Assembly (NCBI GenBank): GCA_951406725.2 | Contig: OX597834.1 | Span: forward strand, 28,520,001-28,584,000 | Source of the DNA: Octopus vulgaris | Taxonomy: Eukaryota | Length of the DNA stretch: 64,000 nucleotides | Reading direction: 5' to 3' | Part shown: one piece after another, positions 1 through 64,000 of the stretch | How the letters are laid out: each line of letters begins with the position of its first letter | Numbering within the stretch: the stretch's first letter is position 1 | Translations under genes and position numbers: made by a program | The notes under the pieces: generated by a model | What the model was told of the DNA's origin: nothing | What the model saw: only the letters and a program-made list of their open reading frames with translations | Database searches by the model: none

Positions 1-639
1 AAAGGAAATGGGAGGATAATGATGATCAGTAGGAGGAGAAGAAAGCAGGGGAAGGGTTGTGACGTAAAAGGGAGATGAAAGTGGGGAGAGGACAGTCATA
101 AGGCGAGAAGGATGGAAGGGGTGGAAGACTACGAAAGAAGGAGGACAAAAGAAGGAGGAAAGAAGTGGAGACGAGGAAGAGGAGGAGGAGGAGAAGAGAG
201 TAACAGTTATAAGGCGAGAAGAACCTAAAAAAAGAAGAGGAAAGAAAGGAGACAGAAGAGGGGGAGGAGGAGGAGAAGAAGAGAGTAACAGTTATAAGGC
301 GAGAAGAACCTAAAAAAAGAAGAGGAAAGAAAGGAGACAGAAGAGGGGGAGGAGGAGGAGGAGGAGAAGAAGAAGAAGAAGAAGAAGAAGAAGAAGAAGA
401 AGAAGAAGAAGAAGACATCATGAGCAAGAGAATGAGAATGAGAGTTATAAGGCAAGAAAAGCAGAAAGACAAGTAATGAATAAGGCGGGATTATTAGATG
501 ATAAATAAAGGAAAAGTTAATCCTTTCGTGAACTTTATAGTAATGTTTTGATTAGACAGAGAGAGGGAGTAAGAGAGAGACAGAGAGAAAAAGGGAGAGA
601 GGAGAAAATGAGAAAGAGAGAAGAGAGGGACAGAGAGAG

Positions 640-664
640 AGCGAGAGAGAACAGAGCGTGTAAC

Positions 665-711
<47 letters not shown>

Positions 712-721
712 CAGAGCGTGT

Positions 722-773
<52 letters not shown>

Positions 774-898
774 AGAGCGTATAATAGAGAGAGAGAGAGA
801 ACAGAGCGTGTAATAGAGAGAGAGAGAGAACAGAGCGTATAATAGAGAGAGAGAGAGAACAGAGCGTGTAATAGAGAGAGAGAGAGAACAGAGCATGT

Positions 899-932
<34 letters not shown>

Positions 933-944
933 AGAGCGTGTAAC

Positions 945-986
<42 letters not shown>

Positions 987-1160
987 AGAGCGTGTAACAG
1001 AGAGAGAGAGAAAGAGAGGGAGAGAGAGAGAGAGAGAACAGAGCGTATAATAGAGAGAGAGAGAGAACAGAGCGTGTAATAGAGAGAGAGAGAGAACAGA
1101 GCATGTAACAGAGAGAGAGAGAGAGAACAGAGCGTGTAACAGAGAGAGAGAGAGAGAGAG
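640..1160. repeat. Compound minisatellite: (GA)n tracts punctuated by ACAGAGCGTGTAAC / ACAGAGCGTATAAT
   Basis: The motif recurs more than 12 times between variable-length GA runs, inside a purine-rich block at 1-1430. The overlapping SLSL-type ORFs are artefacts. Confidence 0.9.
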
Positions 1161-1611
1161 GAAAAGAGGTGAGAGAATGAAAGAGAGAGAGGGGGAGGGA
1201 GGGAAAAAGAAGAAGAGAGAGTGAGAACAAAAATAGAGTGAAAGGAAGAGCGAAACATGAAAGAGAGCTGAATGAGAGAGAGAGAAGGAGAGGTTTTCAT
1301 AGCATGAAATAGTAGGACGACGACGACATTGATTGGCAGTTTTCAATATTGAAGGAGAAGGAGTAGGAGAAAAAGAGAGAGAGAGAGAGAAAGAGAGAGA
1401 AAGAGGAAAAGAGAGAGAAAGAGTAGTAGGTGTAAGTAGTGTGAGTGATGAAGGGGAGGAGGAAAGTGATGGTGTTGCTGGTTTGTATAGACTGATTGAC
1501 AGCAGACGATGAGAATATACAGACGAGCGGCAGACAGGTCAACATGGAAATATATAGAGAGAGACTAGGGTAAAACAGAGAGAGAGAGAGAGCAAGAGAG
1601 ATAGACAGGCA

Positions 1612-1616
1612 GACAA

Positions 1617-1673
<57 letters not shown>

Positions 1674-1829
1674 AAGATAGATAGATAGATAGACAGAGGC
1701 AAATAGCTTAGCTTGCTAGTTTAGCAAGCTTGTTTGATATAAAGATTGATTTGTAAGCTAGAAATGGATAGAAAGATGATAGACTCAATCGCACACACAC
1801 ATACACACACACTGATAGATAGATAAATT

Positions 1830-1910
<81 letters not shown>

Positions 1911-2033
1911 GAGAGTGTGTGTGAGCGTGAGGATGGTTCTCCAAACAGGTGGTACATACATACATACATACATACATACATACATACATACATACATACA
2001 TACATACATACATACATACATACATACATACAT
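1612..2033. repeat. (GATA)n and (TACA)n microsatellites
   Basis: Directly visible tetranucleotide runs at about 1612-1695, 1815-1900 and 1955-2033. Confidence 0.95.
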
Positions 2034-2625
2034 CTTTTAGTTATTTCACTTATCTGAGTGCGGCCAAACTGAGGCACCGCCTTGAAGAATTTCAGGTGGA
2101 CGAATCGACTTTTTAAAGCCTGGTGTTTATCCAGCGGTTTCACTTTTTCGAACCGCTAAGTTACTGTAACGCAAGCACGCCAGTACCGGTTGTTAAGCGC
2201 TGGTGGGGGACAAACTGCCCAACGTACCACATGCCTAACGTACCAACTGCCCAACGTACCACATGCCCAACGTGCCAACTGCCCAACGTACCACATGCCC
2301 AACGTATCAACTGCCCAACGTACCAACTGCCCAACGTACCACATGCCCAACGTGCCAACTGCCCAACGTACCACATGCCCAACGTATCAACTGCCCAACG
2401 TACCAACTGCCCAACGTACCACATGCCCAACGTGCCAACTGCCCAACGTACCACATGCCCAACGTACCAACTGCCCAACGTACCACGTGCCCAACGTACC
2501 ACGTGCCCAACGTGCCAACTGCCCAACGTACCACATGCCCAACGTATCAACTGCCCAACGTACCACATGCCCAACCCGGAACCATGTGGTTAGGAAGTAA
2601 CCTTCTTCACACACAGCAATGCCAG
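2034..2625 (-). mobile_element. Diverged SINE family A copy whose centre is replaced by a 16-bp tandem repeat
   Basis: 2034-2212 matches the reverse complement of the SINE A 3' half (gcaccgcctt, gaaccgctaag, cggttgttaagcg). 2572-2625 matches the reverse complement of the head (aacccggaaccatgtggtt). Confidence 0.8.
2213..2574. repeat. 16-bp minisatellite, about 22 units, (AACT/ACAT)GCCCAACGT(A/G)CC
   Basis: Directly visible tandem units in two alternating variants. Confidence 0.95.
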
Positions 2626-2640
2626 TATGTGTATATATAA

Positions 2641-2795
2641 TCTTTTATTCTTTTACTTGTTTCTGTCATTTGACTGCGGCCATGCTGTAGCACCGCGTTA
2701 AAGGGTTTTAGTCGGAGAAATCGACCCCAGGACTTATTCTTTGTAAACCTAGTACTTATTCTATCGGTGTCTTTTGCCAAACCGCTAAGTTACAG
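2641..2795 (-). mobile_element. SINE family A, 3' part
   Basis: Reverse complement of the family A tail (tcttttacttgtttctgtcatttgactgcggccatgctg...ccgctaagttac). Confidence 0.85.
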
Positions 2796-2811
2796 GCTAT
2801 ATGCAGTGGCG

Positions 2812-3080
2812 CCCTGTTCTGGGGAAAGCATAATTTTCAACATCAAAGTTTGGAGCAGATCCTTCCAGGATCTTCCAGATGTACACTGCATCATATCTTT
2901 CTTGCCTTCGTTCCAGGGACTAAAGTTTTAACCCTTTGAGTCTTTCCTAGTCGCTAATTTGCTGTATTGAGGCTATCTTCATTGTACATCATTGGACTTC
3001 TTCGAGTTCTGCTATTAATTCCGTGCTGTAGTGACCATAGTTGGGAGCAATAATCAAGACAAAACTTCCCTGTAGAGCCA
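2812..3080 (-). pseudogene. Degenerate CR1/Jockey-group LINE ORF2 C-terminal fragment
   Basis: The minus strand encodes LDYCSQLWS- and L..SLERRQERY..VYIWKILEG-like segments with stops. It is homologous to 51563-52020. Confidence 0.7.
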
Positions 3081-3698
3081 TAGTTGCTTGAGAGCAACGC
3101 GACGCTCGCGGTGCCATTCGCCCTTCCTCGGCCTCTTTTTGATCCACGACTGCAGTTCGGTCATGGAGACGAGTTGCGGGAAAGCGTGCCTCACAAACGG
3201 CGACCATACTTGTTCACCGTCGTCTACGTAGAGCCTGAGATGTCGCACCATCAACCACGGCATGCCCAGTCCTCCTTTTAACGGGTGTTGACAGCAAATG
3301 GATCGTCTGACCATCGGGACGCATCCTTTCCACAAGAAGCGAAAGAAAATGCGTTCTAGTTTGTTGATGGTAGGGTCGGGACAAGGCACGACGGTCAGGC
3401 GGTAGTAGATGACAAACGCGATGTACGAGTTCGCCACCTCCGCCCGACATTTTAGGGACAGTTTCCTCTCTGCCCATTGTCGGGCGAGAGTGACCACCCT
3501 ACTCGTTATCTCGTTCCAGTTTTTCTCCATTTGGAGGTCCGGACCAAACCAGACTCCGAGCAACTCGACCGGACCGTCGGTCCAGTGTCCCACGACGGAA
3601 GCGCTGGTGGACGGCATGGGCTTGCTTCTCCAGGTGCCGAGTCGGAAGCCCACTGATTTTTCCCGGTTGATTTTCGCTCCTGTCACCGCTTCGTAGTC

Positions 3699-3699
<1 letters not shown>
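3081..3699 (-). pseudogene. Tx1/L1-clade non-LTR retrotransposon ORF2 fragment (end of RT and thumb), 5'-truncated at a (GATA)n tract
   Basis: The translation YEAVTGAKINREKS...LLGVWFG...W..RKLSLKCRAEVAN...IYYRL...FFRFLWKG...KGGLGMP is typical of L1/Tx1 ORF2 after the RT core. GC content is raised relative to the flanks. Confidence 0.85.
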
Positions 3700-3753
<54 letters not shown>

Positions 3754-3889
3754 CGATTATGAGAGAATAAATTTCTTCCGTTCTTCTCTGGAGGCATAGT
3801 TTGGTGCTGTTCTTTTACACTGTTCGATAGACTAGCAGACAGACAGAGGGGCAGACAGACAGATAAACAGACAGACAGACAGAACACAC

Positions 3890-3943
<54 letters not shown>

Positions 3944-4159
3944 AACACTCACACACACACCCAGGTAGGTAGACGGATAGACAGACAGCACCAAAACTTT
4001 AAGTACACGTGTACGTGGTTTAGATGTAAACAGACTTTTACATGTGATATATGGGCACAGATTGACATGTGTGTGTGAATGTGTGTGTGTGTGTTTGTGT
4101 GTGCGTGCGTGTGCGTATGTGTGTGTGTGTGTATGTATGCATTACCGTGTAGGTGTGTG

Positions 4160-4207
<48 letters not shown>

Positions 4208-4297
4208 GAGAGAGAGAAAGAATGTGTGTACGTTGTGTGCGCATATGTATATATGTGTGTACCCAGAAATGTTTGTATGCATGGCTGTATGTATGTA

Positions 4298-4334
<37 letters not shown>

Positions 4335-4565
4335 TGTGTGTGTGTATGTGTGTGTTTATGTGCACGGGTGTCTGCATAGTGTAAGAGGTGTATATAAATA
4401 GAATAAAATCAATTCGATCGATTTAATAAGAGACGGGAAGGGTTTTATGAGCGAAGAAGAAAGACGAGTGAGAGGAGTGTAAGTAAGAGGGCGAAAGATG
4501 CGGAAGAAGTGGGAGTGGAGGAAAATAACGAGGGAGATAGATAGACAGACAGACAGACAGGCAGG

Positions 4566-4661
<96 letters not shown>

Positions 4662-4666
4662 CAAAC

Positions 4667-4728
<62 letters not shown>

Positions 4729-4739
4729 ATTGATAGATA

Positions 4740-4902
4740 TGTTTCTTTATTAGCCACACAGGGCTGCACACAGACAGGACAAATTACAAGGTAGAGCTTT
4801 TCTTTTTGGGGGTAAGAAAATGGGGGTTTGGTTTTCGATCAAAAGGGATCGTAAATGGAAAGAAAGAGGACAAAATAAGAGGGGATAAAATAAGATTAAA
4901 AA

Positions 4903-4905
<3 letters not shown>
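4740..4905 (-). mobile_element. 3' end of a (GATA)n-inserted retroelement (probable Tx1)
   Basis: The minus strand ends gcagccctgtgtggctaataaagaaaca and has (TATC)n on both sides. The same sequence occurs at 31665-31892 and 40460-40597. Confidence 0.75.
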
Positions 4906-4932
<27 letters not shown>

Positions 4933-4933
<1 letters not shown>

Positions 4934-4960
4934 TGTTTCTTTATTAGCCACACAGGGCTA
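4933..4960 (-). mobile_element. About 28-bp extreme 3' tip of the same element inside (GATA)n
   Basis: atgtttctttattagccacacagggct flanked by GATA repeats. Confidence 0.7.
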
Positions 4961-4973
4961 TAGATAGATAGAC

Positions 4974-5052
<79 letters not shown>

Positions 5053-5632
5053 GAGCGAGAGAGAGAGAGAGTGAGAAAGAGATAGAATTGTGATAGATAG
5101 AAGATTGATAGAGAGATAAATAGAAAGGCAGATAGGTAGATGGATAGTAAGACAGATACAGATGTAGATAAGTAAATATAAGATAGATAGATAGATAGAT
5201 AGATTGATAGAAAGATAGCTAGATAGACTGGTAGATAGATAGGTAAATTTGTATGTATTTATGTAAGTAGGTAAATATGTAGGTAGGTAGGTAGGTAGGT
5301 AGGTAGGTAGGTAAGTAGGTAGGTAGGTAGGTAGGTATGTAGGGAGGTAGGTAGGTAGGTAGGTGGATGAATGGATAGATAAATAGGTAGGTAGCTAGGT
5401 AAGTTCGTAAGTATGTATATATGTAGGTAGGTAGATAGGTAAATAGGTAGTCAGATAAATAGGTAGACAGACAGACAGACGGAGAGATCAATCAAAAAGG
5501 TCGATAAATAAATAGGCAGATGATAGATATGTCTATAGATAGATGAACAGTCAAAGAGACAGAGGTAAGGTTAAGAAAGATGTAACATTGGGAAATCAGA
5601 AAGCAATGATTAAATGGAAGAGAGAAAGAGAA

Positions 5633-5677
<45 letters not shown>

Positions 5678-5708
5678 TGTGTGTGTGTGCGCGCGTGCGC
5701 GAGCGTGC

Positions 5709-5744
<36 letters not shown>

Positions 5745-6114
5745 TAAAGAGGTGATAGAGATGAAGAATAATTGAAAGGAGGATGAGAAAGAGGAAAGGG
5801 AGAGTGGAGACAGAGGAGACAGAGAAAGGGAGAGTGAAGACAGAAAGGAGAGAAGGGTTTGAAAGAGGAGGAAAGAGAGAGAGGGAGAGCGATGAGTAGA
5901 GTGAGGAGAGGGAGTGAGTGAGTGAGAGGGAGAGTGGGAGAGGGAAAGATAGGGTGTGAAGGTGGGAGAGAGGAAGAGAGATGAAAGTTAAAACAGAAAG
6001 TGAGTAATAGACAAGAAGATGAAAGAAAGAAAGAAAGAAAGAAAGAAAGGCAACAGGAAAAGACGAAGATTATTTCTGAAGAGAAATATATGGTAGAAGT
6101 CAGAGTAATGCAGC

Positions 6115-6145
<31 letters not shown>

Positions 6146-6219
6146 AGAGGGAGAGGGAGAGGGGGAGAGTGCAAGAAAGAGAGAGAAAAAAAGAATAAAA
6201 GTTTGAAGAGAGGAGGGGT

Positions 6220-7250
6220 GGCAGACTAGAGAATGAGAAAAGACAGAGAAGAAGGAAAGAAAGACGGTAAGAAAGAAAGAACTAGAACAAGAAAAGGTTA
6301 AGTTACTTTCGAAGAGAAATATATTACAGGGAGCAGATAGAATAATGTAGTAGAAAGAGAGAGAAGGGGAGGGAGATCAAGAGAGAGGGTGATGGGTGTG
6401 AGGGAGTGAAGGGAGAGAGAGAGAAAGAAAGCAAGATGAAAGTTAAAATGGAATGAGTGACGACATGGTGACGAGAGAAAAAGAAGAAAGGTAGAAAGAA
6501 AGAAAAGAGGAAAAGACTAAGAGTTATTCATGAAGAGAAAAAGAGTAGTGTTTCTGAGAAAGAGAGAGGGGGGAGAGAGAGACAGACAGACACAGACAGA
6601 TAGGCAGACAGATAGGCAGACAGATAGGCAGACAGATAGGCAGACAGATTGAGAGAGACAGTATGAGAGGGAGGGAGAGAGAATAACGTAGAGAGGGAGG
6701 ATGGGTGTGAGGGAGTGAAGGGAGGGAGAGAGAGAAATAAAGCAAGATGAAAGTTAAAATGGAATGAGTGGCAGACGACATGGTGACGAGAGAAAAAGAA
6801 GAAAGGGTAGAAAGAAAGAAAGCAGGAAAAGACTAAGAGTTATTCATGAAGAGAAAAAGAGTAGTGTTTCTGAGAGAGAGAGGGGGGAGAGAGAGACAGA
6901 CAGACACAGACAGATAGGCAGACAGATTGAGAGAGACAGTGTGAGAGGGAGGGAGAGAGAATAACGTAGAGAGGGAGGATGGGTGTGAGGGAATGAAGGG
7001 AGAGAGAGAAATAAAGCAAGATGAAAGTTAAAATGGAATGAGTGGCAGACGACATGTTGACGAGAGAAAAAGAAGAAAGGTAGAAAGAAAGAAAAGAGGA
7101 AAAGACTAAGAGTTATTCATGAAGAGAAAAAGAGTAGTGTTTCTGAGAGAGAGAGAGAGAGAGAGAGAGGGGGGAGAGTGAGAGACAGACAGACACAGAC
7201 TGATAGGCAGACAGATTGAGAGAGACAGTGTGAGAGGGAGGGAGGGAGAG
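6220..7250. repeat. Purine-rich tandem segmental repeat of about 270-320 bp, 3-4 copies
   Basis: The anchor aagagttattcatgaagagaaaaagagtagtgtttctgag recurs near 6520, 6836 and 7108. A more diverged copy lies upstream. Confidence 0.85.
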
Positions 7251-7392
7251 AGACTGACAGACAGACAGACAGATAGACAGACATGCAGAGGAAAAGTGAG
7301 AGAGAGAAATAAAAAGGAAGGGTCGTTGAAAAAAAAAAATGACGTGAAGTCTCTCACACACACACATACACCCATACACTCTCACACACACA

Positions 7393-7433
<41 letters not shown>

Positions 7434-7808
7434 ACACACAGAGTCACACTAGCACATAAACAGGCAATCAGAGAGACAGAGGCATGTTTCTATCGTCTGC
7501 TTTTGTTCCTGTTTCAAGTCCTCTAATAAAGAAACGTTCCGCTGTTTAATTAAAATTAAGGTTGCACATTGAAAAATTTTTTGAAAAAGACGGCAGCAAT
7601 AATGATTGTGTGAAGTCACGTGATAAACCTCTACAAAAAGAGTTGCGTACTTTTATTACTCCACTTAGAGAACGAATTCTTAGAAACATTCATTCACTTT
7701 CCCTCCCCCCCTCCTCCTCCTCCTCATCATCATCAACTTCCACCACCACCACCACCGCCGCCACCACTACCACCACCACCAAAACCACCACCAGCACCAC
7801 CACTACTG

Positions 7809-7857
<49 letters not shown>

Positions 7858-8355
7858 CTCCTTCTCATCATTTTCTTCAACTTCCTCCTCCCCTTCTACT
7901 TCTTCATCTGGTGGTAGAAAATATAATGTAACAACTAAAACAAATGTTTCGATGTTAGGAATGTGTAACAGTTGGAAGAATCAACATGAACTTTGATGGT
8001 TAACAGCTCCAAGATTAAATCATCATCACCCACAACACACCAACAAGCTACATATGGCTAACAGAGCACTCTTTCAAGTATCACCTCTACCAGCACAACA
8101 GCTCGTTCCGTCATCATCACTAGGAAAACACCACAACACTTTCAAAATATGTTTGGAAATTGAGAGACGAAGAAGAGGCTACTAATATTTATAGGCATAT
8201 GCATTTAAAATTCAAGTAACCCTTGCCTTGTAGAGAAATTTTATATTAGTGCTTCCTAAACATTGTAACTCTCGCTCCTAGTTTTTACTAACACTTTTTC
8301 ACTCCACCTCCCAATTAGCAAATATAAACATACTTAGTATATGTTTGGTTTGCTT

Positions 8356-9570
8356 TGGAAACACCTAGCATCATATCATCATAATTTTGAAATATCTATA
8401 AAACCGTCAAAAGTTTGTTTATTTTTTATTTATTATTAGTGTTGCTTAATATGTTTTCGCTAAAATTGCAGTTTCTTTTCAGATATCATGAGAAAAAGGT
8501 AATTAAAATTCATTAAAATGACAGATCTATTGGACTTTCAAAGAGGTCAAATTGTTGGTGCTCGTATGGCAGGCGCTAGCGTAACGAAAACAGCCGAAAT
8601 GTTTAGTGTATCAAGAGGTACTGTCTCGAAAGTAATGACAGCCTTTGAGGAAGAGGGAAAACCTCCTCGTCGAAACAAAACCAAAACTTTCAGCTAGGGA
8701 CCGTCGAACTCTTACGCGAATTGTTAGAAAGGATCACAAAAGTACAGCTCCCAAAATTACTGTAGAGCTTAATGACCACCTCGAGAACCCAGTTACCACA
8801 AAAACTGTTCGACGGGAGCTGCGCAAAGCCGGATTTCACGGGAGGACTGCAACCAGAAAATCACCACTTTCAAAAACAAACGTTGCAAAGCGTTTAGAGT
8901 GGAGTAAAAACCTACAGAATTGGTCCCAAGAGCAGCGGACGAATGTTATTTTCTCGCACGAGTCATCCTTTACCTTAATTCCGACCATCGGCCGAATATA
9001 CGTGTGGAGACAACCCCCAAAAAGCATTTGACCCAGACTGCCTTCTTCCCACTGTTAAACATGGAGGAGGATCTGTGAGGCTCGGGGGGTGGAAATCCGC
9101 TGACCCAATGATTTCCTTTCACGGCAGAATTAATAGTCAAGACTATTTAAGAATTTCATCTGATCAAATTCATCCTATGGTTGCGGAACTGTTTCCGACG
9201 GGAAGCGCAATCTTTCAGGATGATAATGCACCAATTCACACGGCTAAAACTTGTTACTGAATGGCGCGAGGAACATTCTAGTGAAGTTGAACATCTTATC
9301 TAACCACCAGAGTCCCCATATCTCAATATTATTGAACATTTATGGTGCATTTTAGAAAAACAAGTAAAGTGTCGATATCATCCACCATCATCACTACAAG
9401 AACTGGAGCCTGTTTTAACTGAAGAATAGACAAAAATCCCTGTGGAAACAATCAAACTTTGTACGAGTCCATACCTCGTAGAATTCAAGCTGTAATCACT
9501 GCCAAGGGCAGTCCAACCCCATATTAACATAAATTTGTTTGAAATTTATAGGTGTTTCCATTATTTTATA
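8356..9570 (+). mobile_element. Tc1-family DNA transposon with decayed transposase (about 8518-9527)
   Basis: The N-terminus reads MTDLLDFQRGQIVGARMAGASVTKTAEMFSVSRGTVSKV. The catalytic motifs are IFS(H)ESSF, FQDDNAPIH and SPYLNIIEHLW, with frameshifts and stops. A residual inverted repeat remains: tggaaacaccta (8356-8367) / taggtgtttcca (9549-9560). Confidence 0.92.
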
Positions 9571-9584
9571 TGTATATGTAAAAA

Positions 9585-9722
9585 GTAAAAAATATATACA
9601 AACTGGGACAAGAACGTGAAACACCTAGAAGACGACACAAGAACCACAGGACGGGACATTCGAAGCCCTCAGTCATCAGTCAAGAACCGGATCATCTTCG
9701 CAATTTCGGCTGGTTAATCTTG
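9585..9722 (-). mobile_element. Short repeat terminus between TA-rich tracts, possibly Penelope-like
   Basis: It shares tgggacaagaacg.aaaca with 38330-38360, which is also embedded in (TA)n. The family assignment is an inference. Confidence 0.4.
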
Positions 9723-9763
<41 letters not shown>

Positions 9764-9774
9764 ATAAATACTTT

Positions 9775-10045
9775 CCCTTTTACTTGTTTCAGTCATTTGA
9801 CTGCGGCCATGCTGGAGCACCGCCTTTAGTCGAGCAAATCGACCCCAGGACTTATTCTTTGTAAGCCTAGTACTTATTCTGTCGGTCTCTTTTGCCGAAC
9901 TGCTATGTTACGTGGACGTAAACACACCAGCATCGGTTGTTAAGCGATGTTGAAGGGACACGCACACACACGCGCGCACACACACGCACGCACACACATA
10001 TACAACAGGCTTCTTTCAGTTCCAGTCTACCAAATACACTCACAC
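9775..10045 (-). mobile_element. SINE family A, partial
   Basis: High identity to the reverse complement of the family A 3' half plus the internal microsatellite. Confidence 0.9.
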
Positions 10046-10866
10046 ATGCATATATACATTACATTGTTATAGCAGTGATGGTGGTGGTGGTGGTGGTGGT
10101 GGTGGTTGTGGCGATGGAGTTTGATGCGTGCATCGATCAAAAGCACCAATGAGGGCGGAGGAACTGAAGGTAATATAAAGGTTAAGAAGAGGAAAATGGC
10201 TAAATGGAAAGTAAATAAATTTTAGAAGCAAAAAAAATTTCACCAAAAGCAAAAAGAAAAAAAAGAAACGACTAAATAATATAGTAAAGAAGAAGGCGCA
10301 GAGAAGAACAGGAGTAGCAGTAAGAGTAGAAAGAATATTAACAAACATGGAGTCAGTATTATGGCGAATTTATGATGTAAATAAATGGGTTTAGTAGAAT
10401 GAATTGTGTTCGTTTATTTAAGGTGAAGGTTGTTAAATTATGATGCAGGGTAAGCCGTGTAATCATTATCAGGTTATATTGAATTTTATAAATATTTATT
10501 GGTGCTACATTAAATTTTTTTTTATAGCTATAGATTTTATTGTAATCGAACCACAATTGATAGTTCTATATCTATCTATAGATGTTTTGTGGTTTTAGGT
10601 TAGTAGATTTTTTTTATGCTGTTAAGGGATGGGGTTTTTTTGCTTTTTTTAATTTTTTGCTTTTTTTCTTCTTCTTTGATATTAACGATGAATTAAATTT
10701 ATCGCTGGTGTGGTTGCGTTGTAAGAAGTTTCGCCTCCTGGCCATATGGTTCCGGGTTCAGTCCCACTACGTGGAACCCCTTGAGCCTGTGGCTTCTACT
10801 ATTGCCCCGGATCACACATATATGTATATGCATGTATGTATGCATGTATGTATGTGTGTGTGTGTG

Positions 10867-10937
<71 letters not shown>

Positions 10938-10942
<5 letters not shown>

Positions 10943-11152
10943 ATCCAAACATGAAAGCACAAAAAAACACAACAACGCGAGGACGTGGAACAAATATAGT
11001 ATTATTGGACGCTCAGGAAAGAAGGAAAGAAGGAGGGTTTAACGTTTCGAGCGGAGCTCTTCGTCGGAAATGTAGGAGAAGGAAAGATCCAGAGAAGGGA
11101 AGACAGAGGAAAAAAAATCGCCAACGGTACACACGCGGTCACATTTTGAATG
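10938..11152 (-). mobile_element. Penelope-like terminal fragment with a degenerate minimal hammerhead motif (11040-11067)
   Basis: The minus strand reads CCGACGA-A-GAGC-tcc-GCTC-GAAACGTTA. It abuts a long (TA)n tract. Confidence 0.6.
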
Positions 11153-11179
11153 ATCGGAAGGAAATGGGTATACATATAT

Positions 11180-11340
11180 TCTTTTATTCTTTAACTCGTT
11201 TCAGTCATTTGATTGCGGTCATGCTGGAGCACCGCTTTTAGTCGAGCAAATCGACACCAGGACTTATTCTTTAGGTGTCTTTTGTCGAAACGCTAGTTTA
11301 CGAGGACGAAAACACACCAGCATCGGTTGTCAAGCGATGA
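11180..11340 (-). mobile_element. SINE family A, 3' half
   Basis: Matches the family consensus seen in the other copies. Confidence 0.85.
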
Positions 11341-11379
11341 GTCCAACACCCCTAATGACTAAGCCACGCACCGTCACTA

Positions 11380-11562
11380 GTAGTTTTGAGGGAAGGTTGA
11401 TTACCTCGACCCCAGTACTCAATGATGCTTATTTTATCGACCTCGAAAAGAAGAAAAGCGAAGTCGACCTCGGCGGAATTTGAACTCAGAACGTAAAGAC
11501 GGACGAAATTGTCGCTAAACATTTTGTCCGGTGTGCTAACGATTTTGCCAGCTCGCCGCCTT
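11380..11562 (-). mobile_element. SINE family C, older subfamily
   Basis: gtcgacctcggcggaatttgaactcagaacg...gccagctcgccgcc, with an old-type tail. Confidence 0.8.
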
Positions 11563-11587
11563 GATTGCTACTAATACTAAAAATATT

Positions 11588-11977
11588 TACTCTTTTACTC
11601 TTTTACTTGTTTCAGTCATTTGACTGCGGCCATGCTGGAGCACCGCCTTTAGTCGAGCAAATCGACCCCGGGACCTATTCTTTGTAAGCCCAGTACTCGT
11701 TCTATCGGTCTCCTTTGCCGAACCGCCAAGTGACGAGGACGCAAACACACCAGCATCGGTTGTCAAGCAATGCTAGAGGGACAAACACAGACACACAAAC
11801 ATATACACACACATACATATATATATATATACACATATATACGACGGGCTTCTTTCAGTTTCCGTCTACCAAATCCACTCATAAGGCTTTGGTCGGCCCG
11901 AGGCTATAGCAGAAGACACTTGCCCAAGATGCCACGCAGTGGGACTGAACCCGGAACTATGTGGCTGGTTAGCAGCT
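11588..11977 (-). mobile_element. SINE family A, nearly full length
   Basis: It has the (CTCTTTTA)n tail, the 3' half, the internal microsatellite and most of the head. Confidence 0.92.
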
Positions 11978-12019
11978 TCAAATTTTGGCAGATGACCAAT
12001 AATTTCTATGTAGTGGATT

Positions 12020-12152
12020 AATGGATTACATCGACTCAAGTGCTCAACTGGTACTTATTCTTACCGTCCTCGAAAGGACGGAAAGAATAGTTGACCTCGG
12101 CAGAATTTGAACTCGGAACGTAAGGATGGACACGATTCCGCCAGCTCGCCAC
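12020..12152 (-). mobile_element. SINE family C, diverged partial copy
   Basis: gacctcggcagaatttgaactcggaacg...gccagctcgcc. Confidence 0.7.
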
Positions 12153-12589
12153 TTTAATTGTTACTAATTATAAAATATTGAAAACAAGCCAGCTTATCAC
12201 AATCGACATCCTTTCCCAATATTCATAACCAACGCCTAATACACATCATACAATATTTAACGAATCTATTACTTTAGAAAAAAAAAAAAAAAAGAGACGC
12301 CATTTTTTTTTTATTTCTCTAAGTGAGAAAATTTTCTAGAAAGATGAGAGGAGTATGAATAAACTTTCCCCCGCCTGTCAGCTATTTGCGGTGAATGGAT
12401 AACAATAAAACCATAGCAGTATTTCACTACCCCGGTGGCTTCTTGCGATTAAACAAAATATCATAGCCAGAAATACGAGTTTTACACCCTGAATGACAAT
12501 TCTCTTGACCAAAATATAAACACCTATACAACTGGCTTGAAAGGAGATAAAATTGAAATAAGGTACTCCCATATCGTAGTTTATTTATG

Positions 12590-12977
12590 GTGGAGGCGCA
12601 ATGGTCCAGTGGTTAGGGCAGCGGACTCGCGGTCGGAGGATCGCGGTTTCGATTCCCAGACCGGGCATTGTGAGTGTTTACTGAGCGAAAAACACCTAAA
12701 GCTCCACGAGGCTCCGGCAGGGGGTGGTGGTGAACCCTGCTGTACTCTTTCACAACAACTTTCTCTCACTCTTTCTTCCTGTTTCTCTTGTACCTGTATT
12801 TCAAGGGGCCAGCCTTGTCACATCCTGTGTGTCACGCTGAATCTCCCCGAGAACTACGTTAAGGGTACACGTGTCTGTGGAATGCTCAGCCTCTTGCACG
12901 TTAATATCACGAGCAAGCTGTTCCGTTGATCGTATCAGCTGGGACCCTCATCGTCGCAACCGACGGAGTGCTCCTAT
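12590..12977 (+). mobile_element. SINE family B, full length, 13-bp TSD
   Basis: The tRNA-like head has an A box (tggtccagtgg) and a B box (ggtttcgattcc). The TSD tagtttatttatg lies at 12577-12589 and 12978-12990. Confidence 0.92.
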
Positions 12978-13344
12978 TAGTTTATTTATGACAGTAAATT
13001 ATGAAATGTATAAAACTCCATTTGTAAAATAGGGATACGGTACTCTCACAACGTAGTTTATTTATAAATTTATGGTTTCAAATTTATTCCTGTATACTAT
13101 CATAATATAGTACATGCATAGAATCGTACATATCCCCTGTTATGCATTGTTTCTTTCTTGATGGGATGATAGACAACTCAATGAAGGCATTGTTATTGTT
13201 TTACGTGTTTATTTTGCTTAACCTGTTTAGCGAACTGTCAACATACAGCCGAGTGATACGCGTTGTGTGTATCCCCTTAGACGTAGCTCATACTGTTTAC
13301 TAACAAAATAGTGCCAATAGTGGGGATGTATTCTACATACGTAT

Positions 13345-13611
13345 ACCTACGTATACACCTTTTTGATCTCCATGTGTCCAACACACGTGGACATGCCTAC
13401 AAAGTCAGAAAACAACACAGCTCCCATGACTTTCGGAAACATTTTTTCACGCTCAGAGTTGCTGAAGCATTGAATAAACTGCCTGCGTCAGTTGTTGACT
13501 GCCATGACACTGCATCCTTTAAGGCCCTCATGCTTTCCGAAATCCGCCGAAACTACACCTGATTATATATACACTTTAGATGAGTTGTAGTGCACCTGAG
13601 CACTGTACACA

Positions 13612-13640
<29 letters not shown>
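13345..13640 (+). mobile_element. CR1-type LINE 3' end with an (ATT)n tail
   Basis: TRGHAYKVRKQHSSHDFRKHFFTLRVAEALNKLPASVV matches the CR1 C-terminal TRGH...FF..RV...WN.LP motif. It is followed by a stop, a short UTR and (ATT)n. Confidence 0.85.
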
Positions 13641-13642
<2 letters not shown>

Positions 13643-14972
13643 GAATGTGTAACATCCCCCTCTTAGGAACCAGTTTAAAATATCTTCCAGTAAGTGTATG
13701 ATAAATTTGTTGTGTAAAAATAGGGGTGTGTCTTATACGTCGGCAAAGACGGTATGTTCTGTCCCTTTGCATTCTAACAGAAAGATTCCAGATAGAAATA
13801 GAAGCGAAATCTTGCCCCAAATTACACCAAAGGAAGGATACCACGAACAGAATAACCTCTGAAATAAATTAATAGAAGGGACGTGGTTGAAATGGTTTTG
13901 ATTGCAAATATCTTTTCGATTAGGGATGGCCTGTGGTTAAATAGAAGCAGCAACAAACACAACACATCCAACACTTACAGAGACAAAAGACTAACTTTAC
14001 TGCACGAATCACACATACACATGCACACACATTTCACATCACATAATACACGCGCACACATACATGCACACTTCACATCCCACGCATACATATCATATTA
14101 CATCACACACATTTCACATCACGCACAAACACACACACACACACGTCTCATCATATACATGTCACATCACATTACACATGCATATACACACATTCATATC
14201 ACACACGCATACATACACACCCACGCATCTCAAAACCAAAACCAATTCCTTAATTCTCTTGAATGCCAAGAACTCCGCAACAGCAGCAACAAAAGAAGGA
14301 ATCAATCCATCAATAGATGATACCAAACAAAAATAAAGGAACAACGTTACAAGAAAGCCTGAGCTCCTACCCCTACCATGACGACGATGGCGACGAACAC
14401 CACCACCATCACCACCACCAGCAACAACAACAACAACAGCAACGCCACGACGGTCACTACTACCACGACGACTTCCACGGCCACCACCTTCATCAAAAGA
14501 AAACAGTGGCATGGTCAGGATTGAAATATCTTTGATCAATAATGTCTCTTCGATCTGTAGTGATCTGAAGTTAAATAATAATCAATCAGCAACAAACGAC
14601 AAATACAACTGGAAATACTAAACCGACGCTAAAATAATACATACATATATACATATATACATACGTACGTCCGTACGTACATGCGCATGTACACGAACCA
14701 TTATTATTACTACCCTTTATTCCTGGAGGAACAGAACATGTCTGAACGAAACCCGTCTGAACAAAATCCGTCTCGACGAAACCCGTCCGAACGAAAATAC
14801 GACTTTGCATAAAGAACGTAGTTGCGTCGTTCATTCAGCACAAAAATAAAAATATGCAAGACATTAACAGTTTAAGGGTGAATGTTAGTGTAATGCCTTT
14901 TTATAAAAAAATTTAATTCAAAGTGTAATGCCTTTTATAAAAAAAATTTAATTCAACTAATTTATTTAACTA

Positions 14973-15331
14973 CTAGCAGTATCGCCCGGCGTTGCTCGGG
15001 TTTGTTTCGACCCTTTAGAATTGGAATTTTTGAAAAGTAAAAATTTTGCATTTTTCTGGTTGAAATACACCGAAAAATGGCGACACAGCAGTAAAAAAAA
15101 TCGTAAAAAATGGGGGTTTTCATAGAAAAAAAGCACCTTTTTGATGTAAATAATTTTTGGTGTTAACATGGTCCGATTTGAATTTTTTCTTCTACGAAAG
15201 GAAGAGCAAGCCTTCTTCTATCATACTCTCAATTTTGGTCAACTTGCGCCGCAGGGTCTCGGAGGAGATAGTGTCAGTTGAAGGCTACCAAACCTGTCAT
15301 ACACAGACAACTTCAGCTTTATATATAGAGA
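14973..15331 (-). mobile_element. Non-autonomous Helitron
   Basis: The minus strand begins TCTCTATATATAAA and ends in the hairpin CCCGAGCAACGCCGGG followed by CTAG then T. Confidence 0.85.
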
Positions 15332-15556
15332 AATTTAAAATATCATTGCACGTCTTTTTACCGGACTAGTCATCACTGCATAGTACGAAAGATCTTGCTG
15401 TCCAGATTAAGAACCTAATGCTGTAACTTAGGGTTTAAAAGCCCGCTACTTTTCAAAGCCTAACCAAAAGGCCCCACATATTTACGTGGTGTATATTTGG
15501 ATGTGTTCAGAGAATAATTACTCAAATATTTTTCACAGTAAGAAACGCAAAGAAGG

Positions 15557-15750
15557 ACAGGAGTGGCTGTGTGGTAAGTGGCTTGCTTACCAACCACATG
15601 GTCCCTCCGAAGCACAAGTCTGAGCAAGGTTGTTTATGGAAGACCAGCAGACACCCACTCATACCAGCCTCCCCTCTCCACGTCACCGATGTTATCCAAG
15701 GGAAAGGCAAAGGCAGATACAGCTTGGCACCAGTGACATCGCAGCTCATT
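15557..15750 (+). mobile_element. SINE A head joined to a fragment of another retroposon
   Basis: 15557-15603 is the family A head. The rest (aaggcaaaggcagatacagcttggcaccagtgac) is higher-GC repeat-like sequence of uncertain family. Confidence 0.5.
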
Positions 15751-15751
15751 T

Positions 15752-16019
15752 ATTAACGTGCAAGTGGCCGAGCATTTCACAGACACGTGGAGATTCTCGG
15801 GGAGATTGAGCGTGACACAGAGTGTGACAAGGCTGACCCTTTGAAATACAGATACAGCAGTAACAGGAAGAAAGAGTGAGAGAAAGTTGTGGTGAAAGAG
15901 TACAGCAGGGTTCACCACCATCCCCTGCCGGAGCCTCGTGGAACTTTAGGTGTTTTTGCTCAATAAACACTCACAACGCTCGGTCAGGGATCGAAACCAC
16001 TGGGCCATTGCGCCTCCAC
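15752..16019 (-). mobile_element. SINE family B with internal deletions
   Basis: Reverse complement of family B, ending ccactgggccattgcgcctccac. Confidence 0.88.
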
Positions 16020-16046
16020 GCTAATAAAATAGAATAGAATATATAT

Positions 16047-16277
16047 ATTTCTTTACTACCCACAAGCGGCTAAACACAGAGGGGACAAACAAGGACAGAC
16101 AAACGGATTAAGTCGATTATATCGACCCCAGTGCGTAACTGGTACTTAATTTATCGACCCCGAAAGGATGAAAGGCAAAGTGGACCTCGGCGGAATTTGA
16201 ACTCAGAACGTAACGGCAGACGAAATACAGCTACGCATTTCGCCCGACGTGCTAACGTTTCTGCCAGCTCACCGCCT
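16047..16277 (-). mobile_element. SINE family C, full-length young copy with TSD
   Basis: Runs from the tail tttctttactacccacaag to the head ctgccagctcaccgcc. The direct repeat atagaatagaatatata flanks both sides. Confidence 0.92.
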
Positions 16278-16655
16278 TATAGAATAGAATATATAGTCAC
16301 AATCAAAATAATCATTGAAACACCCCATTCAAGAAGAAAATACGTGCGAAAAACAACAAACGTATGATTACTTTCGATGCATATTGCTTCTCTGCATTTA
16401 TTTATATCGCAGGCTTACACAATCGTGTGTTCTAAAACAGGTTCTGTTGGATGCTAAAGACGGCCAACTTCAGAATTGCTTAATAAAATATGAGAAGGAA
16501 AATTGGTTAATTAAAATATTGGTAAATAAAGTATGTTATAAGCAGAGTCGTGAATGAGTGGTTCAAAAAGTTCGTTTCAGCAACTGGTGGTTTCGTGTTC
16601 GCTGTCATTGCACGGCACCGCGGGTAGGTTGTTTTTTTGTTTCTTCTATTTGCTA

Positions 16656-17164
16656 CTAGCAGTATCGCCCGGCGTTGCTCGGGTTTGTAAGGGAAATAAC
16701 AATATAAGCATTTTTAGAGAGTTACTTCCCTTATAGATGCCAATTTGGGCTTTCTTAGCCATTTCTGTTTTGGTGTCTTCAAGCCATGAAGTCGTTGTTC
16801 TAAAAGAACGCTGGTCTCCTTGACAACGCTTTACGACGTTGATTTCCTTACACTCCCTTCCCCACAGCTTCACGAGGGAGGGAAGAAGGGAGAGAAGCAA
16901 ACAGGTGCAGGTGTGACCATGGACGCCAACTCCGCCGCCATCGACACACGAAAAATTATGCATTAAAATGGAATAAAAAATGATGTTAAATTATTTTTAA
17001 AATCGTAGACTCATCGTAGACGCGCGCTAATACCCAGACTCGATATGAATCACGACTATAAGATACCCGGTTTTGGTTAAACTGCACGGCAAAATGTGGG
17101 AGTAGTTAGGAATCTAAATCGAAGGGGACAGACACTCACACAACTACAGTTTTATATATAGAGA
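16656..17164 (-). mobile_element. Non-autonomous Helitron with canonical termini
   Basis: The minus strand reads A|TCTCTATATATAAAA ... CCCGAGCAACGCCGGG-cgatactg-CTAG|T. It is inserted in an AT dinucleotide with no TSD. Confidence 0.9.
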
Positions 17165-17328
17165 TTTTCATTCTTTATTTGTGTTTTATGTTGTTTGTCA
17201 CGCGAAGGCGCCTTGCATAATGGTTAGGGCGTTGCTCTTACGATTGTGATTTCGATTCGCGGACTGGGCAGCGAGTTATGCTCCTGCGCAAAACACATTA
17301 ATTCATGTTGCCCCGGTCTACTTAGTCC

Positions 17329-17745
17329 GGATCTTTTCGGTTTAAACGGCAGTTTTTTAAAATAATTTCCACGTAACTAAACACTTTTAAACTTCGTATA
17401 CTGGTAGAATGTGTTTATAAAACATCTTTTTCTCTTGGCTTTATTGAGAAAATTCTATAGTTTGTAAGATATTTGTTGTTTTTTTCTTCAATTTCTGCAA
17501 TTTCAACCAATCACTGATGTCTATTGAGGTAAAAATCATTCTGTGCCGTATGAATATGTCCCTCGTTTAAGAAACAGATTGGGTTTATTTACATTTCTGA
17601 AGAAAAAAAGATACCCTTCCCCCCACCCCTAACCCTAACCCTAAAACAGATTGAAATGCAATAGATCGATACTAGGGTCATAATTATGGGTGACAATTTC
17701 ATATGACACCGCTAGAAAAAACTGCCGTTCAAACCGAAAAGATCC
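17329..17745. mobile_element. 417-bp MITE with 30-bp TIRs and an 8-bp TSD (Merlin-like)
   Basis: The TIRs are ggatcttttcggtttaaacggcagtttttt and aaaaaactgccgttcaaaccgaaaagatcc (1 mismatch). The TSD cttagtcc lies at 17321-17328 and 17746-17753. GG termini with an 8-bp TSD fit Merlin better than hAT. Confidence 0.88.
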
Positions 17746-17859
17746 CTTAGTCCTACATCCTTGGGGTGTAGGAACATACCTAGTCAAACAGGCCTGTGGT
17801 CAAAGACATTCCGGTGATGATCACAACCGTCTTTTATCGTTTAATTATTTTTTATAGTT

Positions 17860-19175
17860 ATACGGCAACAAATTTGTAGAATCGTTAACCCCGAGTAAAA
17901 TGCTTAGCGGCGTTTCGCCCGTCTCTACTTTCTGAGTTCAAATTCTGCCGAGGTCGACCTTGCCTTTCATCCCTTCGTGGTCGATTAAATAAGTACCAGT
18001 TACTGGGGTCGATATAATCGACTTAATCCGTTTGTCTGTCCTTGTTTGTCGCTTCTGCGTTTAGACCCTTGTGGGCAGTAAAGAAATAGGTATTTCGTCT
18101 GCTGCTACGTTCTGAGTTCAAATTCTGCCGAGGTCGACTTTGCCTTTCATCCCTTCGTGGTCGATTAAATAAGTACCAGTTACTGGGGTCGATATAATCG
18201 ACCTTAATCTGTTTGTCTATCCTTGTTTGTCCCTTCTGTGCTTAGCCACTTGTGGGCGGTAAAGAAATAGGTATTTCGCCCGTCTCCACTTTCTGAGTTC
18301 AAATTCTGCCGAGGTCGACTTTGTCTTTCATCCTTTCGGGGTCGATTAAATAAGTACCAGTTACTGGGGTCGATATAATCGACTTAATCCGTTTGTCTGT
18401 CTTTGTTTGTCCCTTCTTTGTTTAACTCCTCGTGGGCAGTAAAGAAATAGGTATTTCGTCTGCTGCTACGTTCTGAGTTCAAATTCTGCCGAGGTCGACT
18501 TTACCTTTCATCCCTTCGTGGTCGATTAAATAAGTACCAGTTACTGGGGTCGATATAATCGACCTAATCCGTTTGTCTGTCCTTGTTTGTCGCTTCTTTG
18601 TTTAGACCCTTGTGGGCAGTAAAGAAATAGGCTATTTCGTCTGCTGCTACGTTCTGAGTTCAAATTCTGCCGAGGTCGACTTTGCCTTTCATCCTTTCGG
18701 GGTCGATTAAATAAGTACCAGTTACGCACTGGGGTCGATATAATCGACTTAATCCGTTTGTCTGTCCTTGTTTGTCCCTTCTGCGTTTAGACCACTTGTG
18801 GGCGGTAAAGAAATAGGTATTTCGCCCTGCTCCACGTTCTGAGTTCAAATTCTGCCGAGGTCGACTTTGTCTTTCATCCTTTCGGGGTCGATTAAATAAA
18901 GTACCAGTTACTGGGGTCGATATAATCGACTTAATCCTGTTTGTCTGTCTTTGTTTGTCCCTTCTTGTGTTTAACTCCTCGTGGGTAGTAAAGAAATAGG
19001 TATTTCGCCCGTCTCCACTTTCTGAGTTCAAACTCCGACGAGTTTGAATTTTTTTTTTTTGCCTTTCATCTTTCCGGGGTCGATAAAATAAGTACCAGCT
19101 GAACACTGGGGTTGATGTAAACGACTGAATCCCTCCCCCAAACTTGCTAGCCGTGTGCTAAATTTTGAAATCGAT
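17860..19175 (+). repeat. Head-to-tail tandem array of SINE C bodies (six units of about 180 bp, nested in an older SINE C copy)
   Basis: ttctgagttcaaa recurs near 17930, 18110, 18291, 18471, 18652, 18837 and 19020. The junctions read aaagaaata|ggtatttcg. Confidence 0.92.
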
Positions 19176-19309
19176 ATTTTTTATTGTTATAACATCTAAC
19201 TCAACCAGTGCAGTTGGTTGTTCTATTGTTTCTTTCTAAAGCTGAATGTTTAGCTGTGGACAAAGAACACGAGAAGGCAGGGTGAAAGAAGGAGAGCGCT
19301 GAGGACGGC

Positions 19310-19691
19310 AGCGGCGACGATGATGCGGAAGACGACAAAGACGACGACGACGACGATGGAGATGAGGATGATGACAATAACGATAACGATGACGACGACG
19401 ATGATGATGATAATGGTGATGAAGAGAGTGATGATGATAGAGACGACGATGACGGTTATGATGATGATGATGATGATGATGATATTGACCATGGCAACGA
19501 CGACTATGATGGCGACGGCTAGCGCGGCTGCTGACGATGGTGCTGATGATGACGATGACGATGACGATGGAGGTCAGGACGATGACAATAACGATAACGA
19601 TGACACGATGGTGATGATGACGACGACGACGATGATGATGATAATGGTGATGAAGAGAGTGATGATGATAGTGACGACGACGATGACGGTT

Positions 19692-19755
<64 letters not shown>

Positions 19756-19880
19756 CGACGACGACGACGACGATGATGATGATAATGGTGATGATGATGA
19801 TGACGACGACGACGATGATGATGATAATGGTGATAATGGTGATGAAGAGAGTGATGATGATAGAGACGACGATGACGGTT

Positions 19881-19954
<74 letters not shown>

Positions 19955-20030
19955 AATGATGATGATGACGACGACGATGATGATAATGGTGATGAAGAGA
20001 GTGATGATGATAGAGACGACGATGACGGTT

Positions 20031-20118
<88 letters not shown>

Positions 20119-20183
20119 CGACGACGATGATGATGATAATGGTGATGAAGAGAGTGATGATGATAGAGACGACGATGACGGTT

Positions 20184-20253
<70 letters not shown>

Positions 20254-20430
20254 CGACGACGACGACGATGATGATGATAATGGTGATGAAGAGAGTGATG
20301 ATGATAGAGACGACGATGACGGTTATGATGACTGACGATGACGATGACGATGATACCGATGAAGACGATGAAGACGATGATGACGATGACGATGACGATG
20401 GTGATGATGCTGCTGACGATGATGACTACT
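19310..20430. repeat. (GAT/GAC)n trinucleotide array with a higher-order unit
   Basis: The spacer gataatggtgatgaagagagtgatgatgatagagacgacgatgacggtt recurs about six times between (GAT)n runs. Confidence 0.9.
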
Positions 20431-20599
20431 TCTGCTTGATGATTTGTCATGTTACAAACGATGAACATGACTTTATATAACAATCAAACCGAAGTGTTGA
20501 GGTTTTTTGCCTCGCAGCTGGGGTTTTTTTTACAGTTGTTGTTTGAGTTTTGTCCAAATCCTAGGAAAAAACCTAATTAATGGGCTGGACACAAATTCC

Positions 20600-20743
20600 T
20601 TCTTTCCGTCTTTTCTCTTTCTTTCTCTTTTTCTGTCACCCTCTCTCTCTCTCCTCCTTTTCTCTCTCTTCCTGCTTTCGTTCTTTCTTTCTTTCCTTTT
20701 TCGTTCTTTCTTTCTTTCCTTTTTCGTTCTTTCTTTCTTTCGT

Positions 20744-20777
<34 letters not shown>

Positions 20778-20899
20778 TTTCTTTCTTTCTTTCTTTCTTT
20801 CTTTCGTTCGTTCTTTCCTTGCTTCCTTACTTGCTTTTTTCTTTCTTTCTTTCTTTCATTCTTTCGTTCTTTCTCTCTTTCATTCTTTCTTTCTTTCAT

Positions 20900-20971
<72 letters not shown>

Positions 20972-21420
20972 TCGTTCGTTCTTCCTTCCTTTCTTTCTTC
21001 CTTCCTTCCTTCCTTTCTTTCTTTCTTTCGTTCTTTCGTTCGTTCTTTCCTTGCTTCCTTGCTTCTTTCTTTCTTTCTTTCTTTCTTTCTTTCCTTTCCT
21101 TGCTTCCTTGCTTCTTTTGTTGTTTTGTTGTTGCCGTTAATTATTATGAATACTATTATTGTTATTGTTGTTGTTATTATTATTATCATGTACCACCAAC
21201 ACCACCTCCATTCTTGTTACTTCTATCCTCCTCCTCCTCCTCCTCATCATCATCATCACCATCATTATTACTGCCATTATCGTTGTTGCTGCTATTGCTG
21301 TTGTCGATAAGATTTTATAAATATCCTCACGACACTATTGAGTAGTCAGAACCATAAATAGATGCACACATCGCTGCACATCATCTATTATGCATACATG
21401 TGCGAGTTTATGCGTGTGCA

Positions 21421-21519
<99 letters not shown>

Positions 21520-21520
21520 G

Positions 21521-21569
<49 letters not shown>

Positions 21570-21665
21570 CCTCACACACTTATTCCGAATTTTCAAGGTG
21601 TCTGTCTAGTGATTTATATATATATATATATACATACACACACATACATACATATATACACACAC

Positions 21666-21697
<32 letters not shown>

Positions 21698-21756
21698 GTA
21701 TGTATATATATATGTATATATGTATGTATGTATGTATGTATCTATCTATCTATCTA

Positions 21757-21796
<40 letters not shown>

Positions 21797-22557
21797 GCAT
21801 ATACTTATACATATACATATGTATACATACACATACGTAATTATATATATATATACTTACACACATACATACACATACACACATGCACACATAGACTTAC
21901 ATATATAAATATGTATATACTTACATATGTATTTGTATATAGATGTTTTATATACACACATATATTTACGCACGCACGCGCACACACGCGCATATGCATG
22001 TGTGTGTCTGTGTGTATCTTCGTATATGTATGTTTGTGTGTGTCAGAGTCATTACAAAATACACACGCACACACCGACAAACACACAGACGCACATACAT
22101 AGAGTCGTAGAGCGAGGTCAGAAAAGACCAACTAGAGGAATAACGAGGTCAAATTGATGAGGTCAAATTATAGATTTTTTCAGATCGATCAATATATAAA
22201 TTAATTAATCCAGACAATATAAAAAGAAGACAAAAAACACAGAAAGGAAAAAAAGACAAACAAAGAAAAAAACAGAATCTAATCAAACTAATATCAAACG
22301 AAGATATATCGATTTCTGTTCTGATCGCAAGGTCAGATGTCCAAGTGCATGAGTGTTGATGTGTGTGGGTATGTGAGTATGTGTGTGGGTATGTGAGTAT
22401 GTGTGTATTTGTGTGCGTATGTGTATGTGTGTTTGTGTATGTGTGTATATATATGTTTGTGTGTGTGTTCGTTTGTGCAAGTGTTTGTGTGTGTGTGTAT
22501 ATGTGTACGTATGCGTGTATGAGTTCATGTATGTGTGAGTATATGTGTGTGTGTGTA

Positions 22558-22610
<53 letters not shown>

Positions 22611-22630
22611 TTGTATACGTGTGTGCTGAA
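20600..22630. repeat. (CTTT)n, (TA)n and (CA/TG)n microsatellite complex
   Basis: Directly visible. A short unique island lies at about 22100-22350. Confidence 0.9.
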
Positions 22631-23019
22631 GTAGATGGCTCAGGCGATGGTGAAGTAGAACCAAGGGAATCACGTATTGTTTATCGATAATTATGTTTAA
22701 TCAAAGATCAGCTAGGATTCGAACTCAGAGACTCGATGGACCCAATAAACTCATGAATATCGATGAGCCAATTGAAGGCGGATGTCGGTGTGAGGAGTTT
22801 TTCTCTTCGCAGTTGTTCTTTCTGCCTACATTTGCTGTCAAATCTCTCTCAAATTGAATCAATCTTCCTTGTTTTAAAACAAAAGGAAGAAGGTTCTATA
22901 AAGTAGTCATAGATACATTATGACTGAATATAAAAAGGGGGAAAAAAAAAGCTGACATGGTCGCGGTTGGAGCACCTTTGATCACAGATGTGCTGTGCAG
23001 TGGTTTGACAGTTATGGTA

Positions 23020-23249
23020 GCGGTGAACTGGCAGAAGCGTTAGCACGTCGGGCGAAATGCTAAGCGGTATTTCGTTTGTCGCTACGTTCTGAGTTCAAAT
23101 TCCGCCGAGGTCGACTTTGCCTTTCATCCTTTCGGGGTCGATTAAATAAGTACCAGTTACGCACTGGGGTCGTTATAATCGACTTAATCCGTTTGTCTGT
23201 CTTTGTTTGTCCCCTCTGTGTTTAGCCCCTTGTGGGTATTAAAGAAATA
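23020..23249 (+). mobile_element. SINE family C, full length, about 22-bp TSD
   Basis: The head is gcggtgaactggcagaa and the B box is gagttcaaattcc. The centre gcctttcatcctttcggggtcgattaaataagtacc is Meta-domain-like. The direct repeat ggtttgacagttatggtagcgg flanks both sides. Confidence 0.93.
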
Positions 23250-23610
23250 GGTTTGACAGTTATGGTAGCGGAACGCAAGCTCCTTGAAAGGCCTGCCATG
23301 GTGGATAAGTCAAAGGATAGAGGTCAGACTAGTATAGGCCAGCTCTTCCCAGGGGTAAAAATAGGTTTGCATGAGGTCAACGCGCTTACCTAGAGAAAAG
23401 AAAAGCAAAGTTATAGAAACGTTGATGACAATTCAAAACCAACCAGTTCTGAAGAGTAAGGCCTTCTTTGAGGGCAATATTTAGCACGATGAAGACGGCG
23501 AGCTGGCAGAATCTTTAGCACGCCGAGCAAAATGCTTAGCGGCCGATAAGATAGGCGATAGGTTCAGCAAATACACCCCCTAAAAAATAGTAAATATAAA
23601 TAACTAAACT

Positions 23611-24025
23611 AGGCGCAGGAGTGGCTGTGTGGTAAGTAGCTTGCTAACCAACCACATGGTTCCGGGTTCAGTCCCACTGCGTGGCATCTTAGGCAAGTGT
23701 CTTCTGCTATAGCCCCGGGCCGACCAATGCCTTGTGAGTGGATTTGGTAGACGAAAACTGAAAGAAGCCTGTCGTATATATGTATATATATATATATATG
23801 TATGTGTGTGTTTGTGTGTCTGTGTCTGTCCCCCTAGCATTGCTTGACAACCGATGCTGGTGTATTTACGTCCCCGTCACTTAGCGGTTCGGCAAAAAGA
23901 GACCGATAGAATAAGTACTGAGCTTACAAAGAATAAGTCCCGGGGTCAATTTGCTCGACTAAAGGCGGTGCTCCAGCATGGCCGCAGTCAAATGACTGAA
24001 ACAAGTAAAAGAGTAAAAGAGTAAA
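23611..24025 (+). mobile_element. SINE family A, full length
   Basis: It has an A box (tggctgtgtgg), a B box (ggttcagtccc), a CORE-like cttaggcaagtgtctt, an internal (TA)(TG) microsatellite and a (GAGTAAAA)n tail. Confidence 0.93.
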
Positions 24026-24272
24026 TAAAAATTATAAATAATGATAATAATAAAGAAACCCTTAAAGCTACTTGAGTTTCGAAAGGCTCTGCCAGGGATC
24101 CCAAAGCATTCTTAATCAGCCTTGTAAAATTTTGCCCAGTGGCTTCGGACCTCTGTGGGCCACTGATTAGTCGATGCTTACAGAAGTATTACCGGTAATG
24201 AAAGCGGGTCTGGGAACAAGCAAAGTTTGTTTTTGTACGTAAAGTATCTCTAAAAAACAAGAAAAAAAAATT

Positions 24273-24362
24273 CCTCGGCGGAATTTGAACTCAGAACGTA
24301 ACGGCAGACGAAATACGGCTACGCATTTCGCCCGGCGTGCTAAACGTTTCTGCCAGCTCGCC
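24273..24362 (-). mobile_element. SINE family C head fragment
   Basis: cctcggcggaatttgaactcagaacg...ctgccagctcgcc. Confidence 0.85.
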
Positions 24363-24833
24363 GTCATCTACTACCGTCTGACTGTCGTGTCTTGCCCCGG
24401 CTACCGTCTGACTGTCGTGTCTTGCTCCGGCTACCGTCTGACTGTCGTGTCTTGCCCCGGCTACCGTCTGACTGTCGTGTCTTGCCCCGGCTACCGTCTG
24501 ACTGTCGTGTCTTGCCCCGGCTACCGTCTGACTGTCGTGTCTTGCTCCGGCTACCGTCTGACTGTCGTGTCTTGCTCCGGCTACCGTCTGACTGTCGTGT
24601 CTTGCCCCGGCTACCGCCTGACTGTCGTGTCTTGCCCCGGCTACCGCCTGACTGTCGTGTCTTGCCCCGGCTACCGTCTGACTGTCGTGTCTTGCCCCGG
24701 CTACCGTCTGACTGTCGTGTCTTGCCCCGGCTACCGTCTGACTGTCGTGTCTTGCCCCGGCTACCGTCTGGTTATGTTGGAGCGTATACTCTTAATGCTT
24801 CTTATGGAAGGGACGTCTCTCGATGGTCAGGCG
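24363..24833 (+). repeat. Tx1 ORF2 fragment with an internal 30-bp minisatellite (13 units plus a partial, 24371-24770)
   Basis: The unit is ctaccgtctgactgtcgtgtcttgccccgg. The flanks translate as VIYYRLTVVSCP...LERIL, matching FVIYYRLTVVPCP...LERIF in the Tx1 fragment at 3081-3699. Confidence 0.9.
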
Positions 24834-25485
24834 GTTGTTGTTGCTGCTGCTGCTGTTATTTTTATTGCTTAGGCCTCAGGTCGGCTCTAAACAAAGAGAC
24901 ATGTTTAAAAGTGACGATCAACTGTGAAGACAACAGCTACAGCAGATAAACAGGCTTGTAATAACAATGGCTGAACATAATTACTAAAGCGATAAGCGGC
25001 CATCGAGAACTGTGACGAAAGCATTTAGTATCGAACGAAAAGCATTTGCTAATGAAACTATGGTACACTAAAGATAACACAAATTGAAGAATGGTGTGGG
25101 TGGAACCGTAAATGAAGCGTAGTCATGTGACACAATGAAACAGAATACAAATAAAAAGATAAAAATAAATATAAATAATAATGGTGATAATAAAAAACAG
25201 AGTAATCTATTTTTGTAGGACAGAGTAATTTTGTTTCGATCTGCCGCCCAACTAAAAATACATGTTGAATCTAGCCATTGATAAGAGGTATCGACCTGCT
25301 TCAGAAATAGTAGCCACGCCTCACTCCAATGAATAACATTGCATATTGTTAGAAAAGGCCGCTCTGGATAATGTGATCTTATAGGAAAAAAATGAGATGA
25401 CCACTGTTGGAAAGCCTTTGATCATAGGCGTTGTTTATCTAGCCATTTATAACAGGTATCGACATGCTGCAGAAAGAGTAGCCAA

Positions 25486-26132
25486 GTCTCCCTCAAATAA
25501 CACTAGATGTGGTCTTCAGTCCCCTACTCATGGGAAAATATACAAGATGGTCACAACTGGAAGACTGTAGATCATAGAAATAGTAGTCAAGTCTCCCTCA
25601 AATAACACTAGATGTGGTCTTCAGTCCCCTACTCATGGCAAAATATACAAGATGGTCACAACTGGAAGACTGTAGATCATAGAAATAGTAGTCAAGTCTC
25701 CCTCAAATAACACTAGATGTGGTCTTCAGTCCCCTACTCATGGGAAAATATACAAGATGGTCACAACTGGAAGACTGAAGATCATAGAAATAGTAGTCAA
25801 GTCTCCCTCAAATAACACTAGATGTGGTCTTCAGTCCCCTACTCATGGGAAAATATACAAGATGGTCACAACTGGAAGACTGTAGATCATAGAAATAGTA
25901 GTCAAGTCTCCCTCAAATAACACTAGTTGTGGTCTTCAGTCCCCTCCTCATTGGAAAATATACAAGATGGTCACAACTGGAAGACTGTAGATCATAGAAA
26001 TAGTAGTCAAGTCTCCCTCAAATAACACTAGATGTGGTCTTCAGTCCCCTACTCATGGCAAAATATACAAGATGGTCACAACTGGAAGACTGTAGATCAT
26101 AGAAATAGTAGTCAAGTCTCCCTCAAATAACA
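25486..26132. repeat. 105-bp tandem repeat, six near-identical units plus a partial
   Basis: gtctccctcaaataacac starts at 25486, 25591, 25696, 25801, 25906, 26011 and 26116. Confidence 0.95.
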
Positions 26133-26589
26133 CGAAAATGACACGCTGGATAAATTAATATGGCTCTATAGCAAAAAAGGGACGGTCGCAGCTGGAACAT
26201 CTTTGATCATAGGTCTGGTCTATCTATATAGGTGTAGCAGGCATCAAGTTACTACAGAAACAGTAGCCAGGTCCCCCTCAAATAATGCTGTACTGCCTTC
26301 AAAAAGAACACACTCAGTGATCTGGCCTTCATTTCTTGTGTACATAAAATAGTTAACTGCTTAAAACAGTGTAGTGGTTTTTGAATTAGGCACCAGGCCA
26401 GCGGTTTTGAGGGGGAGAAGTTTTCATTGATATCATCGACCCAGTACTTTATATTATCGAACCTGAAAGGGTGAAAAGTAAAGCAGGTCTCTGTGAAATT
26501 TGACCTCAGGATGTAAAAGGCCAGGATACAAGAAAACCATTTTCCTCGGCGCTCAAACGATTATACCAAACGACTGACCTTAAAAAATA

Positions 26590-26621
26590 ATGTATTGGTT
26601 AATAAGTACACACACACACAC

Positions 26622-26665
<44 letters not shown>

Positions 26666-26790
26666 AAGTACACACACACACACACACACACACAAGTACA
26701 CACACACACACACACACATATATATAAATAATATATAAATATATGCAAATATACATGCATATATGTACATACCTACATTGGTTAATAAGT

Positions 26791-26823
<33 letters not shown>

Positions 26824-27021
26824 TACACACACACATATATATATACATAAATAATATATAAATATATGCAAATATACATGCATATATGTACATACCTACA
26901 TTGGTTAATAAGTACACACACACACACACACACACAACACACACACACATACACACACACATATATATATACATAAATAATATATAAATATATGCAAATA
27001 TACATGCATATATGTACATAC

Positions 27022-27108
<87 letters not shown>

Positions 27109-27120
27109 TACACACACATA
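26590..27120. repeat. About 120-bp tandem triplication in a (CA)n/(TA)n matrix
   Basis: aatatataaatatatgcaaatatacatgcatatatgtacatacctaca occurs three times. Confidence 0.85.
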
Positions 27121-27297
27121 TATATATACATATATACGACAGGCTTCTTTCAGTTTCCGTCTACCAAATCCACTCACAAGGCTCTGGTCGGCCCGAGGCT
27201 ATAGCAGAAGACACTTGCCCAAGGTGCCACGCAGTGGGACTGAACCCGGAACCATGTGGTTGGTTAGCAAACTACTTACCACACAGCCACACCTGCG
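27120..27297 (-). mobile_element. SINE family A, 5' half
   Basis: Reverse complement of the head through to the internal microsatellite. Confidence 0.9.
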
Positions 27298-27659
27298 TTA
27301 ACTATTTTAATTATTTTACTAACGTTAACTGCTTTAGTCTAAAATATTAGTAGGGTGTGATTTGAGGGAGATTTAGCTACGATGTTTAGCAGGTCGAACG
27401 CAATCACCCAGAGGCTACCCTTATTGGCTCGTGGTTAGAGGGAGGGAGGCGATAGGGTAGAAAGAGGAGTAGAGAGAGGGAGAGGAAGAGAGAGGGAGAG
27501 TGGGAAAGTGAGAGTAAGAGACCTGTAAGGTTTTGGAAAATAATAACGATGTCTGCTCGCACCACCACTACTTCGCCACCCACGACCATCACCCCTCTCA
27601 GCTCGTTCTAATCCAGTCGTCATTAGCTTGTCGTTAAAGCAGTTTAGTTATACATTGTG

Positions 27660-28320
27660 TAGCAGTAGTAGGAGTAGAGAAGAGGTGGTGGTGGTAGTGG
27701 TGGTGGTGGTAGTGGTGGTAACAGTGGTACGATGGGCCGTGATGGTGGTGGTGGTGGTTATGATTGTGGTAGTGATGCTGGTGGTAGAAGTGGTTGTAGT
27801 GGTGCTTGTTGGAGTAGTGATTGTTGTGGTGCTGGTAGTAGTCGTGCTGATGGTAGTAGTGGTTGTAGTGATAGGGTTGGTAGTAGTAGTGCTGGTGGTT
27901 GTGGTTGTAGTGGTGCTGGTGGTTGTGGTTGTAGTGGTTCTGGTGGTTTTAGTTGTGGTAGTAGTTTTGCTGGTGGTAGAAGTGGTTGTAGTGGTTGCAG
28001 TAGTGCTGGTAGTTTAGGCTGTAGTGGTGCTGGTGGTAGATGTGGTTGTAGTGGTGCTGGTGGTAGATGTGCTTGTAGTGGTGCTGGTGGTAGTAGTCCT
28101 TGTGGTGGCGCTGGTGGTTGTGGTTGTAGTGGTGCCAGTGGTAGTAGTCCTTGTGGTGGCGCTGAGGGTTTAGGTTGTAGTGGTGCCGGTAGTTGTGGTT
28201 GTTGTGGTGCCGGTGTTAGTATAGGTTGTAGTGGTGCTGGTGACTGCTGCTTGTGACGTGGTGCTGCTGTGGTGGCAGTAGAGGTAGTGGTTTTCATGAT
28301 GGTAGTGGTGGTGGTGGTGT
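27660..28320. repeat. Degenerate (GGT/GTA/GTT)n low-complexity tract
   Basis: Directly visible. Confidence 0.85.
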
Positions 28321-28743
28321 CCAATGAGTCGGGTTCAATCCGAACTGAAGCAGGCAAGTCACGTTGCGCTTATTTAAAGTTGTTTCGACTCGAAAAAAAA
28401 AAAAAAAAAAGAAAAAGAAAAAGAAAAGAAATAAAACAAAAAAGAAAACAACATAAGTAGTTAAAACAAAGCAAAAAAGACAATGAATTATAATAAAATG
28501 CACACAGAAACAACAACAACAAAAAAATAAAGCAAAACAATAAGAACTAACAAAAAGAAAACCAGAAACCTCAAGCACGCATGCGCACGCAGCCGTTGGC
28601 ATTTTCCGAAGAAGAACTATTTATATTTTTTCGCAACTTATAACAACCCAACATCCACCGTCCACCATTTTATATTCGTTGTTGTAGAATTGACTTTCAT
28701 CATTAATATGGCTTCACCTTATTCACATAATAACAACAACAAC

Positions 28744-28802
<59 letters not shown>

Positions 28803-29442
28803 TGATGATGATGATGATTGATGATGATCTACTTGTTACAAGAGCGAAAGAGTTATTATCCAAGAAATATTACTTGTTCCAACAGCTCGTAGCTTCTCCT
28901 CCATCAAAGCAGCAGACGCTCATCTGCCATGGAATGGAATGAAATAAAGGCAAAAACGAAATAAAAAGGAATGAATTTATAATTGTTAATATTTCTATTA
29001 TATTGTGGAGCAATACGAAACGTTTTGTAATTGCCACAGATTACATTGTATTGTGTTATGCTGTATTGTGTGGCGCGTATATTGCCATAACACGTGTTTT
29101 AAAATAAATATAATTAACGTCGAGTTGCCGTAAGCTTGAAACATGGTTTAATAAATTTTATTTATTTTTTTTTTTGCGATAATGATGCCATTTCTCTTTG
29201 CATTTCGGGTTTCTAATCCAGCTGCTACCAGGTTCACTTCACTCAAGACGCATAAAGACCGACCTTAAGATAATGCAGTTTTTGTTTATGCTGTTGCAAT
29301 TAATTTATTGATATTTTCATTTTTGCCTACAAAGGCCCAAAGGCAACCAGGATTAAGAAGGAAATTAGGAAACAAACATGCACGCGAAACGTGCGCACAC
29401 ACACGCACACGCGCGCATTTTCAAAGGCTATTGATATATATA

Positions 29443-30260
29443 GGTACTGGTGTAGTAGTTTGGTTAGAAGCTTGCTTACCAACCATGAGGTCTGGGTTCA
29501 GTCCCACTGCTCAGTGCCTTGCACAAATGCCTTCTATTATATGTTTATTTATTACCCACAAGGGGCTAAACATAGAGGGGACAAACAAGGACAGACAAAC
29601 GGATTAAGTCGATTACATCGACCCCAGTGCGTAACTGGTACTTAATTTATCGACCCCGAAAGGATAAAAGGCAAAGTCGACCTCGGCGGAATTTGAACCC
29701 AGAATGTAACGGCAGACGAAATACGGCTACGCATTTCGCCCGGCGTGCTAACGTTTCTGCCAGCTCGCCGCCTTCTATTATAGTTCCAGGTCAACCGAAA
29801 GCCCTCTGAATGGACTTGGTAGACGATTGTATGAATATATGTATCTATATACGTGTGTGTGTGTGTGTGTGTGTATTTGTTGCTTCCCAATCACGCGGTT
29901 CTGGGTTCAGTCCGACTACGTGGCACCTTGGAAGTATATATATATATACTATAGCCTCGGGCAGATCAAAAGCTTGTGAATGAATTTCGTTGACGGAAAT
30001 TGAAAGAAGTCACTTGTATGTGTATGTGTGTGTGTATGTGCGTGTGTTTGGGTCCGTATTTGTCCCCCTCCACCACCACCACTTGAGAACCGTTAGTGTG
30101 TTTGAGTCTCTGTAACCTAGCGGCTCGGTAAAAGAGACCGATAGAATAAATACCACTTCTAAAAAGAAAAGAAGTACTAGGGTTGATTCATTCGACTAAA
30201 AATTCAAGACGCTGTCCCAGCATGGCCACGTCTAATGACTGAAATAAGTAAAAGAAAAAA
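29443..30260 (+). mobile_element. Two adjacent diverged SINE A copies, the first interrupted by a SINE C
   Basis: Heads lie near 29445 and 29880, and the 3' half with tail is at 30060-30260. Confidence 0.75.
29543..29772 (-). mobile_element. SINE family C inserted in SINE A, 13-bp TSD
   Basis: The direct repeat gccttctattata flanks both sides. Confidence 0.92.
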
Positions 30261-30601
30261 GACGAACTAAAGACAATTCCGCTATGAGATGTGGAGGTCT
30301 TTAAGACTAACTGGTGGAAATAACAGGCATGTTTCAGTCATGTTAGATCTCATCGGCGAAGAATAGCCAGTCGCCTCTATTAACTGAGTTAGAAGTGGTC
30401 AAGTATATATTGAAATGGAGGGAATCACTGGAGCAGAACATTCGGTGATTGAGAATCCAATGGAGCAGAATACGCTGTGTGATGAAGTCCAATGGAGTGG
30501 AACACTCAGTGAGTCAAGTGCAATGGAGCAGAACATTCAGTGATTCAAATTTACTGATGAACTCTCAACTTGTCAGCATCACTCAGTGCAGACACATCTA
30601 C

Positions 30602-30641
<40 letters not shown>

Positions 30642-30798
30642 GGAGAGGGGTGAGGGAAAGAGAGGGAGAGTGACAAACAGACTGACAGGTTGACTGGCAG
30701 AGTGAGAGGGAGGAAAAGAGTAAAAAGGGTAAAGAGAGGAACGGAGTGAAAGAGTGAAAACGAGGAAAGAGAGAAAGAATATAAAAGAAAATGAGAGT

Positions 30799-30833
<35 letters not shown>

Positions 30834-30957
30834 GAGGACGTGAGAAGATAGGAAAGAGAGAAGCAAATAGATAGGGAGAGGAAATAGGAAAGCGAGTGAG
30901 AGACATAGAGATAGTAAGAGAGGAGAAAGAAGAGAGAAAAAAGAAAGAGAAATAGAA

Positions 30958-31031
<74 letters not shown>

Positions 31032-31664
31032 TGCGAACGTGAGGGCGTGCGAGTGTATGAGTTCAGAAAACCAGTGTTGATTCATCATCGCTTGAGTGAA
31101 CTCGAAACCTCGTCCGTCCATTCTTACAATTACACGAGACTGTTTAGAACAAACGCTATTTAATTACAGGAAAACCACTGTTTGTATGGCTTAATTAATT
31201 AATTATTTACGACGTCAATGTTGGTGTCGTCAGAGAAAACATCCATTTATTAAAATCTATATTTCCGGCAAAACAATTTTCGTAAAGAAAAAAAATTGTC
31301 TCTATCTCATCATCCGTCTCAATGTTGATTTGTCTACATGGTTTTTTGGTCTGTCTATCTTACTTTTTCTCACGTTCCTCCACTCTCTCTCTCTCTCCTC
31401 TCTGTCGACCTGTCTCTATAACCCGGCTCGTTGCGTACCTGAAGGTCCATCTGGTCAACATGTTATCCCTGGTTTGTCTCTGCAGCTCACTTTTAGATGA
31501 ACTTAAGGACTGTGAGCAGAAAGTAGTAAGCTTTGTTTGACGAACCTCTGTCTGGCCGATCTGCCTCCCTTTTTGCAGTCATTCTGGTCAATTGGTTGAC
31601 TCTGTATGATCATCTACCTACCTACCTGCCTACCTACCTACTTACCTACCTACCTACCTATCTC

Positions 31665-31891
31665 TTCCCTTTTTCTTCATTTCTCTTTTCTTTTGTTCCT
31701 TTTCCTTTTTTTTTATTATTTTATTTTTTGTTCTTTTTTTCCCTTTTACGATCCCTATTGATCGAAAACCTACGCCACCTTTTTTTTGTTTCTTTTGCTT
31801 TTGTTTTTTTGTTTTTTCATCCCCCAAAAGAAAAGCTCTACCTTGTAACTTGTCCCATCTGTGTGCAGCCCTGTGTGGCCAATAAAGAAAC

Positions 31892-31892
<1 letters not shown>
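31665..31892 (+). mobile_element. 3' end of the (GATA)n-associated retroelement (probable Tx1)
   Basis: It ends gcagccctgtgtggccaataaagaaac, is followed by (TATC)n and is preceded by (CCTA)n. Confidence 0.75.
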
Positions 31893-31969
<77 letters not shown>

Positions 31970-32049
31970 GTCTGTCTATTTATTTGTCTTTCTGTCTGCC
32001 TGTCTGTCTTCACACACTCACACACACACACACACACATACATCTGTTA

Positions 32050-32238
32050 TCTTTTGCTTGTTTCATTCATTAGACTGCGGTCATACTGGGGCACGCCTTG
32101 AAGCATTTCTAGTCGAATGAATTGACCCCTGTACCTATTTATTTAAAGCCTAGTGCTTATTCTATCGGTGCCTTTTGTCTAACCGCTAAGTTACGGAAGA
32201 ATAGCATACCATCAGCGGTGGTGGGTGACAAACACAAA

Positions 32239-32271
<33 letters not shown>

Positions 32272-32430
32272 CAGGCTTCTTTCAGTTTCCGTCTACCAGA
32301 TCGACTTACAAGACTTTGACCAGTCTGAGGTTATAGAAGAAGACACTTGTCCAAGGTGTCACACAGTGGACTGAACCCGTAACCATGTGGTTGCGAAGCA
32401 AAGTTCTTACCACTCAGCCACGCCTGCTCG
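32050..32430 (-). mobile_element. SINE family A, older diverged copy
   Basis: Colinear with the reverse complement of family A, with many substitutions. Confidence 0.8.
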
Positions 32431-33609
32431 CAAGTAATAAAGGTTTTAAAATTTAATTTTTTTACATGAGTGTGTGTGTGTGTGTGCGTGTGTGCGCGCG
32501 TGCGTACGTCAGAAACACAGAAGCGTTTTTATGGGGTCACTTCACCCGTTAGAAATAGCAATCAAATCCCCCTTCACTAAAATGTATCCAGATTTTGTAG
32601 TAAAACTGGTACATATACATGATAGATACACATGTTTTAGATATACATGTTTTAGACAAGATGGGCAATACCATTTCTCTTTTCACTAAAAATAGATCCT
32701 AAAATGATAGGAAGTTTTTAAGTTTTAAACATTACAGCAGCCATATGGGCTGCTCTTTCTTATTTCACGAAAATATATTCAGACTTGGTACCAAAACTGG
32801 TAGGGATTTAAAAAAAAATATTTTAAACTTGCATCGTCTTCCTTTTCTCTTTTCATTAAACTATTTTCAGATATGCTAAAACTGGTAGGAATTTTACGTG
32901 TTATATATACTTGGTCTATGATGAACGCTGCTATTTCGCCAACTTTTTCGGTTTCTTTTTTTCTTTTATGATTTAAATATATTTCGCTCATGATGGGCGA
33001 TACCCTTTCTCCTTTCACTGCAACAGATCCAGATAAATTAGAAAGATATACCCAGATTTTGTGCTAAAACCAGTGAGAATTTTTTTAGCTATATATATAT
33101 ATTTTAAATGTTCCACGGCGGCCATTGTTCCTCAGTCATGCTGTTTAACGTTACATCCTCCTCGACCAGCAGACGACAAATATCGTGCAGAAAGCTATTT
33201 CTCTTATAAAACCTTCAGCTGTCGTATTTTCCCCTGTTGCTTTTTTCTATCGAGGATAAGGTTTCAAACAAATAAATAAATAAACAGAAATCTAATAAAA
33301 TGGAAATAAAATAGAAATGAAAAACGAACAAAGAGAAGTGATTTTCACTGTCCCTCCTTATGATGGATGTTAAAAATTTGGTATTTGGTTCCAATGTTTC
33401 CTGATAAAGGATTCGTTTTCGATATTATATGAAGAGCAAGAACAACAAAACGTGTCTGCAGGGAATTAGATACCAGTTAAGCTGATAGTAACCGTTAATG
33501 CGTTTCAGATAAAGACAGATCAAAGATTAACGGCTCTGGGTAATGTATTTTAAAACACGTGGGAACGAAAACCGATATACATACATACATACATACATAC
33601 ATACATACA

Positions 33610-33641
<32 letters not shown>

Positions 33642-33860
33642 CATATACATATGTAAAGAGAGCGAAAATGGTTTGTAAGTGGGGTTTTATTATATAATAT
33701 AAACACATCCATATAATTAAAGGTTTTTGTTGCATATGTATAAGTGTGCGTGTATGTGTGTTGTCTGCGTGGGTGTGTGTGTTTGTGTGTGTGTGAGTGT
33801 ATGCATACATTCATACACACACATACGTACATACATACACACACATACATACATACGTAC

Positions 33861-33893
<33 letters not shown>

Positions 33894-33897
<4 letters not shown>

Positions 33898-34165
33898 CTC
33901 GTGATTAAGGCGTTGCACTCACGATTGCGACATCGTGGTTTCAATCCCTGCACCAGGTGCTCGTGAACAAAGCACTTCATTACACGTTGCTCTGCAATCG
34001 CTTCGACATATCTGACATATGGCACATCGCGCACCTGTACAGGTAATGTCAATTTTTGATGAATGGAGTGAGTTAACGTACAGCGCAAACATTTGATCAC
34101 TATCAACGAATCATCCGTTCACGGTGTCCAGCAAGAAATTTCAAAAGCCTCATCTGTCGTCTACT
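33894..34165 (+). mobile_element. Old tRNA-derived SINE with a head related to family B
   Basis: ggcctcgtgattaaggcgttgcactcacgattgcgacatcgtggtttcaatccc. Similar old heads occur at about 17205-17315 (+) and 36100-36225 (-). Confidence 0.6.
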
Positions 34166-34187
34166 AGAGGTAGGTTTATCATATATG

Positions 34188-34573
34188 GTAGAGGCGCAAT
34201 GGCCCAGTGGTTAGGGCAGCGGACTCGCGGTCGTAGGATCGCGGTTTCGATTCCCAGACCGGGCGTTGTGAGTGTTTATTGAGCGAAAACACCTAAAAGC
34301 TCCACGAGGCTCCGGCAGGGGATGGTGGTGATCCCTGCTGTACTCTTTCACCACAACTTTCTCTCACTCTTACTTCCTGTTTCTGTTGTACCTGTATTTC
34401 AAAGGGCCGGCCTTGTCACTCTCTGTGTCACGCTGAATATCCCCGAGAACTACGTTAAGGGTACACGTGTCTGTGGAGTGCTCAGCCACTTACGCCTTAA
34501 TTTCACGAGCAGGCTGTTCCGTTGATTCGGATCAGCCGGAACCCTCGTCGTCGCAACCGACGGAGTGCTTCCA
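34188..34573 (+). mobile_element. SINE family B, full length, 11-bp TSD
   Basis: The TSD tatcatatatg lies at 34177-34187 and 34574-34584. Confidence 0.93.
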
Positions 34574-34611
34574 TATCATATATGTGAATGCGCGCGTGCG
34601 TGCGTATGTCA

Positions 34612-34830
34612 TTACTCTTTTTACTCTTTTACTTGTTTCAGTCATTTGACTGCGGCCATGATGGAGCACTACTTCAGTCGAGTAAATCAACCCCAGGACT
34701 TATTCTTTGGAAGCCTAATACTTATTCTATCTGAATCTTTTGCCGAACCGCTAAGTTACGGGGACGTAAACACACCAGCATCGGTTGTCAAGCGATGTTG
34801 GAGGGGGGGGGGGCAAGCACAGACACACAA

Positions 34831-34891
<61 letters not shown>

Positions 34892-34928
34892 TACGACGGG
34901 CTTCTTTCAGTTTCCGTCTACCAAATCC
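34612..34928 (-). mobile_element. SINE family A, 3' two-thirds
   Basis: Family match, followed by a (TATG)n expansion. Confidence 0.88.
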
Positions 34929-35561
34929 AAGGGTTCTTATGTATGTATGTATGTATGTATGTATGTATGTATGTATGTATGTATGTATGTATGTATGTGT
35001 TTGTGTGTGTATGTATGTATGTATGTATGTATGTATGTATGTATGTTTGTATGTTTGTTATGTATGTATGTATGTATGTATGTATGCATGCATGTAAGTA
35101 TGTTATGTATGTATGTATGTGTTTGTGTGTGTGTATGTATGTATGTATGTATGTATGTATGTATGTATGTATGTGTGTGTGTATGTATGTATGTATGTAT
35201 GTATGTATGCATGCATGTATGTATGTATGTTCTCTTCTGTTTGTAATTATTTCCATTCTTCCTCTGAGGAAGGAGCTGGTTTCTAACAAAGATACCAAGT
35301 TCCATGTTTGGAATGTAGATAACGAAAACAATGTCACATTTTAAACTTGAGAAAAGTCTTGTATATGTATGTGTGCATGTATGTATGTACGTATGTATGT
35401 ACGCATGAATGCGTGTGTGTGTGTATGTGTGTGATTTTGTGTAGTCAGAATGAATACCACAAAACATTCTGTCTGACGCAGTAGGAATTCTGTCACTTCG
35501 CTGCCTTAAAGTTTCAAAATGCTTTGGCGCTGGTGAAACCCTTGGACATCGTCTACGAGTG

Positions 35562-35957
35562 ATTGTATGGTAAGTAGCTTGCTTACCAACCACATGGTTC
35601 CGGGTTCAGTCCCACATTGTGGCACCTTGGGCAAGTGTCTTCTACTATAGCCTCGGGCCGACCAAAGCCTTCTGAGTGTATTTGGTAGACGAAAACTGAA
35701 AGAAGCCCGTCGTATATATGTATATATATATGTATGTGTGTGTGTTTGTGTGTCTATGTTTGTCCCCCCAACATCGCTTGACAACCGATGCTGGTGTGTT
35801 TACGTTCCCGTAACTTAGCATTTCGGTAAAAGAGACCGATAGAATAAGTACTAGGCTTACAAAGAATAAGTACTGGGGTTGATTTGCTCGGCTAAAGGCG
35901 GTGCTCCAGCATGGCCACAGTCAAATGACTGAAACGAGTAAAAGCGTAAAAGAGTAA
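35562..35957 (+). mobile_element. SINE family A, nearly full length
   Basis: Family match from tggtaagtagcttgc to the tail. Confidence 0.9.
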
Positions 35958-36465
35958 CGCCTTGACATTTCTGTCTGTAGCTCTTGGACTCATAGAGCCC
36001 GGTCACCCTATTTCTATGGCGTATAAAAGACCGAAATGACAACATTCTTCCCTGAATGGGACAACAGCCTGTCCGCAGAGTTAGTCACTTACAGTTGAAT
36101 GGATCGGTGCAACTTGAAAGGAAGCGTTTTACTCAGGGGCACAACACAACGCAACATCCGAACCGGGATTCGAACCCCTGGTCCTGCGATTGTGAGTACA
36201 ACACCCTAAACACCAAGACACGCGATTTTCACTATCATTAAAGCCAGAAATATCGAATTACCCAGGTAGGGAGATATGATTTAATGTGTGTAAAAACCGG
36301 GATAGAAACAGCAACTAATTAGTTTTACAATGACAGGAGTTCGATGAAGAACAGACGCCAAGATAACGGCTTGTCAGAGTGAATTATGGGCATATTGGTT
36401 TCATAAGCCTCAGCCAGTTTATTAGTTGATTAATTCAGATTAATGAGCAGATATTTTAGGGAATG

Positions 36466-36516
<51 letters not shown>

Positions 36517-36630
36517 TGTATGTATGTATGTATATATATATATATGCATATATGCAGGGTGCGTTGAATAAACTGTCGTCTAAATTACGTAAAAATGGAT
36601 AATAACACCGACATCATATTTTAACAGCTA

Positions 36631-37182
36631 TACGAGGTTTGATCAATAAGTATCCGATTTGTCGCAATATTAACGAAGTTAAAGCACGCAGAATAAAGCC
36701 CGCTTGGCAAAAATTGACCTTGAACTCTACTGTGCATGCGCACTAAGTTTTAACGTTATAGCTCGCTTCTGCTGTTTATAGCAGTGTTTGGAAGGAACGC
36801 GTGTAGCGTGTGATCATCGCATTGACCACGTCAGAGAAAGTTGTCGTGGCGATACCTGCTCAGAAACCAACACAAAGCTTCAGAAAGTGTATGGAGAGGA
36901 GTGTATGAGCCACACACAAGTGTACGAGTGTTTCGGACGATTCCAAGATGGTCGAAAACATGTCGATATAGACGAACGTTCTGTGAAACCCGCAACCAGA
37001 AGAACCGAGAAAAACATCGTTGATGTGAGTGCAGCTGTGAGGGCAAATCGTCGAATCACCAACCGTGAGTTATCAGAGGATGAGCAGATTAGTTATGGTT
37101 TAGTTCAGTCCATTATTACTGAAGATTTGGGTATGAGACGCGTCTCTGCCAAGTTTGTGCCAAAACTACTTTCAACTGACCA
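36631..37182 (+). mobile_element. Mariner transposon, 5' part with a decayed transposase N-terminus
   Basis: A TIR-like start tacgaggtttgatcaataagtatccg follows a TA. The translation KLQKVYGEECMSHTQVYE..RF.DGR...D.ERS...RRVSAKFVPKLL covers the mariner HTH region up to the WVPHEL-like motif. A SINE A fragment truncates it. Confidence 0.88.
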
Positions 37183-37189
37183 AGTACTT

Positions 37190-37465
37190 TCAGTAAGCCC
37201 AGTACTTATTCTATCGGTCTCTTTTGCCGAACCGCTAAGTGATGGGGACGTAAACACACCAGCATCGGTTGTCAAGCAATGCTAGGGGGACAAACACAGA
37301 CACACAAACATATATATATATATATATATATATACAGGATGGGCTTCTTTCAGTTTCCGTCTGCCAAATCCATTCACAAAGACTTTGGTCGGCCCGAGGC
37401 TATCGTAGACGATACGATACCTGACAAAGGTGCCACGCAGTAGGGCTGAACCCACTCCTGCGCCT
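37190..37465 (-). mobile_element. SINE family A, partial
   Basis: Family match. Confidence 0.85.
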
Positions 37466-38094
37466 ATATATATATTAAGGCTGAGTAAAAAAGAAGCAAC
37501 TTTTTGAAACATGAAATCCATCACAATATATTTAAAAAATGAGGAAATCTTGTTCCTCAAAGTACCATTACAATCAACACATTTTTGCCAACGAGTTGCA
37601 AGTTGGTTTAAATATATATAGGAAGGGAACGTTCTCGAAAGAAATCACTTTATTACATGTACAACACACATACACACACACACATATACACACATACACG
37701 CACGCACACATACACAAATACATATATATATATATTCATTCGTGTTGTTATTGATTTCAAATTTGTTTATTTCCTTTTATTTTATTTCATTTGTTTAAAT
37801 ATTTCACGTTTTAAAAATGCATTATTGTAAATTGCTGTAATTTCTCGATTGAAACTTCTTTAGGAATGGTAAAAAGAAATCAGAAACAGTTCATGCAAAC
37901 ATGCATGCATGCATACATACACACATACAACATACATACATACATACATACATACATACATACATACATACATACATACATACATGCATACATACATGCA
38001 TACATACATGCATACACACACATATATTTATACATATATATATATATGTATATATGTATATATGTATATATATATGTATATATATGTATATATG

Positions 38095-38150
<56 letters not shown>

Positions 38151-38256
38151 CATTTACATACATGCATACATATAAACATGCATACATACAAACATGCTTA
38201 CATGTATACATATATGTATACATGCATACATATATGTATACATGCATACATATATG

Positions 38257-38315
<59 letters not shown>

Positions 38316-38357
38316 ATATAAAATAAAATACAGAATGGGACAAGAACGCAAAACATC

Positions 38358-38401
<44 letters not shown>

Positions 38402-38416
38402 CATACATGCATACAT

Positions 38417-38524
<108 letters not shown>

Positions 38525-38554
38525 CATACATATATATATATGTGTGTATATATT

Positions 38555-38636
<82 letters not shown>

Positions 38637-38969
38637 TACATATATATGATCTATAATTAATAACTGCACTGCAACATTTTAAAAATCCAATATTGACCAA
38701 TGATAATGGCGCTGTAATTTGCTATCAGATCTCTGCAAGAGACGAAGAAATCCAGTAATTGCTACCGATATATCAATCTTCGTTGAATATATCGATCACC
38801 TACTTTAGCGACTTCTGTTCCATCACCAAGGCTACCCATCTGCAGCGCGGACAATCAAAGAGACGTGAGTGAAGAGAGGGAAAAATAGATATAATAATAA
38901 ATATAATAATAATAATAACAATAATAATATTTGCGCCAAAATTATTTTATCTTGCTAACGGAAACTCCT

Positions 38970-38971
38970 TT

Positions 38972-39020
<49 letters not shown>

Positions 39021-39640
39021 GTCTCTCTCTCTCTATATATATATATCTTTCTCTCGTTCTCTCTCTCTCTCTATGTCTCTCTCTTTATATATATATATAT
39101 TTTTCTCTCGTTCTCTCTCTATATATATATATATATATCTTTCTCTCGTTCTCTCTCTCTCTCTATGTCTTTCTCTTTATATATATATATCTTTCTCTCG
39201 TTCTCTCTCTCTCTATGTCTCTCTTTTTATATATATATATCTTTCTCTCGTTCTCTCTCTCTCTCTCTATATATATATATCTCTCTTTATATATATATAT
39301 CTTTCTCTCGTTCTCTCTCTCTCTCTCTATGTCTCTCTTTATATATATATATATCTTTCTCTCGTTCTCTCTCTCTCTCTCTATGTCTCTCTCTTTATAT
39401 ATATATATATATATATCTTTCTCTCGTTCTCTCTCTCTCTCTATGTCTCTCTCTTTATATATATATCTTTCTCTCGTTCTCTCTCTCTCTCTATGTCTCT
39501 CTCTTTATATATATATATCTTTCTCTCGTTCTCTCTCTCTCTGTGTCTCTCTCTCTATATATATATATCTTTCTCTCGTTCTCTCTCTCTCTCTCTATGT
39601 CTCTCTCTCTATATATATATATCTTTCTCTCTCTCTCTCC
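38970..39640. repeat. Compound minisatellite of about 55-60 bp: (CT)n-ATGT-(CT)n-(TA)n-CTTTCTCTCGTT
   Basis: About 10 visible units. Confidence 0.9.
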
Positions 39641-40054
39641 CTCTCTCCCTCTTGTACATTCGCACACATACACACACACACAGACATATGATTCTCCATA
39701 TCTCTAACTCTCAATCTTTCTATCTTTCTTTTCATCGTTTCTTATACACTCACTTACTCCCTATCTCTTTCTCTCTCTCTCTCAACTTTCTCAAAGACCC
39801 TGTCTACCTCTTTCTTTCTTTTCTTTCTTTCTTTCTGTCTTTCTCTGAAGTTTTTTCCCTCCTTTCTACGAATTCTTTTCCCTATACATACACCCTCTCT
39901 CTCTCACTCTTCTTCTTTCTCTTCCCTTCTCTCTTTCTCTCCCCCTTTCTACCCCCCTCTCTCTCTCTCGCTTTCTAACTGCCTCCTTTCCTTCTCTTTT
40001 CTTTCTCTCCTTTCTGAACAATTCTCTCTCACTTTCTCTCAATCTATCTATTTG

Positions 40055-40129
<75 letters not shown>

Positions 40130-40165
40130 CATCTATCTATCTCATCTATCTATCTATCTACTTAG

Positions 40166-40244
<79 letters not shown>

Positions 40245-40371
40245 CTTAGCTATGTATCTATCTATTGACCTATCTATGGTAATTTCTCAGTGTATCTATC
40301 TATAGGGGTAAGTGTCTATCTACCTGCATACCAGTCTATCTACCTGTTTATCTATCACTACCTACTTACCG

Positions 40372-40459
<88 letters not shown>

Positions 40460-40461
<2 letters not shown>

Positions 40462-40595
40462 TTTTTCTTTTCTTTTTCCTTTTTTTACGATCCCTTTTGA
40501 TCGAAAACCTCCCCCCTTTTTTCTCCCCAAAAAGAAAAGCTCTACTTTGTAACTTGTCCCCTCTGTGTTCAGCCCTGTGTGGCTAATAAAGAAAC

Positions 40596-40597
<2 letters not shown>
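40460..40597 (+). mobile_element. 3' end of the (GATA)n-inserted retroelement (probable Tx1)
   Basis: It has (CTAT)n on both sides and ends cagccctgtgtggctaataaagaaaca. Confidence 0.78.
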
Positions 40598-40670
<73 letters not shown>

Positions 40671-41037
40671 ATCTATTTCTCTGTCTGTTTATTCACCTTT
40701 CCAATTATATTTCGATATATTCTCTCCACCTACCCGCCCAAACACCCACACACACCCACACACCCTCCCACACACGTTGTCACTGTAAAGCGATACAATG
40801 ATACCATAATCTTTCATTAATCGATCACCAAAAATAAATAACTCATTAACTGACATCAATTATGTCTTATGTGTCTGTGTGTATGCGTATGTAGATCTGT
40901 ATATTATCATGCATATGTGCGTATGCAAGCGGGTAGCTGCGCGCGTCTTTGTGTTAGAGTGTGCTTGTGTGTGTTCGGATATACAAGGTGGGCCAAAAGT
41001 CACGCACCAAAACATTTGACGTTCTATTTATAATATA

Positions 41038-41906
41038 CTAGCAGTATAGCCCGGCGTTGCCCGGGTATGTAAGAGCCCCCTAGTAGGCAACGACTAATCC
41101 CAATCTAGTCCTTCCCTCTAGGGAACGAAGGCATATGTGTAGGTTGAAATGTCTTCTCTTCACTCCAATACTTCTGTGTATTCGATGTTCCTAGCTGTCC
41201 CTTTGGGCGAAAATATGAAAACATCATTGCGCCTCCCAACGCGTGAACAGCCCACGAAGAGTTGACCGTGGGCGAAGCACTGTTCGCCCAACTGTAACCC
41301 AGCGACTTGTAGCGTTTGGCCTTGGGATTTATTGATGGACATTGCGAAGCAGAGTTTAACAGGAAACTGAGAACGCCTGAAGTGGATTGGTAGGTCAGCG
41401 CCCGACGGTTGAAGGTGCATGCGTGGAATGAAGACGTCCTCTCCCTTCCCACAACCGGTAAGTATTGTGGCCGTTATTAAATGTGGTGGCAAATGTTTCA
41501 CAACCAGACGTGTGCCGTTGCACTGTTTAGGTGGAACCAAATTCCTGATGAGCATAATGGGCGCACCGACTTTTAACTTCAGGATGTGTGGCGGCAGGCC
41601 TGGCGGTTCAAGTGAATTCAGGAATTCAACAGGATAATCGGCAAGCTCGGCGGGGTCTGCTGTCCTATCAATAGATTTGTAGACTTGGACATCACCAGGA
41701 ATAGCTTCAAGTAGCTGGATATTGATGGAGTTGAGAGTTAAAAAGGTCGAGTTGCGTTCCCTAGACAGTCTGTGGTTTGTGTTTCTGATTCTCGACCCCA
41801 TGTCGAATTTATTGATTTTTTTCAGAACTGGTGGAACTTTTCAAAACTTTTGCTGCGTTAGTTTTGAATTATGACATTGGGCTATGTGTGTGTCAAGTTT
41901 CATCAG
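41038..41906 (-). mobile_element. Helitron deletion derivative carrying the C-terminal PIF1-type helicase part of RepHel
   Basis: ORF 41160-41801 reads FLNSLEPPGLPPHILKLKVGAPIMLIRNL...CNGTRL...QFPVKLCFAMSINKSQGQTL...FAHGQLFVGCSRV...NIEYTEVL. The 3' hairpin CCCGGGCAACGCCGGG is followed by CTAG|T. The extreme 5' end is missing. Confidence 0.93.
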
Positions 41907-42215
41907 TATAAATGGACCAATTCTGAGGTTTCGCCTGTAATTGAAAAAGGTATTATAAAAGGAGAAAGAGGCTCTCTACCCCCCCTTTTGACCAGGCTCC
42001 CGTTGGCTTTTTATGGGGTTTTTTCAACCAGGAACCTTTCATAACGCCTCCCCCTATTGGAAGATTTTCGTTGTTATATTATTTGATTGTTACACTGTTT
42101 TTACACGATTTTTTTCACAAACGGACAAAACCCTTTGTAACCTTTCGTCCTGTTTTGTCCCTTTATGTTTTCCAATCATGTTTGTCAGCCCTTGTGGCCA
42201 ATAAAAATAATTAAT
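41907..42215 (+). mobile_element. Probable Tx1-type LINE 3' end, different subfamily
   Basis: It ends ctttgtaacc...ttgtccc...cagcccttgtggccaataaaaata, resembling the GATA-associated ends, but is followed by AAT/TTA repeats. Confidence 0.5.
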
Positions 42216-42553
42216 TATTATCATTATTATTCATTTTGCACATCGTGCACGAGTACTCGTGTATTTATCATATTTTATTTATTTTATTCAATGTTAGAAT
42301 CAACTAGAATAATTCCCAGGTCCGTTCTGATCCGGAACTGTCAAGGTCCCGTCAAGGTCCCGTCAAGGTCCCGTCTATGGGTTAAATACATTTTTGCAAA
42401 GGCAGATTGAGTTCCTTAGCTGCGTTGATAACAACCAATCTAGGAGAAAGAAAACTCTATAAATTAATACCCTCTTCCAGCATACCCTAAGTGAGCCCTG
42501 AAGAGTATGGATGATGAAACTAACATGAGGTATGTTTAATAACATAGATACAT

Positions 42554-42965
42554 AGGCGCAGGAGTGGCTGTGTGGTAAGTAGCTTGCTAACCAACCACAT
42601 GGTTCTGGGTTCAGTCCCACTGCGTGGCATCTTGGGAAAGTGTCTTCTGCTATAGCCCCGGGCCGACCAATGCCTTGTGAGTGGATTTGATAGATGGAAA
42701 CTGAAAGAAGCCTGTCGTATATATGTATGTATATATATGTATGTGTGTGTATGTATTTGTGTGTCTGTGTTTGTCCCCCTAGCATTGCTTGACAACCGAT
42801 GCTGGTGTGTTTACGTCCCTGTCACTTAGCGGTTCGGCAAAAGAGACCGATAGAATAAGTACTGGGCTTACAAAGAATAAGTCCCGGGGTCGATTTGCTC
42901 GACTAAAGGCGGTGCTCCAGCATGGCCGCAGTCAAATGACTGAAACAAGTAAAAGAGGAAAGAGT
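42554..42965 (+). mobile_element. SINE family A, full length
   Basis: Family match from head to tail. Confidence 0.93.
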
Positions 42966-43256
42966 ACGTACTTTGGAAGCAGCTACTAGGTCCGAGCTGA
43001 CGGCAGTACCTGTCGAGACCCCATCTTTGGGTTAAATGAATTTTTGTAAGGGGAGATTGAGCACCTTAGCTCAATAGCTCAATCTATAGTGAAACAAATC
43101 AGTCTAAGCAACAGAAAACTCCAAAGTTATTAGCCTCTCCGAACATGCCATATGCTACCATGGACGAGCATGGCTGATGAAACAGCCATGAGGTGAATCT
43201 AATTACATAGGTTCGATGACGGGTTCGATTGCTAATCAAATGTAATTGTGAGGAGA

Positions 43257-43778
43257 TCTCTCTATATATAAACGGCAGTTTGTCTGTCTGTGTGTCTGTG
43301 TGTCTGTCAGGATGTACCCTCACCCTGACCACAGCTTTCAACCGATTCTGATAAAACTTGACACACACATAGCCCAATGTCATAATTAAAAACTAACGCA
43401 GCGAAAATTTTGAAAAGTTCCCCCAGTTCTGAAAAAATCGATAAATTCGACATGGGGTCGAGAATCTAAGCTTTTTATATGCAACACATTTTCTGTTGTA
43501 GTTTTCGCAACTTGCAATCGATTTTCACCAAACTCATGGTGAAGCTTAATGTTACCCTAAGAAACTTAATTCTGACGTTAGTTTTCCATGCAATACCTTA
43601 CCATCAGAAAAAATCGATAAATTCATGCCATTTTGGGAAATCGCGTTCAAATTCAAGATGACATATTTTCGACAATATCTTTCTCAAATTGGCAGGAATC
43701 TTTTTTAAATTCACAGCGAGCATCATGTCTGTTCCAGGGGCTCTTACATAACCGGGCAATGCCGGGCTATGCTGCTAG
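43257..43778 (+). mobile_element. Non-autonomous Helitron, same family as 41038-41906
   Basis: A|TCTCTCTATATATAAA ... CCGGGCAATGCCGGG-ctatgctg-CTAG|T. 43345-43465 is the inverse of 41788-41906. Confidence 0.9.
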
Positions 43779-43786
43779 TATAACAT

Positions 43787-44015
43787 ATATTTCTTTACTA
43801 CCCACAAGGGGCTAAACACAGAGAGGACAAACAAGGACAGACAAACGGATTAAGTCGATTACATCGACCCCAGTGCGTAACTGGTACTTAATTTATCGAC
43901 CCCGAAAGGATGAAAGGCAAAGTCGACCACGGCGGAATTTGAACTCACAACGTAACGGCAGACGAAATACGGCTACGCATTTCGCCCAGCGTGCTAACGT
44001 TTCTGCCAGCTCGCC
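43787..44015 (-). mobile_element. SINE family C, full length
   Basis: Family match. It is joined directly to a SINE A 3' half (44018-44205, +). Confidence 0.92.
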
Positions 44016-44289
44016 ATAATGCTTGACAACCGATGCTGGTGTGTTTACGTCCCCGTCACTTAGCGGTTCGGCAAAAGAGACCGATAGAATAAGTACTGGG
44101 CTTACAAAAGAATAAGTCCCGGGGTCGAGTTGCTCGATTAAAGGCGGTGCTCCAGCATGGCCGCAGTCAAATGACTGAAACAAGTAAAAGAGTAAAAGAG
44201 AGAGAGTAATTTAAAAATAAAAACAGTTATCGGGTATTTTCCTCGGATTTTTCTCAAATTTCAATCACAAACGCATGGATTACCATCAT

Positions 44290-45076
44290 ATTTTTCTTTC
44301 CCTCTTCCTTTCCCTCCTTCCTTCTTTCTTCTTTATTTGTTGATTTATTTCCTCGTTCCTTCCTTTCTTTACTTTCTTCTTTCTTTCTTTCTCTCTCTTA
44401 TTTTTGCTCTTTCGATCTTCCATTGTTCCTTTATTTTAAATCTTCCTTCTCCTTTGTTTCTTCTATTCTCCTTCGTTCTTCATTCATTCGTTCTTTCATA
44501 CTTTCTCCTTCCCTCCTCTCTTTTCTTCCTCCCTTCTTTCATTCTGTTTCCCTCTTTCTTTCATTCTTTCTTTCTTTCATTCAATCACCTATTCATTCAT
44601 TCATTCATTCATTCATTCATTCATTCATTTATTCATACTTTCTTTCGCTCTTTTTCCATTCTTTATTTTATCTTTCTCCTTTACCTTTTCTTATTTCATT
44701 CATTTTTTCTTTCTCTCGCTCTCTTTCTTTCTTTCTTTCTTTCTTTCTTTCCTTTCTTCTTCCTTTCACTATCTTTCTTCCTCTTTCATTCTCGCTTTCT
44801 CTCGCACTTTCGCTCTTTATTTTCATCTTTCTCCTTTGCTTCTTTCTCCCTTCCTTCATCTTTCATTCATTCATTCATTTTTTCAATCATTCAATCTGTA
44901 TTTCTTTCTTTCTTTTCCTGCTTTCGTTTTTCTTTCTTTCTTTCTTTTATTTTCTTTCTTTCCTTTCTTTCCTTTCTTTCTTTTTTTAATTTTCTTTCTT
45001 CCTTTCCTTTCTTTGCTTTCTTTCTTTCTTCCTTCCTTCCTTTCTTTCTTTCTTTCATTATTTTCTTTCTTTCTTC

Positions 45077-45147
<71 letters not shown>

Positions 45148-45166
45148 TCCTTTCTTTTCTTTCTTT

Positions 45167-45198
<32 letters not shown>

Positions 45199-46512
45199 TT
45201 TTTCTTTCTTCCTTCCGTTCTTTCTTTCTTTCTTTCTTTTATATCCCATGCTGTTTTGTTGTTCTAATTATAATTGTTTCATTTGTTGTGCTCATGGTTG
45301 TTGTGGTTACGGTGGCAGCCGTCGCTGTCTCTTTTGTTAATGTTGTTAGTGTTGCTGTTGTTGTTGTTGTTGTTGTTAGTGTTGTTGTTGTTGTTGTTGT
45401 TGTTGTTGAGATAACTAAAACTGAAGTACTTCAGCAAAATACATCCAGTGGATTTTGTGTACGTTTCAGCCATCACATAAGTGTGTGTATCTGTGCGTAT
45501 GTATGTGTCTATGTACGTGTGTATGCGTGTGTATGTCGTCATTATGTGTGTGTATGCGTCTCTATGCATGCATGCTTGTGTGTTTGTGTATCTGCGCGTG
45601 TGTATGTATGTGTATACGTATCTGAACGAACGTACGTAGTTGTGTACGTGCGTATGTGCATGTGTATGTAAGTGTGTGTATGTGTGTATGTGCATGTGTA
45701 TGCGTTATTGCACGTGTGTGTGTGTATGTGCAAGCACGTGTATATGTATATATGTGTGTATGCGTGCATATTTGTGTGTGTATGTGTGTGGGAATTTTTA
45801 TGTATTTGTACATGTATGTATCTGTGTGTGCGTGTGTACGGTGTCTATGTATATGTATATATGTGTGTATGTGTGCGTATGTGTATGAATTTTTATGCAT
45901 GTGTACATGTATGCACCTGTGTGTGTGTGTGTATGGTCTCTATGTATATGTATATATGTGCATGTGTGCGTATGTGTGTGTATGCGTGTGCTGACGTTTA
46001 TGTTTAGGTGAGTAAGTGTTTGTATGTGTGTATGTGTATGTGTGTTTACATGCACGGACGTGCGTCCGCGTGCATGTTTGAACATGTGTGTGTGTGCGTG
46101 TGTGTGTCTGTGTGTGCGTGTGTGTGTGTGTGAGTGTGTGTGATTGCGTGTGCATGTGTGTACGGATCTTTAATCTCAATGTGACATCGGAACATCAGAG
46201 AGAAACGTATCTCATGTTTCCTTCATCTTGGATACAAATTCAACCTGCTTCTAAAAGAAAAGAAGGAAAAAGAGTTATACACACATACCTACACATCTTT
46301 ATATATAAAGGAATCTTGAATTGAAACTGAATAATTATATATATACTTAGCGGTTCGGCAAAAGAGACCGATAGAATAAGTACTGGGCTTACAAAGAATA
46401 AGTCCCAGGGTCGATTTGCTCGACTAAAGGCGGTGCTCCAGCATGGCCGCAGTCAAATGACTGAAACAAGTAAAAGAGTAAAAGAGTAAAAGAGTAAAAG
46501 AGTATGTGTATG

Positions 46513-46569
<57 letters not shown>

Positions 46570-47960
46570 ATATGTATGTACAGCTATCTGTATGTATGTA
46601 TGTATGTATGTATGTATGTATGTATGTATGAATGTATGTATGAATGAATGTATGTATGTATGTATGTATGAATGTATGTATGTATGAATGTATGTATGAA
46701 TGTATGTATGAATGTATGTATGTATGAATGTATGTATGTATGTATGTATGTATGTATGAATGTATGTATGTATGAATGTATGTATGTATGTATGTATGAA
46801 TGTATGTATGAATGAATGTATGTATGTATGTATGTATGAATGTATGTATGTATAGAATGTATGTATGTATGTATGTATGTATGTATGTATGTATGTATGT
46901 ATGTATGTATGTATGTATGAATGTATGTATGAATGAATGTATGTATGTATGTATGTATGTATGTATGTATGTATGAATGTATGTATGTATGTATGTATGT
47001 ATGTATGTATGTATGAATGTATGTATGATGTGTGTGTGTGTGTGTGTATGTATAATGTATGTATGTATGTATGTATGTATGTATGTATGTATGTATGTAT
47101 GTATGTATGTATGTATGTATGTATGAATGTATGTATGTATGTATGTATGTATGTATGTATGTATGTATGTATGAATGTATGTATGAATGTATGTATGTAT
47201 GTATGTATGTATGTATGTATGTATGAATGTATGTATGTATGTATGTATGTATGAATGTATGTATGAATGAATGTATGTATGTATGTATGAATGTATGTAT
47301 GTATGTATGTATGTATGTATGTATGTATGTATGTATGTATGTATGTATGAATGTATGTATGTATGAATGTATGTATGTATGTATGTATGTATGTATGTAT
47401 GTATGTATGAATGTATGTATGTATGTATGTATGTATGAATGTATGTATGTATGTATGTATGAATGTATGTATGAATGTATGTATGTATGAATGTATGTAT
47501 GTATGTATGTATGAATGTATGTATGTATGTATGTATGTATGTATGTATGTATGAATGAATGTATGTATGTATGTATGTATGAATGTATGTATGAATGAAT
47601 GTATGTATGTATGTATGTATGAATGTATGTATGTATGAATGTATGTATGTATGTATGTATGTATGTATGTATGTATGTATGTATGTATGAATGTATGTAT
47701 GTATGAATGTATGTATGTATGTATGTATGTATGTATGTATGTATGTTGTATGTGTGTATGTATGTATGTATGTATGTATGTATGTATGTATGAATGAATG
47801 TATGTATGTATGTATGTATGAATGTATGTATGTATGAATGTATGTATGTATGTATGTATGAATGTATGTATGATTAAAACATGTATAGAATTTATTTCCA
47901 ATAATGGCGAACTAAGTAGCTTGAATCGATTGTGTATTGATTGTATGTATGTGCGTGCGT

Positions 47961-47991
<31 letters not shown>

Positions 47992-48164
47992 GTATGTGTG
48001 TTGGGGTGAGAATAGCGTTTGAGTTTGCGTTTAATTTGCGTATCTGGGAATTTCTGCTTGGACATGTCTGTTCGTATGTATGTATGTATGTATGTATGTA
48101 TGTATGTATGTATGTATGTATGTATGTATGTATGTATGTATGTATGTATGTATGTATGTATGTG

Positions 48165-48199
<35 letters not shown>

Positions 48200-48259
48200 T
48201 TGGTCCTTTGCATGTTTCCTAATGCATGTAAGAGGGCGAAAAATATTATCCAAGTTCAC

Positions 48260-48318
<59 letters not shown>

Positions 48319-48320
48319 CA
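44290..48320. repeat. Microsatellite complex: (CTTT)n, (GTT)n, (TG)n, and about 1.3 kb of (TATG/AATG)n at 46590-47870
   Basis: Directly visible. It contains a SINE A 3' fragment at 46346-46503. Confidence 0.92.
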
Positions 48321-48754
48321 CATGAATGTATGTTCGTCCTTTACTCGGAATTTTTTTCCCTCAGATTTCTAATATCATTTTTTCATGCTTTCGAATATTT
48401 AGAAAAAAAGTCGTATAAGTATGAAAGCTTGTATTGAAATAATCAGTGTATGACTTAACCTATGAAACGAAGTTCAACAAATTCATTCATATTTATGAAA
48501 TGAAGGAGATTGGATGTTAAAATGGTTTATAGTTTTTAGTTTTCATATTCCTATACAATTGTTTCCTACAATTGGACCAAGATAGTCATAAATAGAACAT
48601 CGTAATAGTCAAATTTGTATTCTTCAGTGGGTAATATTTAAAGGAAAATAAAAAGACGTTTTTTTAGTTATCATTTTAGGGGATATATATATAAATTCCT
48701 TCTTGCAGTCACGCTTTATATATTTATATACATATATATATATAGTATTATATA

Positions 48755-49200
48755 TCCATCACGGCTGATGTTACCAATCGGTTTCACGCAAGGAATACAA
48801 TGGAGTGTTAGGTAACAATCCGATAATATAACATTTCGCTCATCAGAGCTAGTCGTTAAGGAAGGGAAATGGTGACTGTTCTCTATTGTCGGAGATGGAT
48901 TAACACAACAGGTCAGCGGTTGCTTTGAAAAGGGGTGGTGGAACTAAAAAGGGCCAGGGGTTTATCTTAGGAGTTATGCTCCTAGGTTAGGTATGCTGTA
49001 AGGGCGGTAAGAGTTATCTTAAAGCGTTTGTGGTGTGAAGTGTGGATTATTAAATGTGGTGTTCCTGCAGGGATGGGGTGTGTGATATGTGTAGTGGTGT
49101 CATGTGCATAATTTTTTCCCGGGGTTGTAGATATATAAATGGCTGCGTTCATTGGTCTTTTTTCCTTGGATAATATCTTTCGCCCTCATACAAGCAATGC
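48755..49200 (-). mobile_element. Penelope-like terminal fragment with a hammerhead-like motif (48766-48850)
   Basis: The minus strand reads CTGATGA-GCG..long loop..CGT-GAAAC-CGATTG-GTA, and stem I is weak. It lies next to TA-rich sequence. Confidence 0.5.
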
Positions 49201-49484
49201 AAAGCACTACATTTGCATGCATACATACATACATACATACATACATACGAAGAAATGAAGGTGGTAGAGGCTTGAGATCAGTGCAGACGGCCTTCGAATG
49301 TATGTATGTATGTATATATATATATTTAAGTATGTGAATGAATTATCTTAGTATTGATAATTCGGTTAATCGATACCTGGGTTGCAAATTCACGTCAGCA
49401 GACACGGTTGAAGCTACATGCCAAGGGCAGAAACCCCGTGTTCCTGTGTGGTAATTTGTGTGTTTTTTTTTATATGAATAAATG

Positions 49485-49716
49485 AAAGAATGGAGTCGAA
49501 CGAAGATTTTAACAAAATTCCTTTACTCTCAACACATGTTTCGAAGACTGCATACTCTTAATTCCGAAGGAATAAAGGGTACATTATGCCGTCTTCTCAT
49601 CAGGAAAGACAAGGAACCTCTATCAGCCTCAAGACGAACAAAAACTTTTTGATGACTGCCTACATGATGTCCACAGTGATAAATTTTGTTAAAATCTTCG
49701 TTCGACTCCATTCTTT
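49485..49716 (-). mobile_element. Penelope-like unit bounded by a perfect 35-bp inverted repeat
   Basis: aaagaatggagtcgaacgaagattttaacaaaatt (49485-49519) and its exact reverse complement (49682-49716) enclose a hammerhead. Confidence 0.75.
49526..49608 (-). ncRNA. Type I minimal hammerhead ribozyme
   Basis: CUUUC-CUGAUGA-GAAGAC(g)GCAUA...UAUGC(a)GUCUUC-GAAAC-AUGU-GUU^GAGAG. The core is complete, stem I has 5 bp and stem II has 6+5 bp. Confidence 0.82.
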
Positions 49717-49722
49717 AATTTA

Positions 49723-50232
<510 letters not shown>

Positions 50233-50338
50233 TTGTAGTTTTTTTTAACAGTTACTTGTAATCATTAAAGCAACGATGACTAAGATAGGTTTCCATGTAG
50301 ATATGTGTATATGTGTATCTATTACTATATATATATAC

Positions 50339-50407
<69 letters not shown>

Positions 50408-50607
50408 TGCGTGTGTACATGTATGCGCATGTGTGTGTATGAATGTGTTTGCGTATGTGTGAATGTGTGTATGTGTCTGTTAGCTGGCGGCTACTCGAGT
50501 AATCTCTTCAGTAAATCCACCCTGTGTTTTGACTAATCCATATGATGAATGTACTTCAGGGCAACTGATTCTTATACCTACCCCACTCCCACCTCCACTC
50601 ATACACA

Positions 50608-50638
<31 letters not shown>

Positions 50639-50737
50639 TCATATATCGGTGTGTGTGAGTGTGTGTATGTGTATGTGTGTGTGTGCATGCGCACATATGC
50701 ACAGAAGGGATGTTTAGGATCGTATAGATTTGCGATG

Positions 50738-51050
50738 CTGGTGGTGGTTGTGGTGGTGGAAGTGGCGGCGGTGGCGGTGGCGGTGGTGGTGGTGGTGGTG
50801 GTGGTGGTGGTCGTTGTGGTGGTGGTGGTGGTGGTGGTGGCGGTGGAGGTGGTGGCGGTGGCGGTGGTGGTGGTCGTCGTCGTGGTGGTGGTGGTGGTGG
50901 TGGTGGTGGTGGCGGCGGCGGCGGTGGTGGTGGTGGTGGAGGCGGCGGCGGCGGCGGCGGTGGTGGTGGCGGTGGTGGTGGCGGTGGTGGTGGTGATTGA
51001 TGTGTCAGAGATAGTGACGTACTGATGGAGGTGGTGGTGATGGTGATGGT
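50738..51050. repeat. (GGT/GGC)n trinucleotide tract
   Basis: Directly visible. Confidence 0.9.
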
Positions 51051-51238
51051 ATTTTTTTTTCGTCGGCGGTTATGTCGGTGGAGGTGCGAGAACAATAGTC
51101 ATCGCTGAGAGAAGAGAGGGAGAGAAAGAAGAAAAGAGAGAGAGAGAGAGAGAGAGGGAGGGGGAGTGCCTCTTGCCGTTCTGGTCCCTTCTGTAGATGA
51201 TGTAGGGGCAAAGGGACATCATTGGTATTATTGCAGTT

Positions 51239-51332
<94 letters not shown>

Positions 51333-51333
<1 letters not shown>

Positions 51334-51500
51334 AGGAACAGGAATGGCTGTTTGGTAAGTAGCTTGCTTACCAACCACATGGTTCCGGGTTCAGTCCCAC
51401 ATTGTGGCATCTTGTGCAAGTATCTTCCACCATAGCCCCGGGCCGACCAAAGCCTTGTGAGTGGATTTGGTAGACAGAAACTGGAAGAAACCCGTCGTAT
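51333..51500 (+). mobile_element. SINE family A, 5' half
   Basis: Head through to the internal microsatellite. Confidence 0.88.
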
Positions 51501-51509
51501 ATATGTATG

Positions 51510-51547
<38 letters not shown>

Positions 51548-51551
<4 letters not shown>

Positions 51552-52020
51552 CTTGTGCTACACTAGTATGTGAAACCACCTCTGATACGTGGTATTTGGT
51601 CAACAAGGGAGTTCGACGCCGCTGCCCGCATCTGTGTTTCCTGCCGAGAGGTAGGTTCATCTGGGATCCCTGGCAAGAAGAGATCGAGTTTAGTTTTAAA
51701 GAAACCCACATCCACACCATGCAGGTCTCTCAGGCATTTAGGAAGGATATTGAAGAGCTGTGGTCCCCTGAAATCCAAGCTGTTGCAGTATCTAGTCCTG
51801 TATTTTGATGGTGATGTTGGGATCTTTGGCACCATGTAGTGGCGCCCCGTTCTGCTTTTGGTGTAACTTTCAATGACAAAATTTGGGACAAGACCCTCCT
51901 GGATTTTCCAGATGTATATCACTGCATATCTCTCCCGCCTTCGCTCCAGGGAGAAAAGTTTTAATACTTTCAGTCTTTCCCAGTAGCTGATATGTTGCAT
52001 TGAGACGATCTTCTTAGATG
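51548..52020 (-). mobile_element. CR1/Jockey-group LINE 3' end
   Basis: SYWERLKVLKLFSLERRRERYAVIYIWKI.EGLVPN...GPQLFNILPKCLRDL..VD...FKTKLDLFL..IPDEP, then a stop and a short tail into (TA)n. Confidence 0.88.
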
Positions 52021-52289
52021 CTCTTCCACGCACTTTCAGTCAATCAAATCTCTCAGAAGAGATTGGTCGGCCTGGTGCTATAGTAGGAGATGCTTAGCCA
52101 AGGTGGTGTGCAGTGGAAACTGAACCTGAAATTATATGGTTGCAAAGAGAACTTCTTAACAAACACATTTGTATGGTTGTGTGTGCGTGAGTATGATTAT
52201 GTTTGTGTGTGTGTGTGTTTGCGTGTGCGTGAGTATGCTTGTTGGTGTGTGTGTGTGTGTGTCTGTGTGTGTGTTTGTGTATGTGTGTA

Positions 52290-52723
52290 TACTCTTTTAC
52301 TCTTTTACTCTTTTACTTGTTTCAGTCAGTTGACTGCGGCCATGCTGGAGCACCGCCTTTAGTCGAGCAACTCGACCCCGGGACTTATTATTTGTAAGCT
52401 CAGTACTTATTCTATCGGTCTCTTTTGCCGAACCGCTAAGTGACGGGGACATAAACACACCAGCATCGGTTGTCAAGCAATGCTAGGGGGAAAAACACAG
52501 ACACACAAACACACACATGCATACATATACACATATATATATATATATATACATATATACGACGGGCTTCTTTCAGTTTCCGTCTACCAAATCCACTCAC
52601 AAGGCTTTGGTCGGCCCGAGGCTATAGTAGAAGACACTTGCCCAAGGTGCCATGCAGTGGGAGTGAACCCGGAACCATGTGGTTGGTAAACAAGCTACTT
52701 ACCACACAACCACTTCTGCGCCT
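52290..52723 (-). mobile_element. SINE family A, full length
   Basis: Runs from the (CTCTTTTA)n tail to the head ctgcgcc. Confidence 0.93.
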
Positions 52724-53310
52724 ATGTGTATGTGCTAAAATACAATGACTTGTCTTAAATTTGATCTGAAGAATAAAAAATGTGATATGTGAAAAGTTGA
52801 TAAAAATTGAGAAAAAACATGGAGAAAAAACAAAACAAGGAAATTAAAACAGAAATGAAACGAAATATTTTTTGAATGTGTCCAAGAATTTTGAAGAGAA
52901 TTGCATTAGACACGCGAAATTGAAACCCGACCCTACAAAACAAAACTCCATAGATAATTAATAATCCTTTAAATGTTCAAATTGTAATCGAATTCAAAAA
53001 AAAATTTTTTTTTATGTATGATTGGTCTTGGAGACCTCTCAAGGTTAAAAGAACCGAAGCAGGCTGATAATGAATCATAGTCACTTGAAAGATCATGCGC
53101 GCACACACATACGTACACAGGCACACACGCACATACACACACATGCACACATACACCATATGTGCGCATGCACACATGCGCGCACGTACATACATACATA
53201 CATACATACATACATACATACATACATACATACATACATGCATACACACATACACACACTCACACATACACATGCGCTCATTCACAAACACAAACTCACA
53301 CACACATTCA

Positions 53311-53381
<71 letters not shown>

Positions 53382-53486
53382 ACACACACTTTACTTACTT
53401 GTACTTGTGACGGCGTTCACCCAGGGCGGTATTGGTATAAAAGATGGGCTACAGCAAATATTCTGCTCAATACCACAGATTTGCTT

Positions 53487-53625
53487 GGCAGAAACGTTAG
53501 CACGCCGGGCGAAATGCTTAGCGGTATTTCGTCTGCTGCTACGTTCTGAGTTCAAATTCCGCCGGGGTCGATTAAATAAGTACCCAGCATGGCAGCAATT
53601 CAATGACTGAAACAAACAAAAGAAT
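53487..53625 (+). mobile_element. Chimeric SINE: family C head with a family A tail
   Basis: ggcagaaacgttagcacg...gtcgattaaataagtac is followed by ccagcatggc...aatgactgaaacaa. Confidence 0.7.
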
Positions 53626-53813
53626 TTAACGGTATCAAAAATACGATATAAAATAATGAATTCATTCTAAAGAGAGCGATTTTAATGAAAGCATATCAGT
53701 TTTCGCTTTGCCGTAACCATCTTGAAATTCCATCTCGTACGTACCCAAGATGGAAACACCCCGTAATAGAAAACGGAAACGGTAACAATACAGATCGATG
53801 TTGTTGCAGTAGT

Positions 53814-54197
53814 GGAAGCATTCCGTCGGTTACGACGACGAGGGTTCCGGTTGATCCGAATCAACGGAACAGCCTGCTCGTGAAATTAACGTCTAAGTGG
53901 CTGAGCACTCCACAGACACGTGCACCCTTAACGTAGTTTTCGGGGATATTCAGCGTGACACAGAGAGTGACAAGGCCGGCCCCTTGAAATACAGGTACAA
54001 CAGAAACAGGAAGTAAGAGTGAGAGAAAGTTGTGGTGAAAGAGTACAGCAGGGATCACCACCATCCCCTGCCGGAGCCTCGTGGAGCTTTTAGGTGTTTT
54101 CGCTCAATAACACTCACAACGCCCGGTCTGGGAATCGAAACCGCGATCCTATGACCGCGAGTCCGCTGCCCTAACCACTGGGCCATTGCGCCTCCAC
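53814..54197 (-). mobile_element. SINE family B, full length, 12-bp TSD
   Basis: The TSD tgttgcagtagt lies at 53802-53813 and 54198-54209. Confidence 0.93.
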
Positions 54198-54709
54198 TGT
54201 TGCAGTAGTAGAAACGTAGGGAGGAGACAATCTGTGTAATGCTAGACAATTGTTTGTATTGTCTGGAGGTGTAAAAGAGTTTTGTGTATCGGGCGGTTGA
54301 CCTAATTGTATTGTATGTTTGTCATGAATGGAACAGAACTAAAATTTATTTATCACACTCATGCTAGATAATTAAAATAAATATTGAAAGAGCCACAACT
54401 TTTAGACAATCGATTAATCAATCAATCAATCGATATTTTATTTGTTTATTTATTTATTTATTTATTTGTGTATTTATTTATCACATGCAGTTGTGTGATA
54501 AAACAAGTTGATTGATTGATATTTTTTTTAGCACTCATTCGATGCATTTATCAATAGCCAATCAGTGCTTTTCAGATTTATTTTCTACCGTTATCGATCA
54601 CCAGCGATCGTGACGCCCTTCAGAGTTCATTGAACTGCCACCCCTGGGTAGCTCTTTGAAGTTTTGGGTGTATATATCGGTGGACGCTGCCTGTATGTAA
54701 TGGTGAAGG

Positions 54710-55128
54710 AGGCGCAGGAGTGGCTGTGTGGTAAGTAGCTTGTCTATCAACCACATGGTTCCGGGTTCAGTCCCACTGCGTGGCACCTTGGGCAAGTGTC
54801 TTCTACTATAGCCTCGGGTCGACCAAAGCCTTGTGAGTGGATTTGGTAGACGGAAACTGAAAGAATCCCGTCGTATATATGTATATATATATATATATAT
54901 GCGTGTGTGTGTTTGTGTGTCTGTGTTTGTCCCCTAGCATTGCTTGACAATCGATTCTGGTGTGTTTCTGTCCCCGTTACTTAGCGGTTCGGCAAAAAGA
55001 GACCGATAGAATAAGTACTGGGCTTACAAAGAATAAGTCCCGGGGTCGAGTTGCTCGATTAAAGGCGGTGCTCCAGCATGGCCGCAGTCAAATGACTGAA
55101 ACAAGTAAAAGAGTAAAGAGTAAAAGAG
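54710..55128 (+). mobile_element. SINE family A, full length
   Basis: Family match from head to tail. Confidence 0.93.
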
Positions 55129-55139
55129 TATATGTGTCT

Positions 55140-55435
55140 ATAATGATAGAGACTGGGTGTATATAATGGTAGCAGCTGGCTATATATAAATATGGATGTT
55201 GGCTGCATATAATAATGGAGTCTGGGCGTATATAATGATGGAAGCTGGGTATACATAATGATGGAGGCTGGACGTATAAAATGATGCGGGCTGGGTGTAT
55301 ATAATGATGAAGATTGGGTGTATGTAATGATGGAGTCTGAGTGTATATAATAATAGAGGCTGAGTGTTATATAATGATGGAGAATGGGTGTGTGCAATGG
55401 CGAAGGCTGGGTATATGTAATGATGGAGGTTGGAT
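55140..55435. repeat. Degenerate minisatellite of about 25-27 bp (TATAATGATGGAGGCTGGGTGTA-like)
   Basis: About 11 diverged units. Confidence 0.75.
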
Positions 55436-55569
55436 GCGTAGAATTGATGCTGTCTTGTTCTTGTGTTCTTACTGGTGGCTTTCATTGTGCCGAGGGACAG
55501 CAACTGTTCGTTCTTGTAAGAAGAGAAGACGGGTGGGAAGGACAGTGATCGCTGCAGTGGTTGGCTGAA

Positions 55570-56768
55570 AGAGATGGTGGTGGTGGTGGCGATCGTGGTG
55601 GTGGTGGTGGTGGTGGTGGTTGATGGTGGTGGTGATGATGATGTTGGTGGTGGTGGTGGTGGTGCTGCTGCTAGTGGTGCTGGTGATGGTGGCGGTAATG
55701 GTGGTGGCGATCGTGGTGGTGGTGGTGGTGGTTGATGGTGGGTGAAGATGATGGTGGTGGTGGTGGTGGTGGTGGTAGTGGTGATGGTGGCAGTGGTGGT
55801 GGTAGTTATAGTATACCTGATGATAGTGGTGGTGCTGGTGGTGGTGGCGATGGCGGCAGTGGTGGGTGGTTGATGCTGGTGGTGGTGGTTGGTGATGATG
55901 ATGTTGGTGGTGGTAGTGGTGGTGGCGGTGGTAGTGGTTGTGGTTGTAGTGGTGGTGGATGTGGTGGTGTTGGTAGTGGTGGTGGTGGTGGTGGTGGTAG
56001 TGGCGGTGGTAGTGGTTGTGGTGGTTGTGGTTGTGGTGGTGGTGGTGGTGGTGGTGGTGGTGGTGGTGGTGGTGGTGGTGGTGGTAGTGCTGGTGGTGCT
56101 GGTGGTGGTGGTAGTGGTGGTGCTGGTGGGTGGTGGCGATGGCGGCAGTGGTGGGTGGTTGATGCTGGTGGTGATGGTGGTGGTTGGTGATGATGATGTT
56201 GGTGGTGGTAGTGGTGGTGGTGGCGGTGGTAGTGGTTGTGGTAGTGGTTGTGGTGGTAGTGGTGGTGGTGGTGGTAGTGCTGGTGGTGATGGTGGTGGCG
56301 ATGGCGGCGGTGGTGATAATTATAGTATACATGATGATGATGATAGTGGTGGTGGAATTTGTAGTGACGGTGGTGGCAGTGGTGATGGTGATGATGTTGA
56401 TGATGATGGTGGCTGTAATAGTGTTTGTGGTGATGGTGATGGTGGTGGTAATAGTTAATGATGAAAATGATGGTGTTAATGGTGGTGATGGTGGTGATGG
56501 TGACGATGATGTTGACGATGGTGACGGTGATGGTAATTGGCGGCGATGTTGATAATGACGATGACGAAGATAATGGCGGTAGCGGTAGATTGTTAAATTG
56601 ATTAGTGGTGATAATGTTTATTATAAGTGCAATGGTGGTGACGATATTAATTGTGACAATGGAGGTGGTAGTGGGGGTAGTAGTGGAGGTTGTTGTGGTT
56701 GAAATTGTTGTAATGGTGGTGGTGGTGGTGGTGGTGGTGGTGGTGGTGGTGGTGGTGGTGGTGGTGGC

Positions 56769-56800
<32 letters not shown>

Positions 56801-57690
56801 TGGTGGTGGTGGCGGTGGTGATGGCGGTGGTGGTGGCGGTGGTGGTGGTGGCGGTGGTGGCGGCGGCGGCGGAGGCGGTGGTGGTGGTGGTGGTTTTTGT
56901 GGTTGAAATTGTGGTGGCGGTGGTTGTGGTGGTGGTGGTGGTGGTGGTGGTGGTGGTGGTGGTGGTGGTGATGGCGGCGGCGGCGGTGGTGGTGGTAGAG
57001 GTGGTTTTCGTTGTGTGTGTGATCGTCGTCGTGGTTGTGGTGGTGGTGTTAAGTGATAGTGTTGTTGTTGTTGTTGTGGTGGTGGTGGTAGTGGTGGTAG
57101 TTTCCGTGATGGTTGTGGTCGTCGTCGTGGCTGTGGTGGCGCTATTAGTGAAAGTAGTGTTGGTGATAGTGGTGGTGGTGGTGGTCGTAGTGATGGTGAT
57201 GATGGTTGTAGTGGTGGCGGTAGTAGTGTTGGTGGTAGTGTTGGTAGTCATGATGGTTGTAGTGGTGGCGGTAGTAGTGTTGGTGGTAGTGTTGGTAGTA
57301 ACGACAGTGGTAATGATGGTGCTTGTGGTGATAGTAGTGTTAAACGTGATGGTGACGGTGGTGGTGTTGCTGGTAGTGGTGGTGATGATGGTGGCGGTAG
57401 CGGTGGTGATGGGAGTGCTGATGGCGGCGGCGGTGGTGGTGGTGGTGGTGGTGGTGGTGGTGGTGGTGGTGGTGGTGGTGGTGGTGGTGATGTTGGTGAT
57501 AATGGCAGAGCTCATAACAATGTTGTTCATAGCAACAGTGGTGGTGGCTGTGACGCCTGAGGTGGTGGTATTGGAGGCGGTGGCGGCGGCAGTGGTGTTG
57601 TTGTGGTGGTAGTAGGGGTGGTAGTAGTGGTGGTAGCATTGGAGTCGGTGGCAAGGGTGGTGGTGGTGGGGGTGGTGTAATAATGATAGT
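55570..57690. repeat. About 2.1 kb of (GGT/GAT/GGC)n low-complexity array
   Basis: Directly visible. It accounts for the 768-aa and poly-V/poly-T ORFs. Confidence 0.92.
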
Positions 57691-57879
57691 GATAAGTGAC
57701 TGTAAGTGGTACATAATTGTACACATCCAGCTTTTGTTGTATGCAAGGAAATGCGCGTGCGCGAGCGCCTGTGTGTGTGTGTTGGGGGTGGGGTGTTTGT
57801 GTATACAGTGGAGGAATGAGTATAGATATGGAGAGACAGAGAGCGAGAGATGGAGGGAATGCAACTTCGTTTTATATAC

Positions 57880-61065
<3,186 letters not shown>

Positions 61066-61230
61066 ATTAGAAAAAAATACCTTTTACCAATTCAACATTG
61101 AAAAAATTAAATTATACCATATAGAAAAAAATTACATCCTATAAAAAAAAATCAAATATAATATAAAAAATATATGCCAATGATTAAGTAGTGTACAAAA
61201 TAATAAATAAAACGTATATATTTGGTAAAA

Positions 61231-61313
61231 TGACTACACGTGTTTCGTGGCTATATTTAAGAACTGATTACAGTAAAATCAATTCAATTTAAATATAGCC
61301 ACTCTTCAGGTCA
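61231..61313 (-). ncRNA. Type I minimal hammerhead ribozyme inside an AT-rich Penelope-like insert (about 61066-61630)
   Basis: UGAC-CUGAAGA-GUGGCUAUAUUUAA...UUAAAUAUAGCCAC-GAAAC-ACGU-GUA^GUCA. The core is perfect, with a 4-bp stem I, a perfect 14-bp stem II and a palindromic stem III ACACGUGU. Confidence 0.9.
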
Positions 61314-61542
61314 AAGATAAAATCAATAAAATCAATAAATATACGTATATAATCTTGTAAAATATGAAATATCTTAACAAATATATTCTGGTGTAAATAA
61401 AAATAGAATAAATAGTTATAAATATTTATTATATCTATAAAAATAAAATTTTAACTTATATAAGAAAAGAATAACAAACTATAATGTATCTTTACTAGAA
61501 AATAAAATACAATTAATTAAATTATTTAAAACATATATATAA

Positions 61543-61584
<42 letters not shown>

Positions 61585-61624
61585 CAAAATATACATTAAG
61601 TGAAAACTAAAATACTATAATTTA

Positions 61625-61698
<74 letters not shown>

Positions 61699-62080
61699 GA
61701 CGGAATAATTTATAACTTCATACCTTGCAAATTTTGAGTAGACTATTTACCTATATAGCTCAGTGATCCTTCCACCAACCTTTTCGCCTTTTTCCTCTCG
61801 CCTCTTCTTTTACAATTCAAACCCACACATTCGCCAAAAAAATATGCATTCCAGCGTACACACTCGCACACACACACACACACACACGCGCGCACAAAAG
61901 AGGTTCATATACACGTCTATATACACACACACATGAACAAGAAAAAACAGGACTAAAGCCAAAATACAGAAAAATGAGTAAAAAAAGGTGTAATTAACAC
62001 TGTTTTACACATTTTTCTGTATTTTGCCTTCAGCCCTGTTTTTTTGTTGTGTATGTGCGTATATAGACGTGGGTGAGTAT

Positions 62081-62138
<58 letters not shown>

Positions 62139-62140
<2 letters not shown>

Positions 62141-62543
62141 CGCAGGAGTGGCTGTGTGGTAAGTAGCTTGCTAACCAACCACATGGTTCCGGGTTCAGTA
62201 GCACTGCGTGGCATCTTGGGCAAGTGTCTTCTGCTTATAGCCCCGGGCCGACCAATGCCTTGTGAGTGGATTTGGTTGACAGAAACTGAAAGAAGCCTGT
62301 CGTATATATGTATATATATGTATGTGTGTGTGTGTGTTTGTGTGTCTGTGTTTGTCCCCCTAGCATTGCTTGACAACCGATGCTGGTGTGTTTACGTCCC
62401 CGTCACTTAGCGGTTCGGCAAAAGAGACCGATAGAATAAGTACTGGGCTTACAAAGAATAAGTCCCGGGGTCGATTTGCTCGACTAAAGGCGGTGCTCCA
62501 GCATGGCCGCAGTCAAATGACTGAAACAAGTAAAAGAGTAAAA

Positions 62544-62547
<4 letters not shown>
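62139..62547 (+). mobile_element. SINE family A, full length, within (TA)n
   Basis: Family match with (TA)n on both sides. Confidence 0.93.
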
Positions 62548-62616
<69 letters not shown>

Positions 62617-62844
62617 TGAATAGACAAACGAAAGACAGAAGCATTCGACACATTTCGTAATAGTTACAAATATTATTATTTTGAAAAGCAATTTGATTCG
62701 GCTCAATGCAACTTAAAGTTCCGAAGGCTCATCACTGACACCTGGTTATTCGGTCGCCTGTTCTTCACTCTAGTTTTCTGTGACAAGCCCACAAAACCTT
62801 AATTAGCATGGGGCCGAATGAAGCTATTTTTTTTAATAATAATG

Positions 62845-62923
<79 letters not shown>

Positions 62924-62948
62924 TAACAATAATAATAATAATAATAAC

Positions 62949-63096
62949 AGCCTCTTAGGGACAGCAGAAATAATCAGGAGGGTTCTAAGTACTTGAATGG
63001 TTGCTGAATACCTAAAGGTATAGGTTACTACCTGTAACCTTAGGTAGTAACCCACTATCCACATAATTCCTACTAGGAATCAGACCGATCTTCAGC
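62949..63096 (+). mobile_element. 3' tip of an R4/Dong-like retrotransposon within (TAA)n
   Basis: It translates LLGTAEIIRRVLST*, matching the LLGTA.I.RRVL C-terminus of R4/Dong-clade ORFs. It has (TAA)n on both sides, the known Dong target. Confidence 0.72.
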
Positions 63097-63113
63097 TAAT
63101 AATAATAATAATG

Positions 63114-63174
<61 letters not shown>

Positions 63175-63215
63175 TAATAATAATAATAATGATGATGATA
63201 ATAATAATAATGATG

Positions 63216-63300
<85 letters not shown>

Positions 63301-63878
63301 CAATAATAATAATAACAATAACACATTTCAGAATATTTCTATGAAAATTCTTCCATTGTTTCAATGTAGAGAACAATAAATAAATAAATCGATATATAAA
63401 AAAAAAACATATAAAAACATATAAAAATGAAAATCAGAAATAAAAAAGAAACAAAAAAATTCGCTCCATTCACTGTCGTGTGTGTTCATATTGTGGTGGT
63501 GAGGGGAGGGGCATTTCCAACAATTCTGGTTTCGAGAGTATTCACCAAAGAACGAAAGTCTAAAAGATAAAAAGATGAAATGAAATAAAATAAAATAAAT
63601 AGTTTAGAAAAAAAATAATAAATAAATTTCAGTGAAAATGAAAATAAAATGTCACGGGTTAATTAATTTTGCTGTTGCTGTTGTTGTTGTTGTTGTTGCT
63701 GCTGCTGTTGTTGTTGTTGTTGTTGTTGTTGCTGCTGCTGCTGTTTTTGTTGTTGTTGTTGCTGCTGCTGCTGTTGTTGTTTGTTGCTTCCTGTTGAAAG
63801 GTTTGTTTCAGAACAATAAATAAATAACTAAAAATATAAACAAAAATATCAATAAATTTTCAAAGAATACTGACGGAT

Positions 63879-64000
63879 AGGCGCAGGCGTGGCTGTGTGG
63901 TAAATAGCTTGCTAACCAGCCACATGGTTTCGGGTTCAGTCCCACTGCGTGGCACCTTGGGCAAGTATCTTTTGCTATAGCCCCGGGCCGACCAATGCCT
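63879..64000 (+). mobile_element. SINE family A head, running off the window
   Basis: ggcgcaggcgtggctgtgtggtaaatagcttgc... Confidence 0.9.

What the first reader, a model, noticed from the sequence alone, without database searches (positions are those of the whole stretch)
49485..49716. Second hammerhead, unrelated in sequence but the same architecture, enclosed by a perfect 35-bp inverted repeat
Seen: the minus strand reads CUUUC CUGAUGA GAAGAC..GUCUUC GAAAC AUGU GUU^GAGAG, inside a 232-bp unit whose ends are exact 35-bp inverted repeats. Its stems differ entirely from the 61231 ribozyme while the core, the overall length (83 nt each) and the near-palindromic stem III are kept. Inference: this is either the inverted-end product typical of Penelope-like insertion or a MITE-sized ribozyme-bearing element. 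A transcript would fold back into a dsRNA-closed loop.
Basis: partly seen in the sequence, partly recalled or inferred. Interest (0 to 1): 0.72.

Follow-up and report, generated by a model that had tools for sequence, protein, structure and literature searches.

The report
Truncated Penelope-like retrotransposon end with hammerhead
This is the cut-off 3' end of a common Penelope-like jumping gene, carrying the hammerhead ribozyme motif such elements normally have; the inverted repeat is a flipped second copy of that same end, likely made during insertion, so the feature is real but ordinary.

Summary
The hammerhead (minus strand, 49608-49526) and the inverted repeat are real, but the 232-bp unit is not a discrete element. 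The repeat runs 49 bp with one mismatch, and the element continues about 145 bp beyond its left arm. The genome search gave 2,633 candidates, 40 scored. [quoted passage not shown] Arm length varies from 28 to 625 bp over 31 inverted insertions, which rules out a MITE. Copies end at two fixed sites about 150 nt apart, both abutting (TA)n; inverted pairs carry the extra 'tail' on one side only. The ribozyme stems covary between subfamilies. All this is the published layout of Penelope-like elements, and a Hydra family with a hammerhead is already listed for Octopus. One deviation: this family lacks the Hydra CxCX5C linker (0 of 22 loci, against 75 of 76 full-length homologues with CxCx4-7C) yet still ends in (TA)n. 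Cleavage and expression are untested.

The parts
49313..49325 (.). (TA)n at the tail end of the insertion
   Evidence: sequence; 43 of 49 tail ends in 58 loci abut (TA)4+
49327..49470 (-). PLE 'tail', ~145 nt, from end site A to end site B; in longer copies it runs on into the 5' leader and ORF start
   Evidence: 4 of 49 B sites continue into the leader: L049, L052, L055, L059
49471..49519 (-). 3' terminal 49 nt of the pseudo-LTR in the sense copy (left arm of the inverted repeat), ending at site A
49526..49608 (-). type I hammerhead motif; core CUGAUGA 49603-49597; predicted cut after 49531 (GUU); near-palindromic stem III/loop ACAUGUGU
49609..49681 (-). rest of the 5'-truncated 3' UTR/pseudo-LTR; truncation point at 49681/49682 with a 1-nt overlap
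   Evidence: whole sense copy 94-97% identical to 24 other loci; 87.5% to the 3' end of near-full-length L049
49682..49730 (+). inverted, 5'-truncated second copy of the pseudo-LTR 3' end (right arm, 49 nt), ending at site A without tail
49731..49858 (.). (TA)n then (GA)n flank at the site-A end
   Evidence: sequence

Best explanation
The feature is a 404-bp, 5'-truncated insertion of a multicopy Penelope-like retrotransposon of Hydra type: a sense piece of the element's 3' end with its hammerhead motif and tail, joined head-to-head to a 49-bp inverted copy of the same end, likely made when two reverse-transcription events at one (TA)n site stopped early and were joined. Shown: the family link, the ORF, the two fixed end sites, the one-sided tail, the variable arm length. 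Inferred from work on another PLE (PMC11167929): the element's protein nicks both strands of AT-rich DNA and starts cDNA inside its RNA at two sites, which would be A and B here. The hammerhead is inherited cargo of the pseudo-LTR; in multimeric transcripts it would cut as a dimer through its palindromic stem III or with protein help; this lone copy is predicted to cut poorly.
For:: 2,633 candidates, 40 scored; most best hits cover query 50-262 only, so the 5' arm is not family body; upstream of the hammerhead lies an ORF with DKT, FDISSFYPS, GLYRDD and a C-terminal SIYQC..YIG..QRISNH endonuclease; arms of 28-625 bp in 31 inverted insertions, 87-100% identical within an insertion; 29 of those 31 have the tail on exactly one side by the strict test; the other two (L002, L061) show a tail start on one side; 44 of 52 tail-less A ends and 43 of 49 B ends abut (TA)4+. 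The predicted cut lies about 60 nt from site A and 205 nt from site B, so the ends are not made by the ribozyme; 94.6% of cells paired, 10 of 32 pairs with double changes, 0 of 500 shuffles as high, slid controls 33-47%; 76 of 79 copies keep CUGANGA; triplet GUU 43, GUC 20, GUA 4 of 71 scored. Literature: inverted 5'-truncated copy, one-sided tail and (TA)n are described for PLEs and Hydra (PMC8557442); Hydra-1_Obim with hammerhead in its supplement.
Against: No Pfam RT or GIY-YIG hit for the family proteins (homologue P0007 also has none), and no PDB relative; the domain call rests on motifs and on by-eye agreement with the Hydra rows of the paper's supplement. The Hydra CxCX5C linker is absent and RWK reads RWL. 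No copy with a complete unbroken ORF was found among 20 loci fetched. The tail is ~150 nt, not the 30-40 nt in print. L021 has two outward ends that both carry tails (different subfamilies), and L059 is a compound locus left out of the pair count. Junction microhomology is mixed: 6 of 14 junctions overlap by 1-4 nt, 7 show gaps, 1 overlaps by 22. The loci are top-scoring hits, not a random sample.
Confidence: 0.93

Rival explanations
1. A discrete MITE-sized element with fixed 35-bp terminal inverted repeats that carries a ribozyme and moves as a unit.
For: L002 has a similar small unit (254 versus 256 bp, arm 49 versus 47 by the same measure); L046 and L047 share a 257-bp unit.
Against: L002 has a different junction; arms range 28-625 bp; family sequence extends 145 bp beyond one arm; the body is the 3' UTR of an RT/EN element.
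Confidence: 0.02
2. A non-autonomous retrozyme: a short hammerhead repeat amplified through circular RNA.
For: Short type I hammerhead units derived from PLE pseudo-LTRs are described (bioRxiv 10.64898/2026.07.22.740005, part 1 read).
Against: That paper defines them as tandem repeats with a hammerhead in each unit; this copy is single, and short copies have staggered 5' ends running into the ORF.
Confidence: 0.03
3. An ordinary PLE relic by origin, but now used by the host as an edited or small-RNA-yielding hairpin.
For: A transcript across it is predicted to form a 49-bp duplex.
Against: The copy is young (94-97% to 24 loci), the arms already differ at one site, and the neighbours seen in 40-56 kb are simple repeats and mobile-element pieces.
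Confidence: 0.02

Closest known systems
Hydra clade of C-terminal EN+ Penelope-like elements (Craig et al. 2021, PMC8557442), e.g. Hydra-1_Obim
   Same: Single ORF RT then GIY-YIG; DKT motif; no CCHH; CxxC and CxH around the conserved E and N; canonical hammerhead near the 3' end; (TA)n ends; inverted 5'-truncated copies.
   Different: CxCX5C linker replaced by an Asn-rich stretch of about 80-140 aa; RWL for RWK; repeat unit ~3.56 kb (L049) against <3 kb; stem II 54 nt against short stems in the listed Hydra motifs; not the Hydra-1_Obim family (different hammerhead and protein rows, by eye).
PAc, Poseidon element of Anolis (Frangieh et al. 2024, PMC11167929)
   Same: Two fixed 3' end sites bounding a tail; hammerhead in the pseudo-LTR whose cut site is not the element end; AT-rich targets.
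   Different: Different clade; tail ~150 nt and lying upstream of the ORF start here, against 30-40 nt; mechanism shown in vitro there, only inferred here.
Metazoan PLE type I hammerheads (Cervera and de la Pena 2014, PMC4209133)
   Same: Short stem III with palindromic loop, in the flanking repeats, thought to act as dimers.
   Different: Unusually long stem II; youngest subfamily has a GUU triplet and two G-U pairs in the predicted dimer helix.
Non-LTR retrozymes
   Same: Short, non-coding, type I hammerhead, PLE-derived.
   Different: Not tandem, no fixed unit; a truncated copy of an ORF-bearing family.

Membership tests
Penelope-like element, C-terminal EN+ | Single ORF with RT followed by GIY-YIG endonuclease | tested here: met
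   ORFs of 693-833 aa in L049, L055, L063, L066 spanning RT to EN; by motif and homology, not by Pfam
Penelope-like element, C-terminal EN+ | Pseudo-LTR from partial tandem, often with inverted 5'-truncated copy | tested here: met
   L049, L052, L059 show end+tail before the ORF; 31 inverted pairs
Penelope-like element, C-terminal EN+ | Tail at one end only | tested here: met
   29 of 31 pairs strict, 2 more; length ~150 nt rather than 30-40
Penelope-like element, C-terminal EN+ | Hammerhead motif in the pseudo-LTR | tested here: met
Hydra clade | DKT motif in place of DKG | tested here: met
   P0003, P0004
Hydra clade | CCHH absent from EN; CxxC and CxH beside conserved E and N | tested here: met
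   C-terminal ends read (CGVC..E..N..CMH)
Hydra clade | N-terminal RWK motif | tested here: inconclusive
   RWL in L049 and L056; RWK in 91 of 120 homologues, so not invariant
Hydra clade | CxCX5C linker between RT and EN | tested here: not met
   0 of 24 segments from 22 loci in three frames; 75 of 76 full-length homologues have CxCx4-7C, 62 of 76 the exact spacing. So filed as Hydra-type, not as canonical Hydra
Hydra clade | Ends at (TA)n | tested here: met
   44 of 52 and 43 of 49 ends
Hydra clade | RT phylogeny with named Hydra families | tested here: inconclusive
   Tree of 29 rows (25 best of 120 homologues): family nests with an Argonauta protein (100/99) among Hydra-motif homologues, far from a Neptune-like ORF of the same genome (20% identity, long branch); no named reference was in the tree
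MITE | Constant terminal inverted repeats and fixed size | tested here: not met
   arms 28-625 bp, units 217-4573 bp
Non-LTR retrozyme | Tandem units each with a hammerhead | tested here: not met
   single motif in this insertion; no fixed tandem unit in 58 loci
Hammerhead ribozyme (active) | Self-cleavage at the NUH site | not testable with these tools
   only contigs available; needs an assay

The most novel reading that the evidence does not exclude
A cephalopod lineage of Hydra-type PLEs has replaced the RT-EN linker zinc finger with an Asn-rich stretch and still inserts strictly at (TA)n, so the linker is not what aims these elements at microsatellites; and every inverted insertion uses end site A on one strand and site B on the other, the genomic trace of an asymmetric two-RNA, two-strand insertion complex.
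Probability: 0.55. Interest if true: 0.4.

Novelty: new member of a known kind. Interest (0 to 1): 0.2.

Why it matters
The locus itself is one relic among many and matters little. The family offers a natural test of a published idea, that the linker zinc finger directs PLEs to (TA)n (PMC8557442): it lacks the finger, while a very young sister family in the same genome has it, and both end in (TA)n with two end sites. The one-tail-per-inverted-pair pattern is a clean genomic readout for the unresolved later steps of PLE insertion.

Tried and rejected
Rfam: whole window gave only microsatellite-driven miRNA hits among the 150 rows shown of 245; the local search gave no hammerhead. The repeat finder on the whole window was swamped by simple repeats. 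Pfam and PDB gave no RT or EN hit. Sequencing runs: no RNA holder listed; four runs of contigs were laid, none spans the locus or its junction, differences cannot be told from other copies, so nothing on expression, cleavage or editing is taken from them. Earlier scan findings: none returned. Target-site duplication could not be read inside (TA)n. The ORF of the 61231 family was not found within 1.5 kb flanks of 20 loci. MITE and retrozyme readings rejected as above. Paper searches found no description of this family, but none was aimed at linker loss, and Repbase/Dfam and the bioRxiv supplements could not be seen, so the family may already be catalogued.

Full report
Observation. The minus strand holds a type I hammerhead from 49608 to 49526: stem I 5 bp, CUGAUGA, stem II 6 bp with an extension to 54 nt, GAAA, a 2-bp stem III with palindrome-like loop, and a GUU triplet, predicted cut after 49531. 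A strict descriptor finds two motifs in the window, this and the 61231 one, and none in 200 shuffles. The 35-bp exact inverted repeat is there, but it extends past one mismatch to 49 bp, 49471-49519 with 49682-49730. Rfam does not report the motif.

It is a repeat family. The own-genome search gave 2,633 first-look candidates, of which 40 were scored; most best hits cover query positions 50-262 only. So the arm at 49682-49730 is an inverted duplicate of the family's 3' end, not part of its body. The genome is 2.8 Gb and rich in microsatellites, and the nearest named protein relative is from Argonauta, so the host is likely an octopod (inference).

What the family is. Upstream of the hammerhead, longer copies run through about 550 nt of 3' UTR into an ORF. 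[quoted passage not shown] None is complete and unbroken. The first 500 aa match 335 proteins at up to 42% identity; one carries RVT_1 and one is named a GIY-YIG endonuclease. Pfam itself gives no RT or EN hit for the family or for homologue P0007. Motif by motif the protein agrees by eye with the Hydra rows in the supplement of PMC8557442. In a tree of 29 rows it groups with the Argonauta protein at 100/99, among Hydra-motif homologues and far from a Neptune-like ORF of the same genome; named references were not in the tree.

Anatomy of insertions. After dropping 9 duplicate loci, 58 remained. Copies end at two fixed sites: A, right after the pseudo-LTR (window 49471 and 49730), and B, about 150 nt further (window ~49327). 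In four loci B runs on into a leader and the ORF start, so the tail is the stretch between pseudo-LTR and ORF. 44 of 52 tail-less A ends and 43 of 49 B ends abut (TA)4 or more; six of the eight A exceptions continue into a diverged tail by eye. In 31 inverted pairs the arm is 28 to 625 bp. 29 of 31 have the tail on exactly one side, either side; L002 and L061 show a tail start on one side. L021 (two subfamilies, two tails) and L059 (compound) were left out of the pairs. The window copy is therefore (TA)n, tail, pseudo-LTR end with hammerhead, truncation at 49681/2 with a 1-nt overlap, 49-bp inverted arm, (TA)n(GA)n. Its sense part is 94-97% identical to 24 other loci. These loci are top hits, so the counts are not genome-wide rates.

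The ribozyme. Across 79 copies, 76 keep CUGANGA; the triplet is GUU in 43, GUC in 20 and GUA in 4 of 71 scored. On 65 distinct copies 94.6% of cells pair and 10 of 32 pairs change on both sides, above all 500 shuffles and far above slid controls; relatedness inflates the shuffle test, and the structure was drawn from these sequences, but double changes such as A-U to G-C (13 rows) and U-A to C-G (14 rows) mark subfamilies. Stem III does not fold alone; two copies form an 8-bp duplex at -6 kcal/mol, -7 for the older perfect palindrome. Inside the inverted repeat the hammerhead fold costs 6.3 kcal/mol against the best fold. The cut site is about 60 nt from A and 205 nt from B, so it does not define the ends. 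No cleavage or expression data exist here.

Mechanism. Shown: family link, ORF, two end sites, one-sided tail, variable arms, (TA)n. Inferred: the element's protein nicks both strands in (TA)n and primes cDNA inside its RNA at A on one side and B on the other; both copies stopped early (49 and 355 nt) and were joined head-to-head. PAc of Anolis cuts and extends both strands, starts at two internal sites that bound the tail, and does not need its hammerhead for insertion in vitro (PMC11167929, main text read). Metazoan PLE hammerheads are weak and act as dimers or with help (PMC4209133, passages). Whether (TA)n is the target or is added at the ends cannot be told without empty sites.

Comparison with print. 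PMC8557442 (passages, section 11, supplement passages and part 2) describes inverted 5'-truncated copies, a one-sided tail, hammerheads in all Hydra families, (TA)n insertion, and Hydra-1_Obim from Octopus bimaculoides, whose hammerhead and protein differ from this family. PMC13282606 (passages) lists recently active Penelope-like families in Octopus vulgaris and has no mention of hammerhead or Hydra. The retrozyme preprint (part 1 of 5) defines retrozymes as tandem units, which this is not.

What differs. The CxCX5C linker is absent in 0 of 24 segments from 22 loci and replaced by an Asn-rich stretch, while 75 of 76 full-length homologues have CxCx4-7C. A second, very young Hydra-type family in this genome has the linker, intact 727-aa frames, a 3.36-kb unit and the same two-site ends with a ~70-nt tail, so long tails and a size above 3 kb are not special to this family; the missing linker is. 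I therefore file the family as a PLE of Hydra type rather than canonical Hydra.

Verdict. Real feature, ordinary explanation: a truncated PLE end with its usual ribozyme motif and an insertion-made inversion. Interest 0.2; the linker-less family is the only lead worth following.

Noticed in passing
G000 loci L088-L099 (e.g. C1:194227291-194229402): A very young Hydra-type PLE family: 62 of 64 scored hits have no stop inside, most with 727-aa frames; CxCX5C linker, compact hammerhead, two end sites ~70 nt apart, (TA)n ends, tandem and inverted copies 99-100% alike. Likely recently active.
   Followed up: partly
window 61080-61540 (hammerhead 61313-61231, minus); loci L068-L087: Separate AT-rich repeat family (2,230 candidates, 40 scored) with a conserved hammerhead, (TA)n flanks and inverted copies of 104-188 bp in 3 of 20 loci; likely another PLE end, ORF not found in 1.5-kb flanks.
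   Followed up: partly
L003:1084-1190, L048:5165-5271, L079:1174-1280: Older sister subfamily (~70-78% alike) with CUGAAGA core, GUA triplet and compensatory stem changes.
   Followed up: partly
L053 (minus strand ORF of 628 aa): Neptune-like PLE ORF (clade label by recalled motifs) beside a copy of this family; used as outgroup.
   Followed up: partly
window 41160-41840 (minus): Pif1-type helicase fragment (PF21530, E 4e-16), likely a Helitron piece.
   Followed up: partly
window 49860-50230 (plus) and 51563-52039 (minus): Fragments that read like LINE reverse-transcriptase ORFs (recalled motifs; no Pfam hit).
   Followed up: no
window 34276-34573 and 53813-54110: 298-bp dispersed repeat in opposite orientation, 97% alike.
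   Followed up: no
L058:218-1222 in oriented locus: Single-exon ORF that looks like an amine GPCR, about 1.2 kb from a copy of this family.
   Followed up: no
P0006 (public protein, Argonauta): Annotated as 'GATA zinc finger domain-containing protein 14-like' but is a Hydra-type PLE reverse transcriptase; likely a misannotation.
   Followed up: partly
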